From: a virus | IMG/VR virus record: IMGVR_UViG_3300024348_000004 | Length of the DNA: 64,000 bases | Reading direction: 5' to 3' (one strand) | In this document: in pieces, positions 1-64,000 of the stretch | How the letters are laid out: each line of letters starts with the position of its first letter | Numbering within the stretch: position 1 is the stretch's first letter | The notes under the pieces: model-generated | What the model was told of the DNA's origin: nothing | The model's database searches: none | Seen by the model: the letters and a program-made list of their open reading frames with translations, nothing else | Translations under genes and position numbers: made by a program

Positions 1-155
1 AAATCGTTGCAGCTGCAATTTCAGATTTAACAACTGATAATCTTTCCGAAGGTTCCGCTAAGTACTACGCAAACTCTTTAGTAGACACACACATGTCGGA
101 TGCATCGACATCTAAGACACTGAACAATGTTCAGATTGACGGAGGAACTATCTAA
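1..155 (+). CDS. 3' end of a tail fibre/structural protein (partial)
   Basis: Open frame ending ...TTDNLSEGSAKYYAN...VQIDGGTI* (TAA 153-155 overlaps next ATG); shares the TD(N/D)LSEGS motif with the next gene. Confidence 0.6.
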   Translation, partial: IVAAAISDLTTDNLSEGSAKYYANSLVDTHMSDASTSKTLNNVQIDGGTI

Positions 156-2713
156 TGGCTGGTGAAAAGAATTTTAATATTAAGAATGGTTTAAACGTCA
201 ATGGCGTAGAGGTTATAGACTCTAGTGGTTCTATTACTGGTGCTGCTATTGGTAGTGAGACGATTGACGATAGAGTTGCTTCGTTACTAACTGCTGGTGC
301 AGGTATTGGATTAACATATGACGATACTGCTAACACATTAACAATTACAGGACAAGTTGGAGACATAACAGGAGTTAATGCTGGTGCTGGTTTAACTGGT
401 ACTGCAACTTCAGGTGATGCAACACTAAACATTGGTGCTGGTACAGGTATTACTGTAAATGCAGATGACATTGCAGTCAATATGTCTGCATTCGATACAG
501 GTGATTTATCAGAAGGCTCAAACCTATACTTCACAAACGAAAGAGTTGACGACAGAGTTAATTCTTTAATTGTTGCTGGAACAGGACTTACATCTACATA
601 TGATGACAGTGCTGGAACACTTACACTTAACGGACAAGTTGGTGATATTACAGGTGTTACTGCTGGTGATGGTCTTACAGGTGGCGGTACAAGTGGTGAT
701 GTATCACTTGCTGTCCAAGTAGATGACAGTTCAATCGAAACAGATTCAGACACATTAAGAGTCAAAGCAGGTGGTATTACTAATGCCATGTTGGCGGGTT
801 CTGTTGATAATAATAAACTATCCAATTCAAGTGTAACAATAAATTCTAATTCGTTATCATTAGGTGGGACATTAAATTTAGACACTGGTGATTTTGCAGA
901 AAACGGAAATCTATTCTTCACAAATGAAAGAGTTGACGATAGAGTTAACGCTTTAGTTACTGCTGGTGTAAACGTTGCAACAACTTATGACGATACAGCT
1001 GGAACACTAGAAATTAGAGTACCTTACGAAAATATTCAAGATACAGTTGGTGCTCAGATTGCAAGCAATGGTACACATACAGGTCTTACTGCATCTTATG
1101 ACGATGCAAACGATGGTGCAATCGACCTTGCAGTATCAACATCACATGTTAGAGGTTTAATATCAGCAAGTGGAGATTTATCATACGATAACTCAACTGG
1201 TGTAATTAGTTTCACAAACGATGCAGGTGATATCGAAAGTGTCACTGCTGGAGATGGTTTATCAGGTGGTGGAACTACAGGTGCATTATCACTTGCAGTA
1301 AATGTTGACGATAGTTCAATCGAAACAAGTTCAGACACATTACAAGTAAAAGCACTTGGTATTACAGACGCTATGTTGGCGGGTTCTATCTCAAATGCAA
1401 AACTTGCTAATAGTTCAATCACAGTTAACGGAAGTGCAACTGCCTTAGGTAGTGCAGTCACACTAGACACTGGTGATGTATCAGAAAATGGAAACCTTTA
1501 TCATACAACAGAAAGAGTTCAAGATGTTGTTGGTGCAATGGCGACTGCTGGAACAAACATAACACTTACATATGACGATACTGCTGGAACACTTACAATT
1601 AACTCTTCAGGAAAAACTGAAGAAGAAATCGAAGATATCGTAAATGGTTTGATAGTTGGTGGAACAAACATCACATCAACATATGACGATACTGCTGGAA
1701 CACTTACACTTGCTGGTTTATCAGATGCAAATATCAGAGGATTAGTATCTGCTGGTGGTGATTTATCATATAACAGTGGAACTGGTGCTTTCTCATTCAC
1801 AGAAAGAACAGATGCAGAGGTAAGAGGTCTAATCTCAGTTACTGATAACGCTGGAGATGGTTCACTATCATACAACTCTTCAACTGGTGCAATTACATAT
1901 TCAGGTATTAGTGATTCACAAGTAAGAGGTAAAATATCAGTCACCGATTCAGGTGGAGATGGTTCACTTGCATATAATAGTGGTACTGGTGTAATAACAT
2001 ATACAGGCCCTAATGCTGCTGAGACACGTGCTCATTTAAGTGCTGGTACTGGTGTTGCATACAGTGGTGGTCAATTCAGTATTGGACAGGCAGTTTCAAC
2101 AACTAGTGATGTGGCTTTTGCAGACCTTACACTTTCAGGCGATTTGACTGTTAACGGAACTACAACAACGGTTAATACTGCAACGCTTAATGTATCTGAT
2201 AATATCATTACACTTAACAATGATGTTACTGGAACACCTTCACAGGATTCAGGTATTGAAGTTGAAAGAGGAACTTCTGCTAATGTTTCATTGACATGGG
2301 ACGAGTCAGAAGACGAATGGACATTTGGTTCGTATAATGTTAAGGCATCTTCTTTTGAAGGTTCATTGACAGGAAACGCTTCTACTGCATCTAGTGCTGC
2401 TAAGTTAACTACTGCAAGAACAATTGCATTGGGTGGAGACTTATCAGGTTCTGCATCATTTGATGGAACTGGTAATATCACAATTTCAGCTGCAGTTGCA
2501 GATGATTCACATAATCATACGATTGCAAATGTTGACGGATTACAGACTGCTTTGAACACTAAATACGAGAGTGGTTCAAACGCAACACTAGGAACAATTA
2601 CTACAACTAACGCTAGTAATTCAGGTGGATATGTGAGAAACATATATCAGAACACATCAGCACCTTCAAGTAGTGATGGTGCGGTTGGTGATATGTGGAT
2701 TTTATACTCTTAA
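155..2713 (+). CDS. Tail fibre-like structural protein, Gly/Thr/Asp-rich repeats
   Basis: Repeated TGDxSExxNLYFTNERV and AGTxITxTYDDTAGTLT motifs; HNHTIANVDGLQTAL tail-repeat motif; C-terminal APSSSDGAVGDMWI typical of fibre tips. Confidence 0.8.
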   Translation: MAGEKNFNIKNGLNVNGVEVIDSSGSITGAAIGSETIDDRVASLLTAGAGIGLTYDDTANTLTITGQVGDITGVNAGAGLTGTATSGDATLNIGAGTGITVNADDIAVNMSAFDTGDLSEGSNLYFTNERVDDRVNSLIVAGTGLTSTYDDSAGTLTLNGQVGDITGVTAGDGLTGGGTSGDVSLAVQVDDSSIETDSDTLRVKAGGITNAMLAGSVDNNKLSNSSVTINSNSLSLGGTLNLDTGDFAENGNLFFTNERVDDRVNALVTAGVNVATTYDDTAGTLEIRVPYENIQDTVGAQIASNGTHTGLTASYDDANDGAIDLAVSTSHVRGLISASGDLSYDNSTGVISFTNDAGDIESVTAGDGLSGGGTTGALSLAVNVDDSSIETSSDTLQVKALGITDAMLAGSISNAKLANSSITVNGSATALGSAVTLDTGDVSENGNLYHTTERVQDVVGAMATAGTNITLTYDDTAGTLTINSSGKTEEEIEDIVNGLIVGGTNITSTYDDTAGTLTLAGLSDANIRGLVSAGGDLSYNSGTGAFSFTERTDAEVRGLISVTDNAGDGSLSYNSSTGAITYSGISDSQVRGKISVTDSGGDGSLAYNSGTGVITYTGPNAAETRAHLSAGTGVAYSGGQFSIGQAVSTTSDVAFADLTLSGDLTVNGTTTTVNTATLNVSDNIITLNNDVTGTPSQDSGIEVERGTSANVSLTWDESEDEWTFGSYNVKASSFEGSLTGNASTASSAAKLTTARTIALGGDLSGSASFDGTGNITISAAVADDSHNHTIANVDGLQTALNTKYESGSNATLGTITTTNASNSGGYVRNIYQNTSAPSSSDGAVGDMWILYS

Positions 2714-2750
2714 TAGAGTATATTTTTTTAATTTTTAAGGTATAATATAA

Positions 2751-4793
2751 ATGGCATCAGGTTCACAGAAGGTAAAAACACCGCAGGGCTGGAATTCTAC
2801 CCAAGGTGCTTGGGTTAAAACAGGTTCAACCACATGGAAAGCGGTAGACCAAATTTACGTTAAGACACCTACAGGGTGGAATAATGCATCGGGTCAACAG
2901 TCTGTACAACAACCTTACCCATACATTGCTAATAGTCAGACCCCATATATTGCGAATGCACAGCAACCGTATCCTTACATTGCTAATGCACAGACGCCTT
3001 ATATCGCTAACGCTCAGCAACCGTATCCGTACATTGCCAATAATCAGACGCCTTATATCGCTGCCGCTCAACAACCGTATCCTTATATAGCAAATAGTCA
3101 AACTCCATTTACGTACCAAAATAGACAACCATTTACGTATAGGAATCCTGTAAATGCACAGACACCATTTACGTATCAGAACAGGACACCATTTACATAT
3201 AGGAACCCAGTTAATGCTCAAACGCCTTATATCGCTAGCGCTCAGCAACCGTATCCGTACATTGCTAATAGTCAGACCCCATATATCGCTAATGCTCAAC
3301 AACCGTATCCTTATATAGCAAATAGTCAAACACCATATATTGCGAGTGCCCAGCAACCGTATCCATATATTGCTAATGCTCAAACGCCTTATATTGCTAA
3401 CGCTAGACAACCTGCTATTTATCAGAATCCATCAAGTTCACAGACACCTTACATTGCTCAGGCAAGACAACCTGCTGGATATAGAAATCCTGTTTCTGCA
3501 CAACAACCATATATCGCTAATGCTAGACAACCATTTACATACAGAAACCCTGTAAATGCTCAAACGCCTTATATTGCGAATGCTAGACAACCATTTACGT
3601 ATAGAAACCCAGTGAATGGTCAAAATCCGTACATTGCGAACGCACAACAACCATATCCGTATATTGCTAATAGTCAGACTCCATATATTGCGAATGCTCA
3701 ACAACCGTATCCATATATTGCGAATGCTCAAACGCCTTATATTGCTAACGCTAGACAACCAAACACATACGCCCGACAAGGTAGAACACCGTTCACGTAT
3801 CAGAACAGGTCTCCATTTACATACAGAAGCCCAGTTAACGGACAACAACCATTTACGTACCAAAACAGGTCTCCATTTACATATAGAAACCCTGTAGGAT
3901 ATCAAGTACCATTTACGTATCAAAATAGGTCACCGTTCACTTATAGAAACCCTGTAGGATATCGAGTACCATTTACGTATCAGAACAGACAACCTAGTAC
4001 GTATAGAAACCCAGTGAATGGACAACAACCATATATCGCTAACGCTAGACAACCTGCTGGTTACAGAAACCCAGTATCAGCACAGCAACCATATATTGCT
4101 AACGCTAGATACCCTGCTAACGCTCAGTCACCTAGTAATGCTCAATCGCCGTTTACTTACAATGCTAGATACCCTGCTAACGCTCAGAGTCCTAGTAATG
4201 GTCAAACACCGTTTACTTACAATGCTAGGTATCCTGCTAACGCTCAGAGTCCTAGTAATGGTCAAACACCGTTTACTTACAATGCTAGGTATCCAGCGAT
4301 TTACACTGCTAATGCTAGAGCATCTGTGAGTTCAAGAAGTCCTGGCACCTATCCATACAGGTCACCTGTTGGTTATTGGGAATCTAGTACTAACAGTGCT
4401 AGTAATTATCAGATGGGATATGTTGAGGGTGTAGGTTTATACTCTGCTTTTGGTGCCCCTTTGGGAAGTTATCAAACCGCTTTTGGTTCTTTACAGAACT
4501 TTAGTACTGTTACTGGTAACACCGGCTTGCCATTCTACGCTGTTACAGCATACCAAAGCAGTCAGTCTGCATCGACAAGTTTTTACATTGGTAGTAACAG
4601 TACCCTACCAATTGGCCCGCTGTCGCAAATTCTTGTTCAATGGACTAGAGGTTATTACCCATCACCTTTCTCAATACCATTCCAGTATATGCAGTTTTCA
4701 CAAGGTACGTGGTATATACAAGGTAGAAATATGATAAGAGAAAACAGTCCAGCTGGTGCTTATGGCGCCCTTAGAATAGATATAACAAAATAG
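2751..4793 (+). CDS. Repeat protein A (putative fibre/adhesin): Trp-rich N-terminus, 460-aa Pro-delimited array, 165-aa unique C-terminal domain
   Basis: ORF track; modules YIANA(Q/R)QP, YPYIANSQTP, FTYQNRxP, FTYRNPVNAQTP. Confidence 0.8.
   Translation: MASGSQKVKTPQGWNSTQGAWVKTGSTTWKAVDQIYVKTPTGWNNASGQQSVQQPYPYIANSQTPYIANAQQPYPYIANAQTPYIANAQQPYPYIANNQTPYIAAAQQPYPYIANSQTPFTYQNRQPFTYRNPVNAQTPFTYQNRTPFTYRNPVNAQTPYIASAQQPYPYIANSQTPYIANAQQPYPYIANSQTPYIASAQQPYPYIANAQTPYIANARQPAIYQNPSSSQTPYIAQARQPAGYRNPVSAQQPYIANARQPFTYRNPVNAQTPYIANARQPFTYRNPVNGQNPYIANAQQPYPYIANSQTPYIANAQQPYPYIANAQTPYIANARQPNTYARQGRTPFTYQNRSPFTYRSPVNGQQPFTYQNRSPFTYRNPVGYQVPFTYQNRSPFTYRNPVGYRVPFTYQNRQPSTYRNPVNGQQPYIANARQPAGYRNPVSAQQPYIANARYPANAQSPSNAQSPFTYNARYPANAQSPSNGQTPFTYNARYPANAQSPSNGQTPFTYNARYPAIYTANARASVSSRSPGTYPYRSPVGYWESSTNSASNYQMGYVEGVGLYSAFGAPLGSYQTAFGSLQNFSTVTGNTGLPFYAVTAYQSSQSASTSFYIGSNSTLPIGPLSQILVQWTRGYYPSPFSIPFQYMQFSQGTWYIQGRNMIRENSPAGAYGALRIDITK
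2916..4295 (+). repeat. Coding modular repeat array of protein A (24 x [10- or 12-aa module + 8-aa module])
   Basis: Manual parse of the translation, aa 56-515. Confidence 0.9.
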
Positions 4794-4804
4794 GAATTAG
4801 AAAT

Positions 4805-5065
4805 ATGGCATTATATGAAACAACAATAACAAACCTCGATGGAAGTACTGAAATTGCTTTAAATAAAGATTATATATTTTCTGATATTGACGGAGATGTA
4901 ACTTGTACACAAACAGGATTTAAAGCAGCATACACAGTAGGAGAAAATACGGACTTAGCACAAGCTGAGACAGATATCGATGCTTGTATTGCTAACAACT
5001 TGGAAGTTTGGGCTTGGCAGAAGTATTACCAAAACCCTCTGAACCCAAGTGAACTAAGGGATTAA
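4805..5065 (+). CDS. Small acidic hypothetical protein between the two repeat genes
   Basis: 86-aa ORF with upstream AGGA RBS. Confidence 0.7.
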   Translation: MALYETTITNLDGSTEIALNKDYIFSDIDGDVTCTQTGFKAAYTVGENTDLAQAETDIDACIANNLEVWAWQKYYQNPLNPSELRD

Positions 5066-5076
5066 TAGGAAAAGAC

Positions 5077-6588
5077 ATGGCACAAGGCAGTTATCAGGTT
5101 CCATCCATTGCACAACAACCGTTCACGTACAGCGCATCGTATCGTGTGCCTTATATTGCGAATGCTAGACAACCATTTACGTATAGAAACCCATTTACGT
5201 ATCGTGTGCCTTATATTGCTAACGCAAGACAACCATTTACGTATAGAAACCCATTCACATATAGGGTTCCATACATTGCGAATGCTAGACAACCTAGTAC
5301 GTATCGTAACCCATTCACATATAGGGTTCCGTTCACATACCAAAACAGGTCTCCATTTACATATAGAAACCCTGTAAGTTATCGTGTGCCATTTACTTAC
5401 AATAATAGACAACCATTTACATATAGAAACCCTGTAAATGCTCAAACGCCTTATATTGCCAATGCTAGACAACCTGCTGGTTACAGAAACCCTGTTTCAG
5501 GACAACAACCATATATTGCGAATGCTAGACAACCTGCTGGTTACAGAAACCCAGTATCAGCACAGCAACCATATATTGCTAACGCAAGGAATCCATTCAC
5601 ATATAGAAACCCTGTAAACGGTCAACAACCATATATTGCGAGTGCTCAGCAACCATATCCATATATTGCTAATAGTCAAACACCGTTCACTTATCAGAAC
5701 AGACAACCTAGTACATATGCTAGACAGGGTCAAACACCATTTACGTACCAAAATAGACAACCTGGCACATATGCTAGACAGGGTCAAACTCCATTTACGT
5801 ACCAAAATAGACAACCATTTACGTATAGAAACCCAGTGAATGGTCAAACGCCATTTACGTATCAGAACAGACAACCTAGTACGTATAGAAACCCAGTGAA
5901 TGGTCAAACTCCATTTACGTACCAAAACAGGTCTCCATTTACATATAGAAACCCTGTAGGTTATCAAGTACCATTTACATATAGTAATAGACAACCTGCT
6001 ATCTATGGAAACCCTGTAAGTTATCAAGTACCATTTACGTATCAGAACAGACAACCTAGTACATATCAGAGAACTGGTCAAACACCATTTACGTACCAAA
6101 ATAGACAACCTGGCACATATGCTAGACAGGGTCAAACACCATTTACGTATCAGAACAGACAACCTGGCACATATGCTAGACAGGGTCAAACACCGTTCAC
6201 GTATCAGAACAGACAACCTAGTACGTATAGAAACCCAGTGAATGGACAACAACCATATATCGCTAACGCTAGACAACCTAGTACGTATAGAAATCCAGTG
6301 AATGGTCAACAACCATATATTGCTAATGCAAGACAACCTGCCACCTATGCTAGACAGGGTAGAACACCGTTCACTTATCAGAACAGACAACCTGGCACAT
6401 ATGCACGACAAGGACAAACTCCTTTCACGTATCAACACAGACAACCTTCAACATATAGTAGACAAGGTAGAACACCGTTCACTTATCAGAACAGACAACC
6501 TTCGACATATGCTAGACAAGGTAGAACACCTGTTATACGTTGGGATGGTAACTTGTCACAACAGTGGCCTGCTGCTGATATAAGTTAA
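5077..6588 (+). CDS. Repeat protein B (mirror partner of protein A)
   Basis: 503 aa, almost entirely the same module vocabulary; AGGAAA RBS. Confidence 0.8.
   Translation: MAQGSYQVPSIAQQPFTYSASYRVPYIANARQPFTYRNPFTYRVPYIANARQPFTYRNPFTYRVPYIANARQPSTYRNPFTYRVPFTYQNRSPFTYRNPVSYRVPFTYNNRQPFTYRNPVNAQTPYIANARQPAGYRNPVSGQQPYIANARQPAGYRNPVSAQQPYIANARNPFTYRNPVNGQQPYIASAQQPYPYIANSQTPFTYQNRQPSTYARQGQTPFTYQNRQPGTYARQGQTPFTYQNRQPFTYRNPVNGQTPFTYQNRQPSTYRNPVNGQTPFTYQNRSPFTYRNPVGYQVPFTYSNRQPAIYGNPVSYQVPFTYQNRQPSTYQRTGQTPFTYQNRQPGTYARQGQTPFTYQNRQPGTYARQGQTPFTYQNRQPSTYRNPVNGQQPYIANARQPSTYRNPVNGQQPYIANARQPATYARQGRTPFTYQNRQPGTYARQGQTPFTYQHRQPSTYSRQGRTPFTYQNRQPSTYARQGRTPVIRWDGNLSQQWPAADIS
5152..6531 (+). repeat. 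Coding modular repeat array of protein B (24 x [8-aa module + 10- or 12-aa module])
   Basis: Manual parse, aa 26-485; 25+460+18 = 503 aa. Confidence 0.9.
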
Positions 6589-6636
6589 TTTTCATCGACT
6601 AAATACTGGTAGAAGCAATTTACTGGAATTTAGTTT

Positions 6637-8232
6637 ATGGAAAAAATAACAACACTTGATGCACTACTTCTAAAATTAGAAGAAACCCCTATACCAACTG
6701 AAGAACTCAAAACTTATGGTCATGCTCAGAGGCATCAATTACCCCAATATCATTTAGGGTCTACTAATATTGATGAGATTGATAAAGACAGCGAGTTCTA
6801 TAAAGTCTTATCATATTTTTTTGATAATGTTATGCCTCCCCTACGACTTCTTAAGTGGTCAGACCTTGATACACTGAGAAGACAGAAAGAGATTACGACC
6901 TTTAATGGATTACAATTTCAGTGTAATGCATATCACAAATTCATGCCAGATATTTACACTTCAGGAATCCAACCCGAAGGTGAAAAAAACATAACAACAA
7001 AATTCCAAGTTGCTACTGTTGATGATGAAATAAAAGAAATTAAAGACTACTGTGGTGAAGCAACCGACCCACGTGACTTTCATCAAGAAGATTTTAACAT
7101 ATCTATGAATTCAATGTATTATCATAGTGCGAAAGCTCATTGGATTACACAAAGTATTAGAGAGGAGGGATTGTGGGCTCCTATTCAAGGATATACTCAA
7201 TCTCCTAACGGTGGTAATTTCACACAACTTATGATACATCCAGGCAGTGTACGTTCAGGTGTATTTGAAGAGATGGAAGACCCAACACATGAACTTTTGA
7301 TATGGGATTTCCAAGATACATTCCCCGACATTCCATCAATGTCCATAGACGATTCTTTGGATTACTGGAAAGAAACCATCCTCAATGGTAATACAAAATG
7401 CAATCATAAAAACTTGAGTGTTATATTTACTAATGGTACACTTGAATACCAATCCGACCATTCCAATATAGAATTTAGAAGAGAAGTTTGGAAACATAGT
7501 AAGAAGTTTACAGAACTTTCTGCTGGAAAACCTCTAACAATTTATATTGGTTATGACCCTAGACACAATAATCTAGAGTTGTACTCCAAGCAATCTATAT
7601 TAGATGCAGTGAAGAGAAGTGTTGGTGGTGGGAGATTTGTTGATTACACTAGGTTTACGCCAGAAATTAAAATACTTGACATTTCAAAGATACCCGAGTA
7701 CACTAGAGAGTATGCAAATCAATCTACTGAGTTTACATACAGTAGATTCTTAATACCGTATCTTGAGAACTATGAAGGGTTTAGTATGTTTGTAGATGAT
7801 GACTTCATCTTTAATAAAAACCCTATGCCGATGTTCTATTACCTAGGTCAAGATGATGCAGTAGCATGTATCAAGTATCCGCAAATTAAACATGATGAAA
7901 CCAAGTTTGATGGAGAAGTTAATATAGATTATCCATGTAAACTATGGTCATCTATGATGTTCTTCAATAACAGTCATCCCGACTGTAAGAAGTTAACACC
8001 CGAAGTGGTTAACACTTGGACAGGTGCCCAATTGCATCAATTCGAATGGACTGATAAGATTGCTCCCATCCCCGAGAAGTATGTGTTCGTTGAGGGATAT
8101 GATGACCCCGAGGTTAAGTGGGATTTCTCTGCTGTTCACTATACAAGAGGTGGGCCATGGATAAATGGGATGGATACAGAACACATAAATAATTTAGAAC
8201 ACTACAACAAAGTTAAAAACAGCTTGTTGTGA
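6637..8232 (+). CDS. GT-A fold glycosyltransferase fused to an N-terminal, possibly ParB/Srx-like, domain
   Basis: C-terminal YIGYDPR, STEFTYSRFLIPYL, DDDF, WSSMM, HYTRGGPW; N-terminal SIREEGLWAPI...HPGSVR. Confidence 0.7.
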   Translation: MEKITTLDALLLKLEETPIPTEELKTYGHAQRHQLPQYHLGSTNIDEIDKDSEFYKVLSYFFDNVMPPLRLLKWSDLDTLRRQKEITTFNGLQFQCNAYHKFMPDIYTSGIQPEGEKNITTKFQVATVDDEIKEIKDYCGEATDPRDFHQEDFNISMNSMYYHSAKAHWITQSIREEGLWAPIQGYTQSPNGGNFTQLMIHPGSVRSGVFEEMEDPTHELLIWDFQDTFPDIPSMSIDDSLDYWKETILNGNTKCNHKNLSVIFTNGTLEYQSDHSNIEFRREVWKHSKKFTELSAGKPLTIYIGYDPRHNNLELYSKQSILDAVKRSVGGGRFVDYTRFTPEIKILDISKIPEYTREYANQSTEFTYSRFLIPYLENYEGFSMFVDDDFIFNKNPMPMFYYLGQDDAVACIKYPQIKHDETKFDGEVNIDYPCKLWSSMMFFNNSHPDCKKLTPEVVNTWTGAQLHQFEWTDKIAPIPEKYVFVEGYDDPEVKWDFSAVHYTRGGPWINGMDTEHINNLEHYNKVKNSLL

Positions 8233-8270
8233 TAACAATCTTATGATATAATGGAGAAAAAGGATATATT

Positions 8271-8861
8271 ATGAATGCACTAATTTACACAGAAAACAAT
8301 GAACTTATGATTACCAAACCTAATGGTTTGCATTATAAGTTTGAAAATGTCGACAAACCCGAATTGGGATTTGATTATGATGTTCTAGTCTACGCTGAAG
8401 AAGAACTTAAGATTCTCAACTGGGATGTTCAAAAAGAGTTCCAAGACCAAGAACAAATTCCCTTAAATGCAGATGAAAAAGACGCTGTCGAAACTTACAT
8501 TAAAAATTCAGAACCACCTATGGGTGTCACTTTAAACAGTCAATACATTGAACAACTAGCTTATATGTGTAATAAGAATGTTGAAGCATGTGCTAACGGA
8601 TTTAATTTTTCTGATTTGGCAGAGGTTGTCTATGTTGGTAGAGAAGGTTCCAACCATCCTTACAGGTCTAATGCTAGACGTGTTATGGAGTATGCTGATG
8701 CATTATGGCACATCTTTGACCAAGTTATGAATGAGATTGTAAAAACTAGAGAAGATACTCTTAGAGATTTTGCTAGTTATGTGGAACAACTACCACAACC
8801 ACAACAAATTCCCGAAACAGAAAATTTCGCACATAATCGGGATACAAAAGTTGGCGGTTAA
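8271..8861 (+). CDS. Hypothetical protein
   Basis: 196-aa ORF, AAGGA RBS, upstream TATAAT. Confidence 0.7.
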   Translation: MNALIYTENNELMITKPNGLHYKFENVDKPELGFDYDVLVYAEEELKILNWDVQKEFQDQEQIPLNADEKDAVETYIKNSEPPMGVTLNSQYIEQLAYMCNKNVEACANGFNFSDLAEVVYVGREGSNHPYRSNARRVMEYADALWHIFDQVMNEIVKTREDTLRDFASYVEQLPQPQQIPETENFAHNRDTKVGG

Positions 8862-9630
8862 TCTAAATCCAAAGGTTGTTCATATTGATAAACCTTTTAA
8901 AATTCAAGACCTACCTTTACAAGATATCTATGTATTGGATGATTGGCTCAGTGTTGATTTATTTCATCACTATGCAAATGTCCATCTAAGAACTTATAGT
9001 GAATGGTCTAAAACAAATGAAGTTCAGAGCGGTAGCGCTACTGGATTTCCCCATCATAGTTTTTGGGGTGCAACTTACTTTAGAGGAGCATTTCAAGAGG
9101 ATGGTTCACTAGGTAAAGGTGATTTGGTTCTTGAGAGGGGGTCAGACCCATTGAATGCCGTGTTTGCTAGATATATAGATAGCAGACTAAGAACTGAATT
9201 TGGATTTAAATGGGAGAAATTTCAATACATGGGATTGAACTCTCAAACACAGGGACTAGATGGGACAACACATTCTGATTGTGCTCAAGATGAAGATTGG
9301 AATATATCGTTTCTATATTATTGCAGTCCTGTATGGTATCCATCATGGGGTGGAGATTTAAGAATTTATGATACTATGCAATTTGGACTTGATGGGAGAG
9401 CAGACCACGTCAAGAATCACCAAGTTGCTTCTGTAGAATATAAACCAAACAGATTGCTGATGTTTGACGGAAGAATTCCACATGGTGCAGATGCACCTAC
9501 AACAAAAGCACGATACATGGACAGACGTTCTATAGTATTAAGAGGTGATGAAGTATCACTTACACATGAAGGAGAAGAATATCATGCCAATGATAGAATT
9601 TCACAGTTACAGCTCAGAGACCCTCGCTGA
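8851..9630 (+). CDS. 2OG-Fe(II) oxygenase (prolyl-hydroxylase-like)
   Basis: HSD...WGGDL...PNRLLMFDGRIPH...R; start uncertain (TTG 8851 or 8770). Confidence 0.75.
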   Translation: MAVNLNPKVVHIDKPFKIQDLPLQDIYVLDDWLSVDLFHHYANVHLRTYSEWSKTNEVQSGSATGFPHHSFWGATYFRGAFQEDGSLGKGDLVLERGSDPLNAVFARYIDSRLRTEFGFKWEKFQYMGLNSQTQGLDGTTHSDCAQDEDWNISFLYYCSPVWYPSWGGDLRIYDTMQFGLDGRADHVKNHQVASVEYKPNRLLMFDGRIPHGADAPTTKARYMDRRSIVLRGDEVSLTHEGEEYHANDRISQLQLRDPR

Positions 9631-10495
9631 TTTTAAACCAGTATTAGCAAAGAGTATTTTACCCGAGTGGTGGAAGAAAACTAAGGTAGCGGAGTTTACT
9701 CAAGGTAGACAACAACAAACTATTCGTGCTTGTCCAGCAATGGATGATTGGTTAAAGAGCGGATGGATTATTGTTGCTAATAGAGACATTCATGTTATAA
9801 ATGGTGAAGGAATCAATGATAGTGGCACCAATAAAGTATTTACTTGGGATGGTAAGGATGCTTCAACCCATTCACAGTCCCATCCTAAAGAACAAGTTAG
9901 AGAATCTTTTGAATACTATGGTAGTGGTGACGGTAAAGCTCCTATAAAAGATGCATTTAAATTCAGAAATCCGTGGAACATAAAAACCCCGCCTGGCTAT
10001 TCATGTTTCTACTTAGACCCATTCTTATTTCAGAATAAATACTTTGCATGTTGGCAGGGTATTATTGATACTGATACATTTAATGTTGGTCTAGACAATG
10101 CACAGATAATTTTTTATCCTAAAGTCGACCATTCATTTGTTATACCAAAAGGAACCCCTCTTTGTCAGATTATACCGTTTAAGAGAGAAGAGTGGCATGC
10201 TTCATTTGAAATAAAATCACATGAACACTGGCAAGAAACTAAAGGAAGAGGGTATAAAATAGACCCACATGACCCTTCTACTGAGAAGGTTTTATCAATG
10301 CAAGAATGGGGTCATAAAGCGCCATTTGAAGGGAAGGATGGTATTAGAGATTTGGGCCCGTATAGAAATAAGGGTTATTGGGTACCTAAAGCTAGACTAT
10401 TTAAAAATGATAATCCCCCACCCGAATGCCCTATGCACGTAAGTGAAGAACAAGAACCTACTGAGGTTCAACTGGAGTTAGACTTTAATGATTAG
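9584..10495 (+). CDS. Conserved phage hypothetical protein (CPA...GW / FxNPWxIKTPPGYS family, often next to 2OG oxygenases)
   Basis: IRACPAMDD, KFRNPWNIKTPPGYSC, IPKGTPLCQIIPFKRE; GGAG RBS before ATG 9584. Confidence 0.65.
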   Translation: MPMIEFHSYSSETLADFKPVLAKSILPEWWKKTKVAEFTQGRQQQTIRACPAMDDWLKSGWIIVANRDIHVINGEGINDSGTNKVFTWDGKDASTHSQSHPKEQVRESFEYYGSGDGKAPIKDAFKFRNPWNIKTPPGYSCFYLDPFLFQNKYFACWQGIIDTDTFNVGLDNAQIIFYPKVDHSFVIPKGTPLCQIIPFKREEWHASFEIKSHEHWQETKGRGYKIDPHDPSTEKVLSMQEWGHKAPFEGKDGIRDLGPYRNKGYWVPKARLFKNDNPPPECPMHVSEEQEPTEVQLELDFND

Positions 10496-11231
10496 ATATT
10501 TATTCCCAACCGTCATCTTTCAAAGAAACATGACATGCCCAACACAGATGGGAGATGAGCTCGTTCTAGATGATGAATACATGAAAATGTTGAAAGATGA
10601 GATGGATGCTATGCGTAGACGTGATGGTGTTGGTAGACAAGTTTCAAATGCTTATACTGGATGGCAGTCTAACGATGGTGTAGACAATAATCCAACGTTC
10701 CAAAAATTAATGAATCGAATTAGTACAGTATTCTACCAAGAGGTTTGGAATTACTTTGGGGTTGACCCAACAAAGACAGCATTTCAAATGGGTAACTGTT
10801 GGGCAAATATAAATGATAAAACTGCATGGAACAGACCACACTTACATAATGGTTGTTGGTATAGTGGCGTCTTCTATATCCATGCTGATGGTGATGAAGG
10901 AGATTTTGTTGCTATCAATACAGACCCTAAAGTTGTTTCTGATATGCCAAATTCCAATAGACACCAAGAGTCATGGGACTTCAAACCAAGAACAGGGGAA
11001 TTGATTTTATTCCCTAGTGGTATGATGCATATGGTAGCACCAAACTTGACAGACAAGGACAGATATTCAATATCATTCAATTCAGCATTTCAAATTAAAG
11101 ATTATGAAGCTTATAGAAACAATTTCGCTACAGGTTGGCATCCCGATGAGAATACATTTGGTTTAGATGAAAACGGTATGTTACAAAAGTACCAATATGA
11201 ACCTATTGACTGGGAAAATCAACAAGGATAA
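10488..11231 (+). CDS. Putative 2OG-Fe(II) oxygenase (TIGR02466-like)
   Basis: WANIN...HLH...SGVFY...LILFPS..HMV.PN...RYSISFN. Confidence 0.75.
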   Translation: MIRYLFPTVIFQRNMTCPTQMGDELVLDDEYMKMLKDEMDAMRRRDGVGRQVSNAYTGWQSNDGVDNNPTFQKLMNRISTVFYQEVWNYFGVDPTKTAFQMGNCWANINDKTAWNRPHLHNGCWYSGVFYIHADGDEGDFVAINTDPKVVSDMPNSNRHQESWDFKPRTGELILFPSGMMHMVAPNLTDKDRYSISFNSAFQIKDYEAYRNNFATGWHPDENTFGLDENGMLQKYQYEPIDWENQQG

Positions 11232-11256
11232 CAAACTTTCTTTCCTAAATAAATGT

Positions 11257-11517
11257 ATGGAAATTGCTATCTCACCAGGCGTACTTTGGAATATATTTCT
11301 AACACTTGTTGTCCTACCTATGGGATTCCTTGTTAGAACAATCTTATCTGAACAAAAACGTATAGACATTTTGGTTAATAAAACTAGGGAAGAAATAGCC
11401 CGTGAATATGTCACAAGAGACCAAATAGAAATAGAGTTTCAGAGAATTATCGACAAGATGGATAAACTAGATTCTAAACTAGATAGAGTAGTTTCTAAAA
11501 CTTACTTCCAAGAATAG
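11257..11517 (+). CDS. Small membrane-anchored coiled-coil protein
   Basis: N-terminal TM segment then heptad-like region; CTAAATA late-type motif just upstream. Confidence 0.6.
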   Translation: MEIAISPGVLWNIFLTLVVLPMGFLVRTILSEQKRIDILVNKTREEIAREYVTRDQIEIEFQRIIDKMDKLDSKLDRVVSKTYFQE

Positions 11518-11529
11518 GTTCTCAACTGT

Positions 11530-11537
11530 TATAAATA
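11530..11537 (+). promoter_or_regulatory. T4-type late promoter TATAAATA
   Basis: Exact consensus upstream of gp13. Confidence 0.8.
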
Positions 11538-11568
11538 GTAGTAGACACAAATACTACGGATTTAAAAC

Positions 11569-12384
11569 ATGGCAGAACCAAATTCAAAAGCATCTTTAAA
11601 AGAGTATATAAAAAGAAAACTCGGAGCTCCTGTACTAGAGGTTAACGTTGATGATGACCAATTCGATGATAGAATCGATGAGGGTCTTCAGTATTTCAGA
11701 GAGTACCATTACGATGGTGCAATTAAAACATATCTAAAACACCAACTAACCCAAAACGATATCGACTCATTTAAAACGAATGCAACACATAACGCAGCTA
11801 CAACTGGTACACAAGCTGTAGCAAATCAGACGTACTTAGAGAGTAATAGTTACATAACACTACCCGAACATGTGTTAAGTGTAATACAAGTATTCCCATT
11901 CAGTTCAGGCACGTCATCGAGTATGTTTGATATCCAGTATCAGTTAAGACTCAATGATTTATGGGATTTAACATCAACTAGTGTTTTATACTATGCTCAA
12001 GTACAGTCGCATCTATCTATGATGAATGATATTCTAGTTGGACAAGTTCCAATCAGATACAAGTCACACTCAAATAGATTGTATCTAGACTATAGTGTTG
12101 AAAAATTTAACGTAGGTGAGTACATTATCATCGAGTGTTATAGAAAGTTAGACCCAACAGACATGACTGATATCTATAACGATATGTGGTTGAAGAAGTA
12201 TTGTACCGCTTTAGTTAAGTATCAGTGGGGTGAAAACTTATCTAAGTTCTCGGGTATTCAACTGCCAGGCGGAGTCACACTAGACGCTACTCAGATGAAG
12301 ACTGAAGCGCAAGAAGAAATTAGAAGATTAGAAGAAGAATCGAGACTGAATTTTGAAATGCCAGTTCTCGATATGATGGGATAA
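11569..12384 (+). CDS. gp13: Neck protein gp13
   Basis: LGAPVLEVNV...QWGENLSKFSGIQLPGGVTLD; synteny. Confidence 0.92.
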   Translation: MAEPNSKASLKEYIKRKLGAPVLEVNVDDDQFDDRIDEGLQYFREYHYDGAIKTYLKHQLTQNDIDSFKTNATHNAATTGTQAVANQTYLESNSYITLPEHVLSVIQVFPFSSGTSSSMFDIQYQLRLNDLWDLTSTSVLYYAQVQSHLSMMNDILVGQVPIRYKSHSNRLYLDYSVEKFNVGEYIIIECYRKLDPTDMTDIYNDMWLKKYCTALVKYQWGENLSKFSGIQLPGGVTLDATQMKTEAQEEIRRLEEESRLNFEMPVLDMMG

Positions 12385-12387
12385 TAT

Positions 12388-13242
12388 ATGCCAACAAACG
12401 TATTTTTTAACCATGCAGTACAAACTGAACAACATCTATACGAAGATTTGGTTGTTGAGTCATTGCGTATGTATGGTAATGAGACGTACTATCTACCAAG
12501 AGAAATTGTAGAGGAAGACTCTATACTTGGTGAAGATGTACAGTCTAAATTTGGAGATGCATATTCTGTAGAAATGTATGTAGAAAATACAGAAGGATAT
12601 GAGGGGGACGGAGACCTTATGTCTAAGTTTGGTATACAAGTAAGAGACCAAGCAACCTTCGTTCTTTCTTTAAGAACGTGGGAAAGATTTATATCACTAG
12701 ACTCTAACCTTGCAACATCATTAAGACCAAACGAAGGAGACTTAATTTACTTCCCACTTAGTGGTTCTGTGTTTGAAATCAAATTTGTAGAACACGAAAA
12801 TCCTTTCTATCAAGTTGGAAAACTATTTGTATTTAAATTACAATGTGAACTCTTTGAATACAGTGGAGAAGATTTCGATGTTGGTGGTGCTGTCGACTTA
12901 ATTGAAACTGAAAACGCCTACACAATAGATATGATTCTACAAGCAGATGGTAGTGGAAACTACACACGTGGTGAGAATGTTACCCTTGGTGGTGCAGTTG
13001 TGGGTGAAGTTGTTGGTTGGGTTCCTACCACTAGAGAACTGAATATCAAAGATAACACTACAGCGATTTCTGTTGGTGATACACTCATAGGTGTAGACTC
13101 AAAAGCAGAATATATTGTTTATAGTATTGAAGATGTTTTAAACTTCTCTTATGATAAATCTGCACAAAACAAAGACTTTGAAACAAAAGCAGATGGATAC
13201 TTAGACTTCTCAGAGACAAACCCATTCGGTGAGGTTACATAA
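12388..13242 (+). CDS. gp14: Neck protein gp14
   Basis: EQHLYEDLVVES, MSKFG, RPNEGDLIYFP, FSETNPFG. Confidence 0.92.
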   Translation: MPTNVFFNHAVQTEQHLYEDLVVESLRMYGNETYYLPREIVEEDSILGEDVQSKFGDAYSVEMYVENTEGYEGDGDLMSKFGIQVRDQATFVLSLRTWERFISLDSNLATSLRPNEGDLIYFPLSGSVFEIKFVEHENPFYQVGKLFVFKLQCELFEYSGEDFDVGGAVDLIETENAYTIDMILQADGSGNYTRGENVTLGGAVVGEVVGWVPTTRELNIKDNTTAISVGDTLIGVDSKAEYIVYSIEDVLNFSYDKSAQNKDFETKADGYLDFSETNPFGEVT

Positions 13243-14300
13243 TGTTTGGAACATTTTTTTATAATGAGACAATGAAGCGAGCGGTGTCAATCTTTGGTAC
13301 CGTATTTAATAATATTACAGTCAAGAAAATAAAAGAAAACGGAACTGTATTACATGAACAGAAGGTTCCAATTTCATATGGGCCAAAACAAAAATTCCTC
13401 GCCAGACTACAACAAGAAGCAGACTTAAGTGATAACAATAGAAGTGCAATATCTTTACCAAGACTTGCATTCGAACTTACAGGGTTTGAGTATGATGCTA
13501 GTAGACAACAAAATAAACTATTACGTCACAGTAAATCACAACTAGAAACTAGTGATGGTAATAAGAGAGGATATCAATACCAACCAGCTCCGTACAACTT
13601 GAACTTTACTTTGAATGTTCTTGCAAAAAATATGAATGATGCTCTACAGATTGTAGAACAAATCTTACCATACTTTCAACCCGAGTATACAGTTACAATG
13701 AAGATGGTAGATTCTATGTCAGACATTAGAGACGTGCCAATTCAATTAACTAGTGTTAATATGGAAGACACATACGAAGGTGACTTCACTGAAAGACGTG
13801 TCATATCTTATGCACTAGAATTCACTATGAAGTTATACTTCTTTGGGCCTGTGTATACTGGAGATGTTATTAAGAGTGTTGTCGAAAGAGATTATATAAA
13901 TCAAACAAGTGGTACATTTACTACAACACAAATTGATGGTGCTGGTCTTGTTAAAGAGGTCAAGCACTATGAACCAGCATTCGCTGAGATTGTTAGTGCT
14001 GACACCCTTGGTACTTCAAATACATATACCTTTGCGAGTGCAATAAATAGTAAGATAAGTGTTGGGGATGAAATATTTGGTTTCAGAACCGCAGTTGGAA
14101 ATGTGGTTGTTGCCACAATTTCTGAAGACAGACGTACAATAACTGCTAACGAACCAAATGCTATTTCGAAAGGAGACACACTAAAGTTTGTTGGGTCGGT
14201 ACAACCAAATGACACATTTGTTGTTGCTGAAAATGTTACATTTTATGATGACGGAACAATCAGTACATTTGCTGATGATAAGGTTACCGATGCGAGTTAA
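13242..14300 (+). CDS. gp15: Tail sheath stabiliser/terminator gp15
   Basis: VPISYGPKQKF, LPRLAFE, QIVEQILPYFQP; C-terminal extension. Confidence 0.9.
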   Translation: MFGTFFYNETMKRAVSIFGTVFNNITVKKIKENGTVLHEQKVPISYGPKQKFLARLQQEADLSDNNRSAISLPRLAFELTGFEYDASRQQNKLLRHSKSQLETSDGNKRGYQYQPAPYNLNFTLNVLAKNMNDALQIVEQILPYFQPEYTVTMKMVDSMSDIRDVPIQLTSVNMEDTYEGDFTERRVISYALEFTMKLYFFGPVYTGDVIKSVVERDYINQTSGTFTTTQIDGAGLVKEVKHYEPAFAEIVSADTLGTSNTYTFASAINSKISVGDEIFGFRTAVGNVVVATISEDRRTITANEPNAISKGDTLKFVGSVQPNDTFVVAENVTFYDDGTISTFADDKVTDAS

Positions 14301-14302
14301 TT

Positions 14303-14722
14303 ATGGCAAAAGATATAGATTCTAAATTAGACGAAGTTCTAGATATAACTTCGGATATTCAAATACAGACTGGGGAGATTGTCAAGTCTGTTCCAACGGA
14401 TGTCAAACGTTCTAAAAATATAGAAACAGATTACAAATACACTAGAGAAAATCTCTATGGTCTCGTTGAGCGAGGACAAGATGCAATTGACGGCATCTTA
14501 GATGTATGTAAGGAGACAGAAAACCCACGTGCATATGAAGTTGCTGGTCAGTTAATTAAAACTGTAGGAGAAACCGCTGAGAAACTACTAGACATTCAAA
14601 CCAAATTAAAGAAGTTAGAGGGTGAAGACCAACAGAGAATAGGGAAACAAGAGAACCATTTATATGTTGGTTCCACTTCCGAACTACAGAAGTTTCTGAA
14701 GAAAAATAAGAATGACAGTTAA
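14303..14722 (+). CDS. gp16: Terminase small subunit gp16
   Basis: DYKYTRENLY, PRAYEVAGQLIK, VGSTSELQK. Confidence 0.92.
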   Translation: MAKDIDSKLDEVLDITSDIQIQTGEIVKSVPTDVKRSKNIETDYKYTRENLYGLVERGQDAIDGILDVCKETENPRAYEVAGQLIKTVGETAEKLLDIQTKLKKLEGEDQQRIGKQENHLYVGSTSELQKFLKKNKNDS

Positions 14723-16310
14723 TAAGAATGAAGGTTACTTAGGTAACAGCATGATTAAGCGTGCTGGTATCGAACACCAGTACACTAAAGATGAAATGGC
14801 TGAATATTTGAAGTGTTCTGAAAACCCATGTCATTTCATTGAAAACTACACACAGATTATCTCACTAGATGAAGGTATGGTACCCTTTAAACTTCGTGGT
14901 TATCAAGATAAACTTATTGAACACTATGATGCAAATCGTTTCAATGTAGTCCTTGCATCACGTCAGAGTGGTAAGTCAATCACATCATGTGCCTATCTTT
15001 TGTGGTTTTTATTATTTAAACCCGAAGTAACAGTAGCGGTTCTTGCTAACAAAGGTGCAATTTCTAGAGAGATGATTGCACGTATTGTAACCATGTTAGA
15101 GTCTGTTCCGTTCTTCTTGCAGCCTGGTGTAAAGATTCTCAACAAAGGTTCGATAGAGTTTGCGAATGATAGTAAAGTGGTTGCAGCTGCAACTTCTTCA
15201 AGTTCTATTCGTGGATTGTCAATCAACCTACTTTATCTTGATGAGTTTGCATTCGTTGACGATGCAGAGACATTCTATACTGCAACATATCCAGTTGTAA
15301 CCTCGGGTAAAGACTCTAAGGTTATTATTACCTCTACTGCAAATGGTGTTGGTAACATGTTCCATAAGATATATGAGAGTGCGATACATGACCAATCAGA
15401 ATATAAATCATTCACCATCAACTGGTATGACGTGCCAGGCAGAGACGAAGCATGGAAGAAAGAGACCATTGCAAACACTTCTGAAGCACAGTTTGAACAG
15501 GAGTATGGTAACAGTTTCTTAGGAACAGGTAATACACTTATCAATTCTAATACACTACTAGGTCTGAAAGCATGGGATGCTGAGTGGTATAAGGATGGTT
15601 TTAGTGTGTATCAGAAACCTGTTGAAGACCACACCTATATATGTACAGTAGATGTTGCAAAAGGTAGAGGAATGGATTTCTCTACCATGACTATATTTGA
15701 TGTGAGTGTAGACCCATTCACACAAGTTGCAACGTATCGGGATAGCATGATATCACCTATGCTATTCCCCGATATTATAAATAAGTATGCAAAAGCATAC
15801 AACACCGCATTAGTTATAATAGAAAACAATGCAGAAGGGTCTATGGTAGCAAGTCAGTTACACTATGATATAGAATACGACAATGTATTCACACAGGGGA
15901 TGACTAAAGCTGAAGATATTGGTGTTACCATGACCAAAAAAATTAAAAGAATCGGATGTTCTACACTAAAAGAGATATTGGAGGAGAACCGATTAAATTT
16001 GATTGACAGAAGCACGATTACCGAGCTTATGACTTTCATAAATAAAGGGATGTCTTTTGAAGCAGATAGAGGATATCACGATGATATGGTTATGAATTGC
16101 GTATTATTTTCTTGGTTTATTACAACTGATTATTTTACTCACCTCACAAACCATCAAGTTAAGAATCTCTTATACTCAGAACAACAAAGAGTCATTGAAG
16201 ATGATATGTTGCCAGCTGGAATATTTGGGGGTGACCCATATATAGAGGAAAGCTTTGTAGATGAGGGTGGGGATAGATGGTTCTTCGAAGAAGTCCTTAA
16301 GAATTCTTAG
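14712..16310 (+). CDS. gp17: Terminase large subunit gp17
   Basis: SRQSGKS Walker A, YLDEFAFV, nuclease-domain HDDMVM. Confidence 0.95.
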   Translation: MTVNKNEGYLGNSMIKRAGIEHQYTKDEMAEYLKCSENPCHFIENYTQIISLDEGMVPFKLRGYQDKLIEHYDANRFNVVLASRQSGKSITSCAYLLWFLLFKPEVTVAVLANKGAISREMIARIVTMLESVPFFLQPGVKILNKGSIEFANDSKVVAAATSSSSIRGLSINLLYLDEFAFVDDAETFYTATYPVVTSGKDSKVIITSTANGVGNMFHKIYESAIHDQSEYKSFTINWYDVPGRDEAWKKETIANTSEAQFEQEYGNSFLGTGNTLINSNTLLGLKAWDAEWYKDGFSVYQKPVEDHTYICTVDVAKGRGMDFSTMTIFDVSVDPFTQVATYRDSMISPMLFPDIINKYAKAYNTALVIIENNAEGSMVASQLHYDIEYDNVFTQGMTKAEDIGVTMTKKIKRIGCSTLKEILEENRLNLIDRSTITELMTFINKGMSFEADRGYHDDMVMNCVLFSWFITTDYFTHLTNHQVKNLLYSEQQRVIEDDMLPAGIFGGDPYIEESFVDEGGDRWFFEEVLKNS

Positions 16311-16322
16311 AATCTTTAAAGT

Positions 16323-16330
16323 TATAAATA
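16323..16330 (+). promoter_or_regulatory. Late promoter TATAAATA
   Basis: Exact consensus upstream of gp18. Confidence 0.8.
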
Positions 16331-16372
16331 TATCAAGTAAAACAAAACTTTTTACATTAACAGGAGAAAAGT

Positions 16373-18346
16373 ATGGCATTTCAAGTATCACCAGGCGTAC
16401 AGGTCAAGGAAGTTGACCTTACAAATGTTGTGCCCGCAGTATCATCTACAGTAGGTGCGTACGCTGGTTCATTTCAATGGGGCCCTGTTGATGAAGTAGT
16501 AACAGTTTCAGACTCAAACGGTTTAATAGAATCTTTCTTCACACCTGCTAACACAGATGCTGGTGCAGAAGATTTCTATACTGCTGAGTCATTTCTGAAA
16601 TATGGTTCATCACTAAGAGTAGTTAGGATTAATACCACAGGTATGTCTAACGCAAACGCTGCCAATGCGGCAAGTAAACTTCTGAAAGGTTCAGAAGACT
16701 ATGCATCAACATATGAAGGTGGTGCAGGCGGTGTTGGTTCATTTATTGCTAGGTGCCCAGGCGCTTTAGGTAATAATATAGACGTACACGTATGTGCAAC
16801 AAGTGACGCATATTTCAAAGGTTCTGCATCATTAGTCAATGACACTGATGGCGCTGACGTAGGTGACACTACAGTAACCGTAGATACTGGGACTAATTTC
16901 CTAGTAAGAGACATTATTACTTTCTCAGGTCACGCAACACAATACCGAGTTACTGCAATCAACGGAGCAGTTCTAACTATCGAATCAATCGGACAACCAG
17001 TTAAAGGTGGTCTAACAGTTGCAGTCGCAGACGATGTTGCAATCGATAGATATTGGGAACACTACGCTTTATTTGATAAAGCACCAGGCTCATCAAGTGC
17101 TGCCGTTAACGGTGGTATTGCAAATGATGAGATGCACGTAGTTGTTGTCGACAGAACAGGCGTAATCACAGGAACACCACAGACAGTATTAGAAACATAC
17201 GGTTTCGTGTCTAAGTGTTCAGATGCTAAAGATTCAGGCGGTCAATTAAACTACTACAGAAACGTAATCTCACAAAAATCAGATTGGATTTGGTGGTCAG
17301 GTCACGGAACTTCACACGCAGCTGCAAGTACACACTACACTATTGCAGATATTGCTGGTGGTTCTGCTTTCCCAACACCTGCTTTACCAGTAAAATCAGT
17401 TCTTTCAAACGGAAGTGATGGTAATTTACCTACTGCAGGACAGAAGAGTGCTGCTTACACTGATAACTTCAGTGATGCAGATTCAGTAGACGTTTCATTC
17501 ATGATAGTGGGTTCAACAAGAACACAAGGTGCAGATTCAGTTGCAGACCATAACACAATCGTCAATCAGTTAATTCTTGATTGTGAATTAAGAAAAGATT
17601 GTATGGTTATTGCATCACCTAGAAGAACTTCAGTAGTTAACGTTTCTTCAGAATCATTACAAACAACTAACGTTCTTGCTGATTTCGCTTCAGTAACATC
17701 TTCATCATATGCTTCATTCGACAGTGGATGGGTATACCAGTATGATAGATTCAACGACAGATATGTATGGGTGCCAGGCAACGGACATACAACAGGTATT
17801 ATGGTAAGGTCAGACTTACTAAGAGACCCATGGTTCTCACCTGCTGGATTCTCAAGAGGTCAATACTTAGGTATTACTAAACTTGCTTACAACCCTAAAA
17901 AGGCATCTAGAGATGACCTTTATAGACAAAGAGTTAACCCGATTGTAACTTTTGCTGGTCAAGGAACCGTATTATTCGGTGACAAAACTGCTTTAAGTTC
18001 ACCTTCCGCATTCGATAGAATCAACGTAAGAAGATTGTTTATCGTATTGGAAAAGGCAATCGCAATTGCTGCTAAGTCTCAGTTGTTCGAATTCAACGAT
18101 GCATTTACACGTGCTCAGTTTAGGGCTGCGGTAGAACCATTCTTAAGAGACGTTAAAAATAGACGTGGTCTAACAGACTTCTCAGTAGTTTGTGACGAAT
18201 CAAATAACACAGACACAGTAATTGACAGAAATGAATTTGTATGTTCTATATTTGTCAAACCTGCTAGGTCGATTAACTTTATTACTCTCAACTTTGTTGC
18301 TGCCAGAAGTGGTGTCGACTTTGAAGAGATTTACAGTGCAGTTTAA
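16373..18346 (+). CDS. gp18: Tail sheath protein gp18
   Basis: SPGVQVKEVDLT, PWFSPAG, FDRINVRRLF. Confidence 0.95.
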   Translation: MAFQVSPGVQVKEVDLTNVVPAVSSTVGAYAGSFQWGPVDEVVTVSDSNGLIESFFTPANTDAGAEDFYTAESFLKYGSSLRVVRINTTGMSNANAANAASKLLKGSEDYASTYEGGAGGVGSFIARCPGALGNNIDVHVCATSDAYFKGSASLVNDTDGADVGDTTVTVDTGTNFLVRDIITFSGHATQYRVTAINGAVLTIESIGQPVKGGLTVAVADDVAIDRYWEHYALFDKAPGSSSAAVNGGIANDEMHVVVVDRTGVITGTPQTVLETYGFVSKCSDAKDSGGQLNYYRNVISQKSDWIWWSGHGTSHAAASTHYTIADIAGGSAFPTPALPVKSVLSNGSDGNLPTAGQKSAAYTDNFSDADSVDVSFMIVGSTRTQGADSVADHNTIVNQLILDCELRKDCMVIASPRRTSVVNVSSESLQTTNVLADFASVTSSSYASFDSGWVYQYDRFNDRYVWVPGNGHTTGIMVRSDLLRDPWFSPAGFSRGQYLGITKLAYNPKKASRDDLYRQRVNPIVTFAGQGTVLFGDKTALSSPSAFDRINVRRLFIVLEKAIAIAAKSQLFEFNDAFTRAQFRAAVEPFLRDVKNRRGLTDFSVVCDESNNTDTVIDRNEFVCSIFVKPARSINFITLNFVAARSGVDFEEIYSAV

Positions 18347-18359
18347 TAGGAGTATATAA

Positions 18360-18857
18360 ATGGCAACAATAGACCAATTTAAAGCAAACCTAATCGGCGG
18401 TGGCCCAAGAGCTAACCGATTTAGAGTGTTTGTACCTCGTGCTGGTCAGAGATTAGAATTCTTATGTACCGCAACTAAGATACCTGAGAGTACAATTAAT
18501 ACTATTAGTGTACCTTTCAGAGGTCAACAACTGAAACTTGCTGGTGATAGAACATTCGCTGACTGGTCAATTACGGTTATCAATGACCTAGACTTTTCAA
18601 CAAGAACTGCTCTCGAAGCATGGTCAAATGACATTGCATCTTTATCAACAACAGAAGCTGCAACTGATACAGACTACTTGCTATCACGTGCATTTGTAGA
18701 ACAATTACACAAAGATGACTCCGTCCTTGCGAGATATGAATTCTTCAACATGTTCCCAACATCAATCGGTGAGATTGCGCTATCAAGTGCAGAAGCATCT
18801 GAAGTTGAGACATTTGAGGTAGGATTCACTTATTCTCACTGGGAAAGAGTTCTTTAA
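18360..18857 (+). CDS. gp19: Tail tube protein gp19
   Basis: GGPRANRF, LAGDRTFADWSITVIND. Confidence 0.93.
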   Translation: MATIDQFKANLIGGGPRANRFRVFVPRAGQRLEFLCTATKIPESTINTISVPFRGQQLKLAGDRTFADWSITVINDLDFSTRTALEAWSNDIASLSTTEAATDTDYLLSRAFVEQLHKDDSVLARYEFFNMFPTSIGEIALSSAEASEVETFEVGFTYSHWERVL

Positions 18858-18889
18858 TAGAACAGTGAAAAACTACCACATATTGGTGG

Positions 18890-18897
18890 TATAAATA
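18890..18897 (+). promoter_or_regulatory. Late promoter TATAAATA
   Basis: Exact consensus upstream of gp20. Confidence 0.75.
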
Positions 18898-18902
18898 TTA
18901 GT

Positions 18903-20438
18903 ATGGATATATTTGGGTTTGAAATTACTCGTAAGAAAGACGAGTTAAGAGTCAAAGAGGCACCAAACGCTAAGTCGTTTGTACCTTCTCTAGAGGATGA
19001 CGGTACCCCCGTCATTCAACAACAGAGTGGGTTCATTTCAGGCGGAGCTTATGGTGCTTATGTTGACATGGAAGGCGGCATTAAGAATGAGGCAGAACTC
19101 ATTCGAAGATATCGTGAAACATCTTTGGTGCCAGAATGTGATTCTGCAATCGAAGATATTATTAATGAGTGTATCACGTCTGATAGTTCAGATAGAATCG
19201 TGACGCTCGACCTCAGAGATGTGAAACTCTCTGATAGCATCAAGAAAAAGGTGCAAGACGAGTTTAGTCACATCTTATCTCTAATGAAGTTCAATCAGAA
19301 CTCTCATGAATTATTCAGAAAATGGTACGTAGATGGAAGAATATACTTCCATAAAGTCGTTGATAGCAAGAGACCCAAACTTGGTATCGTTGACGTAAGA
19401 AATGTTGACCCTCTTAAAATTAAGAAGGTTAGAAACATAGAAAAAGAAAAGGACAAGAAGACAGGAATAGACCAAGTCAAGAAAATTGAGGAGTTCTATG
19501 TCTTCAACGATAAGGGTTTTGATAAATCCTCATCACAAGAAGGACATGTTGTAAAGATTGCACCTGAAGCAGTGACATACACTACTTCGGGATTATTAGA
19601 TTACACTAAGAATGTTGTAATCGGTTATTTGCATAAAGCATTGAAGACTGCAAATCAGTTATCAATGATGGAGGATGCACTTGTTATATACCGTATATCA
19701 AGGGCTCCCGAGAGAAGAATATTCTACATTGACGTAGGTAACCTTCCTAAAGCAAAAGCAGAACAGTATTTGTCTGAGGTAATGAACAAGTATAAAAATA
19801 AACTTGTTTATAATGCAGACACTGGTGAAATCAAAGATGACAGAAAACATATGAGTATGTTGGAGGATTTTTGGTTACCAAGAAGAGAGGGTGGAAGAGG
19901 AACAGAAATTAGTACACTTCCTGGCGGTCAGAACCTTGCTGACATAGATGATATAGAATACTTCAAGAAGAAACTATATCAGTCACTAAACGTACCGTCA
20001 ACTAGAATGGAAGCAGATAACGGATTCAATATGGGTCGTGCTTCAGAAATTTCTAGAGATGAACTTAAGTTTAATAAGTTTACAAACAGATTGCAGAAGA
20101 AATTTGCTAGAGTGTTTGTAGATATGTTGAGAACTCAATTAGTTCTCAAAGAAATAATGACAGTGGAAGAGTTCGATAAGAACAGAGACTTTCTACAATT
20201 TGATTTTGCAACGGACAACCACTTTACAGAGTTGAAAGATGCAGAGATTATAAGAGAAAGACTTGATACACTAAGTCAGGCTTCAGAGTATGTTGGTAAG
20301 TATTACTCAGACGAATATGTCAGAAAGTATATACTAAGACAAACTGAAGAAGATATAAAGGTCATTGATGCTCAAATCAAATCCGAAGGTGGAAGTGATG
20401 ACGGCGGAGATGATGAAGATAATTTTGGAGGCTTTTAA
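18903..20438 (+). CDS. gp20: Portal protein gp20
   Basis: YRISRAPERRIFYIDVGNLPK, EDFWLPRREGGRGTEI. Confidence 0.96.
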   Translation: MDIFGFEITRKKDELRVKEAPNAKSFVPSLEDDGTPVIQQQSGFISGGAYGAYVDMEGGIKNEAELIRRYRETSLVPECDSAIEDIINECITSDSSDRIVTLDLRDVKLSDSIKKKVQDEFSHILSLMKFNQNSHELFRKWYVDGRIYFHKVVDSKRPKLGIVDVRNVDPLKIKKVRNIEKEKDKKTGIDQVKKIEEFYVFNDKGFDKSSSQEGHVVKIAPEAVTYTTSGLLDYTKNVVIGYLHKALKTANQLSMMEDALVIYRISRAPERRIFYIDVGNLPKAKAEQYLSEVMNKYKNKLVYNADTGEIKDDRKHMSMLEDFWLPRREGGRGTEISTLPGGQNLADIDDIEYFKKKLYQSLNVPSTRMEADNGFNMGRASEISRDELKFNKFTNRLQKKFARVFVDMLRTQLVLKEIMTVEEFDKNRDFLQFDFATDNHFTELKDAEIIRERLDTLSQASEYVGKYYSDEYVRKYILRQTEEDIKVIDAQIKSEGGSDDGGDDEDNFGGF

Positions 20439-20441
20439 TAA

Positions 20442-20606
20442 ATGAGCGAAATAGCGAAAACAATCGTAGACCAAATACAAGATGGTCAGTTACAGGATGC
20501 AAAGGATTCTATCAATGATGGAATCAAACAAAAAGCTGCAGAAGTTGTGGACATGAAACGTGTAGAGATGCAAGTTGATTGGATGTCACAACCACAGGAA
20601 GGTTAG
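20442..20606 (+). CDS. Small prohead core protein (gp67 position)
   Basis: 54-aa ORF MSEIAKTIVDQI...QPQEG read manually; synteny. Confidence 0.55.
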   Translation: MSEIAKTIVDQIQDGQLQDAKDSINDGIKQKAAEVVDMKRVEMQVDWMSQPQEG

Positions 20607-20607
20607 T

Positions 20608-20907
20608 ATGAAAACCTTTTCATCAATCTCTAGCGAGTTGAGGGAAGCGAAGTACACCATTCCTGCTGGATTCTTTCCTATGAGAAGGAATACATTGAGA
20701 TTTTGTGGAGAGTCAGTTGATGTGGCATTTGTTGTCAGAAAAGGACTCACACATATAGTTTTAAACGGCAACGTCTTAGAGGAGTCCTACGAAGACCTCA
20801 AGGTGGCTGAGAGAGAATTTAAACTTATCCGACATATGATGGAAGAGATGGTGAAAGAGGATATACCTTTTGGAGAAATTATAAATGAAATTAATATCAG
20901 AGTTTAA
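20608..20907 (+). CDS. Prohead core/internal protein (gp68 position)
   Basis: MKTFSSISSELRE start resembling a capsid-targeting sequence; synteny. Confidence 0.5.
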   Translation: MKTFSSISSELREAKYTIPAGFFPMRRNTLRFCGESVDVAFVVRKGLTHIVLNGNVLEESYEDLKVAEREFKLIRHMMEEMVKEDIPFGEIINEINIRV

Positions 20908-21538
20908 TGATTACAGTGTAACCCCTGTTATTATAGAACAGAACGAGAAGGGTGAGAAAGAATACTTTATTGAAGGTATTTTTATGCAATCTGAAATCAA
21001 AAACAGAAATGGTAGAGTATATCCTAAAGAGGTAATGGAAAAAGAAGTTAACCGTTACGTTAAGGAATTTGTTGAAAAGGATAGGGCATTCGGTGAGTTA
21101 GGACATCCCGAAGGGCCAACAATTAATTTAGATAAAGTGTCACACATGATTACATCTTTAGAAGAAGATGGAAATAATTACGTGGGACGTGCAAAGATTT
21201 TAAGTACACCAAACGGTCAGATAGTAAGAAGTCTTATCAGTGACGGTGCTAAGTTGGGTGTTTCATCAAGAGGTTTGGGTTCGCTCGAACAGAGGGGTGG
21301 CGCTCAATACGTAAAAGACGATTTCCAACTTGCAACGGCAGGTGATATCGTTGCAGACCCATCCGCTCCCGAAGCTTTCGTTGAAGGTATTTATGAAGGG
21401 AGAGAATGGGTAATGGAGAATGGTATATTGAAGGCGGTAGATATGGAAAGGATGCAAAATGAGTTAAAGACTGCATCCCTAAATAATCTTGAAGAAACCA
21501 AACTTAATCTATGGAAAAAGTTTGTTAAAAACCTATAA
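20885..21538 (+). CDS. gp21: Prohead protease gp21
   Basis: NRNGRVYP, GELGHP, GVSSRGLGS, DIVADPSAP. Confidence 0.95.
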   Translation: MKLISEFNDYSVTPVIIEQNEKGEKEYFIEGIFMQSEIKNRNGRVYPKEVMEKEVNRYVKEFVEKDRAFGELGHPEGPTINLDKVSHMITSLEEDGNNYVGRAKILSTPNGQIVRSLISDGAKLGVSSRGLGSLEQRGGAQYVKDDFQLATAGDIVADPSAPEAFVEGIYEGREWVMENGILKAVDMERMQNELKTASLNNLEETKLNLWKKFVKNL

Positions 21539-21540
21539 TA

Positions 21541-21548
21541 TATAAATA
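21541..21548 (+). promoter_or_regulatory. Late promoter TATAAATA
   Basis: Exact consensus upstream of gp22. Confidence 0.8.
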
Positions 21549-21576
21549 AAAAAGTAAACTCAAACAGGAGATAAAC

Positions 21577-22908
21577 ATGGCAGAGTTAGAAAATAACCTA
21601 GAAACAGTATTAGAGGCAGGTCAGCCTGACGCTAAAGCTGAGAAGGGAGATTCAAAACCAGTCAAACAAGGTTCATCTGATGCTGAGACTATTGGTCAAG
21701 GCAAAGTTGAAGTCGTTAAACCTGAAGAAAATCCTGTTGACAAAGCAGTTGACTCAGTAAAGAAGGCAGAAAATGTTAAGGCAGTCAGTGGTGACGCCCC
21801 ACAAAAGAATGCTAGTAAATCTGAAAGTCAACCTAAATTGCAAAAAGTTAAAGAAGAAGAAGAGTCAGAAGAGTCTACTCCTTCTAAAATGGAATCAATA
21901 AAAGCTATCGTCAACACTATGAAGGAAATGACAAAGGAAGAACTTCAATCAGTCTGTAGTGGATTGACAGAAGAAGAAGTTGACGAAAGTTTGACAAAAG
22001 CAGAACAAGCAAGAAAGATTGTTGATACTTTAAAAGGTATGGACGAAGAGTCGGTCGCTGAAATGTATGGCAAGATGAAGAAAGAAAAAGTAGAAGAAGA
22101 AGTCGCTGAAACAAATGTTGAAGTTGATGAAGAAGTTTCTGCTGAACTAGAGTCTTCACTCGTTGAAATTGAAATAGATGACGACCTATCCGCAATTTCA
22201 GAAGCGCTAGAACTTTCTGAAGAAAATGCTGAAAAGGCAAAGACTATCTTTAAGGCTGCTGTAACTTCAAAAGTTGCAGAAATTAAAGAATCACTTGAGT
22301 CACAGTACTCAGAAGAATTACAAACCACAGTAGAAAAAGTTAAAGGTGACCTTGCGGAATCCGTAGACAAGTATCTAACATATGTTGCAGAAGAGTGGAC
22401 GAAAGAAAATGAACTTGCAATTGAACGTGGTTTGAGGTCGGAAATGACTGAAAACTTTATTGAAGGTATGAAAACATTGTTCGTAGAACATTATGTTGAC
22501 GTTCCTGAAGATAAGTATGATGTTATTGATGAACTCGCAAATCGTCTCGATGAGATGGAACAAAAACTTGACGGTGAAGTAAATAGAAATATGGATGTCA
22601 CTGAAGAGTTGGATACACTCAAAAGAGCAAACGTGATAAGAGAGGCCTGCGAAGACCTATCCGAATCACAAAAAGAGAAACTAGTTTCACTTGCAGAAGG
22701 AGTAGACTTTAAGACTGAAGAAGATTTCGCTGAGAAAGTTTCAGAAGTTAAGAATGCATACTTCCCTGTAGATGGTGAAAAACTAGTTGAAGATACAGTT
22801 GTTGAAGAAGGTACTGGTTTTATCTCTGAGGAATCAGACGAACCAAGACTTGCACCTGAAATCGCAACATATGCTAACGCATTATCTAAACTAAAACCAT
22901 TAGGTTAA
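21577..22908 (+). CDS. gp22: Prohead scaffold gp22
   Basis: Acidic coiled coil; KAKTIFKAAV, VDKYLTYVAEEW; synteny. Confidence 0.9.
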   Translation: MAELENNLETVLEAGQPDAKAEKGDSKPVKQGSSDAETIGQGKVEVVKPEENPVDKAVDSVKKAENVKAVSGDAPQKNASKSESQPKLQKVKEEEESEESTPSKMESIKAIVNTMKEMTKEELQSVCSGLTEEEVDESLTKAEQARKIVDTLKGMDEESVAEMYGKMKKEKVEEEVAETNVEVDEEVSAELESSLVEIEIDDDLSAISEALELSEENAEKAKTIFKAAVTSKVAEIKESLESQYSEELQTTVEKVKGDLAESVDKYLTYVAEEWTKENELAIERGLRSEMTENFIEGMKTLFVEHYVDVPEDKYDVIDELANRLDEMEQKLDGEVNRNMDVTEELDTLKRANVIREACEDLSESQKEKLVSLAEGVDFKTEEDFAEKVSEVKNAYFPVDGEKLVEDTVVEEGTGFISEESDEPRLAPEIATYANALSKLKPLG

Positions 22909-22925
22909 TTTAAAGGAAAATAAAA

Positions 22926-24230
22926 ATGTTTCAATCAGAAAACTTACAAGAAAAGTGGGCGCCAATTCTAGAGCACAGCGATTTACCAAAAATCGATGAC
23001 AACTACAAGAAAGCGGTTACTGCAGTAATTCTTGAAAACCAAGAAAGGGCTCTTAAAGAAGATAGAGCAACTCTTGAAGAAGCTGCACCTTTAAATGCTA
23101 CTGGGGCACCTATTTCTAACTGGGATCCGATTTTGATTTCATTAGTAAGACGTGCTATGCCAAATCTCGTTGCTTACGACATTTGTGGCGTTCAACCAAT
23201 GACTGGCCCAACTGGATTGATTTTTGCTATGAAAGCAAGATATCATGACGATGTGGACGCTGTTAGAACTGCAGAATCAGAGGCGCTTCATAACGAAGCA
23301 AGAACTGGTTACTCAGGAACAAATCAAACAGACTCTACTTCAGTTGGAACAGACCATTCAGGCGACCCTTTCAACAGTTCTTATGCCTCACAAACTACAG
23401 GCGGAATGAATACAGCTAGTGCAGAAGCACTAGGTGACGCTTCCAACAATCAGTTTGCTGAAATGTCATTTACTATTGAGAAGGCTACTGTAACTGCCAA
23501 ATCCAGAGCATTAAAAGCTGAATATACACTAGAACTTGCACAAGACCTTAAAGCAATTCATGGTCTTGACGCTGAGTCAGAACTCGCTAACATTCTATCA
23601 TCTGAAATCCTTGCTGAAATCAACAGGGAAGTAATCAGAAGCGTAAACAACCAAGCAAAAACTGGTGCTCAAGGCACTGCTTCTGCTGGTACTTTCAACT
23701 TAGATGTTGACGCTAACGGTAGATGGTCAGTTGAGAAGTTCAAAGGTCTATTGTTCCAAATCGAAAGAGAATCAAACTTCATCGCTAAAGATACAAGAAG
23801 AGGAAAAGGTAACTTTATCCTTTGTTCATCTGATGTTGCTTCTGCTCTTTCAATGGCAGGTGTATTAGATTACACTCCTGCTTTATCAACAAACTTGTCT
23901 GTAGACGATACTGGTAATACTTTTGCTGGTGTTCTAAACGGAAGAGTTAAAGTCTATATCGACCCTTATGCAAGTGCCGATTACATGACTGTTGGTTACA
24001 GAGGTTCAAATCCTTATGACGCTGGTATGTTCTATTGCCCATACGTTCCATTACAAATGGTACGTGCTGTTGGTGAGAACACATTCCAACCAAAAATCGG
24101 ATTTAAGACAAGATACGGTATGGTTTCAAACCCATTCGTTGACACAGGTAACGTTCAAGACCGTGACGGTCTTGCTAGTGCTGGTCTTAACCAATACTAC
24201 AGAAAAATGGCTGTTTCTAACATCCTATAA
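22926..24230 (+). CDS. gp23: Major capsid protein gp23
   Basis: GVQPMTGPTGLIFAM, ELAQDLKAIHGLDAE, FQPKIGFKTRYG. Confidence 0.97.
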   Translation: MFQSENLQEKWAPILEHSDLPKIDDNYKKAVTAVILENQERALKEDRATLEEAAPLNATGAPISNWDPILISLVRRAMPNLVAYDICGVQPMTGPTGLIFAMKARYHDDVDAVRTAESEALHNEARTGYSGTNQTDSTSVGTDHSGDPFNSSYASQTTGGMNTASAEALGDASNNQFAEMSFTIEKATVTAKSRALKAEYTLELAQDLKAIHGLDAESELANILSSEILAEINREVIRSVNNQAKTGAQGTASAGTFNLDVDANGRWSVEKFKGLLFQIERESNFIAKDTRRGKGNFILCSSDVASALSMAGVLDYTPALSTNLSVDDTGNTFAGVLNGRVKVYIDPYASADYMTVGYRGSNPYDAGMFYCPYVPLQMVRAVGENTFQPKIGFKTRYGMVSNPFVDTGNVQDRDGLASAGLNQYYRKMAVSNIL

Positions 24231-24250
24231 ATCTGAAGTAATTGATTTTA

Positions 24251-24278
24251 AAAGGTCTCTTCGGAGACCTTTTTTTTT
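24251..24278 (+). terminator. Intrinsic terminator with cUUCGg tetraloop
   Basis: AGGTCTC-TTCG-GAGACCT followed by a T run, after gp23. Confidence 0.9.
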
Positions 24279-24292
24279 ACCTAAATATAAGT

Positions 24293-24520
24293 ATGGAAAA
24301 TAAATATTATAAAGATGTGAAGGTTTTGGAAGGCCCATGGGCAAAAGGAATCTTTGAAGACGGTGTTGAAAAAACACATCAAATACTCGCTAGACGAGTC
24401 GTGACGACATTCATATCAGATGGATATCTGTGTGAAGAAGAAAAGACTAGAACCTACAGAGATAATGGTGACTACCATGATACTACTGTTAACAAGAGGG
24501 TGATGAAGATAGATGATTGA
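24293..24520 (+). CDS. Hypothetical protein
   Basis: MENKYY...; CTAAATA upstream. Confidence 0.6.
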   Translation: MENKYYKDVKVLEGPWAKGIFEDGVEKTHQILARRVVTTFISDGYLCEEEKTRTYRDNGDYHDTTVNKRVMKIDD

Positions 24521-25049
24521 TATTAACAAATCAATATTAAACAAAAATAATTTTCGATTACTAATAGAGAAAGTTCCCACTGTTGAATACTATGTTCAGA
24601 GTGTTAGCATTCCTAGTTTATCGTTTGTTGAAGTAAGTGTACCAACAAGGATTGGTGTTAATGCTTTCTTCCCAGGCGATAAGGTTGAGTTTGGTAATCT
24701 AAGTGTATCATTTATTGTGGACGAAGATGTGTCTAACTATAAAGAGATATATGATTGGATGGATAGTATCATTCCTATATCAGACACAACAGACTTCAGT
24801 ACACTAACTGGTACTGAGAGAACTAATCTAGGTCAATTGGCAGATATCAATGATGACCTTCAACAATACTCACAGATTACACTAGTCACTAACACTAACA
24901 AAAACATCCCTAACAGATTTTTTAAATTCTATGATGCATTCCCTATATCGTTGAGCGGTATAGACTTACAAAGTGGTTCAGATGCTGAACCTGCTATATG
25001 TACAGTAGAGTTTAGGTTTACACATTTCGATATAGAAACCACTAGTTAA
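24513..25049 (+). CDS. gp3: Tail completion protein gp3
   Basis: NNFRLLIEKVPTVEYYVQ, FIVDEDVSNY, FYDAFPISLSG. Confidence 0.85.
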   Translation: MIDINKSILNKNNFRLLIEKVPTVEYYVQSVSIPSLSFVEVSVPTRIGVNAFFPGDKVEFGNLSVSFIVDEDVSNYKEIYDWMDSIIPISDTTDFSTLTGTERTNLGQLADINDDLQQYSQITLVTNTNKNIPNRFFKFYDAFPISLSGIDLQSGSDAEPAICTVEFRFTHFDIETTS

Positions 25050-25080
25050 TATCACCTTTTCGTGATATAATATATACATT

Positions 25081-25524
25081 ATGACTTTAGATGAATTAAA
25101 GGCCCAATGGGCATTAGATTGTGAAATTGATGATATTGAATTGGACAATGCATCTCTCGAAGTTCCAAAACTTCATGCTAAGTACCAAGACCAACTCACT
25201 AATAAATTACTAACACTCAAAAATTGGGAGTTCAAATATGATGAACTTCTCAAAGATAAGTGGTTGTGGTATAATGGTAAGATGGATTCAGATAGAATCA
25301 AAGAACTGGGATGGGCAGATGACCCATTCGATGGTCTTAAGATTATGAAAAGTGACATGCAATTCTTTTACAATTCAGACTCAGACCTCAGAGAAATTAA
25401 AGCTAAAATTGAATACTTAAAAATAACCATCAACTTCCTAAAAGATTGTATGCAAAATATCACTTGGAGACACCAAACGATTAAGAATACAATTGATTGG
25501 AGAAAATTTATGGCAGGTCAATAA
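25081..25524 (+). CDS. uvsY: Recombination mediator UvsY
   Basis: PKLHAKY, WLWYNGK, IKNTIDWRKF. Confidence 0.9.
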   Translation: MTLDELKAQWALDCEIDDIELDNASLEVPKLHAKYQDQLTNKLLTLKNWEFKYDELLKDKWLWYNGKMDSDRIKELGWADDPFDGLKIMKSDMQFFYNSDSDLREIKAKIEYLKITINFLKDCMQNITWRHQTIKNTIDWRKFMAGQ

Positions 25525-25525
25525 G

Positions 25526-26194
25526 ATGATATTACGAAACAATATGTGCATTATCGAAAATGCATTTACAGACGATGAAGTCGAACAGATAAAACGAGTT
25601 GCAAAAGGTCAAGAAGAAGTTACAGCAATGATTGGAGACCCTGGCTCTGGTGGTGCAGATGATGCTCAAGTACGTTCGGGGAAAGTTAAATGGTTTGTGA
25701 ATCAAAATATGCAGAACTCAATTCCCGATGTGTATGATAAATTATTTAAACTTATAGAAGAAGCGAATGCAAGTTCTGAATGGAATCATAACATTGAATT
25801 TGTCGAGAATCTTCAATACACCATATACAATGCTCCCGCTAAGACCAAAAAGAAGAAAGGAGACTTTTACACTTGGCACACTGATAGCGGGCCAGAACCT
25901 TTACCAAATGGTAAGATACGTAAATTAAGTTTATCAGTTCAATTGTCAGACCCCGAAGAATATGAAGGTGGTAATTTCCAATGGTTAGAACCTACTGAAC
26001 TATTAAACGGTATGGGGAAAGGTCTTGGGATGAGGTTGGATATGAATCATGCTGTTCGAACAGTACCATTCAGTGGTAAAGCAAAAGGGACATGTATCAT
26101 ATTCCCATCCTTTACATATCACCAAGTAACACCAGTAACACATGGAACACGTGAAGCTCTAGTGGGATGGTTTGCTGGCGACACATATGTCTAA
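25526..26194 (+). CDS. 2OG-Fe(II) oxygenase (PKHD-type)
   Basis: WHTD, RKLSLSVQLSDPEEYEGG, FPSFTYHQVTPVT.GTR. Confidence 0.85.
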   Translation: MILRNNMCIIENAFTDDEVEQIKRVAKGQEEVTAMIGDPGSGGADDAQVRSGKVKWFVNQNMQNSIPDVYDKLFKLIEEANASSEWNHNIEFVENLQYTIYNAPAKTKKKKGDFYTWHTDSGPEPLPNGKIRKLSLSVQLSDPEEYEGGNFQWLEPTELLNGMGKGLGMRLDMNHAVRTVPFSGKAKGTCIIFPSFTYHQVTPVTHGTREALVGWFAGDTYV

Positions 26195-27644
26195 CATTGT
26201 AAGAGTAGAGAAATGTGATGAAGTATTTCTAAGAGTCCATTGTGATAAAGGACTTTCTAGAGACTTGTTTGAATTTTTCTCATTTACTGTACCCAATGCC
26301 AAATTTATGCCGTCATATAAGAATCGTATGTGGGACGGTAAGGTACGACTCTTCTCAATCAAAACAAACAAAATTTATATAGGATTACTTCCATACATCG
26401 ATGAGTTCTGTAGAGAACGAGGATTTGAGTTTGAAGGTGTCCAAGATGTTATAGGTGGGAAAACTAGAATAACAGATGAAGATGTGGACTTCTTTATCAA
26501 TGGAGACGATTTAATTCCAGGCTTGGGACTTCCGTTTGCACCAAGAGATTATCAAATAGATGCATTTAAATCTACAGTACAGTATGGTAGACAATTATTA
26601 TTATCCCCTACTGCTAGTGGTAAGTCATTAATCATTTATATGTTATGCAGATGGTTTGAAGGAGAGGTGTCTCTACCCAATTGTAAGACTGTAATAATAG
26701 TTCCTACTACTTCTTTGGTTGAACAGATGACTAAAGATTTTCAAGAGTATGGATACAAAGAACCTATTTGTAAGATATACAGTGGACAAGAAGTATTTGA
26801 TTCCTCTATAACAGTTACAACATGGCAGTCCTTTGCAAAAGCACCTAAAGAAGTATTACAATCATTTGATGTTGTGGTGGGGGATGAAGCACATTTATTT
26901 AAAGCACAAACACTCAAAGGTATCTTAGAGAAAATGAAAACTACTGCAATTCGTATCGGAACTACTGGTACACTTGATGGTAGTGAAGTTCATAGACTAC
27001 AACTAGAAGGTTTGTTTGGGCCTGTCAAAAAGGTCATAACCACAAAAGATTTAATGGACGAAGGGACGATTGCAAATTTAAGTATAGAATGTGTCATACT
27101 TCGTCATACTAAACAGAAGAAAATGTCATACCAAGATGAGATGGATTATCTCGTAGGAAATGATAGTAGGAACGAATTTATATGCAATCTTGTCTATTCC
27201 CTTAAGGGAAACACCCTAGTACTGTTTCAATACGTAGAGAAACATGGGGTTGTCTTACACAATAAAATGATGAAACGCTTAGATGGTAAATTACATTATG
27301 TCTATGGCGGAACCGATACCAAGGATAGGGAGAACGTAAGAGAAATCGTTGAGAAAGCAAATGATAACGTCATACTGGCGTCATACGGTACCTTCTCAAC
27401 TGGTGTCAATATTAAGAAGATTGATAATGTAGTCTTCGCATCTCCTTCCAAATCACGAATAAGAAACTTACAATCTATTGGTAGGGGTCTTAGAAAGGCT
27501 GATGGTAAAACTGAAATGCGATTGTTTGATATATCGGATGATTTACAATGTGAAAATCATACTCTCAATCACCTTAAGGAACGTATAAATATATACAACG
27601 AAGAGGGATTTGTATATCAAATGAGACAATTTAACATTACATGA
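26187..27644 (+). CDS. uvsW: DNA helicase UvsW
   Basis: SPTASGKS, DEAH, QSIGRGLR. Confidence 0.95.
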   Translation: MSNIVRVEKCDEVFLRVHCDKGLSRDLFEFFSFTVPNAKFMPSYKNRMWDGKVRLFSIKTNKIYIGLLPYIDEFCRERGFEFEGVQDVIGGKTRITDEDVDFFINGDDLIPGLGLPFAPRDYQIDAFKSTVQYGRQLLLSPTASGKSLIIYMLCRWFEGEVSLPNCKTVIIVPTTSLVEQMTKDFQEYGYKEPICKIYSGQEVFDSSITVTTWQSFAKAPKEVLQSFDVVVGDEAHLFKAQTLKGILEKMKTTAIRIGTTGTLDGSEVHRLQLEGLFGPVKKVITTKDLMDEGTIANLSIECVILRHTKQKKMSYQDEMDYLVGNDSRNEFICNLVYSLKGNTLVLFQYVEKHGVVLHNKMMKRLDGKLHYVYGGTDTKDRENVREIVEKANDNVILASYGTFSTGVNIKKIDNVVFASPSKSRIRNLQSIGRGLRKADGKTEMRLFDISDDLQCENHTLNHLKERINIYNEEGFVYQMRQFNIT

Positions 27645-28102
27645 AGGCAAAAGATTTGCACACACCACAACAATATGAAGTAGTTAAACTTAAAATTGGT
27701 ACTGAACTAGTTGCAATGACTAGAGACCGTGCTGATAAATTGGAGTTAACACTACCTATGTGTTACACTCTCACTCCAGCAGGAGACGGAACAAGTAACA
27801 CCACGTTCTATCCCTTTGCACCAACCAGTAAAAACACTAACATAGTTATCGATAAAGAAGATATCATGTACAGGGCAGAAGTTAGTGAACAATTCATTCC
27901 CATTTATGATAAAGCTTCATCGTCTTGGGCAACGATGTTAGAAGCACAATCTATTCCCATTTCTACAGGACAAGTTATTAAGTCCCCATCACTTCAGAGA
28001 ATGCACGAACTACTCGAAGACTACATGGGTGATGGTGAACTTGATGAAGAATGGGACGATGATGTACTTGATTTTAGTGAAACCCCCAAGACAATTCATT
28101 GA
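27641..28102 (+). CDS. Hypothetical protein (conserved position between uvsW and gp55)
   Basis: VVKLKIGTELV N-terminal motif. Confidence 0.65.
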   Translation: MKAKDLHTPQQYEVVKLKIGTELVAMTRDRADKLELTLPMCYTLTPAGDGTSNTTFYPFAPTSKNTNIVIDKEDIMYRAEVSEQFIPIYDKASSSWATMLEAQSIPISTGQVIKSPSLQRMHELLEDYMGDGELDEEWDDDVLDFSETPKTIH

Positions 28103-28190
28103 GCAAAAAATAATACTAAATAGTCTGCGTATAAATCAGAGTTATATTTGATTATACAATATTTTAATATACAACAATTAGGAAAATACC

Positions 28191-28358
28191 ATGACAACAG
28201 CAACATTGATTGCAAAGAGCATGGTGCGAAAAGCTAGAGAAGTCAAAGAGGACAAACGTGTTTGTGCAATCTGTGACACTATCGAATTTCTAGCATTCAT
28301 GACTCTACCCTTTATAGTACCATTTATGATAATGTATTTTACATTATTGAATTTCTAA
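28191..28358 (+). CDS. Small single-TM protein 1 (CxxC before TM)
   Basis: MTTATLIAKSMVRKAREVKEDKRVCAICDTIEFLAFMTLPFIVPFMIMYFTLLNF; AGGA RBS. Confidence 0.65.
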   Translation: MTTATLIAKSMVRKAREVKEDKRVCAICDTIEFLAFMTLPFIVPFMIMYFTLLNF

Positions 28359-28480
28359 TGCGAGTACTTATACTTCTTACCGTTTTAGGTTCATGGGCAA
28401 TTCTATATGACCGAGACCCAGGCTCGTTGCGGTCTTTAAGAAATGCCACAGAGTTTAATAACATGTTCCCAAACACATGA
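28358..28480 (+). CDS. Small hydrophobic protein 2
   Basis: MRVLILLTVLGSWAILYDRDP...; TAATG coupling. Confidence 0.5.
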   Translation: MRVLILLTVLGSWAILYDRDPGSLRSLRNATEFNNMFPNT

Positions 28481-28569
28481 AGAAGTCATCCAACCTCAAA
28501 GACCTCATGGAGATAGGCACGTTAGTATCTATCTTCATGATAACAATTCTATCTTTGATGGAGGTGTAA
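28477..28569 (+). CDS. Small hydrophobic protein 3
   Basis: MKKSSNLKDLMEIGTLVSIFMITILSLMEV; ATGA coupling. Confidence 0.5.
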   Translation: MKKSSNLKDLMEIGTLVSIFMITILSLMEV

Positions 28570-28570
28570 T

Positions 28571-28771
28571 ATGTACGTCCCTTGGTTTACCACACCCGAG
28601 ACTGAAAAGAAAGTACTTCAGATAGTCAACCTCTCACCCAACGAATCAGTTATAGAAAAACTAACAGATGTACATCCCATGAAACAAATCTTTTGGGCAA
28701 GTATAGTACAGGTTTGTGTATTCGGTTTTATGATGCTTTCGTTCGCCATCATCAATATATTCGTCCAATGA
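28571..28771 (+). CDS. Small single-TM protein 4
   Basis: GGAGG RBS; C-terminal TM. Confidence 0.6.
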   Translation: MYVPWFTTPETEKKVLQIVNLSPNESVIEKLTDVHPMKQIFWASIVQVCVFGFMMLSFAIINIFVQ

Positions 28772-28917
28772 ACACACTATATAATATAGTAAAACGTAAA
28801 TTTACAATGTCTTATGAACCGTCTTATATGGAGATATTATTTCACTTCATAGTAACGATGTTTTTGGGAATGATTCCGCTACTTGTATTATTTCTAATCG
28901 TTAATCTCTTTATATAA
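28768..28917 (+). CDS. Small single-TM protein 5
   Basis: MNTLYNIVKRKF...ILFHFIVTMFLGMIPLLVLFLIVNLFI; ATGA coupling. Confidence 0.5.
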   Translation: MNTLYNIVKRKFTMSYEPSYMEILFHFIVTMFLGMIPLLVLFLIVNLFI

Positions 28918-29057
28918 GCTTCCCTGTGGGGACATAAGCTACTTTATCACAGATTTTCTAATCCACAAGTGGCTTTTTAAAAAAACTTATCTTTTTTATT
29001 ATCAAATAATTTCAAAAAGCCACTAGGAATCCTATAACTAAGGAGTATAATGTATAC

Positions 29058-29621
29058 ATGACTAAGAAAAAAGACCCTAAAACCCAGGCGCATTACGTCA
29101 ACAACAAGGACTTCACAGCGGCAGTTTCTGAGTATGCAATTGCAATCAAAGAAGCGAAAGAGTCGGAAGGAACTCCACCTCAAATGTCAGAGTACATAGG
29201 AGAAAGCATCTATAAGATTGCAACAAGACTATCTACTAGACCCAACTTTATCAACTACACATATAGAGATGAAATGATATGTGATGCAATCGAGAATTGT
29301 ATTCAGTATCTTGGCAACTTCAATGTAGAAAAATCAAACAATGCATTTGCATATGTTACACAGATTTGTTACTATGCTTTCTTGAGAAGAATACAGAAAG
29401 AAAAGAAACAAGTGTACATCAAACAACAAGCAATTGATGCTACTTCACTCACACTCGATGCATTTGATACAATCGATGGAATACACGACCCTACCTTGAC
29501 CAACACTAACGTGGAATGGATGCAAGAGAATATGAACAGGGTTGCATACGAACCAAGGAAATCAAAAAGAACAAGGAAATCTACAAAACAAAACTCACTA
29601 GAGAAATTCGAAGATAAATGA
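29058..29621 (+). CDS. gp55: Late transcription sigma factor gp55
   Basis: HYVNNKDF, RPNFINYTYRDEMI, AFAYVTQICYYAFLRRI. Confidence 0.95.
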   Translation: MTKKKDPKTQAHYVNNKDFTAAVSEYAIAIKEAKESEGTPPQMSEYIGESIYKIATRLSTRPNFINYTYRDEMICDAIENCIQYLGNFNVEKSNNAFAYVTQICYYAFLRRIQKEKKQVYIKQQAIDATSLTLDAFDTIDGIHDPTLTNTNVEWMQENMNRVAYEPRKSKRTRKSTKQNSLEKFEDK

Positions 29622-29842
29622 CGAGCTTTAACGACAATCCATCATTGTATAAACCGTACATACAATTAATTTGTAACCCTTATGAACATAGTTCTTCTGT
29701 TAATACTCGTATCACTATTGATGTGATGCAGAAGGATTTGAAACGTGATGATATAGTTGAAGTACTTGAAGGATTTATGAAAGCAATGGGATATGGTTTT
29801 AGTGATGGAGAATCTCTTTGTATCAGCGAGGCAGTTAAATGA
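29618..29842 (+). CDS. Hypothetical protein
   Basis: 74-aa ORF coupled to both neighbours. Confidence 0.6.
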   Translation: MTSFNDNPSLYKPYIQLICNPYEHSSSVNTRITIDVMQKDLKRDDIVEVLEGFMKAMGYGFSDGESLCISEAVK

Positions 29843-30906
29843 AAATAGCGATACTGAATGACACTCACTGTGGAGTGAGAGGTGATATGATTGAGATGTC
29901 TAATTATCAAGGACGTTTCTATAATGAAGTGTTCTTCCCATACTTAGATGAACATGATATCAAACACATCATTCACATGGGTGACTACTTCGATAGAAGG
30001 AAGTATATCAACTTCGCTTCCATGAAAGCAAATATCAAACACTTCATTGAACCTATGACTGAACGTGGTATAACCATGGACTTAGTAATTGGTAATCATG
30101 ACACATATTATAAGAACACCAATGATGTCAATGCTCCCGAATTACTTCTTTACAATCAACCAAACGTATCTGTTTATTCTGAGTGTGAAGTTAGAGAGTA
30201 TGATGGATTTCCTATTGCACTTGTGCCATGGATTAATAATGATAACTATGCTGACTCAGTAGAATTTTTACGTTCAGCACCAGCATCTATTGCTATGGGT
30301 CACTTTGAAATAGAAGGTGCATTGATGATGCCAGGCATGACATGTCAACATGGACTAGACCATTCATATTTAAAACGTTTTGATAAAGTGTATAGCGGAC
30401 ACTTCCACCAAAAGTCGGAAGTCAAGAACATTCATTACGTTGGTTCACAGATGGAATTTACTTGGTCAGATTATAACGATAAGAAGTACTTCCATATTTT
30501 TGATACTGAAGACCAATCCTTAACTCCAATACACAATCCTATTACTATGTTTGAAAAAGGTTTCTATGATGACGCTAAAGAAACTTTTGAAACTATAAGT
30601 GAAAAGGATTATTCAAATTACACTGGTAAGTTTGTGAAAATTATTGTCGTCAATAAAGACAATCCGTATTGGTTTGATACATTCTTAGACAAGGTACATG
30701 CTGCTTCACCTTTACATGTATCGGTTGTGGACGATAATAAACATATGGATTTTTATGGAGATGATGATATAGAAGATGTAGAAGACACTCTAACTATCCT
30801 ATCCAATTACATCGATGGATTAGAAATCCAAGGTAAGAAAAAGCCACTTAACGAATTGATGACAACGTTGTATAATGAAGCATTGGATGAACACTCTTAT
30901 TTATGA
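29839..30906 (+). CDS. gp47: Recombination endonuclease gp47 (Mre11-like)
   Basis: DTH, GDYFD, GNHD, SGHFH. Confidence 0.95.
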   Translation: MKIAILNDTHCGVRGDMIEMSNYQGRFYNEVFFPYLDEHDIKHIIHMGDYFDRRKYINFASMKANIKHFIEPMTERGITMDLVIGNHDTYYKNTNDVNAPELLLYNQPNVSVYSECEVREYDGFPIALVPWINNDNYADSVEFLRSAPASIAMGHFEIEGALMMPGMTCQHGLDHSYLKRFDKVYSGHFHQKSEVKNIHYVGSQMEFTWSDYNDKKYFHIFDTEDQSLTPIHNPITMFEKGFYDDAKETFETISEKDYSNYTGKFVKIIVVNKDNPYWFDTFLDKVHAASPLHVSVVDDNKHMDFYGDDDIEDVEDTLTILSNYIDGLEIQGKKKPLNELMTTLYNEALDEHSYL

Positions 30907-32618
30907 TAAACTTCAAAACTGTGAGGTGGAAGAACCTTCTTTCATCAGGCAACAAATATACTGAGATACAATTAGACAGAAATCAGACAACCCTAGTATT
31001 GGGTGAGAACGGTGCTGGTAAATCCACACTATTAGATGCATTGTGTTTCGGATTGTACGGACGTGGATTTCGAAATCTAAAAAAAGACTTATTGATAAAC
31101 TCAATCAATCAAAAAGAAATGATAGTGGAGGTTGAATTTTCAATTGGTCGAAGAGAATACAAAGTAATACGTGGTGCAAAACCTAATAAATTTGAATTAT
31201 ATGTAAATGATATGTTGGTAGACCAAGACGCTACGGTTAAAGACTATCAAGAACATTTAGAAAAGAACGTACTCAAAATGAGTTACCGTTCATTCACACA
31301 GGTTGCTATCTTGGGGTCAGCAAACTTCACCCCATTCATGCAATTGAAATCGGCAGAGAGACGTAAATTAGTTGAAGACTTGTTAGACATTTCAATCTTT
31401 AGTACCATGAAAGACATTCTAAGAAAGAAAGTATCCGCACATAAGATAGAGTTGAAAGAAACTAACCATGAAGTTGAACTCATAGAAGAACGTGTGAGTG
31501 GTCTCAACGAACAGTTGCAAGCACTGAGAGAAACAAGAGAACTTAAGATTAAAAAGTACGAAGGTACTGTACAAGAAACGCAAGATAATATTGATACACT
31601 ACTAGAAAAGGTAGGTGTTAAAGAAGAAGATGTGGTAAATAAGCTTGAGACCATATCAGACAGAGACCCACAGGGGGATAGACTTAAACAAGCAGAAGCA
31701 GTAGAACAACAACTTATAACTGCACGTAAGAAAGCACTGAAAGAAATAGAGTTTTATGAAAACCACGATGATTGTCCAACATGTAAACAGGGGTTAGACC
31801 ATGAACACAAGACGAAACACATTGAAGAGAAGAAACTTAAGTCAGATGAAATCAAGGAAGCGCTGCTTCAACTTGACACCACCCTCGAAAATACCCGAAA
31901 TCGATTGGCGGAAATCACCGAAGTCCAACGAGAAATAGAATCCATTCAAAAACAGAAAGGTCTTTTACAAACTGAGATACTTTCAAATCAGAAGTTCATT
32001 ACAAAGATTCAAAAGGAAATTGAAGAACTCAAAATAGAACAAAATGTAAGTTCAAATGTCCATGAACGAATCGAAGAATCAGAAGATACACTAGAGATTC
32101 TACACCAAAAACATAAGACACTAGTAGACCAAGGACACTACTTTGATATTGCTTCTACTCTATTGAGAGACCAAGGAGTAAAGGAAAAGATTATTAAACA
32201 GTATGTTCCTGTTATGAATAAGATGATTAACAAGTATCTTGCCCAATTAGAATTCTATGTTGGGTTCGAACTCAACGAAAGTTTTGAAGAGACTATCAAG
32301 TCAAGATTTAGAGACGTGTTTAAGTACGACAACTTCTCACAAGGTGAAAAGATGAGAATCGACTTATCACTTTTGTTTACTTGGAGAGCAGTTGCACGTA
32401 TGAAGAACAGTGTGAACACTAACTTGCTTATACTTGACGAAGTGTTTGATTCATCACTAGACGTTAATGGAACAGATGACTTCATGAAACTATTAAACAC
32501 CTTGACGGAAAAGACTAATGCATTTATAATTAGTCACAAGGGAGATGCACTGTACGACAGGTTCGAGAATGTAATTCGATTCGAGAAACATAAAAACTTC
32601 TCACGACTGGCGGAATAG
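30903..32618 (+). CDS. gp46: Recombination ATPase gp46 (Rad50-like)
   Basis: GENGAGKS, CPTC hook, FSQGE, LDEVFD. Confidence 0.95.
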   Translation: MINFKTVRWKNLLSSGNKYTEIQLDRNQTTLVLGENGAGKSTLLDALCFGLYGRGFRNLKKDLLINSINQKEMIVEVEFSIGRREYKVIRGAKPNKFELYVNDMLVDQDATVKDYQEHLEKNVLKMSYRSFTQVAILGSANFTPFMQLKSAERRKLVEDLLDISIFSTMKDILRKKVSAHKIELKETNHEVELIEERVSGLNEQLQALRETRELKIKKYEGTVQETQDNIDTLLEKVGVKEEDVVNKLETISDRDPQGDRLKQAEAVEQQLITARKKALKEIEFYENHDDCPTCKQGLDHEHKTKHIEEKKLKSDEIKEALLQLDTTLENTRNRLAEITEVQREIESIQKQKGLLQTEILSNQKFITKIQKEIEELKIEQNVSSNVHERIEESEDTLEILHQKHKTLVDQGHYFDIASTLLRDQGVKEKIIKQYVPVMNKMINKYLAQLEFYVGFELNESFEETIKSRFRDVFKYDNFSQGEKMRIDLSLLFTWRAVARMKNSVNTNLLILDEVFDSSLDVNGTDDFMKLLNTLTEKTNAFIISHKGDALYDRFENVIRFEKHKNFSRLAE

Positions 32619-32631
32619 GATAAATAGTAAT

Positions 32632-34035
32632 ATGAAAAGTTTTTCCGAATTTAAATCACCAAAAATAGAAGATATAAAGTTAGACTTACCTACAATAAGT
32701 GAGTTGACTGTATCCCCATACTACACACAGAGAGGTGTAGCAAATCCATATTATGATTTGGATATCAGTATGGATGCCATCACAGCACAAGTTGGTGAGG
32801 GTGATATTAAATTTAAGAATGTTGAGAGTGCAAGTGGACAAGAAATATTTTCTGTAGGGAATGGTAAGTTTTTTTTCCAAGTAGAAAAGAATGGAAGTGA
32901 CACTCCATACTATGTAAGGACTACTAAGAGTGTTGTTAAATCGCACTTAGGTATGGGTAAACGAAAGGATTCGACAGCTTCATCTAATGTCAATGAGTTA
33001 TTATCTGTATATTTTTTAGATAAACCCAGTGAGATGAAAATGGACTCCGTGGAATGGGAGATGGTAGTAGGTAAGAAGTCAGGCACGACTGGTGTGTTAC
33101 TTGGAGACGGAAGTTCACTTACCTATGAGACCATGATTCAGTTGATAGATAAAGATGAAACTGCACAAAGAGACATCAAGATTGGTCAACACAATGCTAG
33201 AGCAATTCTCCAAGACTTAAGTGGTCAATCAATTAAGGATGTATACTGGACACCACGTGGAAAGCCAGGCGGTATCTCAGATAAGAACCCTTCAGATGTT
33301 ATGGTTGAACTTTCGAGTGGAACATTCATAGGATACTCTAACAAAATTGCTGCTGGTAAAGATATGACACCAAAGATGAATGCATCTGCTGTCGCACAGT
33401 ATGGTAAACTTAAGGATTCAAAACAATTAAAATCAGTCATGAATCACATTGATGTTGCATGGGATGAAGCAGTCAATAGTGTTAAAAACAAAGAAGTGCA
33501 AAAAGAGTTGAAAGTTAAATGGACTTCTAAAGTTAAGAGAGAGAAGTACACAGAAGGTGGTTCAAAATCTTCATTCTATCAGATAGGTCAACTATTTACT
33601 AAACATGGGTTGAGTTTTTATGCAGAAGATTTCTATTATCCATTTAGAAATTCTGTTATCCAACAGATGTCAAAACACTTGTCTAAACCAAACAACCTAT
33701 TATACATGTTGAACACTATGGGGTATTACACTTATCCCGATGCTAACTCTACACCATGCCCATACAAGTTATTGATTGGTTCAGAGAGTGGGTCGAAGAT
33801 GAAAGACGTAGGTGCTAATGAAGAATTAAAAGCAGTATGTCTCGATGAAAATCCTAAAAATTATGGGAACATCAAAGTCAATTACGTGAAGGGACAACAA
33901 AGTTTTACTTTGTCGTTTGTATATAAACCATTGAAGAAGTATTGTGAACTTCCCATTACCATGAGGACAAGGGCGTCCGGCGGATGGGCAGGTAAAGCAT
34001 TATACATGAGTTCTTCAGGCATTAGGATTAAATAA
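32632..34035 (+). CDS. Hypothetical protein, possible PD-(D/E)xK nuclease fold and capsid-targeting N-terminus
   Basis: MKSFSEF start; NE...NPSDVMV...GYSNK; GATAAATA upstream. Confidence 0.5.
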   Translation: MKSFSEFKSPKIEDIKLDLPTISELTVSPYYTQRGVANPYYDLDISMDAITAQVGEGDIKFKNVESASGQEIFSVGNGKFFFQVEKNGSDTPYYVRTTKSVVKSHLGMGKRKDSTASSNVNELLSVYFLDKPSEMKMDSVEWEMVVGKKSGTTGVLLGDGSSLTYETMIQLIDKDETAQRDIKIGQHNARAILQDLSGQSIKDVYWTPRGKPGGISDKNPSDVMVELSSGTFIGYSNKIAAGKDMTPKMNASAVAQYGKLKDSKQLKSVMNHIDVAWDEAVNSVKNKEVQKELKVKWTSKVKREKYTEGGSKSSFYQIGQLFTKHGLSFYAEDFYYPFRNSVIQQMSKHLSKPNNLLYMLNTMGYYTYPDANSTPCPYKLLIGSESGSKMKDVGANEELKAVCLDENPKNYGNIKVNYVKGQQSFTLSFVYKPLKKYCELPITMRTRASGGWAGKALYMSSSGIRIK

Positions 34036-34646
34036 TGTATCAATTAGTAGAAGAAGCGAGTAAAGTATTAAGGACACGTCCAAGTGATTTTGATTTTGAG
34101 ACAAGGGAAGACGCTGAAGAGATAGAGAGTAAATTGTCGGAGACCATGGAACAATATGGTGGTCTTGGTCTGAGTGCAAATCAAGTGGGACTAGATGCTA
34201 GAGTTTTTGTCATGAGAACACAGGACGGTATTCAAGCATTCTTTAACCCCGAGTTAACTAAAGTGTCTCAAGAAACAGACTTAATGAAAGAAGGGTGTTT
34301 ATCGTTCCCCGATATATACCTTATGATTAAGAGACCCAAAGTGTGTGAACTCAGATGGAATAACGCTAAGGGAGAAGAACACACACAACTATTTGATGGT
34401 ATCGGTGCAAGATGTATTCAACATGAACTAGACCATCTCAACGGTATCTTGTTCCTACAAAGAGCAAGTAAATTGAAATTAGAACGTGCTTTAAAAGCAC
34501 GTCCTAAAGAAAAACGAAAAAGACTAGATTATGAAAAACGACAAGCATATGCAAGATTCATCCAAGAACAACAGGAAGCTCAATCTAATAACTCAGAACG
34601 AGATGACATCTCCACAAGAGAACCAGCATCTAATTCAGTGGTTTAG
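34035..34646 (+). CDS. def: Peptide deformylase
   Basis: GLGLSANQ, EGCLS, QHELDH. Confidence 0.93.
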   Translation: MYQLVEEASKVLRTRPSDFDFETREDAEEIESKLSETMEQYGGLGLSANQVGLDARVFVMRTQDGIQAFFNPELTKVSQETDLMKEGCLSFPDIYLMIKRPKVCELRWNNAKGEEHTQLFDGIGARCIQHELDHLNGILFLQRASKLKLERALKARPKEKRKRLDYEKRQAYARFIQEQQEAQSNNSERDDISTREPASNSVV

Positions 34647-35208
34647 AGAAAACTTCCAAAACCTTCAAAGTGTTGGTGACGGTTCTGATTACTTTGGAAT
34701 CAATATCATACACATACACGACCATTATATAAGGACACTCCTTAGACGAATCCAATTTGATTCAATCTCTGCCATCTACAAAGATACTGGTCAGAGAATG
34801 TATCCCGAAATGTGTATTATGACAGAGTGGCCAATCGGTGGTTTTCAAGACCCACATAAAGATACCTACTCTTCAGCACAACTTCAATATGGTTTAGATG
34901 ACGCTAATGCACCACCTAGAAGAGAGTGGACTCTTATACTAAATCTCAATAGCAACTTTGGTGATGGTAAGACATACTTCCCCGATGATGACTATACACA
35001 CGACCCTGTATCGGGACAAGGAGTTCTGTTCCAAGGACTTTATCACGAACATGGTGTACAGAAGGTTCGAAGATGTCCTCGTTACACTATCGCCATGTGG
35101 TTCTCAGGCGACACAAACAACATGATGACCGACATGGTCACAGATGACCTTAGAGAAGACCAATTTTCTTTACTAGGAATGCAATTACCCACTAGACAAA
35201 GCCAGTAA
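34531..35208 (+). CDS. 2OG-Fe(II) oxygenase (prolyl-hydroxylase-like)
   Basis: HKD...LNLN..F.DG...HGV..V....RYTIAMW; start uncertain. Confidence 0.7.
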   Translation: MKNDKHMQDSSKNNRKLNLITQNEMTSPQENQHLIQWFRENFQNLQSVGDGSDYFGINIIHIHDHYIRTLLRRIQFDSISAIYKDTGQRMYPEMCIMTEWPIGGFQDPHKDTYSSAQLQYGLDDANAPPRREWTLILNLNSNFGDGKTYFPDDDYTHDPVSGQGVLFQGLYHEHGVQKVRRCPRYTIAMWFSGDTNNMMTDMVTDDLREDQFSLLGMQLPTRQSQ

Positions 35209-35243
35209 CTTTTTGATACTATAGTATCTGTTGGATTGATTAA

Positions 35244-35320
35244 GTCCTCGTAGCTCAACTGGATAGAGCAACAGCCTTCTAAGCTGTAGGTTATAGGTTC
35301 GACTCCTATCGGGGACGCCA
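35244..35320 (+). tRNA. tRNA-Arg(TCT)
   Basis: Cloverleaf; anticodon arm ACAGC-CTTCTAA-GCTGT; GTTCGA T-loop; encoded CCA. Confidence 0.95.
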
Positions 35321-35343
35321 ATCCAAAACCCCCAAAATTAAAT

Positions 35344-35373
35344 TTGACAATGCCCCTCACTTTTTTGTATACT
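35344..35373 (+). promoter_or_regulatory. Early sigma70-type promoter with conserved spacer
   Basis: TTGACA-ATGCCCCTCACTTTTTTG-TATACT. Confidence 0.8.
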
Positions 35374-35400
35374 ATGTATATAATGAAAAAAGGAGATAAT

Positions 35401-35709
35401 ATGTTAGATACGAATTACATTGAAACTGGGTTAGATACCTGTCAATATACCATAGATGGTATAACAACCACTGCTATAATCAAAGAGGTTACCCCTCATC
35501 ATTTATCAGTAAAACCTATCAGTAGAATGGGTAAGAATGTCTATGAGACTAATTTAGACACTACGTTTATAGGACAGACATTTTCTTCAGAATGTTACCC
35601 ATATATCAACCTAGAGATATGGAGTGATGGAAGAGGATGTGATAATAGTGCAATCGGATGTAGTGGTTACTACGAATCATACACTCACTTTCTTGCAGAG
35701 GCATCGTAA
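35401..35709 (+). CDS. Early hypothetical protein
   Basis: AAGGAG RBS, ATG 35401. Confidence 0.65.
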   Translation: MLDTNYIETGLDTCQYTIDGITTTAIIKEVTPHHLSVKPISRMGKNVYETNLDTTFIGQTFSSECYPYINLEIWSDGRGCDNSAIGCSGYYESYTHFLAEAS

Positions 35710-35897
35710 TGAAAATTCTTATATTACTTATTATAATATCAATATCTATATTGTTTGCAGTGAATACAACTCTATCAATGCCTGATGTATACGTATCAAA
35801 TTCAACAGGTGAATGTATGGAAGTCATTAATTATGAAGGTTCATTATGGTCATGTGAAAACCTACCTTCCAAATACAACCACATATGGGTGAAGTAA
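35709..35897 (+). CDS. Small membrane/secreted hypothetical protein
   Basis: Hydrophobic N-terminus. Confidence 0.55.
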   Translation: MKILILLIIISISILFAVNTTLSMPDVYVSNSTGECMEVINYEGSLWSCENLPSKYNHIWVK

Positions 35898-36082
35898 TGA
35901 AGTACTTAAAAGAGATTACAGACTGGGGCGACTATCCAGTCCCCAACCACACTTACATAGTTAACGATGCTAATCAACTGGTTGGTTACATCAAGACTGG
36001 GACTAAAGAAGAGATAATTTACAAGTCCCCAATGAAACAGTTCTCCAAGTCTAGGAGAAAATTTATTCAATTAAAAAGATAA
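35897..36082 (+). CDS. Hypothetical protein
   Basis: MKYLKEITDW...PNHTY...FSKSRRKF. Confidence 0.6.
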   Translation: MKYLKEITDWGDYPVPNHTYIVNDANQLVGYIKTGTKEEIIYKSPMKQFSKSRRKFIQLKR

Positions 36083-36085
36083 AAG

Positions 36086-36115
36086 TTGACAATGCCCTTC
36101 ACTTTTTTATATAAT
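36086..36115 (+). promoter_or_regulatory. Early sigma70-type promoter with conserved spacer
   Basis: TTGACA-ATGCCCTTCACTTTTTTA-TATAAT. Confidence 0.85.
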
Positions 36116-36140
36116 GGCTACATCAACTGAGGAAACAAAT

Positions 36141-38471
36141 ATGACAACAAGAAACCAAAAAGACCAACTCGCAAAACTAATGGCCACAGAGGACATTACT
36201 GTTGTTCATAGGAAGATTCCTACTGCTTACTTCGACATCAAGAACAGGATTCTTGCATGTCCTATTTTCAAAGAAGATATGTCAAACGAACTCTATGACT
36301 TGTTCATGGGTCACGAAGTTGGACATGCTTTATACACACCATACGAAGGTGTACACTCTGCTCTTGTTGAGAACAAGACACTTAAAGGTTACTTGAACGT
36401 TGTAGAAGACGTTAGGATTGAGAGAAAAATCAGAGACAAATTTGCTGGTCTTAGAAAGTCATTCTACAAGGCATACAATGAGTTGATGGAGAATGACTTC
36501 TTTGGTATCAAAGGTAAAGACCTTCAGACACTTTCATTGATTGACAAAATCAACCTTATTACTAAGGTCGGTTCAAGAGTTAATATTTCTCTTACTGATG
36601 AAGAACAAGTTATACTAGACAAGTGTTACGCTTGTGAGACTTGGGAAGAAGTTGAGGCAGTTGCAAAAGAAATTTACGAATGGTCTAAGGAAAATGAGAC
36701 TAGGGATGAGACCGATGAGTCAATCGTTCCACAAACTCTTGAACTCGGTGATGAAGAAGAAGATGAAGATGGAATGGAAGAAGAGTCATGGGGTGATGGT
36801 GACGATGTAGAAGACGAAGAAGAACAGTCAGAGTCATCTAAAGGTGGTTCAGACACTGAAGACACTATGCCTGACCTAGAAGAGTCAGAAGGACAAGATA
36901 CCGCTGGTAACTTGGAACAGGAAGATGAAGTAGAAGAACCTACTCAAAAGAAAACTGGAAGTGGAAAAGAAGGTTCATACGGAATCCATGACGATGAGGA
37001 CGGTGCTAGAGAGTCAATCACTGAACACTTTGCACACAATAACGAAGACCAATTTCTTTCAGATACAAACAGAATTATTACTCAAATCGACCTTCCTTCA
37101 AAGTTCAAAACAAATAAAGAAGTTATCGATGCTACTGAGATTTCTTTCAAGACAGTTCTAAAAGACTGGAACAATTACTATGTTCAGAACACTGATATGG
37201 ATGTTGAGAAGAGACAGGGTTGGAACAAAATCATGGCAAAAACATTGGTCGACAAGAATAAGAAACTTGTCAATCATATGGCAAAAGAATTTGAGATGAA
37301 ACAAACTGCTCAAAGAAGTAAACATGCTTTTACTGGTAAGACTGGTAAGTTGGACATGAATAGACTTGCTAAATATCAAATCGTTGAAGACGTGTTCAAA
37401 AGAAGTGTTTACTTGCCAGAAGGTGAGAACCACGGTTTGACAGTTCTTCTAGATTGGAGTGGTTCAATTCAAAACGAGTGTGCTGACTTAATAGAACAGT
37501 CAATCATTCTCGCAATGTTCTGCAGAAAAGTTAATATCGCTCACAGAATTTACTTGTTCTCAGATTCATACAAGAGAGGTGAACACAATGGGTCTTACTA
37601 TGATAATGTAAATCTAGTAACTATCGCTTCGGATGAAATGAACAACAGACAGTGGAATGAGATGATGCAGAACCTTGCTTCACTTTACTTAAACCACTAC
37701 ATCGATGGATTCTCATGGAAGGCAAGAAACAAATTACACGCTTGGTTGGATGAGAATTTCAATACAAACTACACTGAAACTGGATACTCATGGATTGCCA
37801 CTAGGGTTCACCCAACTGGATACTCTCTAGGTGGAACACCACTCAATCAGTCTCTTGCAGTTCTCAGAAAACTTCTGCCTGAATTCCAAAGACAGTACGG
37901 TATTGAGAAATCAATTCTTACAGTAATCACAGATGGTTACTCTCACGGTGGTGCTTTGTTTGAAAAGGATGATGCTGAGAATGCTCAAATGAAAGAACAA
38001 AGTGGTGGAGATGACTACGGTTACATGACACAAGTGGATAGAGAGATAATTGACCCATACTCTAAAAAAGTTTACCCTTACGGTAGTGGTAGTCATTACA
38101 GAAATGCTTTTTCAATTACACAGAACTTACTGGACTGGATATCAAAAGAATGTAACGTTACAGTGACTGGGTACTTTGTTCTTGGTAGAAAACAAGACGT
38201 GTATGGTATCCTTTCTGAAACCGCTCCACACAAAGACTATGATGATTCTTGGAAAGAAATCAAGAAGACTGGTATGGTAGTGAAGTGTCACGGATACAAC
38301 AAATTATTCTTGACTAGTGCATCACTTCTTGGTGCTGCTGGTGATGATGAACTTTCAGATGACCTAGTTGATGCGAAAAAGGTCAGAGTTATGGCTGCTT
38401 TCAAAAGAAATCAGAAATCCAAAACTACATCAAGATTTTTAACTAACGAATTTATAAAGGAGATTGCATAA
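36141..38471 (+). CDS. Metallopeptidase-like (HExxH) + vWA domain protein (CobT-like partner of CobS)
   Basis: HEVGH, NVVEDVRIE, acidic linker, LDWSGS MIDAS, GGTPL, ITDG. Confidence 0.85.
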   Translation: MTTRNQKDQLAKLMATEDITVVHRKIPTAYFDIKNRILACPIFKEDMSNELYDLFMGHEVGHALYTPYEGVHSALVENKTLKGYLNVVEDVRIERKIRDKFAGLRKSFYKAYNELMENDFFGIKGKDLQTLSLIDKINLITKVGSRVNISLTDEEQVILDKCYACETWEEVEAVAKEIYEWSKENETRDETDESIVPQTLELGDEEEDEDGMEEESWGDGDDVEDEEEQSESSKGGSDTEDTMPDLEESEGQDTAGNLEQEDEVEEPTQKKTGSGKEGSYGIHDDEDGARESITEHFAHNNEDQFLSDTNRIITQIDLPSKFKTNKEVIDATEISFKTVLKDWNNYYVQNTDMDVEKRQGWNKIMAKTLVDKNKKLVNHMAKEFEMKQTAQRSKHAFTGKTGKLDMNRLAKYQIVEDVFKRSVYLPEGENHGLTVLLDWSGSIQNECADLIEQSIILAMFCRKVNIAHRIYLFSDSYKRGEHNGSYYDNVNLVTIASDEMNNRQWNEMMQNLASLYLNHYIDGFSWKARNKLHAWLDENFNTNYTETGYSWIATRVHPTGYSLGGTPLNQSLAVLRKLLPEFQRQYGIEKSILTVITDGYSHGGALFEKDDAENAQMKEQSGGDDYGYMTQVDREIIDPYSKKVYPYGSGSHYRNAFSITQNLLDWISKECNVTVTGYFVLGRKQDVYGILSETAPHKDYDDSWKEIKKTGMVVKCHGYNKLFLTSASLLGAAGDDELSDDLVDAKKVRVMAAFKRNQKSKTTSRFLTNEFIKEIA

Positions 38472-38650
38472 TGGATAAAGTTATTTTAGAAAGGAATGAG
38501 TATAAGGCGTTTGTCAACAAGGTTGACAGCATGGCTGCTCAAGGAATCATGGTTCCACATATGGTTAACCACGATAAGGAATTGGATGTATTTGAAATCA
38601 CACTATTGGATTCAGATATGGACACTACATTTTTACAGGAGCAAGTATAA
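38471..38650 (+). CDS. Hypothetical protein
   Basis: 59-aa ORF MDKVILERNEY... coupled by TAATG on both sides. Confidence 0.55.
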   Translation: MDKVILERNEYKAFVNKVDSMAAQGIMVPHMVNHDKELDVFEITLLDSDMDTTFLQEQV

Positions 38651-38916
38651 TGAATGCATTACAAGTTGACGAGAGTTACTACATTTCACACACTACCGAT
38701 TACAGTTCATTTGCAGATGCAATTCAGAACGTGGGCCCTGGGCCATGCACAGTCTTTGATTGTCCAAATCAAGTGAAGTGTAAAGAAGAAAAGGTTGAGT
38801 GTAAAGCATTCAGATATTGGGTGAACAATGGGTCATTTGAAACCTATTCAAAAAAAGATGGTGGTATGATATCTATAGAAAAAGGTGTAGGAAAGTTACT
38901 TCAACCAATAAAATAA
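38650..38916 (+). CDS. Cys-containing hypothetical protein
   Basis: ORF track; PC...C....C......C. Confidence 0.6.
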   Translation: MNALQVDESYYISHTTDYSSFADAIQNVGPGPCTVFDCPNQVKCKEEKVECKAFRYWVNNGSFETYSKKDGGMISIEKGVGKLLQPIK

Positions 38917-38918
38917 AC

Positions 38919-38948
38919 TTGACAAAGCCCCTCACTTTTTTATATACT
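38919..38948 (+). promoter_or_regulatory. Early sigma70-type promoter with conserved spacer
   Basis: TTGACA-AAGCCCCTCACTTTTTTA-TATACT. Confidence 0.8.
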
Positions 38949-38989
38949 ACTAATGATGAGAAAAAAAGTTAAATAACGGAGACTATATT

Positions 38990-40216
38990 ATGACTGATAC
39001 AAAAAGAACTTACGACAGAAGCGAGTCGATAACAGTGGCGGGAAAACCGTTTCACTATACGCCTGATAGGAAAGAATTCCTAGAAACGTTGACCAAGACG
39101 TACCCTAATAAAACTTCCTTTACGAAGGAAGAGATTAATAACACTGGTCACTTCCCATATTGGATTAAATCTGCAAGGTATAATTTCAAACAGGGTGTTG
39201 GTATCTTCAATCTTGAGGCTGCTATCAGTGGTTACAATGGTGGGTATGAACCCGAAGTTGTTACACCAAAAGTTATTCCGATTCCTGCTCAACCTGTTGC
39301 AAGTAACATGCCTGTTGCTGCTCAAACTGAGAGTGTGAATCTTATGTCGGATGCAAAAATAATTCCCGAGAAGATGGACAATTATGTTCCATTCGGACAC
39401 TTCAGAGATGTTAAGAACATCATCAAATCTAAAATCTTCTTTCCAGTATTTGTTACTGGTCTGAGTGGTAACGGTAAAACACTTATGATTGAACAAGTGT
39501 GTGCCCAACTGAATAGAGAACTCTACAGGGTTAACGTTACAATCGAAACCGATGAAGATGATTTAATGGGTGGTCACACTCTAGTCAATGGTAACATTGT
39601 CTACAGGGAAGGGCCAGTTATCAAAGCAATGAGAAAAGGTGCTGTCCTTCTTCTTGATGAAGTTGACTTGGGTTCAAACAAGTTGATGTGTCTACAATCA
39701 GTTCTTGAAGGTAAAGGATACCTAATCAAGAAAACTGGTGAGTGGGTTGCACCTAAAAAAGGTTTCACTATTCTTGCTACTGCAAACACGAAAGGTCAAG
39801 GGTCAGACGATGGTAAATTCATCGGGACTCAAATCATGAATGAGGCGATGCTTGAAAGATTTGCAATTACCATGCAACAAGAATATCCGCCAGTGGTTAC
39901 TGAAAGAAAAATTCTTGAAATGGAAATGGCATTGACTGGTGAAGTTGATTCAGAGTTCACAACCAAACTGGTTGACTGGGCAGACATTATCAGAAAGACC
40001 TACTATGAAGGTGCTATTGATGATGTTATCACAACAAGAAGACTTGTTCACATCGTCAATGCATTCAGAATGTTCAATGACAAACTGAAGTGTATCACAA
40101 TGTGTATCTCAAGGTTTGATGAAGAGACTAGGAATAGTATTCTCGACCTCTACTCCAAGATTGATGCTGGAGTGGACTTGAATGCAGAAAACTCTATTGA
40201 CGAAATGGAAGACTAG
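38990..40216 (+). CDS. cobS: CobS-like (MoxR family) AAA+ ATPase
   Basis: GLSGNGKT, LLLDEVD, ATANTKGQG, NEAMLERF. Confidence 0.88.
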   Translation: MTDTKRTYDRSESITVAGKPFHYTPDRKEFLETLTKTYPNKTSFTKEEINNTGHFPYWIKSARYNFKQGVGIFNLEAAISGYNGGYEPEVVTPKVIPIPAQPVASNMPVAAQTESVNLMSDAKIIPEKMDNYVPFGHFRDVKNIIKSKIFFPVFVTGLSGNGKTLMIEQVCAQLNRELYRVNVTIETDEDDLMGGHTLVNGNIVYREGPVIKAMRKGAVLLLDEVDLGSNKLMCLQSVLEGKGYLIKKTGEWVAPKKGFTILATANTKGQGSDDGKFIGTQIMNEAMLERFAITMQQEYPPVVTERKILEMEMALTGEVDSEFTTKLVDWADIIRKTYYEGAIDDVITTRRLVHIVNAFRMFNDKLKCITMCISRFDEETRNSILDLYSKIDAGVDLNAENSIDEMED

Positions 40217-40231
40217 GAGTATACTAGTATC

Positions 40232-40516
40232 ATGTCAAACAAAATAGAATACAAATACAATGAGAAGAAACTCCTTTCGGAGTTCTCTTCTTATGTAGAT
40301 GCCACATATGGTGCTCACTACTCTAAAGATAAGTTTCAGGCGACTGAGTTTATTATGGACGGTGGTCACGGTGAGGGATTTTGTATCGGTAACGTGATGA
40401 AATATGCACAACGATACGGTAAGAAGGATGGTTATAATCGTGCTGACCTTCTCAAGGTAATCCATTATGGATTCCTTGCATTGTACAACCACGATGTTTA
40501 TAAGGAGACTAAGTAG
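40232..40516 (+). CDS. DUF3310-like protein
   Basis: HY...GEGFCIGNVMKYAQRYGKK...DLLK. Confidence 0.7.
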   Translation: MSNKIEYKYNEKKLLSEFSSYVDATYGAHYSKDKFQATEFIMDGGHGEGFCIGNVMKYAQRYGKKDGYNRADLLKVIHYGFLALYNHDVYKETK

Positions 40517-41184
40517 TGATGAAAATTAGTGATGACACGAGGAATGTCTTAAAAAATTTCTCAACAATAAACCAAGGTATTAAAGTCAGTGAGGGCAACC
40601 AACTGAAAACAATATCGAATATGAAAAACATTCTTGCAGTTGCAACTGTATCTGAGGAATTTCCTCAAGATTTCAGTATCTACAATCTGCCAGAGTTCTT
40701 AGGTGCAACCAGTTTACTGGAAGACCCCGACTTTCAGTTCAATGATTCTTCTTTGAGTATTGCAGATAGCAATTCTTCAATGAATTATTTCTTTGCAAGT
40801 GAAGGTATGGTGGTAACGCCAGATAAAATGATTACAATGCCTGAGTCAGAAGTATCATTTGATGTGTCTTCAACACTGTTGAATGACCTTAACAAGGCTG
40901 CAAGTGTTCTAGGTGTAGGTGATTTGATTTTAAAATCAGATGGTACTACTATGACCTTAGAAGTTACAGACAAAAAGAATGACACTTCAAACACATTCAG
41001 CAGAGTTGTTGGAACTGGAAACGGTGTGTCTTTCGTAATGAACTTTAAGATTGAAAACTTGAAAGTGCTAGAGGGAAACTATTCAGTTTCAGTATCTTCA
41101 AAAGGTATCTCTAACTTCAAGAATAAAGATATTGATTTGGAGTACTTTATCGCATTAGAACCCGATTCAAAATATGATATTTAA
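40516..41184 (+). CDS. gp45: Sliding clamp gp45
   Basis: LKNFSTINQ, IYNLPEFL, YFIALEPDS. Confidence 0.93.
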   Translation: MMKISDDTRNVLKNFSTINQGIKVSEGNQLKTISNMKNILAVATVSEEFPQDFSIYNLPEFLGATSLLEDPDFQFNDSSLSIADSNSSMNYFFASEGMVVTPDKMITMPESEVSFDVSSTLLNDLNKAASVLGVGDLILKSDGTTMTLEVTDKKNDTSNTFSRVVGTGNGVSFVMNFKIENLKVLEGNYSVSVSSKGISNFKNKDIDLEYFIALEPDSKYDI

Positions 41185-41301
41185 CCTATATATTAGTGTG
41201 AGTATTGTACTAGTCTCTACAATTATCACGGGAGTAATTCAATCTCATCAATCTTCAAGGGTGAATTACACTGTGGACTCGGCGGGGAGTTCATCTCTAT
41301 T

Positions 41302-42243
41302 ATGAAAGAAGAATTTTTATACGTGGAAAAGTATCGACCTCAAACAATTGAGGATACGATACTTCCCAAGCATCTAAAAGATACATTCAAAAAATTCGTT
41401 CAAGAAGGCGAGATACCTAACTTATTACTTTGTGGTTCTGCTGGTGTTGGTAAAACAACAGTTGCAAAAGCACTGTGTAATGAGATGGGTGCCGACTTCA
41501 TTGTAATCAATGGTTCGGACGAGGGTAGATTGATTGATACCCTAAGAACTAAGATTAAAAACTTTGCATCTACAATGTCACTTAGTGGTGGTTCAAAGGT
41601 GGTGATACTAGACGAGGCAGATTATATTTCTGCTGACTCAGTTCAACCTGCTTTGAGAAACTTTATAGAAGAGTTCTCTTCTAATTGTAGATTCATCTTT
41701 ACTTGTAACTACAAGAACAGAATTATTGCACCACTACATTCTAGAACAACAGTGATTGATTTTTCAATCAAACCTTCAGAGAAACCTCAACTTGCTCAAG
41801 ACTTTATGAAAAGGTTGATGGGTATATGTACAACCGAGGGAATCGAATACGAACCAAAAGTTCTTGCTGAACTGGTTATGAAGTTCTTCCCCGACTTCAG
41901 AAGGTGTCTGAATGAAGTGCAACGATATGGTATTGGTGGTGTCATTGACACTGGACTTCTATCTACACTTAGTGAAGAGAAGTTAACACCTCTTATTGAT
42001 ATGATTAAAGAAAAGAACTGGAGCAGTATGCGAAAGTGGGTTGGTCAAAACTCAGACAATGACTTCAACACATTGTATAGAAAAGTGTTTGATTCATTAG
42101 AGAATCGACTCGCACCATCTTCAATCCCAGCATGTGTTCTTATTATTGCGGACTATCAATACAAGTCTGCTTTTGCTATGGACAATGAGATTAACTTTGT
42201 TGCATGTCTAACAGAGATTATGACAGAGTGTAAATTTAAATAA
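41302..42243 (+). CDS. gp44: Clamp loader ATPase gp44
   Basis: EKYRP, GSAGVGKT, DEADY, PLHSR. Confidence 0.95.
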   Translation: MKEEFLYVEKYRPQTIEDTILPKHLKDTFKKFVQEGEIPNLLLCGSAGVGKTTVAKALCNEMGADFIVINGSDEGRLIDTLRTKIKNFASTMSLSGGSKVVILDEADYISADSVQPALRNFIEEFSSNCRFIFTCNYKNRIIAPLHSRTTVIDFSIKPSEKPQLAQDFMKRLMGICTTEGIEYEPKVLAELVMKFFPDFRRCLNEVQRYGIGGVIDTGLLSTLSEEKLTPLIDMIKEKNWSSMRKWVGQNSDNDFNTLYRKVFDSLENRLAPSSIPACVLIIADYQYKSAFAMDNEINFVACLTEIMTECKFK

Positions 42244-42425
42244 TGGCAATATCAGATGAAATGAGAGAACAACTTGAAATGGTTATCCAATACGGTGACC
42301 AAGTAAAGGCAATGTTCAAAGAACAAGATGACGTTGACTATGAGATTAGTGACTACGATGAACCTATCACACAACTGTTAGGTCATATGAATGAAGTAAT
42401 GGAAACCATTGACGGTGGTTGGTAG
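42243..42425 (+). CDS. Small acidic hypothetical protein
   Basis: ORF track. Confidence 0.55.
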   Translation: MAISDEMREQLEMVIQYGDQVKAMFKEQDDVDYEISDYDEPITQLLGHMNEVMETIDGGW

Positions 42426-42525
42426 TGGGTAAGTTAAGACAATGGTTTAGAAACTGGTTTGATAATCAAGTTGAAAAATCATGGCAAAGAAAAGCAAACA
42501 GAATGTTTGAAAAAGGGAGAAAAAA

Positions 42526-42795
42526 ATGACACAATATGATGAATCAGTCCAACGACAAAGAGATATGATTGATGCTGAAGAGTGGTCATCCAAAATCAAA
42601 TCTATCCATGCACACTCATTCGATTCAATGCACTATGACACTAGACCCGAAGACACTGCAGATGGTAAGTCTGTGACAGACCATGAGTTCAATTCAGGCA
42701 TTGTTAAACGATATCAGAATGGAAAACTAATCCATACCTTCGGGAAAGAACTCAAAGGTGAAGAACTTCTTCGTGCCTTTGTAAGAAACCAATAA
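42526..42795 (+). CDS. Hypothetical protein
   Basis: GGGAG RBS. Confidence 0.6.
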   Translation: MTQYDESVQRQRDMIDAEEWSSKIKSIHAHSFDSMHYDTRPEDTADGKSVTDHEFNSGIVKRYQNGKLIHTFGKELKGEELLRAFVRNQ

Positions 42796-43188
42796 GTGTC
42801 AAAACAAAATCCATTTGACTTCGTAAAGTCCGTATCTCATGATAAGAAAGATATCATGCCAGATGATGTGTCCGAGAAATCATATGCACCCTTTTTAACC
42901 AACAAAGCATTATCTTATCACCAAGATTCGCTTTTTTTCGCTAATGAGATGAACACTAGACACGGTACAGAAAACCGTCTTCAATATGTGTTTTTACTAA
43001 ATACTCTTAGGAAACGACAAAGATTCTCACAATGGCAGAAACCATCTGTAAGTGTCAAAATCGATACTGTTAAGGAGTATTACGGAGTAAGTACAAAAGT
43101 AGCTAAAGATTACATAAATGTACTAACCGAATCTCAATATAGACAATTGAAAAAAAGAATGAAAACTGGTGGTAAACATGATGACTGA
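42796..43188 (+). CDS. gp62: Clamp loader small subunit gp62
   Basis: YAPFLTNKALS, ANEMN, LRKRQRFSQW, VKEYYG. Confidence 0.9.
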   Translation: MSKQNPFDFVKSVSHDKKDIMPDDVSEKSYAPFLTNKALSYHQDSLFFANEMNTRHGTENRLQYVFLLNTLRKRQRFSQWQKPSVSVKIDTVKEYYGVSTKVAKDYINVLTESQYRQLKKRMKTGGKHDD

Positions 43189-43591
43189 AAAAGATTATTT
43201 AATAATCTCATCTCTCGTTGAAATAACATTTGAAGAAAAGGACGACTTCCTAAAGATTAGGGAAACGTTGTCACGTATAGGTATTGCATCACGAAGAGAG
43301 AAAGAACTATTCCAGTCGTGCCACATCCTACACAAAAGAGGAAAGTACTACATAGTACACTTCAAAGAATTGTTTCAGTTAGATGGGAAACAAACATCCA
43401 TATCAGAGAGTGATATCTCACGTAGAAACACTATCTGTAAACTATTGGAACAATGGAAGTTGATAACGGTCTTAGACCAATCTAAGATTACACTACAAGC
43501 TCCACTATCACAAATTAAAATCATCCCATATAAAGAGAAAACTGAGTGGAAATTGACCACTAAATACACTATTGGGACGACAAATACCTAA
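43178..43591 (+). CDS. regA: Translational repressor RegA
   Basis: DFLKIRETLSRIG, QSCHILHKRGKYYIVHFKELF. Confidence 0.95.
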   Translation: MMTEKDYLIISSLVEITFEEKDDFLKIRETLSRIGIASRREKELFQSCHILHKRGKYYIVHFKELFQLDGKQTSISESDISRRNTICKLLEQWKLITVLDQSKITLQAPLSQIKIIPYKEKTEWKLTTKYTIGTTNT

Positions 43592-43624
43592 ATACCTCCT
43601 GTAATAACTTAATAGGAGAATTTT

Positions 43625-43798
43625 ATGTTAGAATTTCTACAATGGGTTATAGCATGGGTACAAGTGATTCCTTGGTTAGTAATGGGCGCATCCCTAATTG
43701 CAGCTCTTACACCAACACCAGTCGATGATGGATTGGTAAAAAAAGTATATAAATTGTTAGACTGGTGTGCTTTAAACATCGGCAAAGCAAAAGACTAA
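43625..43798 (+). CDS. Small membrane protein (holin-like)
   Basis: MLEFLQWVIAW...ASLIAALTPTPVDD...ALNIGKAKD; AGGAG RBS. Confidence 0.55.
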   Translation: MLEFLQWVIAWVQVIPWLVMGASLIAALTPTPVDDGLVKKVYKLLDWCALNIGKAKD

Positions 43799-43827
43799 AT
43801 AAAAAAACGTAACAGTAGGAGTATATT

Positions 43828-44037
43828 ATGTTTATTTTAGAATGGTTGAAATCATTATTCAACACATCAAAAGCAGTAGAACCAAAAAAGGTAGTAGAAA
43901 AGTCTAAGACCTCAGTTGCAGAGTTAAAAAAACTTACAAAGCAACAACTATTTGACCTTGCCGATAAGAAAGGCATTAAGGTTAAGAAGAGTGGTACTAA
44001 AGCAGAAGTGGTAAAGCAGATTAGTTCTGCTAAATAA
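43828..44037 (+). CDS. Small basic protein, Rho-N/HeH-like motif
   Basis: ELKKLTKQQLFDLADKKGIKV...TKAEVV. Confidence 0.6.
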   Translation: MFILEWLKSLFNTSKAVEPKKVVEKSKTSVAELKKLTKQQLFDLADKKGIKVKKSGTKAEVVKQISSAK

Positions 44038-44061
44038 CCTATTTGTCTTTCGTCAAATTTG

Positions 44062-44086
44062 AAGGGAGCTTATGCTCCCTTTTTTT
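44062..44086 (+). terminator. Intrinsic terminator
   Basis: AAGGGAGC-TTAT-GCTCCCTT followed by a T run. Confidence 0.85.
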
Positions 44087-44106
44087 GTACGCTAAGAAGG
44101 TATTTG

Positions 44107-44114
44107 TATAAATA
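44107..44114 (+). promoter_or_regulatory. Late promoter TATAAATA heading the curli-like cluster
   Basis: Exact consensus 5 nt before ATG 44120. Confidence 0.75.
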
Positions 44115-44119
44115 AAGGC

Positions 44120-44416
44120 ATGGAAGAGATATTTAATCTTATTGCGGACGTGGGAGCGCCTATAGCAGGTTCAATTGTTATGGGGTTCTTCATCTTTATA
44201 GTTATCAAACAGATACTTGAAGGTATCGTGGAAAACATAAAGACGTTAACAATCTTCTGTAAGAGTTTAGAAAATCGTGCTAGAACCATGTCAAATGAGA
44301 TGGTTAAAATAGATTTGTTAGTGTCGGCAGCTTTAGATTTAAGACCCGACATAGACAGAGTTGCACGTGCAGAGAACTTTATAGAGGACGGAAAGTTAGA
44401 TGTCCGAAGAGATTAA
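44120..44416 (+). CDS. Single-TM coiled-coil protein
   Basis: IADVGAPIA + TM. Confidence 0.65.
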   Translation: MEEIFNLIADVGAPIAGSIVMGFFIFIVIKQILEGIVENIKTLTIFCKSLENRARTMSNEMVKIDLLVSAALDLRPDIDRVARAENFIEDGKLDVRRD

Positions 44417-44417
44417 T

Positions 44418-44714
44418 ATGGATGTAGCACAACTGATTAATGATTTCGGGTTTCCCGTTGTCATGGCAGTAGGACTAGGTTACTTCATATATTATGTGTG
44501 GTGGTTCATCGGTGAAAAGATTGACCCACAAATTGAAGAAATGCATATGGCACTCATTAGAGTCATAGACCAAACTAGAATGCTTGACCAAGATATGATT
44601 AGGTTACAGCAAAAAGTTGATGTAGTGTTAGAGTATCGTGCTAGACAAGAGGTACTTGAAGATGCAGAAAAAGAGAAGGCCTTTGAAAAACAAAAGAAAA
44701 CTACTAAAGGGTAG
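44418..44714 (+). CDS. Single-TM coiled-coil protein, similar to the preceding gene
   Basis: INDFGFPVV + TM. Confidence 0.65.
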   Translation: MDVAQLINDFGFPVVMAVGLGYFIYYVWWFIGEKIDPQIEEMHMALIRVIDQTRMLDQDMIRLQQKVDVVLEYRARQEVLEDAEKEKAFEKQKKTTKG

Positions 44715-45552
44715 TTACGACTTATACATTATTAACGCTTGTAATTTACACTGCAAAGGATGTAGTGTATTAGATTATAAAGGTAGGGTTACAATAGGGC
44801 ATATGACCACTGAGGACATAAGTCAATTGATAACCAAGTTGGACAGTTTGGGTATTATACTTGAAGAACTCAAGATTTTAGGTGGAGAACCTACACTTCA
44901 TAAAGAGTTCAGTAGCATAATTGGTATGTTACTTGCATATAAAGGTGTGGTGTTCAAAAAGTTGACGGTGGTAACAAATGGATTACTGTTAAAACCTAAA
45001 GTGGTAGAGACACTTAAGTTAGTAGACCATGTTATCGTTTCGGTGTATCCGAACATGCCAGTAGACCAAGAGATGAGGAAATCGGGAATTGCAAATGAAA
45101 TTTCCGAAGAGACACTCTTAGAGTTTTGGCCACAAAGTTTGTTTGAACAATACGGTGTGGCAGAAACTAGAAGTGGGTTGGCACCCTCGGGAACTACTGC
45201 AGAGGAGAACTGGAATAACTGTTGGCAAAAAGATAACTGTTTGACATTGACTACCAAGGGTCTATATCATTGTACAATATCAATGAATGAAGACTCAGAT
45301 ATGCAAGAGTATACTACGGCAAAAGAGTTAGTAGAGTTTGTGGAACGTGGGAAACCTTTGGATATGTGTTCGAAGTGTCCATGGCCACCGAAGATGGGAA
45401 AATGGTCTTCGTTAAAACCTGAAATAGACTCTAAGAATTATATTAAAGGCGTGGAACTGATACACGCAATTGAGGTGGACAATGAGAAAGATATTAGCGG
45501 TAATGATAATGTGCTTCACGGTAAGCGCATACGGTACGGAGATAGTACATAA
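44662..45552 (+). CDS. Radical SAM protein
   Basis: CNLHCKGC, GGEPTLH, VTNG, C-terminal Cys cluster. Confidence 0.85.
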   Translation: MQKKRRPLKNKRKLLKGSYDLYIINACNLHCKGCSVLDYKGRVTIGHMTTEDISQLITKLDSLGIILEELKILGGEPTLHKEFSSIIGMLLAYKGVVFKKLTVVTNGLLLKPKVVETLKLVDHVIVSVYPNMPVDQEMRKSGIANEISEETLLEFWPQSLFEQYGVAETRSGLAPSGTTAEENWNNCWQKDNCLTLTTKGLYHCTISMNEDSDMQEYTTAKELVEFVERGKPLDMCSKCPWPPKMGKWSSLKPEIDSKNYIKGVELIHAIEVDNEKDISGNDNVLHGKRIRYGDST

Positions 45553-45970
45553 GTTTAAAAATCCGTCATTTAGTGGGCAGGGAACTGGTTCACACTATTT
45601 GACAATTGAAAACCAAGAGTCAAGTCGTAAAAAAGCGATAAAGGACTCTCTTGAGGCTGCTGCTAAAGCGGCAGAAAGGGCGGAAGAGAATACTACGCTA
45701 GCTAAATTTATAAGAAATTTAGAAAGCAGAATTTATGCTGAGATGTCAAAACAGTTAGTTGAAAATATGTTCAACAATGACAATCCAGTAAGATACGGTT
45801 CCTTTGTATTAGAAGGGTCAACTGTAACGTATGAAGTTATAACGAATGGAGATGGTACAGAGTTTATTAAAATGACCATCATAGATTCGAATGGAACAAC
45901 AACAGTTATCGAAATACCAATTGGTAGTGGTAATTTCGGGAGTGATGGCGATGCGAATTCTGGCGGTTAG
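45482..45970 (+). CDS. csgF: Curli assembly protein CsgF-like
   Basis: Signal peptide then EIVHKFKNPSFSG; adjacent to csgG. Confidence 0.8.
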   Translation: MRKILAVMIMCFTVSAYGTEIVHKFKNPSFSGQGTGSHYLTIENQESSRKKAIKDSLEAAAKAAERAEENTTLAKFIRNLESRIYAEMSKQLVENMFNNDNPVRYGSFVLEGSTVTYEVITNGDGTEFIKMTIIDSNGTTTVIEIPIGSGNFGSDGDANSGG

Positions 45971-46835
45971 TTTTTTACTAATACTTACAGGTTGTGCATC
46001 CATACCACAATGGTCAGATGTACCACAAGATTGTAATGATAAAGCAGGAAAATATGCTGAGGGTCTAGATAGACACTTGACTATGGGAATCCAAAAACAA
46101 TTAGCACGAAAATATATTTGTGTTGATGAACCCGAAAATGTAAGACTACCATCTTACATTCAGTTGTTGGAATTACCTGCTGCTGAAAGTCGACCAGTAG
46201 TTGCAGTATACGGATTTATAGACAAGACAGGACAAAGAAAAGCAAGAGAAGGAATAGCAGACTTCTCTACTGCAGTTACACAAGGTGGAACTGAAATGCT
46301 AATTGATGCACTTAAGACTGCTGGTGGTGGAACATGGTTCCGTGTAGTCGAGAGACAAGGATTAGATAACCTAGTAAGAGAGCGTCAAATTATTAGGTCT
46401 GCTAGAGAAGAGATTGGTAAAGAAGGTGTTGCACCACTTCTATTTGCTGGAATGCTTCTCGAAGGTGGTGTAATTGGTTATGATACAAATTTAGAATCAG
46501 GTGGACGAGGCGCACGTACACTTGGCATAGGTTTTAGTAAGCAGTATAGAAAGGATGCAATCACAGTTTCATTACGTGCAGTATCAGTTCTTACTGGTGA
46601 GGTTTTGTTAAACGTCCAAACAAGAAAGACTATCCTTTCTTATGGTTCTGGCGGAGACTTGTTTAGGTTTTATGAACAAGGAACTCAACTAGTAGAGTAC
46701 GAGGACGGTGTGGGTAATAATGAGTCAGTGACATACGCTACACGTACTGCTGTTGAAGCAGCCGTGTATGAGTTAATTATCCAAGGACACGATAGGGGTT
46801 TTTGGAGTATAGAAGGAAGAGAAAAATATGAATAA
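45945..46835 (+). CDS. csgG: Curli secretion channel CsgG-like lipoprotein
   Basis: LTGC lipobox; VAVYGFIDKTGQRK, STAVTQG, FRVVERQGLDNLVRERQIIR. Confidence 0.9.
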   Translation: MAMRILAVSFLLILTGCASIPQWSDVPQDCNDKAGKYAEGLDRHLTMGIQKQLARKYICVDEPENVRLPSYIQLLELPAAESRPVVAVYGFIDKTGQRKAREGIADFSTAVTQGGTEMLIDALKTAGGGTWFRVVERQGLDNLVRERQIIRSAREEIGKEGVAPLLFAGMLLEGGVIGYDTNLESGGRGARTLGIGFSKQYRKDAITVSLRAVSVLTGEVLLNVQTRKTILSYGSGGDLFRFYEQGTQLVEYEDGVGNNESVTYATRTAVEAAVYELIIQGHDRGFWSIEGREKYE

Positions 46836-47565
46836 ACTAAGAAGTTTAAGTATATTATGTATTTTGTGTGGATTCACAAACATGCTCTCAGCAGCAGCCT
46901 CTGACGATAACGAAATCAACATAAATCAAACTGGTGACACTTTGACGTTGTACATCGACCAAATAGGTTATGGTAACAAAATAGGACTTGATAACTTTGA
47001 CAGTAGTTCAAGTGCTATGCCAATTACTGGTGTGTCATTATCGTTCAATATAGACCAAATAGGTAATAGTAACCTTCTTTTTGGTAAGGTAACAGCTGAC
47101 AGTTCAACATATGTTTTAGAGTGGAATGGTAGCTCTAATGTTTGGGATTGGATGATTGGAGAAACAGGTTCATCTGATAGTTCTAACTATCTAGTTGATA
47201 TCACTGGAGATTCAAACACTATGGATTTAGACCAAGGTTCATTGGTTAGTGCGGACAGGTTAGATTTTGATTTAACAGTTTTGGGTAGTTCAAACGTATT
47301 TGATGTGGATATAGAAACAAATGATGTCACATGGAATATGGATATTACAGGTGCTTCTAATAATATTAATACATTGCAAAAGGATGCTAACTATCATTCT
47401 CTCACCATGGAGTTAAATGGTGACGGCGCAGATGTTGACATAAACCAACTAAGTGGTACATGTCCTACAGGTATTAACACTTGTAAGGGTATAATCACAT
47501 TAGATATTACTAGTGACAACTCAACCATACAGATTAATCAGAAAGACACAACTACTGATTCTTAA
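46828..47565 (+). CDS. Curlin-like beta-solenoid protein 1
   Basis: Signal peptide; repeats such as IDQIGNSN, ITGDSNTMDLDQ, ITGASNNINTLQ. Confidence 0.7.
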   Translation: MNKLRSLSILCILCGFTNMLSAAASDDNEININQTGDTLTLYIDQIGYGNKIGLDNFDSSSSAMPITGVSLSFNIDQIGNSNLLFGKVTADSSTYVLEWNGSSNVWDWMIGETGSSDSSNYLVDITGDSNTMDLDQGSLVSADRLDFDLTVLGSSNVFDVDIETNDVTWNMDITGASNNINTLQKDANYHSLTMELNGDGADVDINQLSGTCPTGINTCKGIITLDITSDNSTIQINQKDTTTDS

Positions 47566-48667
47566 TCTGATGCTCATTAGTGGGGTCGCATCTGCAGACC
47601 CCATTGGTGGTATTGTTGAGTCATTAGGTGTAGGGTCTATACTGAGAAACAATCAACCATTGGGTCATAATGTTGGGACAGATATAGTCCTGTACGATGA
47701 AGCGGTGACTGCTAAAGGTAGAATGTTAATTGAGTTTTTGGATAATGAGGAATTATCATTAACTGAAAATTCTAAAGTGTACATAGATGAAGTTTACTAT
47801 GACCCAAACCCATCGCTGTCTAAGATGTCATTACGTATGGCACAGGGTACAGCAAGATTCGCTTCGGGTGCTGGTACTAAGATAAAGAAAAAAAATATCT
47901 CGGTACAAACACCTACTGCACAAATTTCAATCAATGGTACAGATTTCACGACAACCGTGGATGAGCTCGGAAGGAGTCTCATAGTACTTTTGCCAGATGA
48001 CGATGGCATTTCTTCAGGTGAGATTATAGTTACAAATCAAGGCGGTTCTGTTACAATTAACCAAGCATATGAAGCGACAATGGTTAGTAGTATATCGACT
48101 GCACCATCACCATCAATCATAATACAAAACATCACTCCAGCAATTATTGACAATATGTTTATTGTTAGTCCGCCAAGAGAAATACAAGACCAAATTAATC
48201 AACAAGTTGAAGACGACCTAGATAAAGACAAAGGGGCTCTTGACCAAGATTTCTTAGCATTCGATGAATTGGAACAAGATGCACTAGAGAACACTCTTGC
48301 AGATTTAGATTACAATGCATTAGACATAGATTTTCTAGATGTTGATTTCTTGGTGGATTTACTAGATGTTGTTGAAGAACTTGTTAGGACAACAGCAAAA
48401 CTTGCTGATGCACAAAAACCTACAGGTGTAGCAAAGGGTGAGTTCACACTTGATGGTGGAACCTTTGGTAGGAACCCCGACAGTCAATACAATATCTTTC
48501 TAGAAGACGGTGGAATTGTTTTCTATAGAGATGTTGATGGAGTTATCAGTTTACGGTTCGCTGGTGGCTCTTCTGTGACATTAGAAACCTTCGTAGACGG
48601 TTATGAAGGAATCATTACCACCAATGGTGGTAGCGATAGTGTAGTTGTTATTAAACAAACGAACTAA
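47513..48667 (+). CDS. Secreted FecR-domain protein
   Basis: Signal peptide; LSLTENSKVYID, GTARF, VQTPTAQISINGTDF. Confidence 0.75.
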   Translation: MTTQPYRLIRKTQLLILNLMLISGVASADPIGGIVESLGVGSILRNNQPLGHNVGTDIVLYDEAVTAKGRMLIEFLDNEELSLTENSKVYIDEVYYDPNPSLSKMSLRMAQGTARFASGAGTKIKKKNISVQTPTAQISINGTDFTTTVDELGRSLIVLLPDDDGISSGEIIVTNQGGSVTINQAYEATMVSSISTAPSPSIIIQNITPAIIDNMFIVSPPREIQDQINQQVEDDLDKDKGALDQDFLAFDELEQDALENTLADLDYNALDIDFLDVDFLVDLLDVVEELVRTTAKLADAQKPTGVAKGEFTLDGGTFGRNPDSQYNIFLEDGGIVFYRDVDGVISLRFAGGSSVTLETFVDGYEGIITTNGGSDSVVVIKQTN

Positions 48668-48684
48668 ATAGTAAGAGGAAACAT

Positions 48685-48831
48685 ATGAACGTATTTAAAA
48701 AAGTTGTAAAATGGCATAAGACATGGACGTATCGCATACAAGACGCTTACGATATCGATGATTATGACCTAATATGGTTTTATTATTTTCAAGGAGTTGC
48801 TACGGTAATTATTTTACAATGGATTATATAA
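48685..48831 (+). CDS. Small hypothetical protein
   Basis: MNVFKKVVKWHK...; GAGG RBS, CTAAATA upstream. Confidence 0.55.
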   Translation: MNVFKKVVKWHKTWTYRIQDAYDIDDYDLIWFYYFQGVATVIILQWII

Positions 48832-49538
48832 AGCAAACATTCATAGTGCTAGTCTTAGGACTAGCACCCTTAGTCTTAGCAGACAACGAATTGACCATAG
48901 AACAGAGTGGTGATACTTTTCAATTAGGTGTAGAGCAAATTGGACACAGTAATGAAATCCAAATGTTAGATAGTAATTCATATATTACAGCAACAAGTTT
49001 AGACATGTATTTAGTACAAGTGAACACGAGTCATACCGCTCTTCCTAATAGAATTACCTTTGATGAAATAAGTGGCACAGGTAATCAAATGAAATTAGGT
49101 CAAGGTATTGATTGGACTGATATTACATCAGACACCGACTTATCTTGGAATTATGATGGATGGGAAGGTGGTGGACACGAAATGGATATCACAATGTACG
49201 GTGATTATAATCAATTAGCAGTACAACAAACAAACCAATCAAACGCATCGGATGGTCATAACTTTGATTTACATTTAGCTGGTGATAATAACGAAGTTAA
49301 AATAAAGCAACAAAGTAATGGTGTAAAGAGTACAAACCTTACGATTTACAATGACTACAACGATGTATTTGTTAGACAGAAAGGGAATGGTGCTACACAC
49401 AATGCCAATATTACTCTTGACGGACTATATGGAACTGATTTAATTTTAAAGCAGATGAGTGCAACAAACCAATTGTATAATGTATCCGTAAACTGCTTAA
49501 CAGTAGGTGGTTGTAGTGTATCGGTTACACAGGAGTAG
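48819..49538 (+). CDS. Curlin-like beta-solenoid protein 2
   Basis: Signal peptide; EQIGHSNEI, MYGDYNQLAVQQ, LAGDNNEVKIKQ repeats. Confidence 0.7.
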   Translation: MDYIKQTFIVLVLGLAPLVLADNELTIEQSGDTFQLGVEQIGHSNEIQMLDSNSYITATSLDMYLVQVNTSHTALPNRITFDEISGTGNQMKLGQGIDWTDITSDTDLSWNYDGWEGGGHEMDITMYGDYNQLAVQQTNQSNASDGHNFDLHLAGDNNEVKIKQQSNGVKSTNLTIYNDYNDVFVRQKGNGATHNANITLDGLYGTDLILKQMSATNQLYNVSVNCLTVGGCSVSVTQE

Positions 49539-49622
49539 TTTCGAAAAGTACATACGTAGAAGGTATGGATATCCTTTAATGCATATTGGAAATTTTGTTG
49601 ATGTGTATGTCTAAATAGATGT

Positions 49623-50075
49623 ATGGCATATTCAGAAGAAGTAGTAAAAAGATTCGAAGCAGTTCTTGCAAATCCCAAGAAACATTCAGTTGGTAGATTA
49701 GACAAAGACGACCCCAAAGTTGCAACTGGACTTGCAGGCGCCCCTGCTTGTGGAGATGTCATGCAACTTCAACTATTACTAGATGATGATGAAAGAATCA
49801 TCGATGTAAAATTTAAAACATATGGTTGCGGAAGTGCAATCGCAAGTTCATCTATGTTTGTAGATATGATGATGGGTAAAACCGTTGAAGAAGCAAAACT
49901 CATCAAAGATAAAGATATCGCAGATGCATTAGACTTACCACCAATCAAACTACACTGTAGTGTCTTAGCTGAAGATGCAATCAGAAAGGCAATGATTAAT
50001 TACGAAAGTAAGAAAAATTCTAAAATCGGACACAACAATCCACCACCACTTTCGAGAGAGGACTTTATAGAATGA
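49623..50075 (+). CDS. iscU: Fe-S cluster scaffold IscU
   Basis: GAPACGDVM, FKTYGCGSAIASS, LPPIKLHCS. Confidence 0.92.
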   Translation: MAYSEEVVKRFEAVLANPKKHSVGRLDKDDPKVATGLAGAPACGDVMQLQLLLDDDERIIDVKFKTYGCGSAIASSSMFVDMMMGKTVEEAKLIKDKDIADALDLPPIKLHCSVLAEDAIRKAMINYESKKNSKIGHNNPPPLSREDFIE

Positions 50076-50287
50076 GTGAATGTCCTCAACCTATCGAGTG
50101 GGACGATGAACTCGAATCATCAGAACTTGAATTAGGAGATGTAGAAGCTGCATCCGATTTCGTATGGCAGGTTCTCTTCCTATCACCAATAGAGTTAATT
50201 TACATAGGTGTATCAATGTCAGTTCTGGCAACTTATGGATTAAGCATTTACTATATGTTTAAGTGGATACAAAAGAAATTTAGTTAA
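50072..50287 (+). CDS. Small membrane protein
   Basis: ORF track, TM segment. Confidence 0.55.
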   Translation: MSECPQPIEWDDELESSELELGDVEAASDFVWQVLFLSPIELIYIGVSMSVLATYGLSIYYMFKWIQKKFS

Positions 50288-52128
50288 TGTATAATTGGAA
50301 GACAGTCTTAGTGACTATCGGGTTACTAGTAGGACTTAAAATTTGGTCACCATACATTGTAGAAAATATACAATGGTCATGGTTTGATTTTCTACATCAA
50401 CAACAACCTGTACTTCAAGTTGACGATATCATACTTGTTGATATTGATGAGAAGACATTAGAAACATATGGACAGTATCCATTACCAAGAAACATCTATG
50501 CTGAAATTATGTTGGAAACACATTGGAGTAACACTCATGTGTTCACCCAACTGTTTAAAGAAGTCGATAGATTCGGTGGTGACGAGATATTTGCTGAAGG
50601 TCTAGTAAATAGACTTTCTATTCTATCTTCAGCTCCAACAATACAAAAAGATACAGGAACTGCACCTTTCGTCAATACTTCAGTGTTTGGTGGGGGTGTT
50701 ATAGAAGATAACATCTGGCAGTTTTCAGGAATTGCATCTCCAATCAGGATACTTCAGGACAATACTTACGGTGTTGGAGTAAGTGTAACCACACCTAGTG
50801 TATCGGGAACACCAAATTTTGATGGTACAACTCGCTCTGCACCCCTATTAGTTCTTGCAAATAATCAAATCTATCCAAGTGTTGCACTAGAAACACTACG
50901 TGCTATACAAGACCAACCTTCGTATCAGACCCGTGTAACTGAATCAGGGATAGAATGGATTAGGATGGGACGTGCTAAACCAATAACCACCACACCAACT
51001 GGTGATGTGATGATATCATATTGGAACCAATTCAAAAGAGTTAGTGCTAGTGAACTCTCTAATTCAGATTATGAGAATAAGATTCTAATATGGGGTTTGA
51101 CTGCTGAAGGTCTGAATAATCCAGTGTCAACTCCAGTGGGTGTATTATATCCCCACGAAGTGCAAGCGAACCTAATCCAAACCGTTTCGCAAGAAGTTCA
51201 AATACAACAATCTTACTATCTCGAATTGCTTGAGATTGCTCTTTTGGTGATAGCACTTCTAAGTATTCTACTCGTGGTCTACAATGTTCCCACAATTTTT
51301 GCGGGTCTAGTGAGTCTAGGTATTGTTGGATTTCAGGTGGGTGGGGGGTTCTATTTGTGGACTTCGTCTTTCGTTCTTTTCGATACTTTCTACTCATCGA
51401 TAGCCTCCTTGATGATTTTCGGTCATGCTTCCTTCAACAAATACTATACGACCTACCAACTCAAAGAAGAAATTAAGAAGCAGTTCCAAAAGTATTTATC
51501 GCCTGACATGGTTGACCAACTCGCTGAGAACCCCGAATTATTGAAACTTGGTGGAGATAGAAAGGAACTTACCTTCATGTTTATGGACATATGTGGATTC
51601 ACCCCCATAAGCGAACACTACATGAAACAAGATGACCCCGAAGGATTAGTAGAACTTGTCAATAAATTTCTTGACATGCAGACAAAGATAATCCTAAATA
51701 ATAATGGAACAATCGACAAGTATATGGGAGATTGTATTATGAGTTTTTGGAATGCACCGTTAGATTGCCCCGACCATGCCGAGATGGCAGTCAAGTCTGC
51801 AGAAGAAATACTAATCGCAACCAAGGAACTTAATGAAGAACTCAAACCACTCGGTCTTCCCCCTATCAATGTTGGTATTGGTATTAACACTGGTGAGTGT
51901 ATCGTTGGAAACATGGGGTCAGAACTTAGATTTGACTATTCCGTCATTGGAGATGCCGTCAACCTTGGTGCTAGACTCGAAGGACAAACACGAAATTATG
52001 ATGGGGTGGACGTGTTGCTGGGCGAAGAAACATATAGACAGTGTCCATCTAGAGCATTCACTAAAGTCGATAGAATCCTTGTCAAAGGTAAATCTGAAAA
52101 AGTTACCATTTATACCCCCACCAACTGA
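50287..52128 (+). CDS. CHASE2-domain class III adenylate cyclase
   Basis: LVDIDE...GQYPLPR CHASE2 motif, TM helices, FMDICGFT, DKYMGD, DYSVIGDAVNLGARLE. Confidence 0.9.
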   Translation: MYNWKTVLVTIGLLVGLKIWSPYIVENIQWSWFDFLHQQQPVLQVDDIILVDIDEKTLETYGQYPLPRNIYAEIMLETHWSNTHVFTQLFKEVDRFGGDEIFAEGLVNRLSILSSAPTIQKDTGTAPFVNTSVFGGGVIEDNIWQFSGIASPIRILQDNTYGVGVSVTTPSVSGTPNFDGTTRSAPLLVLANNQIYPSVALETLRAIQDQPSYQTRVTESGIEWIRMGRAKPITTTPTGDVMISYWNQFKRVSASELSNSDYENKILIWGLTAEGLNNPVSTPVGVLYPHEVQANLIQTVSQEVQIQQSYYLELLEIALLVIALLSILLVVYNVPTIFAGLVSLGIVGFQVGGGFYLWTSSFVLFDTFYSSIASLMIFGHASFNKYYTTYQLKEEIKKQFQKYLSPDMVDQLAENPELLKLGGDRKELTFMFMDICGFTPISEHYMKQDDPEGLVELVNKFLDMQTKIILNNNGTIDKYMGDCIMSFWNAPLDCPDHAEMAVKSAEEILIATKELNEELKPLGLPPINVGIGINTGECIVGNMGSELRFDYSVIGDAVNLGARLEGQTRNYDGVDVLLGEETYRQCPSRAFTKVDRILVKGKSEKVTIYTPTN

Positions 52129-52432
52129 ACCACCAACTAATCTCGATTGGGTCTTATTTGTAGGACTACAAGCAGCAGATATCTATACCACATACCGTGG
52201 ACTAAAATATGATTGTGTAAAGGAGGCAAACCCAATATTCGGAGAACGTCCCGATTTAAACGATTTGTTTGAGAAAAAGTTTATCATACTTGCACCAGCA
52301 TTATTATATGACTATGATACTCAACAACTTACAAGTAAGTCAATGATGGGTTTGAATACTTTTATGACAATAATAATAGTGAATAATCTCCACGTCCTCG
52401 ATAGAGCTAAAACCTCTTGTAAAAAAAGATAA
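51833..52432 (+). CDS. Hypothetical membrane protein overlapping the cyclase 3' end (start uncertain)
   Basis: C-terminal LQAADIYTTY...EANPI motif fills the 52128-52432 gap. Confidence 0.55.
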   Translation: MKNSNHSVFPLSMLVLVLTLVSVSLETWGQNLDLTIPSLEMPSTLVLDSKDKHEIMMGWTCCWAKKHIDSVHLEHSLKSIESLSKVNLKKLPFIPPPTEPPTNLDWVLFVGLQAADIYTTYRGLKYDCVKEANPIFGERPDLNDLFEKKFIILAPALLYDYDTQQLTSKSMMGLNTFMTIIIVNNLHVLDRAKTSCKKR

Positions 52433-52438
52433 AAACCC

Positions 52439-52465
52439 CTTGAAATTTTAGAAAAAACCCATATA
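52439..52465 (+). promoter_or_regulatory. Sigma32 (RpoH)-type promoter upstream of hsp20
   Basis: CTTGAA-N13-CCCATATA. Confidence 0.65.
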
Positions 52466-52480
52466 ATAGTAGTATGGTGT

Positions 52481-52488
52481 TATAAATA
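52481..52488 (+). promoter_or_regulatory. Late promoter TATAAATA upstream of hsp20
   Basis: Exact consensus. Confidence 0.65.
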
Positions 52489-52548
52489 CCATTGTAATGC
52501 CCATTAGGGGTTACATAACATTAACTTGCTTAATAAAGGAGAAAAACT

Positions 52549-52974
52549 ATGACACATTTCAATGATGTCTTCGGGAAATTTTCAACAGAATTCCCATTCG
52601 CAATCGGGTTCGACAGAACTCTTCAACTATTAGAACGTGCAGATGTGCAATCTAATTCTAACTATCCACCTTACAATATTGTAAAACATGATGCAGAGAA
52701 CTTCTCTATCGAACTTGCAGTAGCTGGATTTACCAAGAAAGATATTACTATCTCAAAAGAGAAAGAAGTTCTTTCAATCGAAGGTAAACAAGAGGAAGGA
52801 GACGAACTTGAGTATGTCCATAAAGGACTCGCATCACGTTCATTCAAAAGAACATTCACACTTGCAGACGACATTGTCGTTAAAGGTGCAGACATGAAGA
52901 ATGGTATTTTGAGTGTTAGTTTAGAGAGAATTGTGCCTGAGGAAGACAAACCTCAAGAAATCAAAATTTCTTAA
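52549..52974 (+). CDS. hsp20: Small heat-shock protein Hsp20 (IbpA-like)
   Basis: NYPPYNI, ELAVAGF, HKGLASRSF, NGIL. Confidence 0.95.
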   Translation: MTHFNDVFGKFSTEFPFAIGFDRTLQLLERADVQSNSNYPPYNIVKHDAENFSIELAVAGFTKKDITISKEKEVLSIEGKQEEGDELEYVHKGLASRSFKRTFTLADDIVVKGADMKNGILSVSLERIVPEEDKPQEIKIS

Positions 52975-53057
52975 AAACCCTCTTTACGATACACCCTTTA
53001 TATTGTATACTGGGTGTATCTTCTATATTATGTAGAAGCGATATAAAGGAGAAAACT

Positions 53058-53555
53058 ATGTTAAATGTAGGTGATAAAATCCCTCAAGTGAATCTTCCGA
53101 TTCAAGTCGATGGTGAATTCAGAACTTTGGATACACTTAAACAACTAGAGGGCAAAAGAGTAATTCTTTTTGCATTGCCAGGCGCATTTACTCCAACATG
53201 TTCCAACCAACAACTGCCAGGATTTGATTCCATGTTTGAACAGTTTGATGAGAAGGGCATTGAAGAGATTTATTGTTTGTCTGTTAACGATACTTTTGTT
53301 ATGAACAGTTGGTTCGAAGCACAAGACGTACAGAGAGTTTATCCACTGCCTGATGGTAATGGTGAATTCACACAAGCAATGGGTGCCTCAGTGGAAAAAG
53401 GTAACGTAGGATTCGGTATCAGAAGTTGGAGATATGCCATGGTTATAAACGATGGTGTTATTGAACAGATGTTTACTGAAGAAGGTCAAGATGATAACAT
53501 CAATAGTGACCCTTACGAAATATCAACTCCCGAGAACGTATTAGAGAATCTTTAA
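53058..53555 (+). CDS. Peroxiredoxin (Prx5-like)
   Basis: PGAFTPTCS, SVNDTFVM, RSWRY. Confidence 0.92.
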   Translation: MLNVGDKIPQVNLPIQVDGEFRTLDTLKQLEGKRVILFALPGAFTPTCSNQQLPGFDSMFEQFDEKGIEEIYCLSVNDTFVMNSWFEAQDVQRVYPLPDGNGEFTQAMGASVEKGNVGFGIRSWRYAMVINDGVIEQMFTEEGQDDNINSDPYEISTPENVLENL

Positions 53556-53556
53556 T

Positions 53557-54669
53557 ATGGAACTGAGTAGGGAAGATACCATATGGGTAGCGAGCAAGCT
53601 CGTTAACTATTTTGCAGACTTCAAAAGAATTGACGATTACTTTCGTGCAAGGAAAATTGAAAGAGTAAAGGACTTACCTGCTCCGTTGTTCGGATTCGGT
53701 CTTGAGGATGACATGTTTCAAAACTATGACATGCATCCTCAAGACATGAATTTTGAGGTTACAACAATACCAAATGAAACATTTGATGCGATGTTGGAAA
53801 AAACTGCATCATTTTCGCCTGATGAATCGCCAGGCAAAACTATGAAACTCGTAGTTAAGGAGACCAATACAAACACTGTAGTGGGATTCATAAGATATGG
53901 TTCACCACTAATCAATTCAAAACCAAGAAACGATTACCTTGGTTCTACACCCGACTTAGATATATTCAACAAACGTGCAATCATGGGATTCAACATTGTC
54001 CCTGTACAACCATTTGGATATAATTATCTTGGTGGTAAACTTCTTGCCGCTATCTGTTGTTCACACGAAACACGTAGAATGTTGAACGCTAAATATAACA
54101 CAGAGTTCTGTTTATTTGAAACAACATCTTTATATGGTAACATCAAAGGTGCAAGTATGTACGATGGTATGAGACCATTCTTAAGATACAAGGGTGATAC
54201 ACAGAGTAAGTTTTTACTTACACTAGGCGAAGAACTATACTTTGAACTAAGAGATTGGTTCACCGATAGAAACGATGGAGAAGACTTGATACACAAAGGT
54301 GCTTCATCTCGTAAACTAAAAATGCAGACTAAGATGGTTAGTCTAGTAAAACAGAATTTAAAGAAACATGACTCCATAGGATATGACCACTTCTGTAAAG
54401 CAATTGAAAATGCAAGTGGTGTAACTACACAGAAAAGATTCTACATGTCAGAATGGGGATACAGTAATACAAAAGATGTATTGCTTGGTAAGACTGATAA
54501 ACTAATCAAAGCAGAAAACTTTGATAGATTTGAGATGGATGGTATCCTCGCATGGTGGACAAAACATGCTAGTAAAAGATTTGATAATGTTATCAAACAA
54601 GGAAGAAATCGTACAGAGTTAGAAGTGTGGAATCAAAACACTATGAACAAAATAGATATTATAAGATGA
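53557..54669 (+). CDS. DUF4338-like conserved phage protein
   Basis: PFGYNYLGGKLLA, ETTSLYG, SMYDG. Confidence 0.65.
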   Translation: MELSREDTIWVASKLVNYFADFKRIDDYFRARKIERVKDLPAPLFGFGLEDDMFQNYDMHPQDMNFEVTTIPNETFDAMLEKTASFSPDESPGKTMKLVVKETNTNTVVGFIRYGSPLINSKPRNDYLGSTPDLDIFNKRAIMGFNIVPVQPFGYNYLGGKLLAAICCSHETRRMLNAKYNTEFCLFETTSLYGNIKGASMYDGMRPFLRYKGDTQSKFLLTLGEELYFELRDWFTDRNDGEDLIHKGASSRKLKMQTKMVSLVKQNLKKHDSIGYDHFCKAIENASGVTTQKRFYMSEWGYSNTKDVLLGKTDKLIKAENFDRFEMDGILAWWTKHASKRFDNVIKQGRNRTELEVWNQNTMNKIDIIR

Positions 54670-55058
54670 AAATAGGATTCACATGTGGTGCATTTGACCT
54701 TCTTCATGCTGGTCATATTGTAATGTTAAAAGAAGCATCTGAGAACTGTGACTACCTAATTGTGGGATTACAAACAGACCCTTCAATCGACAGACAAGAA
54801 AAGAATCAACCATGCCAATCAGTATATGAAAGGTACATACAACTAAGAGCAGTCAAATACGTAGATGAAATTCTACCATATGACACTGAACAGAGTCTGT
54901 TAGACTTGATACAGTCTACAGAGATTCATATGAGGTTCGTAGGAGAAGACTACATAGGTGGAGATTTCACTGGAAAAGGAATGCATGAAATATATTATAC
55001 AGATAGACAACATTCATTTTCCACAACCAATTTAAGGAACAAAGCGGGACTAGTATAA
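54666..55058 (+). CDS. Cytidylyltransferase (TagD-like)
   Basis: FDLLHAGH, VGLQTD, FSTT. Confidence 0.88.
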   Translation: MKIGFTCGAFDLLHAGHIVMLKEASENCDYLIVGLQTDPSIDRQEKNQPCQSVYERYIQLRAVKYVDEILPYDTEQSLLDLIQSTEIHMRFVGEDYIGGDFTGKGMHEIYYTDRQHSFSTTNLRNKAGLV

Positions 55059-55118
55059 CGGTCATTACGAGGGGTTACCAACTCTTAGATAACAGTTCGA
55101 TTCTGTTGTCCCGCTCCA
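55044..55118 (+). tRNA. tRNA-Gly(ACC)
   Basis: GCGGGAC/GTCCCGC acceptor stem, U73, AGGGG-TTACCAA-CTCTT anticodon arm, AACAG-TTCGATT-CTGTT T arm, encoded CCA. Confidence 0.85.
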
Positions 55119-55125
55119 ATATATT

Positions 55126-56454
55126 ATGCTAGATAATTTTTATACAGAAAAGACATATCAAAAGACAATTAGGATATTAGTCTATCCTAATATCACATGG
55201 CAGAAGAACTTAGAACAAGATTCTTATGTACAAGTGTTAAAGAATATGATTCGTGAAACACAGAACGAACCGTTCTACTGGCATATCATATCACCAACCC
55301 ATATAGATGGCTTGACATTCGATAATACGGAACAGTATTTACTACCAGTTCCCACATATCCACCAGTAATGAGAGCACACTTTGATGTAGAATCAGTGAG
55401 GAGACTAGTGGGTCATGATAAAGATTTTGATATCATCATGTCACACTTGCCAGAACATACTCACCAGTTAGTAAATACAATTTACAACATGACACACCAC
55501 ACACCAAAGGTTATTGGTTACTCGCATTGGTTTGACTTTGACCATATAGTTGCCTGGCACAAAGGTACATTCAATCAGAATGCTACAGGTCTGTTAGAGT
55601 ACGATAGATGTTATATCAATACACAATGTCAGAAAGATATGGTATTGAATCAAGCAAGAGATACGTTCAATGAGAATACTGTATCTAAACTAGACAACAT
55701 TCTAAAAGTTCAACACTTGGGTGTACACTTAGATGATATTGTCAGTGTGAATAACACCCCAACAAGAACTATAGTATTCAATCATAGATGTGAAAAGTAC
55801 AAACACTTTGATGAGTTTATTGCTTTGATGGATGCATTGTGGGAACAGAGACAAGACTTTAATGTTTGGGCACCATTGTTTGATGGTAGTTTCAGTAAAC
55901 CATATCTATCAAATGAAAAGTTTGATAAGAAAGGATATTACAAAAAACTAAATGAGTGTTACATGGGATTTGCACCTAAACAAAAGTATGGTGGTTGGAG
56001 TGTTGCTGCTACAGATGGAATGATGAATGGATGTCCATACATATTCTATGAGGGTGCCTACTATCACGAATTACAAGATGACGCTGACTTCTTTACTACA
56101 GATGATGAATCACTCAAACTAATCAATGAGTATCTAGACGATATCGATTTAAGAAATGATAAAGCAACTCAAGCACAAGATTGGTTGAGAACGCATCTAC
56201 TATACAGTACAGAGATGGATAAGATGTGTGATGAAATTAAATCACTTCTATCAAAAGCAGTATGTTCACCTAAAGTAGATGAACTTGTGGAGTATGTAAA
56301 GGAACATAAATCAGTAACTAAGAAGGAATTGTTTGATACCATGGGATGGGGAAGAGGAATTAAATGGACACCTTACAGACGTGCCTTGATGACACACCCA
56401 AACATATATGACACTACCAGTAGTGAATCCACATACAATTGGAGAGAGGAATGA
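55126..56454 (+). CDS. Putative GT-B fold glycosyltransferase
   Basis: SHLPEH, VFNHR, GGWSVAATDGMMNG (GT4-like C-terminal motif). Confidence 0.6.
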   Translation: MLDNFYTEKTYQKTIRILVYPNITWQKNLEQDSYVQVLKNMIRETQNEPFYWHIISPTHIDGLTFDNTEQYLLPVPTYPPVMRAHFDVESVRRLVGHDKDFDIIMSHLPEHTHQLVNTIYNMTHHTPKVIGYSHWFDFDHIVAWHKGTFNQNATGLLEYDRCYINTQCQKDMVLNQARDTFNENTVSKLDNILKVQHLGVHLDDIVSVNNTPTRTIVFNHRCEKYKHFDEFIALMDALWEQRQDFNVWAPLFDGSFSKPYLSNEKFDKKGYYKKLNECYMGFAPKQKYGGWSVAATDGMMNGCPYIFYEGAYYHELQDDADFFTTDDESLKLINEYLDDIDLRNDKATQAQDWLRTHLLYSTEMDKMCDEIKSLLSKAVCSPKVDELVEYVKEHKSVTKKELFDTMGWGRGIKWTPYRRALMTHPNIYDTTSSESTYNWREE

Positions 56455-56768
56455 GTCAACCATTATTTGACAATGATGTTTACTGTGTAGTAGACAATGA
56501 AAAGGCAGAATTAGCAGGTATCAAAATTCTACATGGAGAATATGAAGGCGCCATATATTCGTATGGTAAGGTTGAATTCGAAGATGGTAAACCTAACATA
56601 AATTTCGAAAGAACATTTCACGTAGTCCCCGAAGGTAAAACTTTAGATGAACTAAATACCAACGAAGAATTAAATAAATTGATAGGTGATATCCTTGTGG
56701 AACTCATCTCTCATCAAATCGCAAAGGAAGAGAATAATGAACAAAGAAGTATTGAAGGAGCAGATTAA
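56451..56768 (+). CDS. Hypothetical protein, possibly gp40-like head vertex chaperone
   Basis: IYSYGKVEF...LIGDILVELI. Confidence 0.5.
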   Translation: MSQPLFDNDVYCVVDNEKAELAGIKILHGEYEGAIYSYGKVEFEDGKPNINFERTFHVVPEGKTLDELNTNEELNKLIGDILVELISHQIAKEENNEQRSIEGAD

Positions 56769-57195
56769 GAGACACGAAGGAGAAGTCCTCGAAGTGTACG
56801 CTGATTCACTAGGATATTTAACACTAGGTGTTGGACATCTAATCAAAGAAGGTGATGCAGAACATGGACAACCTGCTGGAACTCCAGTAAGTCAAGAAAC
56901 TGTTGACATATACTATGAAATGGATTTCGACAAACACGTTGAAGAAACCATTCATGTATTTGAATCAAAAGGTGGAGAAGATTTCTATGCACTACCCGAA
57001 GACATTCAACACGTTTTAGTTAACATGACATTCAACTTAGGTGGAACAAGATTCAGTAAGTTCAATAACATGTGGAAAGGTGTTGTTGCTTGTGACTGGG
57101 AAAAGGTTGCAGTTGAAATGGAAGATTCTAAATGGTTCGGACAAGTTGGAAGAAGGTCAGTAGAACTCCAACAAATGGTTCGAAACTGTGACTAG
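56737..57195 (+). CDS. Lysozyme (T4-lysozyme/GH24-like)
   Basis: IKRHEG...YADSLGYLTLGVGHL, NMTFNLG, SKWFGQV. Confidence 0.88.
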   Translation: MNKEVLKEQIKRHEGEVLEVYADSLGYLTLGVGHLIKEGDAEHGQPAGTPVSQETVDIYYEMDFDKHVEETIHVFESKGGEDFYALPEDIQHVLVNMTFNLGGTRFSKFNNMWKGVVACDWEKVAVEMEDSKWFGQVGRRSVELQQMVRNCD

Positions 57196-57469
57196 AGAAA
57201 TCCTTGCAGTAAAATTAATCGGTGGTGAGGTTGTCATTGGATATGTCACTAAGAACCGATGGAAAAAGGAAATAGTTATACAAGAGGCACAAGAGTGTCT
57301 CATTACGTATGCTGAAGGTAGAGCAGAGGTAGAACTCGCACCTTGGAATCCATATGCTATGGACTATACGTTTAAGGTACCATTACATGCTGTAGTTACT
57401 ACATTCAAAGTGAGACCAAATTTAGAAATTAACTACAAGAAAAGTACAGGTAATATTAAGGAAAAATAA
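57188..57469 (+). CDS. Hypothetical protein
   Basis: VKLIGGEVVIG...LAPW. Confidence 0.6.
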   Translation: MTREILAVKLIGGEVVIGYVTKNRWKKEIVIQEAQECLITYAEGRAEVELAPWNPYAMDYTFKVPLHAVVTTFKVRPNLEINYKKSTGNIKEK

Positions 57470-57690
57470 TGGCAGATTTATTAAGAGCATTAGAAAAGAA
57501 ACTAGAGGGTGATGTTGCAGTTCACACTGCAAACGCTATGGTATACCAAACAAACCCAACAGGGATTGGCGAACACCCCGACATCGTTCAAGCATTGGAA
57601 ATGGAAGTTGAAAAACTTGCTGATGCACAGGACAAACTCAAATCGGTAAAAGAACTTCTACACCCATCTAAAAAGACCCTTGTAGAATAG
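57469..57690 (+). CDS. Conserved phage hypothetical protein
   Basis: NPTGIGEHPDI. Confidence 0.65.
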   Translation: MADLLRALEKKLEGDVAVHTANAMVYQTNPTGIGEHPDIVQALEMEVEKLADAQDKLKSVKELLHPSKKTLVE

Positions 57691-57714
57691 ACACCTTTCT
57701 GTTATAATAACCAT

Positions 57715-60222
57715 ATGGATTATTATACAAACGTATGTCGTACACGTGACAAGATTCTCGTTCGAGGATATCAAGGTAACAAACAAGTCAAGCACAAGAT
57801 TGACTACAGACCCAAACACTACATTCCATCTAAGAAAGGCGAGACACCGTTTCGTTCACTAGATGACAGACCACTTGAAGTTGTAGAACTCAACTCAATG
57901 GGTGGTGCAAGAAAGTTCCGTGAGAAATATGATGGGACTGCTGGATTTGAAATCCATGGATATGACAGATATATCTATACATATATCGCAGAGAAATTCC
58001 ATGGAGACATAGAGTTCGATTCAAAGAACATCAAAGCAGCGGTACTTGATATTGAGTGTGAGTGTGAAGATGGATTCCCCGACCCAAGATATGCCCAAGA
58101 AAAGATAAACGCAATTACAATCAAACCGATTGGTAAACCAGCACATGTATTCGGAATAGGTGACTGGAATCACGGTAAAGATTATGTGTATTATCCTTGT
58201 AGAGATGAAGCACATCTCATGACTGAGTTCATGAAGTATTGGAGAACGGAAAACTTTGATATCATCACAGGTTGGAATGTAAACTCATTCGATATTACAT
58301 ACATTTGCAACAGAGTTGATAGACTCTTCGGCGAAGGAGAACACAAGAAGTTATCTCCATGGGGTATGAGTGATGTGAGAGAGTTCACCACCATGGGTTA
58401 TCAAAAACAAATGATTTTTACACTCTATGGTGTTAATGTTCTTGACTATCTCGAACTATATCGTAAACACACATTCGTCAATCAAGCATCATACAAACTA
58501 GACCACATTGCTGAGGTAGAACTAGGTAAGAAGAAACTAGACTATTCAGAACATGGGTCATTACATACACTATACAAACAGGACTATCCAAAGTTCTTGG
58601 AGTATAATGTGATGGACGTTCTTCTCGTTGAAGAACTGGATGACAAACTTGGATTCATCGAACTTACAGAGACGATGGCATACAATGCTAAGTGTAATTA
58701 TGCAGATGTATTTGGTATGGTTAAGTATTGGGAAACAATCATATACAACTTCTTAAAAGAACAGAAGATACAAACACCACCACAACAATTAAGAAGAACT
58801 GGTGACAAAATCAAACCTATCGCTGGTGCATATGTAAAAGAACCACAGGTTGGTGGTCACAATTGGGTCATGTCTTTTGATTTAAATTCACTATATCCTC
58901 ACTTGATTATGCAGTTTAACATCTCACCCGAAAAGATGGTGAATGGTATGAGACAGGATGTCAACGTGGATAAAATGTTAAACAAAGAGTGTAACCTAAA
59001 TGAAGTGTATAGATTGGGACACACTGTTACGCCAAACGGAGTAATGTTTAAGAGAGACAAACAAGGATTCCTTCCCGAACTTATGGAAAAGTTCTATGAT
59101 GAACGTAAGGCATGGAAGAAGAAGATGATTGGGTATCAGAAAGAACTTGAAACTGTTTCTGATAATGTACAACGTAAAGAATTAGAAACAAAAATCAAAC
59201 ATGCATACAACAATCAACAGGTCAGAAAGATTGCACTCAACTCTGCTTATGGTGCTCTTGCTAATCAATATTTTGCATTCTTTTCTATCGACCTCGCAGA
59301 GGCGATTACTATGTCGGGTCAGTTGGTCATCAAGTGGGCAGAGAAAACCATCAATGATTATCTAAACGAAGTCTTAAAGACTAAAAAAGATTATGTTATC
59401 GCAATGGATACAGACTCAGTCTATATCACAATGGATGCATTGGTACAACAAGTACTACCCGATGCATCTAAAGAAGAGGTTGTTGATTTTTTATGTAAAG
59501 CGGAAGTTCAACTAGAGAATATCCTAGAAAAAGGATTCATTGACTTTGCAAAATACACGAATGCATTCCAACAGAAGATGGAGATGGGACGTGAGGCGAT
59601 TGCAGACAGAGGTATATGGACTGCTAAGAAACGCTACATACTTAACGTACATGACATGGAAGGTGTGAGGTTTGCCAAACCTAAACTTAAACTCATGGGT
59701 ATTGAGACTGCAAAGTCCAGTACACCACAATGGGTAAGAACACGTCTTGAAGAGGCGATTAAGATTGTCATGCAAGGTGATGAGGAACAATTATGGGATT
59801 ACGTAGAAACTGCACGTAAAGAATTCAGAGAGTTACCACCCGAGAAAGTATCATTCCCTAGAGGTTGTAACAACCTTGGTCAATATAGTAACATGAACAC
59901 CATCTACACTAAGGGAACACCAATACATGTCCGTGGTGCTTTACTATTCAATCACCACCTAAAGAACAAGAATTTAGATAGACGCTACGAGACAATCAAG
60001 GAAGGTGACAAGATTCTTTTCTCATATCTTACACTACCAAATGTGTTCAATGAGAATGTGATATCTTATGTTGGTACACTTCCAAAAGAGTTTGACTTAC
60101 ACAGATTCATAGACTATGACATGCAGTTCAACAAATCATTCTTAGAACCTCTAAGAAATATTGCAGAACGTATCGGATGGCATACAGAACCTGTTGCATC
60201 TTTGGATAGTTTCTTTTCATGA
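57715..60222 (+). CDS. gp43: Family B DNA polymerase gp43
   Basis: DIEC exonuclease motif, SFDLNSLYP, KIALNSAYG, MDTDS. Confidence 0.97.
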   Translation: MDYYTNVCRTRDKILVRGYQGNKQVKHKIDYRPKHYIPSKKGETPFRSLDDRPLEVVELNSMGGARKFREKYDGTAGFEIHGYDRYIYTYIAEKFHGDIEFDSKNIKAAVLDIECECEDGFPDPRYAQEKINAITIKPIGKPAHVFGIGDWNHGKDYVYYPCRDEAHLMTEFMKYWRTENFDIITGWNVNSFDITYICNRVDRLFGEGEHKKLSPWGMSDVREFTTMGYQKQMIFTLYGVNVLDYLELYRKHTFVNQASYKLDHIAEVELGKKKLDYSEHGSLHTLYKQDYPKFLEYNVMDVLLVEELDDKLGFIELTETMAYNAKCNYADVFGMVKYWETIIYNFLKEQKIQTPPQQLRRTGDKIKPIAGAYVKEPQVGGHNWVMSFDLNSLYPHLIMQFNISPEKMVNGMRQDVNVDKMLNKECNLNEVYRLGHTVTPNGVMFKRDKQGFLPELMEKFYDERKAWKKKMIGYQKELETVSDNVQRKELETKIKHAYNNQQVRKIALNSAYGALANQYFAFFSIDLAEAITMSGQLVIKWAEKTINDYLNEVLKTKKDYVIAMDTDSVYITMDALVQQVLPDASKEEVVDFLCKAEVQLENILEKGFIDFAKYTNAFQQKMEMGREAIADRGIWTAKKRYILNVHDMEGVRFAKPKLKLMGIETAKSSTPQWVRTRLEEAIKIVMQGDEEQLWDYVETARKEFRELPPEKVSFPRGCNNLGQYSNMNTIYTKGTPIHVRGALLFNHHLKNKNLDRRYETIKEGDKILFSYLTLPNVFNENVISYVGTLPKEFDLHRFIDYDMQFNKSFLEPLRNIAERIGWHTEPVASLDSFFS

Positions 60223-60896
60223 GAACCCATATCATAACAATAATGGACTTGTACGAGAGTGTGGAGTCTGCTATTACGTGTGCAAACACATGTGCATTGC
60301 ATGGTGTCACTGCACAACTCTTTCCTGCTACAACGCCAGACGATGACCCACATGAAATTATTGAAAGAATACTTGGAAGAAAGATAAGCACAAATATTTT
60401 ACAAATGGAACCAAGACCCGAAAGAGTGTTATCATGTCTTGCATCTCAAATGAGATTGTGGAATTCGTGTGTTGAAGTCGATGATGATTTTCTAATACTA
60501 GAACACGATGCAAGAATGATTACACCCTTGCCTGATATAGAAGTGGATGGGGTTATCAGTCTTGGTAAACCATCTTGGAACAAAGAATTGGGAGACAGTA
60601 TAGAGTGGGAAGATGGACTGAACGTCATGACAGATACGAACAGACCATTCCTTGGTAACCATGCAATCATGATGAGTCCTACAGGTGCAAAACAAATACT
60701 AGATAGAATGAGAAACCCCGAATTTAGGTGGTTGCATCCAGCAGATATGATGATGACACCTTCTATGATGGGAGAAGGATTGTTGAAAGAGTATTATCCA
60801 TTCCCATTTGATGTAGAGGAGACATTTACAACTGTACAGAGTGGTAGAAGTATTAATGTTAAAAATTTCGTGCCAGTAGATTATAAGGTGTTATGA
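60219..60896 (+). CDS. Glycosyltransferase family 25-like
   Basis: SCLASQMRLW...LILEHDA. Confidence 0.7.
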   Translation: MRTHIITIMDLYESVESAITCANTCALHGVTAQLFPATTPDDDPHEIIERILGRKISTNILQMEPRPERVLSCLASQMRLWNSCVEVDDDFLILEHDARMITPLPDIEVDGVISLGKPSWNKELGDSIEWEDGLNVMTDTNRPFLGNHAIMMSPTGAKQILDRMRNPEFRWLHPADMMMTPSMMGEGLLKEYYPFPFDVEETFTTVQSGRSINVKNFVPVDYKVL

Positions 60897-61636
60897 AAAA
60901 CTTTTTAAAGACATTTGTAATCACACTCAAGAACAATATACGTTCTATCGAATCTTCTAATAGAACTATATACAGTGCATTGGAACATGGAATGGTAGAT
61001 GTACAAAAGTTTACTGCAACGGAACCATCCGATTGGAAAATAGTATTGAGTAATGGAAACAATAACACATTCAATGAGTATCCAAATCCCGATGCTGTTG
61101 GTGCTTGTTTTGCATCCCACTATAGATTATGGAAACATTGTGTTTGTCTCAACGAACCTATTCTTGTTTTAGAACACGATGCTTTATTTGTGGATGCACT
61201 TCCTTCATTATCTCAAGAAGAATGGGAGTGTATTACTTTCGGTAGACCATCATATATTAAGATGTCAGAAGTCGACCATACTAGTATACCACAGAACGGG
61301 CTGAGTGAACTGAAAACTCCACATATGCTCGGACACCATGCATATGCATTAACACCCAAGTCTGCTAAAGAATTTATAAGAGATGTAAAGAGTGGGGAGA
61401 GACCACTAGAACCAAATGATTTGTGGATGACTAAAGAACACTACCCACACTTACTAGAGTATTATCCATTCCCTATCGTAGCAGACACAGAGTTCAGTAC
61501 AGTACAGGGTGTCCCAATAAATGAAAGATTAATCTCAGAGTATAACAAACAACCGACCATGGAACAATTTAGATTTATAAAGAAATATTATCCACAGTGT
61601 CTTGACCGTCAATCTTTAGAATTTATAAAACCATAA
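60893..61636 (+). CDS. Glycosyltransferase family 25-like (tandem paralogue)
   Basis: ACFASHYRLW...LVLEHDA...HAYALTP. Confidence 0.75.
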   Translation: MKNFLKTFVITLKNNIRSIESSNRTIYSALEHGMVDVQKFTATEPSDWKIVLSNGNNNTFNEYPNPDAVGACFASHYRLWKHCVCLNEPILVLEHDALFVDALPSLSQEEWECITFGRPSYIKMSEVDHTSIPQNGLSELKTPHMLGHHAYALTPKSAKEFIRDVKSGERPLEPNDLWMTKEHYPHLLEYYPFPIVADTEFSTVQGVPINERLISEYNKQPTMEQFRFIKKYYPQCLDRQSLEFIKP

Positions 61637-61638
61637 AT

Positions 61639-62058
61639 ATGAACATGTATCAATATAATGTAAAAATTTCTAAAGTGGTGGACGGAGATACGGTAGACGT
61701 GGACATCGATTTAGGGTTCAGTACTGTTCTAAAAAAACAGAGGGTTCGCTTGATGGGTATAGACACCCCCGAGTCTAGAACAAGAGATTTAGTAGAAAAA
61801 AAATTCGGAAAAGCTGCAAAGGCACATCTGAAGAGTATATTAGATGCAAAACAAATTACCTTAGTGTCACACGACAAAGGTAAGTTTGGAAGAATCCTTG
61901 GGGAATTATTTGTTGATGGCGAAACAGTATCTGCAAATCAAAGAATGATTAACGACCACCATGCAGTTCCATATACAGGGGATAATAAAGACCTAGTAGA
62001 AGAGATGCATCTCAATAATCGAAAGGTTTTATTGGAGAACGGCACTGTTGAATTATGA
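61639..62058 (+). CDS. SNase-like nuclease
   Basis: VVDGDTVD, RLMGIDTPE, KFGRILG. Confidence 0.88.
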   Translation: MNMYQYNVKISKVVDGDTVDVDIDLGFSTVLKKQRVRLMGIDTPESRTRDLVEKKFGKAAKAHLKSILDAKQITLVSHDKGKFGRILGELFVDGETVSANQRMINDHHAVPYTGDNKDLVEEMHLNNRKVLLENGTVEL

Positions 62059-62246
62059 CAATATTAATAATGGACATAATATACATAGTCGCAATTAGTG
62101 GAATAGTTGGCACTCTGTATATGATTGAGGCACAAATCAAATCAATCAAAGTCATGATGGAAGAACACATCAAGTTCGATGAAAGAAAAGCCATGCAATG
62201 CGAACTCGAAAAAAAGAATTCCAAAAACTCAAAAAAAACCACTTGA
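62055..62246 (+). CDS. Small membrane protein
   Basis: ORF track. Confidence 0.5.
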   Translation: MTILIMDIIYIVAISGIVGTLYMIEAQIKSIKVMMEEHIKFDERKAMQCELEKKNSKNSKKTT

Positions 62247-62300
62247 CCTAAACTCACTTCCGTTCTATAATGGTTATACATTATGAGAGGTGTATAAATT

Positions 62301-63356
62301 ATGAGTTTTTTAAAAGATTTAGTAAAAGCATCGGGTAACGAATATGCAAATATCGTTGCAGACGGTGTTGCAGCTGGAGATGTAGATTCCTTTGTTGACA
62401 CAGGGAGTTATATCTTCAATGCACTATTAAGTGGTTCACTATACGGTGGACTTCCTTCAAACAAGATTACGGCAATCGCTGGTGAATCCGCAACTGGTAA
62501 AACATTCTTTGCATTAGGAATGGTCAAACAGTTTTTGGAAGATAACAAAGATGCCGCTGTAATCTACTTCGAATCTGAATCCGCAATATCAAGAGATATG
62601 ATTGAGGACAGAGGTATCGACTCTAACAGAGTTGTTATCGTACCTGTTGTCACAGTGCAAGAATTCAGAAACCAAGCAATCAGTATACTTGATAAGTATG
62701 CAGAGACCCCCGCCGACAAACGTCCACCAATGATGTTTTGTTTAGATTCACTTGGTATGTTATCAACAACCAAAGAAATCGAAGACACTGCAGATGGTAA
62801 AGAGACTAAAGACATGACTCGTGCCCAAATTACTAAGGGTGCATTTAGAGTCTTGACACTTAAACTTGGACGTGTAGGAGTTCCTATGATTGTTACTAAT
62901 CACACATATGATGTGATTGGTTCTATGTTCCCACAGAAAGAAATGGGTGGTGGTAGTGGTCTTAAATATGCCGCTTCATCAATCATCTATCTTTCAAAAC
63001 GTAAAGAAAAAGAAGGTACCGAAATCATTGGTAATATCATTCACTGTAAGAACGCTAAGTCAAGATTGACTGTAGAGAACAAAGTGGTGGATGTGAGATT
63101 ATCATATGACAAGGGACTGGACAGGTACTATGGTCTTTTAGACATGGCACTTGCAAGTGGTGTTTTTGAGAAATCATCTACTAGAGTTAAGTTACCAAAT
63201 GGTAAGACTGAGTTCGGTAAGACAATAAACAATAACCCCGAAAAATACTTCACACCCGATGTGATGGAACGATTAGAACAGGTAGCAAATGGACTCTTTA
63301 AATATGGACAAAACGAGATTAGAAACAACGATTCTGAAGAATCTGATACTCAGTGA
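62301..63356 (+). CDS. uvsX: RecA-like recombinase UvsX
   Basis: [20 protein letters not shown]. Confidence 0.95.
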
Positions 63357-64000
63357 TGAATATTCACGGAAGGTGCTTCCTTTTGTAAAGGACGAGTACT
63401 TCTCGGAACCCGATGAACAAGTTGTATATAAAGAAGTAGTTTCCTACTTTGAAAAATACAACAAATCTCCAACGGTTGAAGCACTTCTCATCAATCTAGA
63501 CAACAACACATCTCTATCAGATGGTGTGTTGAAACAGTCTAAATCAATCGTAAAAGATTTTACATCTTCAGACACATCCGCCATTGAGTGGTTAGTAGAC
63601 GAAACGGAGAAATGGTGCAAGGATAGAGCAATCTATATTGCAGTCATGAACTCTATTGATGTATTGGATGAAAAGAATCAACGGTCACGAGGAGAAATAC
63701 CCGAGTTACTTAAGGATGCACTTTCCGTGTCTTTTGACACAAATATTGGTCACGACCAAATTGAAGATTCAGATGCTCGTTTTGAATTCTACCATACGGA
63801 AGAAGAGAAGATTCCGTTTGACTTAGAATACTTCAACAAGATTACCAAAGGTGGTCTTCCCAACAAGACACTTAACATTTGTCTTGCTGGTACTGGTGTC
63901 GGTAAGTCATTGTTCATGTGTCATATGGCCGCTGCTGGTCTTATGATGAACAAGAATGTATTATACATTACACTTGAGATGTCGGAAGAAAGGATTGCAG
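63304..64000 (+). CDS. gp41: Replicative helicase gp41 (5' part, truncated by the window)
   Basis: Manual translation [14 protein letters not shown]...[29 protein letters not shown]...YITLEMSEE. Confidence 0.93.

Follow-up and report, generated by a model that had tools for sequence, protein, structure and literature searches.

Adjacent repeat proteins of an uncultured marine T4-like phage with mirror-complementary module orders

We analyzed a pair of neighboring genes, termed A and B, in a window of 64,000 nucleotides (the whole stretch of DNA under analysis) from an uncultured marine T4-like phage; the features of the locus are collected in Table 1. The gene order of fibre, A, B and 531-aa gene is conserved. 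A homologue of the upstream fibre-like protein lies directly 5' of A in 77 of 79 loci, a homologue of the 531-aa gene directly follows B in 75 of 79, and a B-like partner with the RWD tail follows A in nearly all complete loci; in most loci other than the six with the 86-aa ORF, A and B are separated by 3–40 nt or overlap. The accessory 86-aa ORF had no match in PHROG or Pfam, and the 531-aa gene yielded no Pfam family (E ≤ 0.01) and no PDB sequence relative (E ≤ 0.1); its earlier reading as a glycosyltransferase fusion is an unconfirmed label. The genes upstream of A belong to tail-fibre and tail-fibre-assembly families, and the tail-fibre cluster is situated just upstream of homologues of gp13, gp14, gp15, gp17, gp18, gp20 and gp23. 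The pair thus meets the description of a phage tail-fibre distal subunit or adhesin on its place in the cluster directly after a fibre protein, with conservation at the proximal end and variation at the distal one. This role is inferred from gene context only, without data on presence in the virion. Comparison of A with a homologue (L012) revealed 92 synonymous versus 28 non-synonymous codon differences, and the genes are under purifying selection in the annotated frame.

Table 1. Coordinates of the A/B gene pair, its parts and its neighbors in the window
Feature	Position	Strand	Basis or remark
Upstream fibre-like structural protein, 852 aa	155..2713	+	phrog_697 structural protein match, E 3.9e-39
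Gene A, 680 aa, "forward strand" of the pair	2751..4793	+	ORF; 277 IMG/VR relatives
A residues 1–55, conserved N-terminal domain with three V-K-T..G-W motifs	2751..2915	+	Homologue alignment
A array, residues 56–515, 48 modules, every second one an 8-mer and the others 10 or 12 aa long	2916..4295	+	Script parse
A residues 516–539, modules of 16, 4 and 4 aa	4296..4367	+	Parse; continues the pairing, against B residues 2–25
A residues 540–680, non-repeat C-terminal domain	4368..4790	+	Varies among lineages
86-aa ORF between A and B, accessory	4805..5065	+	Present only in the 6 closest loci
Gene B, 503 aa, "complementary strand", array over essentially the whole protein	5077..6588	+	ORF
B array, residues 26–485, mirror complement of the A array	5152..6531	+	Script parse
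B residues 486–503, conserved C-terminal tail (VIRWDG..W..)	6532..6585	+	26-homologue alignment
Conserved 531-aa gene directly downstream of B	6637..8232	+	phrog_28018, E 3.7e-39

The arrays of A and B in the window are exact mirror complements. A script resolved each into 460 aa, with 24 8-mers alternating with 24 10- or 12-mers. The long modules of A follow the pattern 10×4, 12×2, 10×3, 12×4, 10×3, 12×8, and B is identical only when reversed. The 8-mers of A are ordered YYYFFYYYYYYYYYYFFFFYYFFF and reversed B is the exact inverse (24/24), with YIA-type modules (YIANARQP) facing FTY-type modules (FTYQNRQP). Likewise, YPYIAN 10-mers face xTYxRxGxTP 10-mers in 10 of 10 cases, among them long module 16, where the two proteins exchange roles. 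The 12-mers pair VN-type with VN-type (6/6), AGYRNPVS-type with FTYRNPV[GS]Y-type (4/4), AIY with AIY (1/1) and ANAQSPSN-type with xTYRNPFTYRVP (3/3); these classes were defined post hoc on the window pair, and the underlying 6-mer rule holds in other loci. The module lengths, the 8-mer and 10-mer counts and the swap at position 16 had been listed in a preliminary description of the locus, and all held under the scripted parse.

Read N to C in A and C to N in B, 48 of 48 modules are complementary, while a shuffle null that keeps the 8-mer and long-module slots gave a mean of 18.4 (sd 3.0) and a maximum of 33 in 100,000. Shuffling the proline-terminated tokens of B never reached the 63 observed coincident boundaries (0/20,000; best 32), and the module-shuffled controls called for at the outset thus never came near the observed match. 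By combinatorics, the odds are 1 in 1,961,256 for the length pattern alone and 1 in 1,307,504 for the Y/F pattern. The pairing extends 24 residues beyond the 460 aa, with A 516–539 (16+4+4) facing B 2–25 (8, 6, 10), and the whole paired stretch sets A residues 56–539 opposite B residues 2–485. In whole-protein numbering, 64 of the 67 B prolines satisfy i+j=540 with an A proline. This register is unique: the next A:B register yields 46 coincident prolines, and homo-oligomer-type alignments (A:A 46, B:B 40) and a parallel alignment (43) likewise do not exceed 46.

The family extends this result. Among 277 relatives of A in IMG/VR, we analyzed 47 unique A/B pairs, which represent 35 architectures with arrays of 211–544 aa. 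In gapless antiparallel alignment, a median of 96% (0.96) of the B proline boundaries coincide with those of A (47 pairs), compared to medians of 0.00 for parallel alignments and 0.39 for non-cognate pairs, and coincidence is ≥90% in 24 of the 35 architectures. Facing 8-mers are YIA/FTY (525) or NIR/FTY (198), with one YIA/YIA and one FTY/FTY pair, and 287 facing 10-mers are complementary. Of 1559 facing pairs of 6- or 8-mers, 1465 have an aromatic residue at position 3 of one chain only, the partner carrying Ala or Arg. The architecture of A departs from that of the window exactly when that of B does (45/46 loci). For example, one locus (L001) carries two independent 20-aa unit insertions in A that are matched at mirrored places in B, and another (L009) has Y and F where A and B of the window have F and Y, respectively. 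The mirror rule is thus kept with compensatory changes over 35 architectures, and the virome check of homologous pairs that the preliminary description had proposed returned mirrored module orders with mirrored indels and compensatory type swaps. Unmatched block indels of 18, 44 or 88 aa occur in 4 of the 47 unique pairs (L063, L029, L042 and L030), for each of which a matched sister contig exists; the blocks may reflect mis-assembly of repeats or be genuine variants without compensation.

The same code governs a paralogous pair (A'/B') carried by a related contig, with 19 coincidences at sum 341 (shuffle null: mean 10.5, maximum 17 in 2000) and residue-exact blocks of 38/38 and 54/54. Other blocks, too, are equal in length to the residue despite unlike internal prolines (2+8 versus 10; 16 versus 6+10; 10+4 versus 8+6). 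This equality of block lengths favors a continuous register.

A two-residue periodicity runs unbroken through both chains. Prolines fall at even positions in the A array (71/71) and in the B array (63/63), and every Tyr and Phe of the arrays is at an odd position; the even:odd proline counts are 2482:15 for homologues of A and 2195:17 for those of B. Even positions are occupied by Pro, Arg, Gln, Asn, Thr and Ile, and odd positions by Tyr, Phe, Ala, Gly and Val. The A array lacks D, E, K, C, M, W and L and holds 29 Arg, and the B array holds 52 Arg and no acidic residues, and the paired part would be strongly cationic (81 Arg, 0 acidic residues). Neither array contains Lys, and His is found 0 times in A and once in B. 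AF2 applied to B 328–503 alone with 26 homologues returned no confident fold (pLDDT 38.7).

Residue covariation links odd positions with odd positions. Arg3 goes with His5 versus Ala3 with Asn5, Tyr3 of YPY modules with Gly7 of xTYxRxG modules, and Tyr3 with Ala3 in 6-mers; the counts over distinct facing pairs are 70 for R.H, 59 for A.N and 46 for A.A, with Y.G in 95 of 103 facing 10-mer pairs. This covariation suggests that the physical register is shifted by one or three residues from a module-faces-module arrangement, with residues of like parity opposite one another. The exact residue register is unresolved: i+j=L and i+j=L-2 are both compatible with the covariation and with the aromatic-to-small counts.

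The ends of the proteins differ in conservation. The last 12 residues of the upstream fibre protein (DGAVGDMWILYS, nt 2675–2710) are almost invariant across homologous loci, and its most conserved part is confined to them; the tail DGAVGD[LM]W.. is kept in 32 of 32 distinct loci examined, in which the protein measures 475–963 aa. The A N-terminal domain has 81% mean column identity among 25 divergent homologues, and its profile searched against 1.84 billion representatives retrieved only ~23 proteins, all bearing the domain at the N-terminus and all of the same family. The B tail carries R161, W162, D163, W170 and P171 (aligned-segment numbering), which are invariant in 26 homologues. A residues 540–680 are conserved in the closest loci only, without a homologue in the cultured-phage collection or, at near length, in a set of 5.8 billion proteins; other lineages have a Hint domain or an unrelated-looking globular domain at this position, or end without one. 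An AF2 model of this domain was unusable (pLDDT 40).

Together, these data make it likely that A and B form an obligate 1:1 antiparallel heteromer, which we read as a continuous, residue-registered β-ribbon. This supports the original proposal that the two proteins zip up antiparallel in a register set by complementary modules, on sequence evidence only and without binding data. In the proposed assembly, B residues 2–485 would run alongside A residues 56–539 in the opposite direction, and module lengths and types, by their irregular succession, would serve as an address for one partner and one register. With like-parity residues opposite, the aromatic and small residues of both chains would share one face and Pro, Arg and polar residues the other, and the prolines of both chains could all be accommodated at non-hydrogen-bonded positions of a two-stranded ribbon. 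The large-versus-small rule would maintain a constant packing volume, as expected if the aromatic face were buried, for example in a needle of three A:B ribbons. The A N-terminal domain would adjoin the B C-terminal tail as a proximal attachment "plug", both docking on the upstream fibre protein at its invariant C-terminal tip, and the variable A C-terminal domain would form a host-recognition tip at the far end.

If straight, the paired part would be ~160 nm long. On its own, a two-stranded ribbon of this length whose aromatic face is exposed would be floppy and without known precedent, and a higher-order assembly is therefore probably needed; three A:B ribbons in one needle are one possibility. 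The stoichiometry of strictly two chains and the extended length of ~150 nm, as initially put forward, are inference, and a 3+3 needle is still possible. Upstream fibre length correlates with array length (r=0.81; 32 loci, uncorrected for phylogeny), and the A/B pair may conceivably lie along the fibre instead of beyond it.

A bolder reading, toward which the balance tips only slightly in our judgment, is that the arrays embody a natural code by which two polypeptides pair, in which module order carries the information for a unique partner and register and which is used twice per genome in paralogous pairs. The proline-terminated alphabet of such a code would pair YIA or NIR 8-mers with FTY 8-mers, YPYIAN 10-mers with xTYxRxG 10-mers and, among 6-mers, xNAQxP with FTYRxP and GY with GY. 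It would act over hundreds of residues, in the manner of the sequence of a nucleic-acid duplex, and would be kept up by compensatory indels and swaps. Complementary module types have Chargaff-like equal counts in the A and B genes, and dozens of natural "compensatory mutations" are on record.

Several other explanations merit consideration. Each chain could instead form its own β-meander sheet, with one module per short strand and prolines in the turns, and the A and B sheets could stack face to face in opposite chain order as a cross-β sandwich, the large/small rule representing a steric zipper in a rod of ~35 nm. AF2 models B alone, at low confidence, as a meander whose 5-residue strands recur with the module period, odd-odd covariation and aromatic-to-small complementarity also suit a sheet-to-sheet interface, and the length of the upstream fibre, which tracks that of the array, would be more commensurate with the shorter rod. 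However, a pLDDT of 38.7 is no evidence of a fold, and the boundary residues are poor turn formers (an aromatic after Pro; Gly and Asn inside modules). A sandwich does not require facing strands of equal length, nor can it set a strand opposite a hairpin, yet the blocks match residue-exactly even at places where internal prolines differ. Moreover, the phase coherence of ~4,700 prolines is obligatory for a continuous strand but unexplained for ~70 separate turns. We consider the sandwich unlikely.

Still less probable is a shared template, whereby A and B would not touch but both follow a third polar component, such as the upstream fibre shaft, in opposite directions. The tracking of array length by fibre length (32 loci, r=0.81) and the preserved synteny with the fibre gene speak for it. 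A template, however, predicts similar facing modules, whereas strict complementarity and A-B residue covariation are observed; the conservation of the fibre in its last 12 residues fits end-on docking, and the length correlation lacks phylogenetic correction. Lastly, the mirror could stem from DNA (inverted duplication, gene conversion or assembly artefact) or from low-complexity chance, without meaning for the proteins. Similar short cassettes make up both genes, repeats are easily mis-assembled, and 4 of 47 pairs contain unmatched blocks. Against this, the A array is 24.1% identical to the reverse complement of the B array (null 24.4 ± 1.0%), an inverted-repeat search found solely one 19-nt chance repeat, and the YIANARQP/FTYQNRQP-type mapping is not a codon complement in any frame. 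The earlier statement that the genes, both on the + strand, form no DNA inverted repeat thereby held. Shuffles never attain the match, the rule holds in independent assemblies and 35 architectures, and an assembly error would destroy a mirror, not make one. We regard this origin as all but excluded within the reach of sequence analysis.

If the pairing is true, the locus would provide a testable rule set for register-specific β-ribbon heterodimers of any length, of interest for protein design, and an example of two slippage-prone repeat arrays that co-evolve. It would also point to a type of fibre not recognised so far, borne by abundant marine T4-like phages that are uncultured and ~70–180 nm long when extended, whose length and distal domain differ by lineage and probably bear on host recognition. 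If the pairing code is true as well, it would constitute a new protein-assembly principle and a length-programmable heterodimeric β-fibre scaffold. No described family was found in Pfam, PHROGs, PDB sequences, the cultured-phage collection or the full-text literature searched, and the claim that none has been described thus held within these sources.

A passes the Pfam cut-off for Cementoin (PF10511; 31.2 bits, cut-off 27) and B does not. These trappin transglutaminase-substrate repeats resemble the arrays in being short, Pro/Gln-rich and hexapeptide-like. We rejected membership, the match being compositional, without an individually significant stretch, and the family of eukaryotic origin; Gln-Lys cross-linking logic is inapplicable because the arrays have no Lys. 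A collagen-like or polyproline-II structure was rejected on the strict two-residue period and the absence of Gly at every third residue (Gly-X-Y), and a β-solenoid or curli-like fold on the irregular module lengths of 6, 8, 10 and 12, with the pLDDT of 38.7 for B alone as weak evidence.

Among known fibres, the T4 gp37 needle is akin to A/B in that extended antiparallel β-strands run down and back along the axis of a distal T4-type tail fibre; it comprises six strands, and a trimer of A:B ribbons would give six too. The strand pairs of gp37 are formed by a one-chain hairpin in a trimer, with a needle of ~15 nm and His-x-His metal sites. In contrast, the putative strands of A/B are separate gene products with up to 540 paired residues and a module-level complementarity code. 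A His-x-His needle of the gp37 type was rejected given the His content of the arrays. When A and B were compared by phmmer with every chain sequence in the PDB, similarity to gp37 or other fibres was limited to chance matches (E ≥ 0.18), and none of the PHROG tail-fibre families matches either protein.

The term "tandem β-zipper" is used in PMC3105298. In this arrangement, bacterial fibronectin-binding repeats bind fibronectin F1 modules by antiparallel β-strand addition. As in A/B, motif order in one partner is the reverse of unit order in the other. In a tandem β-zipper, one partner belongs to another organism and consists of consecutive folded domains, each of which gains a strand from a motif, whereas A and B are both proline-punctuated linear repeats, encoded by adjacent phage genes, residue-matched and related by a two-way large/small code. 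We rejected this type, as neither array contains a folded domain recognised in Pfam or PHROGs and both are linear with the same grammar.

Obligate two-chain fibres with register rules include keratin type I/II and Fos-Jun coiled coils and antiparallel α/β spectrin. As proposed for A/B, these need two different chains, and partner and register are fixed by periodic complementary positions. They are α-helical, with heptad or 106-residue domain repeats, and to our knowledge no keratin, Fos-Jun or spectrin gene pair has a mirrored-complement module order with compensating indels. Known fibrous heteromers set partner and register by helical heptads or folded domains, and A/B would be the β-strand equivalent, with an explicit module alphabet revealed by sequence comparison alone.

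Every count on A and B, the two adjacent repeat proteins of the window, that was given in the preliminary description was reproduced by a scripted parse. As claimed there, the array of proline-terminated modules comprises 460 aa in both proteins, and the length pattern of A (10x4, 12x2, 10x3, 12x4, 10x3, 12x8) recurs in B only on reading B from C to N. The claimed pairing also held: YIA-type 8-mers lie opposite FTY-type 8-mers (24/24), and YPYIAN 10-mers opposite xTYxRxGxTP 10-mers (10/10), including the position at which the two proteins swap roles. The 12-mers proved to be matched by subtype as well, so that 48/48 A/B modules are complementary, and the module-type counts of the two proteins are exact complements, following a Chargaff-like rule. 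Shuffles that kept the slots gave at most 33/48 complementary modules in 100,000 trials, and token shuffling never attained the observed coincidence of proline boundaries. The pairing runs beyond the arrays, with A residues 516-539 opposite B residues 2-25, and at a single sum of residue numbers (i in A, j in B; i+j = 540) 64 of the 67 B prolines meet an A proline, compared with 46 in the next register, 46 for A:A, 40 for B:B and 43 for the parallel arrangement. Together, these data confirm the mirror in the window, far beyond chance.

Searching IMG/VR with A returned 277 relatives, and 79 loci were fetched. Nearly all complete loci carry an A-like gene, with a conserved 55-aa N-terminus, followed by a B-like gene with a conserved ..RWD..W.. 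tail; the 47 unique pairs comprise 35 distinct architectures with array lengths of 211-544 aa. Pairs were aligned antiparallel and without gaps, anchored by setting the A array's start against the B array's end, which leaves zero free parameters. The fraction of B proline boundaries coinciding with those of A had a median of 0.96 for cognate pairs, compared with 0.00 for parallel and 0.39 for non-cognate alignments. Over all pairs, the facing 8-mers were YIA/FTY (525) or NIR/FTY (198), with a single YIA/YIA and a single FTY/FTY. At module position 3, exactly one partner is aromatic in 1465/1559 facing 6-/8-mer pairs, and the cases in which both are (n = 79) are special Gly-Tyr opposite Gly-Tyr pairs.

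The architecture of A departs from that of the window exactly when that of B departs (45/46 loci). For example, the A protein of locus L001 has two additional 20-aa units, each with a counterpart at the mirrored site in B, and positions that are F in the window A and Y in the window B are swapped in L009. Novel module pairs of other lineages, such as NNARQP opposite FTFQNP, follow the same logic. Four pairs (L029, L030, L042 and L063) contain unmatched blocks of 18, 44 or 88 aa, while their sister contigs (L031, L041 and L055) are matched; these blocks may be repeat mis-assemblies, through short-read collapse or expansion, or real variants with uncompensated slippage. The preliminary reading, that A and B zip together through complementary modules, had named unmirrored homologous pairs and equally good shuffled matches as refutations, and on comparative evidence it passed its own tests; direct binding has not been shown.

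The mirror has no origin at the DNA level. Identity between the A array and the reverse complement of the B array was 24.1%, against a null of 24.4%, and a search of the window detected no inverted repeats between the arrays. A and B are real genes: codon differences from L012 in gapless regions are more often synonymous than non-synonymous (92:28 in A, 46:30 in B). Antisense ORFs of up to 295 aa overlie the arrays on the minus strand (2826-3923 and 5062-6444) and were rejected as genes, being long because the repeats are stop-poor.

Features of the window and the paralogous pair A'/B' on a related contig
Feature	Position	Strand	Length	Remark
Fibre-like structural protein	155-2713	+	852 aa	phrog_697; upstream of A
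Gene A	2751-4793	+	680 aa	
ORF between A and B	4805-5065	+	86 aa	confined to the six closest loci
Gene B	5077-6588	+	503 aa	
Gene after B	starts at 6637 (region 6637-10495)		531 aa	phrog_28018; conserved
A' and B'	L085, G002:C1:39800-44800	minus	536 aa (A'), 372 aa (B')	mirror-complementary pair

A second pair, A'/B', lies ~7 kb upstream of the main pair in a related contig, corresponding to DNA before the start of the window. Its modules are more irregular than those of the main pair, and the mirror property is kept: 19 prolines coincide at a sum of 341 (shuffle mean 10.5, maximum 17), the complements are those of the main pair (YIA/FTY, 10-mer and 6-mer), and proline parity is obeyed by 31/31 and 36/37 prolines. 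For the mixed combinations A/B' and A'/B, proline coincidence alone discriminates poorly because A is very proline-dense. A'/B' is preceded by its own fibre gene, ending in ..GHLWFVI, and carries one V-K/N..G motif on A' and two on B', where the main pair has three on A.

The arrays lack Asp, Glu, Lys, Cys, Met, Trp and Leu, and together contain 81 Arg. Their prolines occupy even positions in the window (A 71/71, B 63/63), and Tyr and Phe odd positions without exception; family-wide, the even:odd ratio of prolines is 2482:15 in A homologues and 2195:17 in B homologues. Such a two-residue period, never broken over the 460 residues, is a hallmark of the extended beta-strand, which we infer here from sequence alone. 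When distinct facing module pairs are compared, nearly all excess mutual information is odd-odd and falls on the i+j = L or L-2 anti-diagonal. The substitution pairs are clean: Arg3 of the small type accompanies His5 of the big type (70), Ala3 accompanies Asn5 (59) or Ala5 (46), and in 10-mers Tyr3 of YPY accompanies Gly7 of xTYxRxG (95/103). In 6-mers Ala3 accompanies Tyr3 or Phe3 (81), with Tyr3 facing Tyr3 only beside a flanking Gly. Because of this odd-odd covariation and these substitution pairs, we infer that the physical register is offset from coinciding module boundaries, the shift being an odd number of residues; L and L-2 cannot be told apart.

Two arrangements of such strands were weighed. 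In a sandwich, each chain would form a sheet of short strands, and the A and B sheets would be stacked; in a ribbon, A and B would run as one continuous antiparallel pair. The sandwich was raised by the AF2 model of the last 176 residues of B alone, a low-confidence meander (pLDDT 38.7) that was unfit for fold search. We favour the ribbon because block lengths agree to the residue despite differing internal prolines (2+8 vs 10, 16 vs 6+10 and 10+4 vs 8+6; the second pair adds 38/38 and 54/54), and because global phase coherence is obligatory only in a continuous strand. This preference rests on sequence alone, without binding or three-dimensional data, and the sandwich is not excluded. The predicted rod lengths differ, at ~35 nm for the sandwich and ~160 nm for the ribbon.

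In the inferred offset register, residues of like parity would stand opposite each other, so that one face collects everything aromatic or small from the two chains and the other face Pro, Arg and polar residues. By textbook beta-sheet geometry, this register allows every proline of an antiparallel two-stranded ribbon to occupy a position without hydrogen bonding, where no bond between the strands is lost and aggregation at the edges is prevented. One aromatic per facing pair would hold packing volume constant on the aromatic face, suggesting that this face is buried, as it would be if three A:B ribbons formed a needle. Two-stranded and six-stranded units are both compatible with the sequence data, and we do not decide between them.

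The window derives from a marine T4-like myovirus that has not been cultured. A/B is followed downstream by homologues in T4 order: gp13/gp14-like head-tail adaptor and head closure, tail sheath stabiliser, large terminase, tail sheath, portal, scaffold, major head protein and DNA polymerase. The neck protein shares at most 50% identity with that of any cultured phage, the closest being those of Pelagibacter phage Mosig, cyanophage P-TIM40, Methylophilales phage Melnitz and HTVC008M. The 531-aa gene and a 196-aa gene directly follow B in ~75/79 loci, and next, within 6637-10495, is a 2OG-Fe(II) oxygenase (PF13640, E 2.2e-8). A glycosyltransferase, previously assigned downstream of B, was unsupported by Pfam or PDB sequence search, and the earlier suggestion that these enzymes might modify the fibre is conjecture. 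The short ORF between A and B had no family match in PHROG/Pfam searches; in other lineages A and B are 3-40 nt apart or overlap, or, in some, are separated by another gap of ~300 nt.

Farther upstream in the related contig lie tail-fibre and tail-fibre-assembly genes. The gene directly before A consistently encodes a fibre protein. Its C-terminal 12 residues, DGAVGD[LM]W.., hardly vary, in contrast to the remainder, which differs widely in length (475-963 aa), and it is for this reason that we infer the A/B pair to be a distal extension docked at the fibre tip. Fibre protein length (475-963 aa) correlates with B array length (205-541 aa; Pearson r = 0.81, 32 distinct loci, phylogeny uncorrected), possibly as a lineage trait or through a need for commensurate structures.

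In the antiparallel model, the conserved N-terminal domain of A and the conserved B tail would meet at one end. The former has three V-K-T..G-W motifs with 81% column identity and, among 1.84 billion representatives, is confined to this family; the latter is conserved among 26 homologues. The far end would be the C-terminal domain of A, whose AF2 model (pLDDT 40) was unfit for fold search. Depending on lineage, the A C-terminus is a globular domain (as in the window), a poly-Gly linker leading into a Hint/intein-like domain, or absent. By analogy, phage receptor-binding fibres likewise combine a conserved proximal with a variable distal part; that A and B occur in the virion, and with what stoichiometry and function, is inferred only. 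The Hint/intein-like domain (PF14890, E 2.8e-9) follows the linker in the A homologues of L067 (4070-4600), L070 and L071, in a region that begins GGGGGC and finishes ..VHNGGG, and the A of L060 terminates in poly-Gly alone. Conceivably, an autoprocessing domain adjoining the B N-terminus could cleave or ligate the A C-terminus.

No match to the A/B description was found in Pfam, PHROG, PDB sequences, cultured phages or the literature, where searches by motif and concept gave nothing relevant. The cultured-phage collection contained no relative of either terminus of A, its sole near-identity match being 42 nt; the A C-terminal region had no match in a 5.8-billion protein set, and an ESM Atlas search with B gave only sub-threshold matches without a model. 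Several candidates were rejected: tblastn matches between B and Pseudomonas phages fall on SAASNTG repeats that are unrelated and read in a different frame, a Pfam Cementoin score is compositional, and the 'two-protein chain-like fibre' described for podophage A1002 (PMC13730344) has its fibre dimers docked on a rope protein and is not a mirror-coded pair. The closest structural analogue is the six-stranded antiparallel needle at the T4 gp37 tip (PMC7291167), which, unlike A/B, is a short hairpin of a single chain that forms a trimer stabilised at metal sites. Conceptually, A/B resembles the tandem beta-zipper and obligate heterodimeric coiled coils, with which it shares ordered complementary units.

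What the first reader, a model, noticed from the sequence alone, without database searches (positions are those of the whole stretch)
3390..6030. Rare module variants co-vary between facing positions of A and B
Seen: the only AIY-type 12-mers face each other (A AIYQNPSSSQTP, B AIYGNPVSYQVP). A's single YIAQARQP faces B's single FTYSNRQP, a larger residue opposite a smaller one. AGYRNPVSxQQP faces FTYRNPV(G/S)YxVP in 4/4 cases, two in each orientation. The aromatic-free ANAQSPSNxQxP modules face the doubly aromatic xTYRNPFTYRVP modules in 3/3 cases. Inference: large/small side-chain packing across strands, which supports physical contact independently of the length pattern.
Basis: partly seen in the sequence, partly recalled or inferred. 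Interest (0 to 1): 0.8.

Follow-up and report, generated by a model that had tools for sequence, protein, structure and literature searches.

The report
Pairing code of two-chain phage fibre
Two neighbouring genes of an uncultured marine T4-like phage encode repeat proteins whose units, common and rare alike, fit each other like zipper teeth when one chain is read backwards, which points to a two-chain fibre design that I could not find described.

Summary
Gene A (2751-4793) and gene B (5077-6588) each hold 24 eight-residue cores alternating with 10- or 12-residue linkers, all ending in proline. Read antiparallel, all 24 linker lengths match and all 24 cores are unlike (YIA opposite FTY); no other register comes close.

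All four stated facings are present. Two are family-wide rules in 44 complete related gene pairs (35 architectures):
- AxYxxP opposite xxYxVP, 73 cases in both orientations, with about 10 of some 83 AxY hexamers facing other types.
- A-first aromatic-free hexamers opposite xTYxVP.

Two occur in one lineage only and are at chance level:
- AIY opposite AIY. The two AIY hexamers are not in direct contact.
- YIAQARQP opposite FTYSNRQP.

Pairing preferences learned from unrelated pairs score the window's arrangement above all 5000 shuffles that keep length and type. Coupling is confined to odd positions and is local and antiparallel inside each unit. Two residues off the proline-on-proline register, none of 3721 aromatic residues faces another aromatic and 64% face Gly/Ala/Ser.

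Best reading: A and B zip into a long antiparallel beta fibre. No structure supports this yet.

The scan found the same design before, once elsewhere in this genome and in at least five other genomes. I found no paper describing it.

The parts
2751..4793 (+). Gene A (680 aa): N-terminal ~55 aa, 24-core repeat array, 165-aa C-terminal region
   Evidence: ORF and unit parse. The start matches the homologues' MATGSQKVKTP.
2751..2915 (+). Conserved N-terminal module of A (aa 1-55), probably the attachment end together with B's C-terminal tail
   Evidence: 78-95% identical in 53 metagenomic proteins and conserved across loci.
2916..4295 (+). Repeat array of A (aa 56-515): cores YIAxAxxP or FTYxxRxP alternating with 10- or 12-residue linkers
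3414..3473 (+). Rare A units AIYQNP-SSSQTP and YIAQARQP
   Evidence: They face B VSYQVP, AIYGNP and FTYSNRQP. This combination occurs only in the window clade.
3474..3509 (+). A unit AGYRNPVSAQQP (first copy)
   Evidence: Faces B FTYRNPVGYQVP at 5938-5973.
3876..3971 (+). A units FTYRNPVGYQVP (3876-3911) and FTYRNPVGYRVP (3936-3971), with a core between them
   Evidence: They face B AGYRNPVSAQQP (5536-5571) and AGYRNPVSGQQP (5476-5511).
4056..4091 (+). A unit AGYRNPVSAQQP (second copy)
   Evidence: Faces B FTYRNPVSYRVP at 5356-5391.
4116..4271 (+). Three aromatic-free A linkers ANAQSPSNxQxP (4116-4151, 4176-4211, 4236-4271)
   Evidence: They face the three B xTYRNPFTYRVP linkers.
4296..4790 (+). 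Variable C-terminal region of A (aa 516-680), candidate distal tip domain
   Evidence: Shared only with the close relatives L001-L007. AlphaFold2 model unusable, pLDDT 36.
4805..5065 (+). Small ORF (86 aa) between A and B, candidate tip-specific assembly factor
   Evidence: A gap of 260-530 nt between the two genes occurs only in loci whose upstream chain has a globular C-terminal domain. Homologues occur only in the window clade. No family match.
5077..6588 (+). Gene B (503 aa): almost entirely a 24-core repeat array plus an 18-aa conserved C-terminal tail
5176..5331 (+). Three doubly aromatic B linkers xTYRNPFTYRVP (5176-5211, 5236-5271, 5296-5331)
5356..5391 (+). B unit FTYRNPVSYRVP
   Evidence: Faces A AGYRNPVSAQQP at 4056-4091.
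5476..5571 (+). B units AGYRNPVSGQQP (5476-5511) and AGYRNPVSAQQP (5536-5571)
5938..6033 (+). B units FTYRNPVGYQVP (5938-5973), FTYSNRQP (5974-5997) and AIYGNPVSYQVP (5998-6033)
6532..6585 (+). Conserved C-terminal tail of B (VIRWDG..WP..), lying opposite A residues 37-54 in the antiparallel register
   Evidence: Conserved in all loci. The alignment offset is constant at 35-36 in most pairs.

Best explanation
Chains A and B are the two strands of one long virion fibre. They lie antiparallel and in register along their whole repeat arrays, about 460 residues each. That is of the order of 150 nm if fully extended (my estimate from about 3.3 A per residue).

The conformation is beta-strand-like:
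- All unit lengths are even, so every proline falls on the same side of the strand ladder.
- Even positions are conserved or vary freely.
- Odd positions carry the aromatic residues and are fitted to the partner chain.

A unit that carries Phe/Tyr is always answered by a unit with Gly/Ala/Ser/Val at the facing places. A small alphabet of complementary units therefore fixes both partner and register:
- YIA core with FTY core
- YPYIAN decamer with xTYARQG decamer
- xTYRNP with V/SNxQxP
- AxYxxP with xxYxVP
- A-first aromatic-free hexamer with xTYxVP

Rare variants co-vary because moving an aromatic from one chain to the other needs the opposite change in the partner. For example, Phe1 opposite Gly/Ala3 becomes Ala1 opposite Tyr3.

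Shown here: the code, its conservation, its locality and its orientation.

Inferred:
- physical contact and the beta conformation;
- the number of A-B duplexes per fibre (possibly three, as in other phage fibres);
- which end attaches. The conserved end, formed by A's N-terminus and B's C-terminus, is probably the virion attachment. A's variable C-terminal domain is probably the distal tip.
For: Window:
- The antiparallel register gives 24/24 equal linker lengths and 24/24 unlike cores. Every other register or orientation gives 18/24 or fewer.
- The 12-mer classes map one-to-one, P = 4e-7 under free permutation and 5e-5 under block permutation.

Family:
- 76 loci gave 48 non-identical gene pairs. 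A single gapless reversed alignment puts nearly all prolines of the shorter chain on prolines of the other, for example 45/47, 56/60 and 61/65.
- Close relatives differ by unit insertions in one gene matched at the mirror position in the other.
- The code is obeyed in 96% of hexamers, 98% of octamers and 90% of decamers, with both orientations of every pair type.
- In the leave-related-out test, 37 of 44 pairs beat all 500 shuffles, median z 4.8. For the window z is 6.2-8.4.

Residue level:
- Coupling occurs only between odd positions. The strongest is core a3-b5 (Z 46). Coupling at a4-b4 is near zero although both positions vary.
- Blocks {a1,a3}x{b5,b7} and {a5,a7}x{b1} survive conditioning, which shows antiparallel order inside a unit.
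- Coupling against residue shift peaks at 0 and +2 and falls away on both sides.
- At +2, 0 of 3721 aromatics face an aromatic.

Controls:
- There is no inverted DNA repeat between the genes. All DNA similarity is direct, so the mirror exists only at the protein level.
- The AlphaFold2 model of B alone has pLDDT 26 and no secondary structure, so there is no sign of a self-contained fold.
Against: - No structure or complex model could be made, because the tools fold single chains only.
- The residue register is ambiguous between proline-on-proline and two residues off it.
- A two-stranded ribbon with an exposed aromatic face would be unusual, so a higher-order bundle has to be assumed.
- There is no cultured phage, proteomic or imaging evidence that A and B are in the virion.
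- Related pairs share ancestry, so cell counts overstate the number of independent events. The orientation swaps, the 35 architectures and the leave-related-out test reduce this concern but do not remove it.
Confidence: 0.75

Rival explanations
1. Each chain folds on its own into a beta-solenoid with one 18- or 20-residue coil per core-plus-linker unit. The two solenoids pack side by side in opposite directions, so coil i of A touches coil 25-i of B.
For: The unit lengths of 18 and 20 residues are typical of solenoid coils (own knowledge). Both chains have 24 units. Antiparallel side-by-side packing would also give mirror-order covariation.
Against: - Every unit of A (cores, decamers and both hexamers of each 12-mer) has a complementary partner. 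Only one face of a coil would touch a neighbouring solenoid.
- Exact residue-for-residue length matching over about 460 residues is not needed for side-by-side packing.
- The AlphaFold2 model of B alone has no secondary structure at all, pLDDT 26. This is weak evidence, since the alignment was shallow.
Confidence: 0.1
2. A and B never touch. The mirror order arises because both bind a third, symmetric component, or from recombination between the two repeat genes.
For: A and B share direct DNA similarity of 75-87%, including a cassette at 3906-4118 and 5326-5538, so exchange between the genes is plausible.
Against: - Direct-repeat recombination copies units in the same order, not in reversed and complemented order.
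- There is no inverted DNA repeat.
- Mirrored insertions in close relatives need two separate events kept by selection.
- Coupling is local to within about two residues and confined to one face.
- No candidate third component is known.
Confidence: 0.05
3. The facing of rare variants is a chance product of low-complexity repeats and post-hoc choice of classes.
For: Two of the four sub-claims (AIY opposite AIY, YIAQARQP opposite FTYSNRQP) are single events at chance level.
Against: - The block-permutation probability in the window is 5e-5.
- Rules learned from pairs sharing under 15% of their facing-unit pairs with the tested locus predict the arrangement in 37 of 44 pairs.
- AxY opposite xxYxVP occurs 73 times, against about 10 AxY hexamers with other partners.
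Confidence: 0.02

Closest known systems
[quoted passage not shown] 2010, as described in PMC9659904)
   Same: Both are thin fibre segments of T4-like phages made of long beta strands that run along the fibre axis in both directions, next to a distal binding domain.
   Different: In gp37 each of three identical chains runs out and folds back. Here the outward and return strands would be two different gene products. There is no sequence similarity to any solved structure. The His-x-His metal sites of gp37 (own knowledge) are absent, since B has a single His and A's repeat array has none. The array is many times longer and carries a unit-level complementarity code.
Heterospecific coiled-coil zippers and register-setting charge pairs of collagen heterotrimers (own knowledge)
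   Same: Partner choice and register are set by complementary residues at periodic positions of repeat sequences.
   Different: Those are alpha-helical or triple-helical and mostly parallel. Here the coupling has period 2, the chains are antiparallel, the units are proline-punctuated, and the units have several lengths that must also match.
Cross-strand aromatic-glycine pairing in antiparallel beta sheets ('aromatic rescue of glycine', Merkel and Regan 1998; own knowledge, not checked here)
   Same: Tyr/Phe sit opposite Gly/Ala/Ser across two antiparallel strands.
   Different: That is a general statistical preference inside globular sheets. It is not a fibre family or a code running over hundreds of residues between two gene products.
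Stalk of streptococcal antigen I/II, where an alanine-rich helix pairs with a proline-rich polyproline helix (own knowledge, not checked here)
   Same: Two repeat regions, one proline-rich, pair antiparallel with matched repeat numbers to make a long thin stalk.
   Different: That is a single chain, pairing a helix with a polyproline helix, and has no beta-type period-2 coupling.
Two-protein chain-like fibre of Pseudomonas podophage A1002 (PMC13730344)
   Same: A phage fibre built from more than one gene product.
   Different: That fibre is a string of globular dimers docked on a rope protein. It is not two extended chains paired residue by residue.

Membership tests
T4 gp37-type needle | Sequence similarity to gp37 or another solved fibre protein | tested here: not met
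   A phmmer search of A and B against all PDB chains gave no hit better than E = 0.18, and the hits were unrelated proteins.
T4 gp37-type needle | One chain folds back on itself so that the outward and return strands lie in one polypeptide | tested here: not met
   The two halves are always separate genes. Across the loci, 64 ORFs carry the N-terminal motif, 73 carry the C-terminal motif, and none carries both.
T4 gp37-type needle | His-x-His metal-binding repeats (own knowledge) | tested here: not met
   The unit lists of A and B contain one His in B (FTYQHRQP) and none in A's array.
T4 gp37-type needle | Antiparallel beta strands running along the fibre axis | not testable with these tools
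   This is inferred only, from the period-2, local, antiparallel covariation. No complex could be modelled.
Collagen-like fibre | Gly-X-Y triplet repeat | tested here: not met
   Units are 6, 8, 10 or 12 residues long and end in Pro, with no Gly every third residue.
Pfam PF10511 Cementoin (transglutaminase-substrate hexapeptide repeat) | Score above the gathering cut-off with a matched stretch that passes on its own | tested here: inconclusive
   A scores 31.2 bits against a cut-off of 27, but no stretch passes on its own. B scores 16.1 bits, below the cut-off. I read this as a compositional match of VNxQxP-like hexamers, not membership.
Hint / intein-like autoprocessing domain | Hint domain match in the chain | tested here: not met
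   Absent from the window's A and B. Present at the C-terminal end of the upstream chain in relatives.
Mirror-coded two-gene fibre family of marine T4-like phages (defined by this scan, not published) | Two adjacent same-strand genes; a gapless reversed alignment aligns the prolines; facing units are complementary in type | tested here: met
   Window. Family.
Mirror-coded two-gene fibre family of marine T4-like phages (defined by this scan, not published) | Conserved N-terminal module on the upstream chain and a conserved RWD..WP tail on the downstream chain | tested here: met

The most novel reading that the evidence does not exclude
This is a natural protein analogue of base pairing. A small alphabet of complementary peptide units lets two different polypeptides recognise each other, set their register and build an antiparallel beta fibre of the order of 150 nm. 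Length and unit content evolve by mirrored, compensating changes in two genes. Rare units are moved aromatic 'knobs' answered by moved 'holes'.
Probability: 0.6. Interest if true: 0.9.

Novelty: categorically new. Interest (0 to 1): 0.8.

Why it matters
If the two chains really zip together, this is a fibre architecture with no described counterpart. It would be a heteromeric, antiparallel, residue-for-residue paired beta structure whose partner choice and register are written in a readable unit code.

- **Experiments.** The code gives direct rules for swap-and-rescue tests.
- **Annotation.** It would explain hundreds of unannotated 'hypothetical' gene pairs in marine T4-like phages.
- **Design.** It could offer a design principle for programmable beta-strand assemblies, much as heptad rules did for coiled coils.
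- **Phage biology.** It would add a new kind of host-recognition fibre, with a conserved attachment end and an exchangeable distal end.

Tried and rejected
**Family and identity searches**
- Pfam and PHROGs on A, B and the small ORF gave no real family.
- Megablast and tblastn against cultured phages found no cyanophage or pelagiphage relative. The only hits were Pseudomonas phage proteins made of a PATPATARQ simple repeat in an early-gene region, which I rejected as unrelated.
- The regions I read in the nearest cultured relatives, Melnitz (19 kb upstream of the neck genes) and Mosig (20 kb next to them), hold no such pair.
- PDB sequence searches gave nothing. The ESM Atlas gave nothing for A's C-terminal domain.

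**Structure prediction**
- AlphaFold2 of A's C-terminal 170 residues gave pLDDT 36, which is unusable, so no fold search was run.
- AlphaFold2 of B alone gave pLDDT 26 with no secondary structure. This is uninformative except that it gives no support to a self-folding solenoid.

**Other checks**
- I looked for a natural single-chain (fused hairpin) version in the 76 loci and found none.
- A simple Pearson correlation of side-chain volumes in the proline-on-proline register was clear only at the central positions (hexamer 3-3 r = -0.61, decamer 5-5 r = -0.74) and mixed elsewhere. I replaced it with the aromatic-count and shift analyses.
- The second mirror pair reported upstream in this genome could not be reached. 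The nearest held record, G001, shows only the A/B pair, and by my estimate it ends before that position.
- No exact T4 late-promoter motif (TATAAATA) lies immediately upstream of A or B.
Full report
**What is there.** The window has about 37% G+C, and its neck and terminase genes are 65-74% identical in DNA to Methylophilales phage Melnitz, Pelagibacter phage Mosig and Synechococcus myophages. It is therefore an uncultured marine T4-like phage.

Three ORFs lie on the + strand after a fibre-like gene (155-2713; PHROG 697 'structural protein'):
- gene A, 2751-4793, 680 aa;
- an 86-aa ORF, 4805-5065;
- gene B, 5077-6588, 503 aa.

Splitting at prolines shows that A and B each contain exactly 24 eight-residue cores (YIAxAxxP or FTYxxRxP). 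These alternate with linkers of 10 residues (YPYIANxQTP or xTYARQGxTP) or 12 residues, which are two hexamers.

**The register.** I scanned all parallel and antiparallel unit registers. One stands out: A core i opposite B core 25-i, and A linker i opposite B linker 24-i. It gives 24/24 equal linker lengths and 24/24 unlike cores (YIA opposite FTY). The next best register gives 18/24, and no parallel register exceeds 14/22 on linker lengths or 17/21 on cores.

The mirror is not a DNA feature. The only inverted repeat between the genes is one 19-nt chance match, and all A-B DNA similarity is direct, at 75-87%.

**The four claims in the window.** All four stated facings are present in that register.
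- The 14 facing 12-mers fall into five classes per chain, and these map one-to-one. The probability is 4e-7 under free permutation of B's 12-mers and 5e-5 if whole runs are permuted as blocks.
- The two one-off claims are weak on their own. AIY opposite AIY has about a 1 in 14 chance.
- A has four one-off octamers and B has five. One one-off pair faces another, where 0.83 is expected.

**Homologues.** A scan of IMG/VR with B returned 76 loci, and nearly all carry two adjacent same-strand repeat genes. There are 48 non-identical pairs, with chain lengths from about 230 to 740 aa.

In almost every pair a single gapless alignment of the upstream chain against the reversed downstream chain superposes nearly all prolines of the shorter chain. 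Examples are 45/47, 51/54, 56/60, 61/65, and 64/67 for the window. In most pairs the offset is constant at 35-36. The best parallel alignment reaches only about 55-65%.

Close relatives of the window differ by inserted units in A that are matched by inserted complementary units at the mirror position of B. L001 has an extra core plus VN-type 12-mer, and L002 has two extra core-decamer units.

**Unit-type covariation in the family.** In a 12-mer, the first hexamer of one chain faces the second hexamer of the other. At hexamer level the contingency table is almost diagonal:
- xTYxxP faces aromatic-free hexamers in about 450 cases.
- AxYxxP faces xxYxVP in 73 cases. About 10 of some 83 AxY hexamers face other types, mostly aromatic-free hexamers.
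- xTYxVP faces aromatic-free hexamers in 94 cases, mostly those starting with Ala.

Both orientations of every pair type occur. For example, AxY is on the upstream chain in 48 cases and on the downstream chain in 25. The ANAQSP / FTYRVP cassette is inverted between the window lineage and the L019 lineage. This is the protein counterpart of a G-C to C-G swap.

Over 44 complete pairs with 35 distinct architectures, the code holds for 96% of hexamers, 98% of octamers and 90% of decamers. The genuine departures I inspected are:
- L043, a truncated gene whose alignment is probably off by a unit;
- L061, where the Val at position 5 sits on the other chain.

**Independence from length.** I learned residue pair log-odds from 42 loci outside the window's own clade (L001-L007).
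- The window's real arrangement scores 218 bits.
- Shuffles that keep unit length average -141 bits, with a maximum of 15.
- Shuffles that keep length and broad type average 104 bits, with a maximum of 184.
- None of 5000 shuffles of either kind reaches the real score.

I repeated this for every locus, excluding training loci that share 15% or more of their facing-unit pairs with the tested locus. In 37 of 44 pairs the real arrangement beats all 500 shuffles that keep length and type (median z 4.8). Sub-type covariation is therefore a property of the family and is not explained by the length pattern.

**Residue-level picture.**
- With pairs oriented (YIA-type = a, FTY-type = b), mutual information is confined to odd positions. 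The main couplings are a3-b5 (Z 46), a1-b5, a5-b1, a3-b7, a1-b7 and a7-b1. In hexamers they are 1-5, 3-1 and 1-3. Positions a4 and b4 both vary but are uncoupled, at 0.02 bits above the shuffle mean (Z 1.3).
- The tables show Ala opposite Val and Val opposite Asn at hexamer positions 1/5. At positions 3/3, Tyr or Phe faces Ala or Gly (556 cases), Tyr faces Tyr (172), and small never faces small. At core a3/b5, Arg faces His, and Gly faces Phe/Ile/Val/Tyr.
- Conditioning leaves the blocks {a1,a3}x{b5,b7} and {a5,a7}x{b1}. This shows antiparallel order inside a unit, independently of unit order.
- When the partner chain is slid residue by residue, odd-odd coupling peaks at shift 0 (7.3 bits) and shift +2 (8.9 bits). 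It drops to 3.8 bits at -2 and 5.3 bits at +4. The coupling is local and one-sided, as expected for a direct neighbour plus one diagonal neighbour on one face of a twisted antiparallel ladder. That geometric reading is my inference.
- Facing hexamer pairs contain one or two aromatics in 98% of cases (exactly two in 78%), against 61% in within-locus shuffles.
- At shift +2, none of 3721 aromatic residues in 38 pairs outside the window clade faces another aromatic, and 64% face Gly/Ala/Ser. The aromatic-opposite-aromatic share is 10% at shift 0, 25% at -2 and 43% at +4 (window alone).
- In the +2 register the AGY / VxYxVP rule becomes a plain swap: Phe1 opposite Gly/Ala3 is replaced by Ala1 opposite Tyr3.

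**What this does to the four claims.**
1. *AGYRNPVSxQQP opposite xTYRNPV(G/S)YxVP.* This is a family-wide rule with few departures.
2. *ANAQSPSNxQxP opposite xTYRNPFTYRVP.* This is a family-wide rule, seen in both orientations.
3. *AIY opposite AIY.* This occurs only in the window clade. It breaks down into two hexamer pairings that each recur elsewhere:
   - AIYQNP opposite xSYQ(V/I)P, seen in L014;
   - SSSQTP opposite AIYxNP, seen in L046 and L073.

   The two AIY hexamers sit at opposite ends of the facing 12-mers and do not touch.
4. *YIAQARQP opposite FTYSNRQP.* This occurs only in the window clade. Elsewhere YIAQARQP faces FTYQNRQP, FTYQHRQP or FTYQSRQP, and position 4 shows no coupling. 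It is not supported.

**Mechanism.** The even-only unit lengths, the period-2 coupling and the residue-for-residue length matching fit two extended beta strands paired antiparallel. All prolines then fall in the same class of ladder position, and one face (the odd positions) is packed aromatic-against-small. The geometric reading rests on general beta-sheet knowledge and is an inference.

A continuous aromatic face suggests that several duplexes bundle together, but stoichiometry is unknown. B alone is predicted without any structure (pLDDT 26). This fits obligate co-folding but is weak evidence.

**Polarity of the fibre.** The end made of A's first ~55 residues and B's last ~18 residues is highly conserved across the family. 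The other end is variable. It can be:
- an unrelated domain of about 150-165 aa, as in the window;
- a short Gly-run tail;
- a Gly-run followed by a Hint/intein-like domain.

I read this as a conserved attachment end and an exchangeable distal end. The small ORF between the genes is present only where the upstream chain has a globular tip. It may be a tip-specific assembly factor.

[quoted passage not shown] That is one chain folding back, with no sequence similarity to A or B. Conceptually the code resembles heterospecific coiled coils, transposed to beta strands.

Text searches for the motifs, for two-chain antiparallel phage fibres and for cyanomyovirus fibre structures found no description. 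The two-protein chain-like fibre of phage A1002 is a different thing.

**Earlier notes of this scan.** The same design was noted before: a second pair upstream in this genome and pairs in at least five other genomes, each followed up with similar conclusions. This report adds three things:
- a test of sub-type and residue-level covariation;
- its restriction to one strand face and to a narrow register;
- the sorting of the four claims into two rules and two coincidences.

**Verdict.** All four facings are present, and together they are far beyond chance, but two of them singly are not. The large-against-small packing inference is supported by family-wide covariation, with the corrections above. 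Physical pairing is the best explanation (confidence about 0.75) but remains unproven without a structure or biochemistry.

Noticed in passing
L031:2544-4367, L049:4187-5959, L075:5608-7212 (also L025, L037, L071; proteins P0005-P0053): In many related pairs the upstream chain ends in a Gly-run followed by a Hint/intein-like domain (Cys-Phe..Gly-Thr start, ..Val-His-Asn end). Pfam Vint scores 31.1 and 27.5 bits against a cut-off of 27. Most of the 53 database relatives of A's N-terminus carry PF14890 or PF14623. In the antiparallel model this self-cleaving domain sits next to the partner chain's N-terminus. It could be an assembly cap that cuts itself off, or it could link the two chains covalently. 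Neither idea was tested.
   Followed up: partly
window 4805-5065: The 86-aa ORF between A and B has no family match. A gap of 260-530 nt between the two repeat genes occurs only in loci whose upstream chain carries a globular C-terminal domain; elsewhere the genes are 0-35 nt apart or overlap. This suggests a chaperone specific to the tip domain.
   Followed up: partly
window 2946-4295 and 5152-6501: Read in parallel, the core-type strings of A and B are identical at 18 of 24 positions (cores 1-9 and 16-24). These outer parts are therefore self-complementary, and only the middle six cores (all YIA in A, all FTY in B) forbid self-pairing. This may be a trace of descent from a self-pairing single gene.
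   Followed up: no
window 3906-4118 and 5326-5538: A three-unit cassette is shared by A and B at 80% DNA identity. Its units are an FTY core with a VxYxVP linker, an FTY core with a VN linker, and a YIA core with an AGY linker. In the duplex it faces its own copy, so it is a self-complementary 'palindromic' protein cassette. Two of the four AGY facings therefore stem from one shared cassette.
   Followed up: partly
window 2751-2915 and 6532-6585: A's N-terminal 55 residues (two KTPxGW motifs) and B's C-terminal RWD..WP tail are the most conserved parts of the family. They lie opposite each other at a near-constant offset, with Trp opposite Trp in the window.
   Followed up: partly
window 6637-11231: Directly downstream lie a 531-aa protein matching PHROG 28018 (unknown function) and several further ORFs. 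First-stage notes read these as a glycosyltransferase and 2OG-Fe(II) oxygenases. I did not test whether they modify the fibre.
   Followed up: no
window 11530-52488: All eight exact TATAAATA motifs (the T4 late-promoter consensus) in the window lie on the + strand. The count itself is not above chance (8 against 5.7 expected).
   Followed up: no
L077 (Pseudomonas phage YA3, MK819239.1 33925-35274): A hypothetical protein in the early region of temperate Pseudomonas phages is built of PATPATARQ-type repeats. It is the only tblastn hit of B among cultured phages. I judge it unrelated low-complexity similarity.
   Followed up: partly
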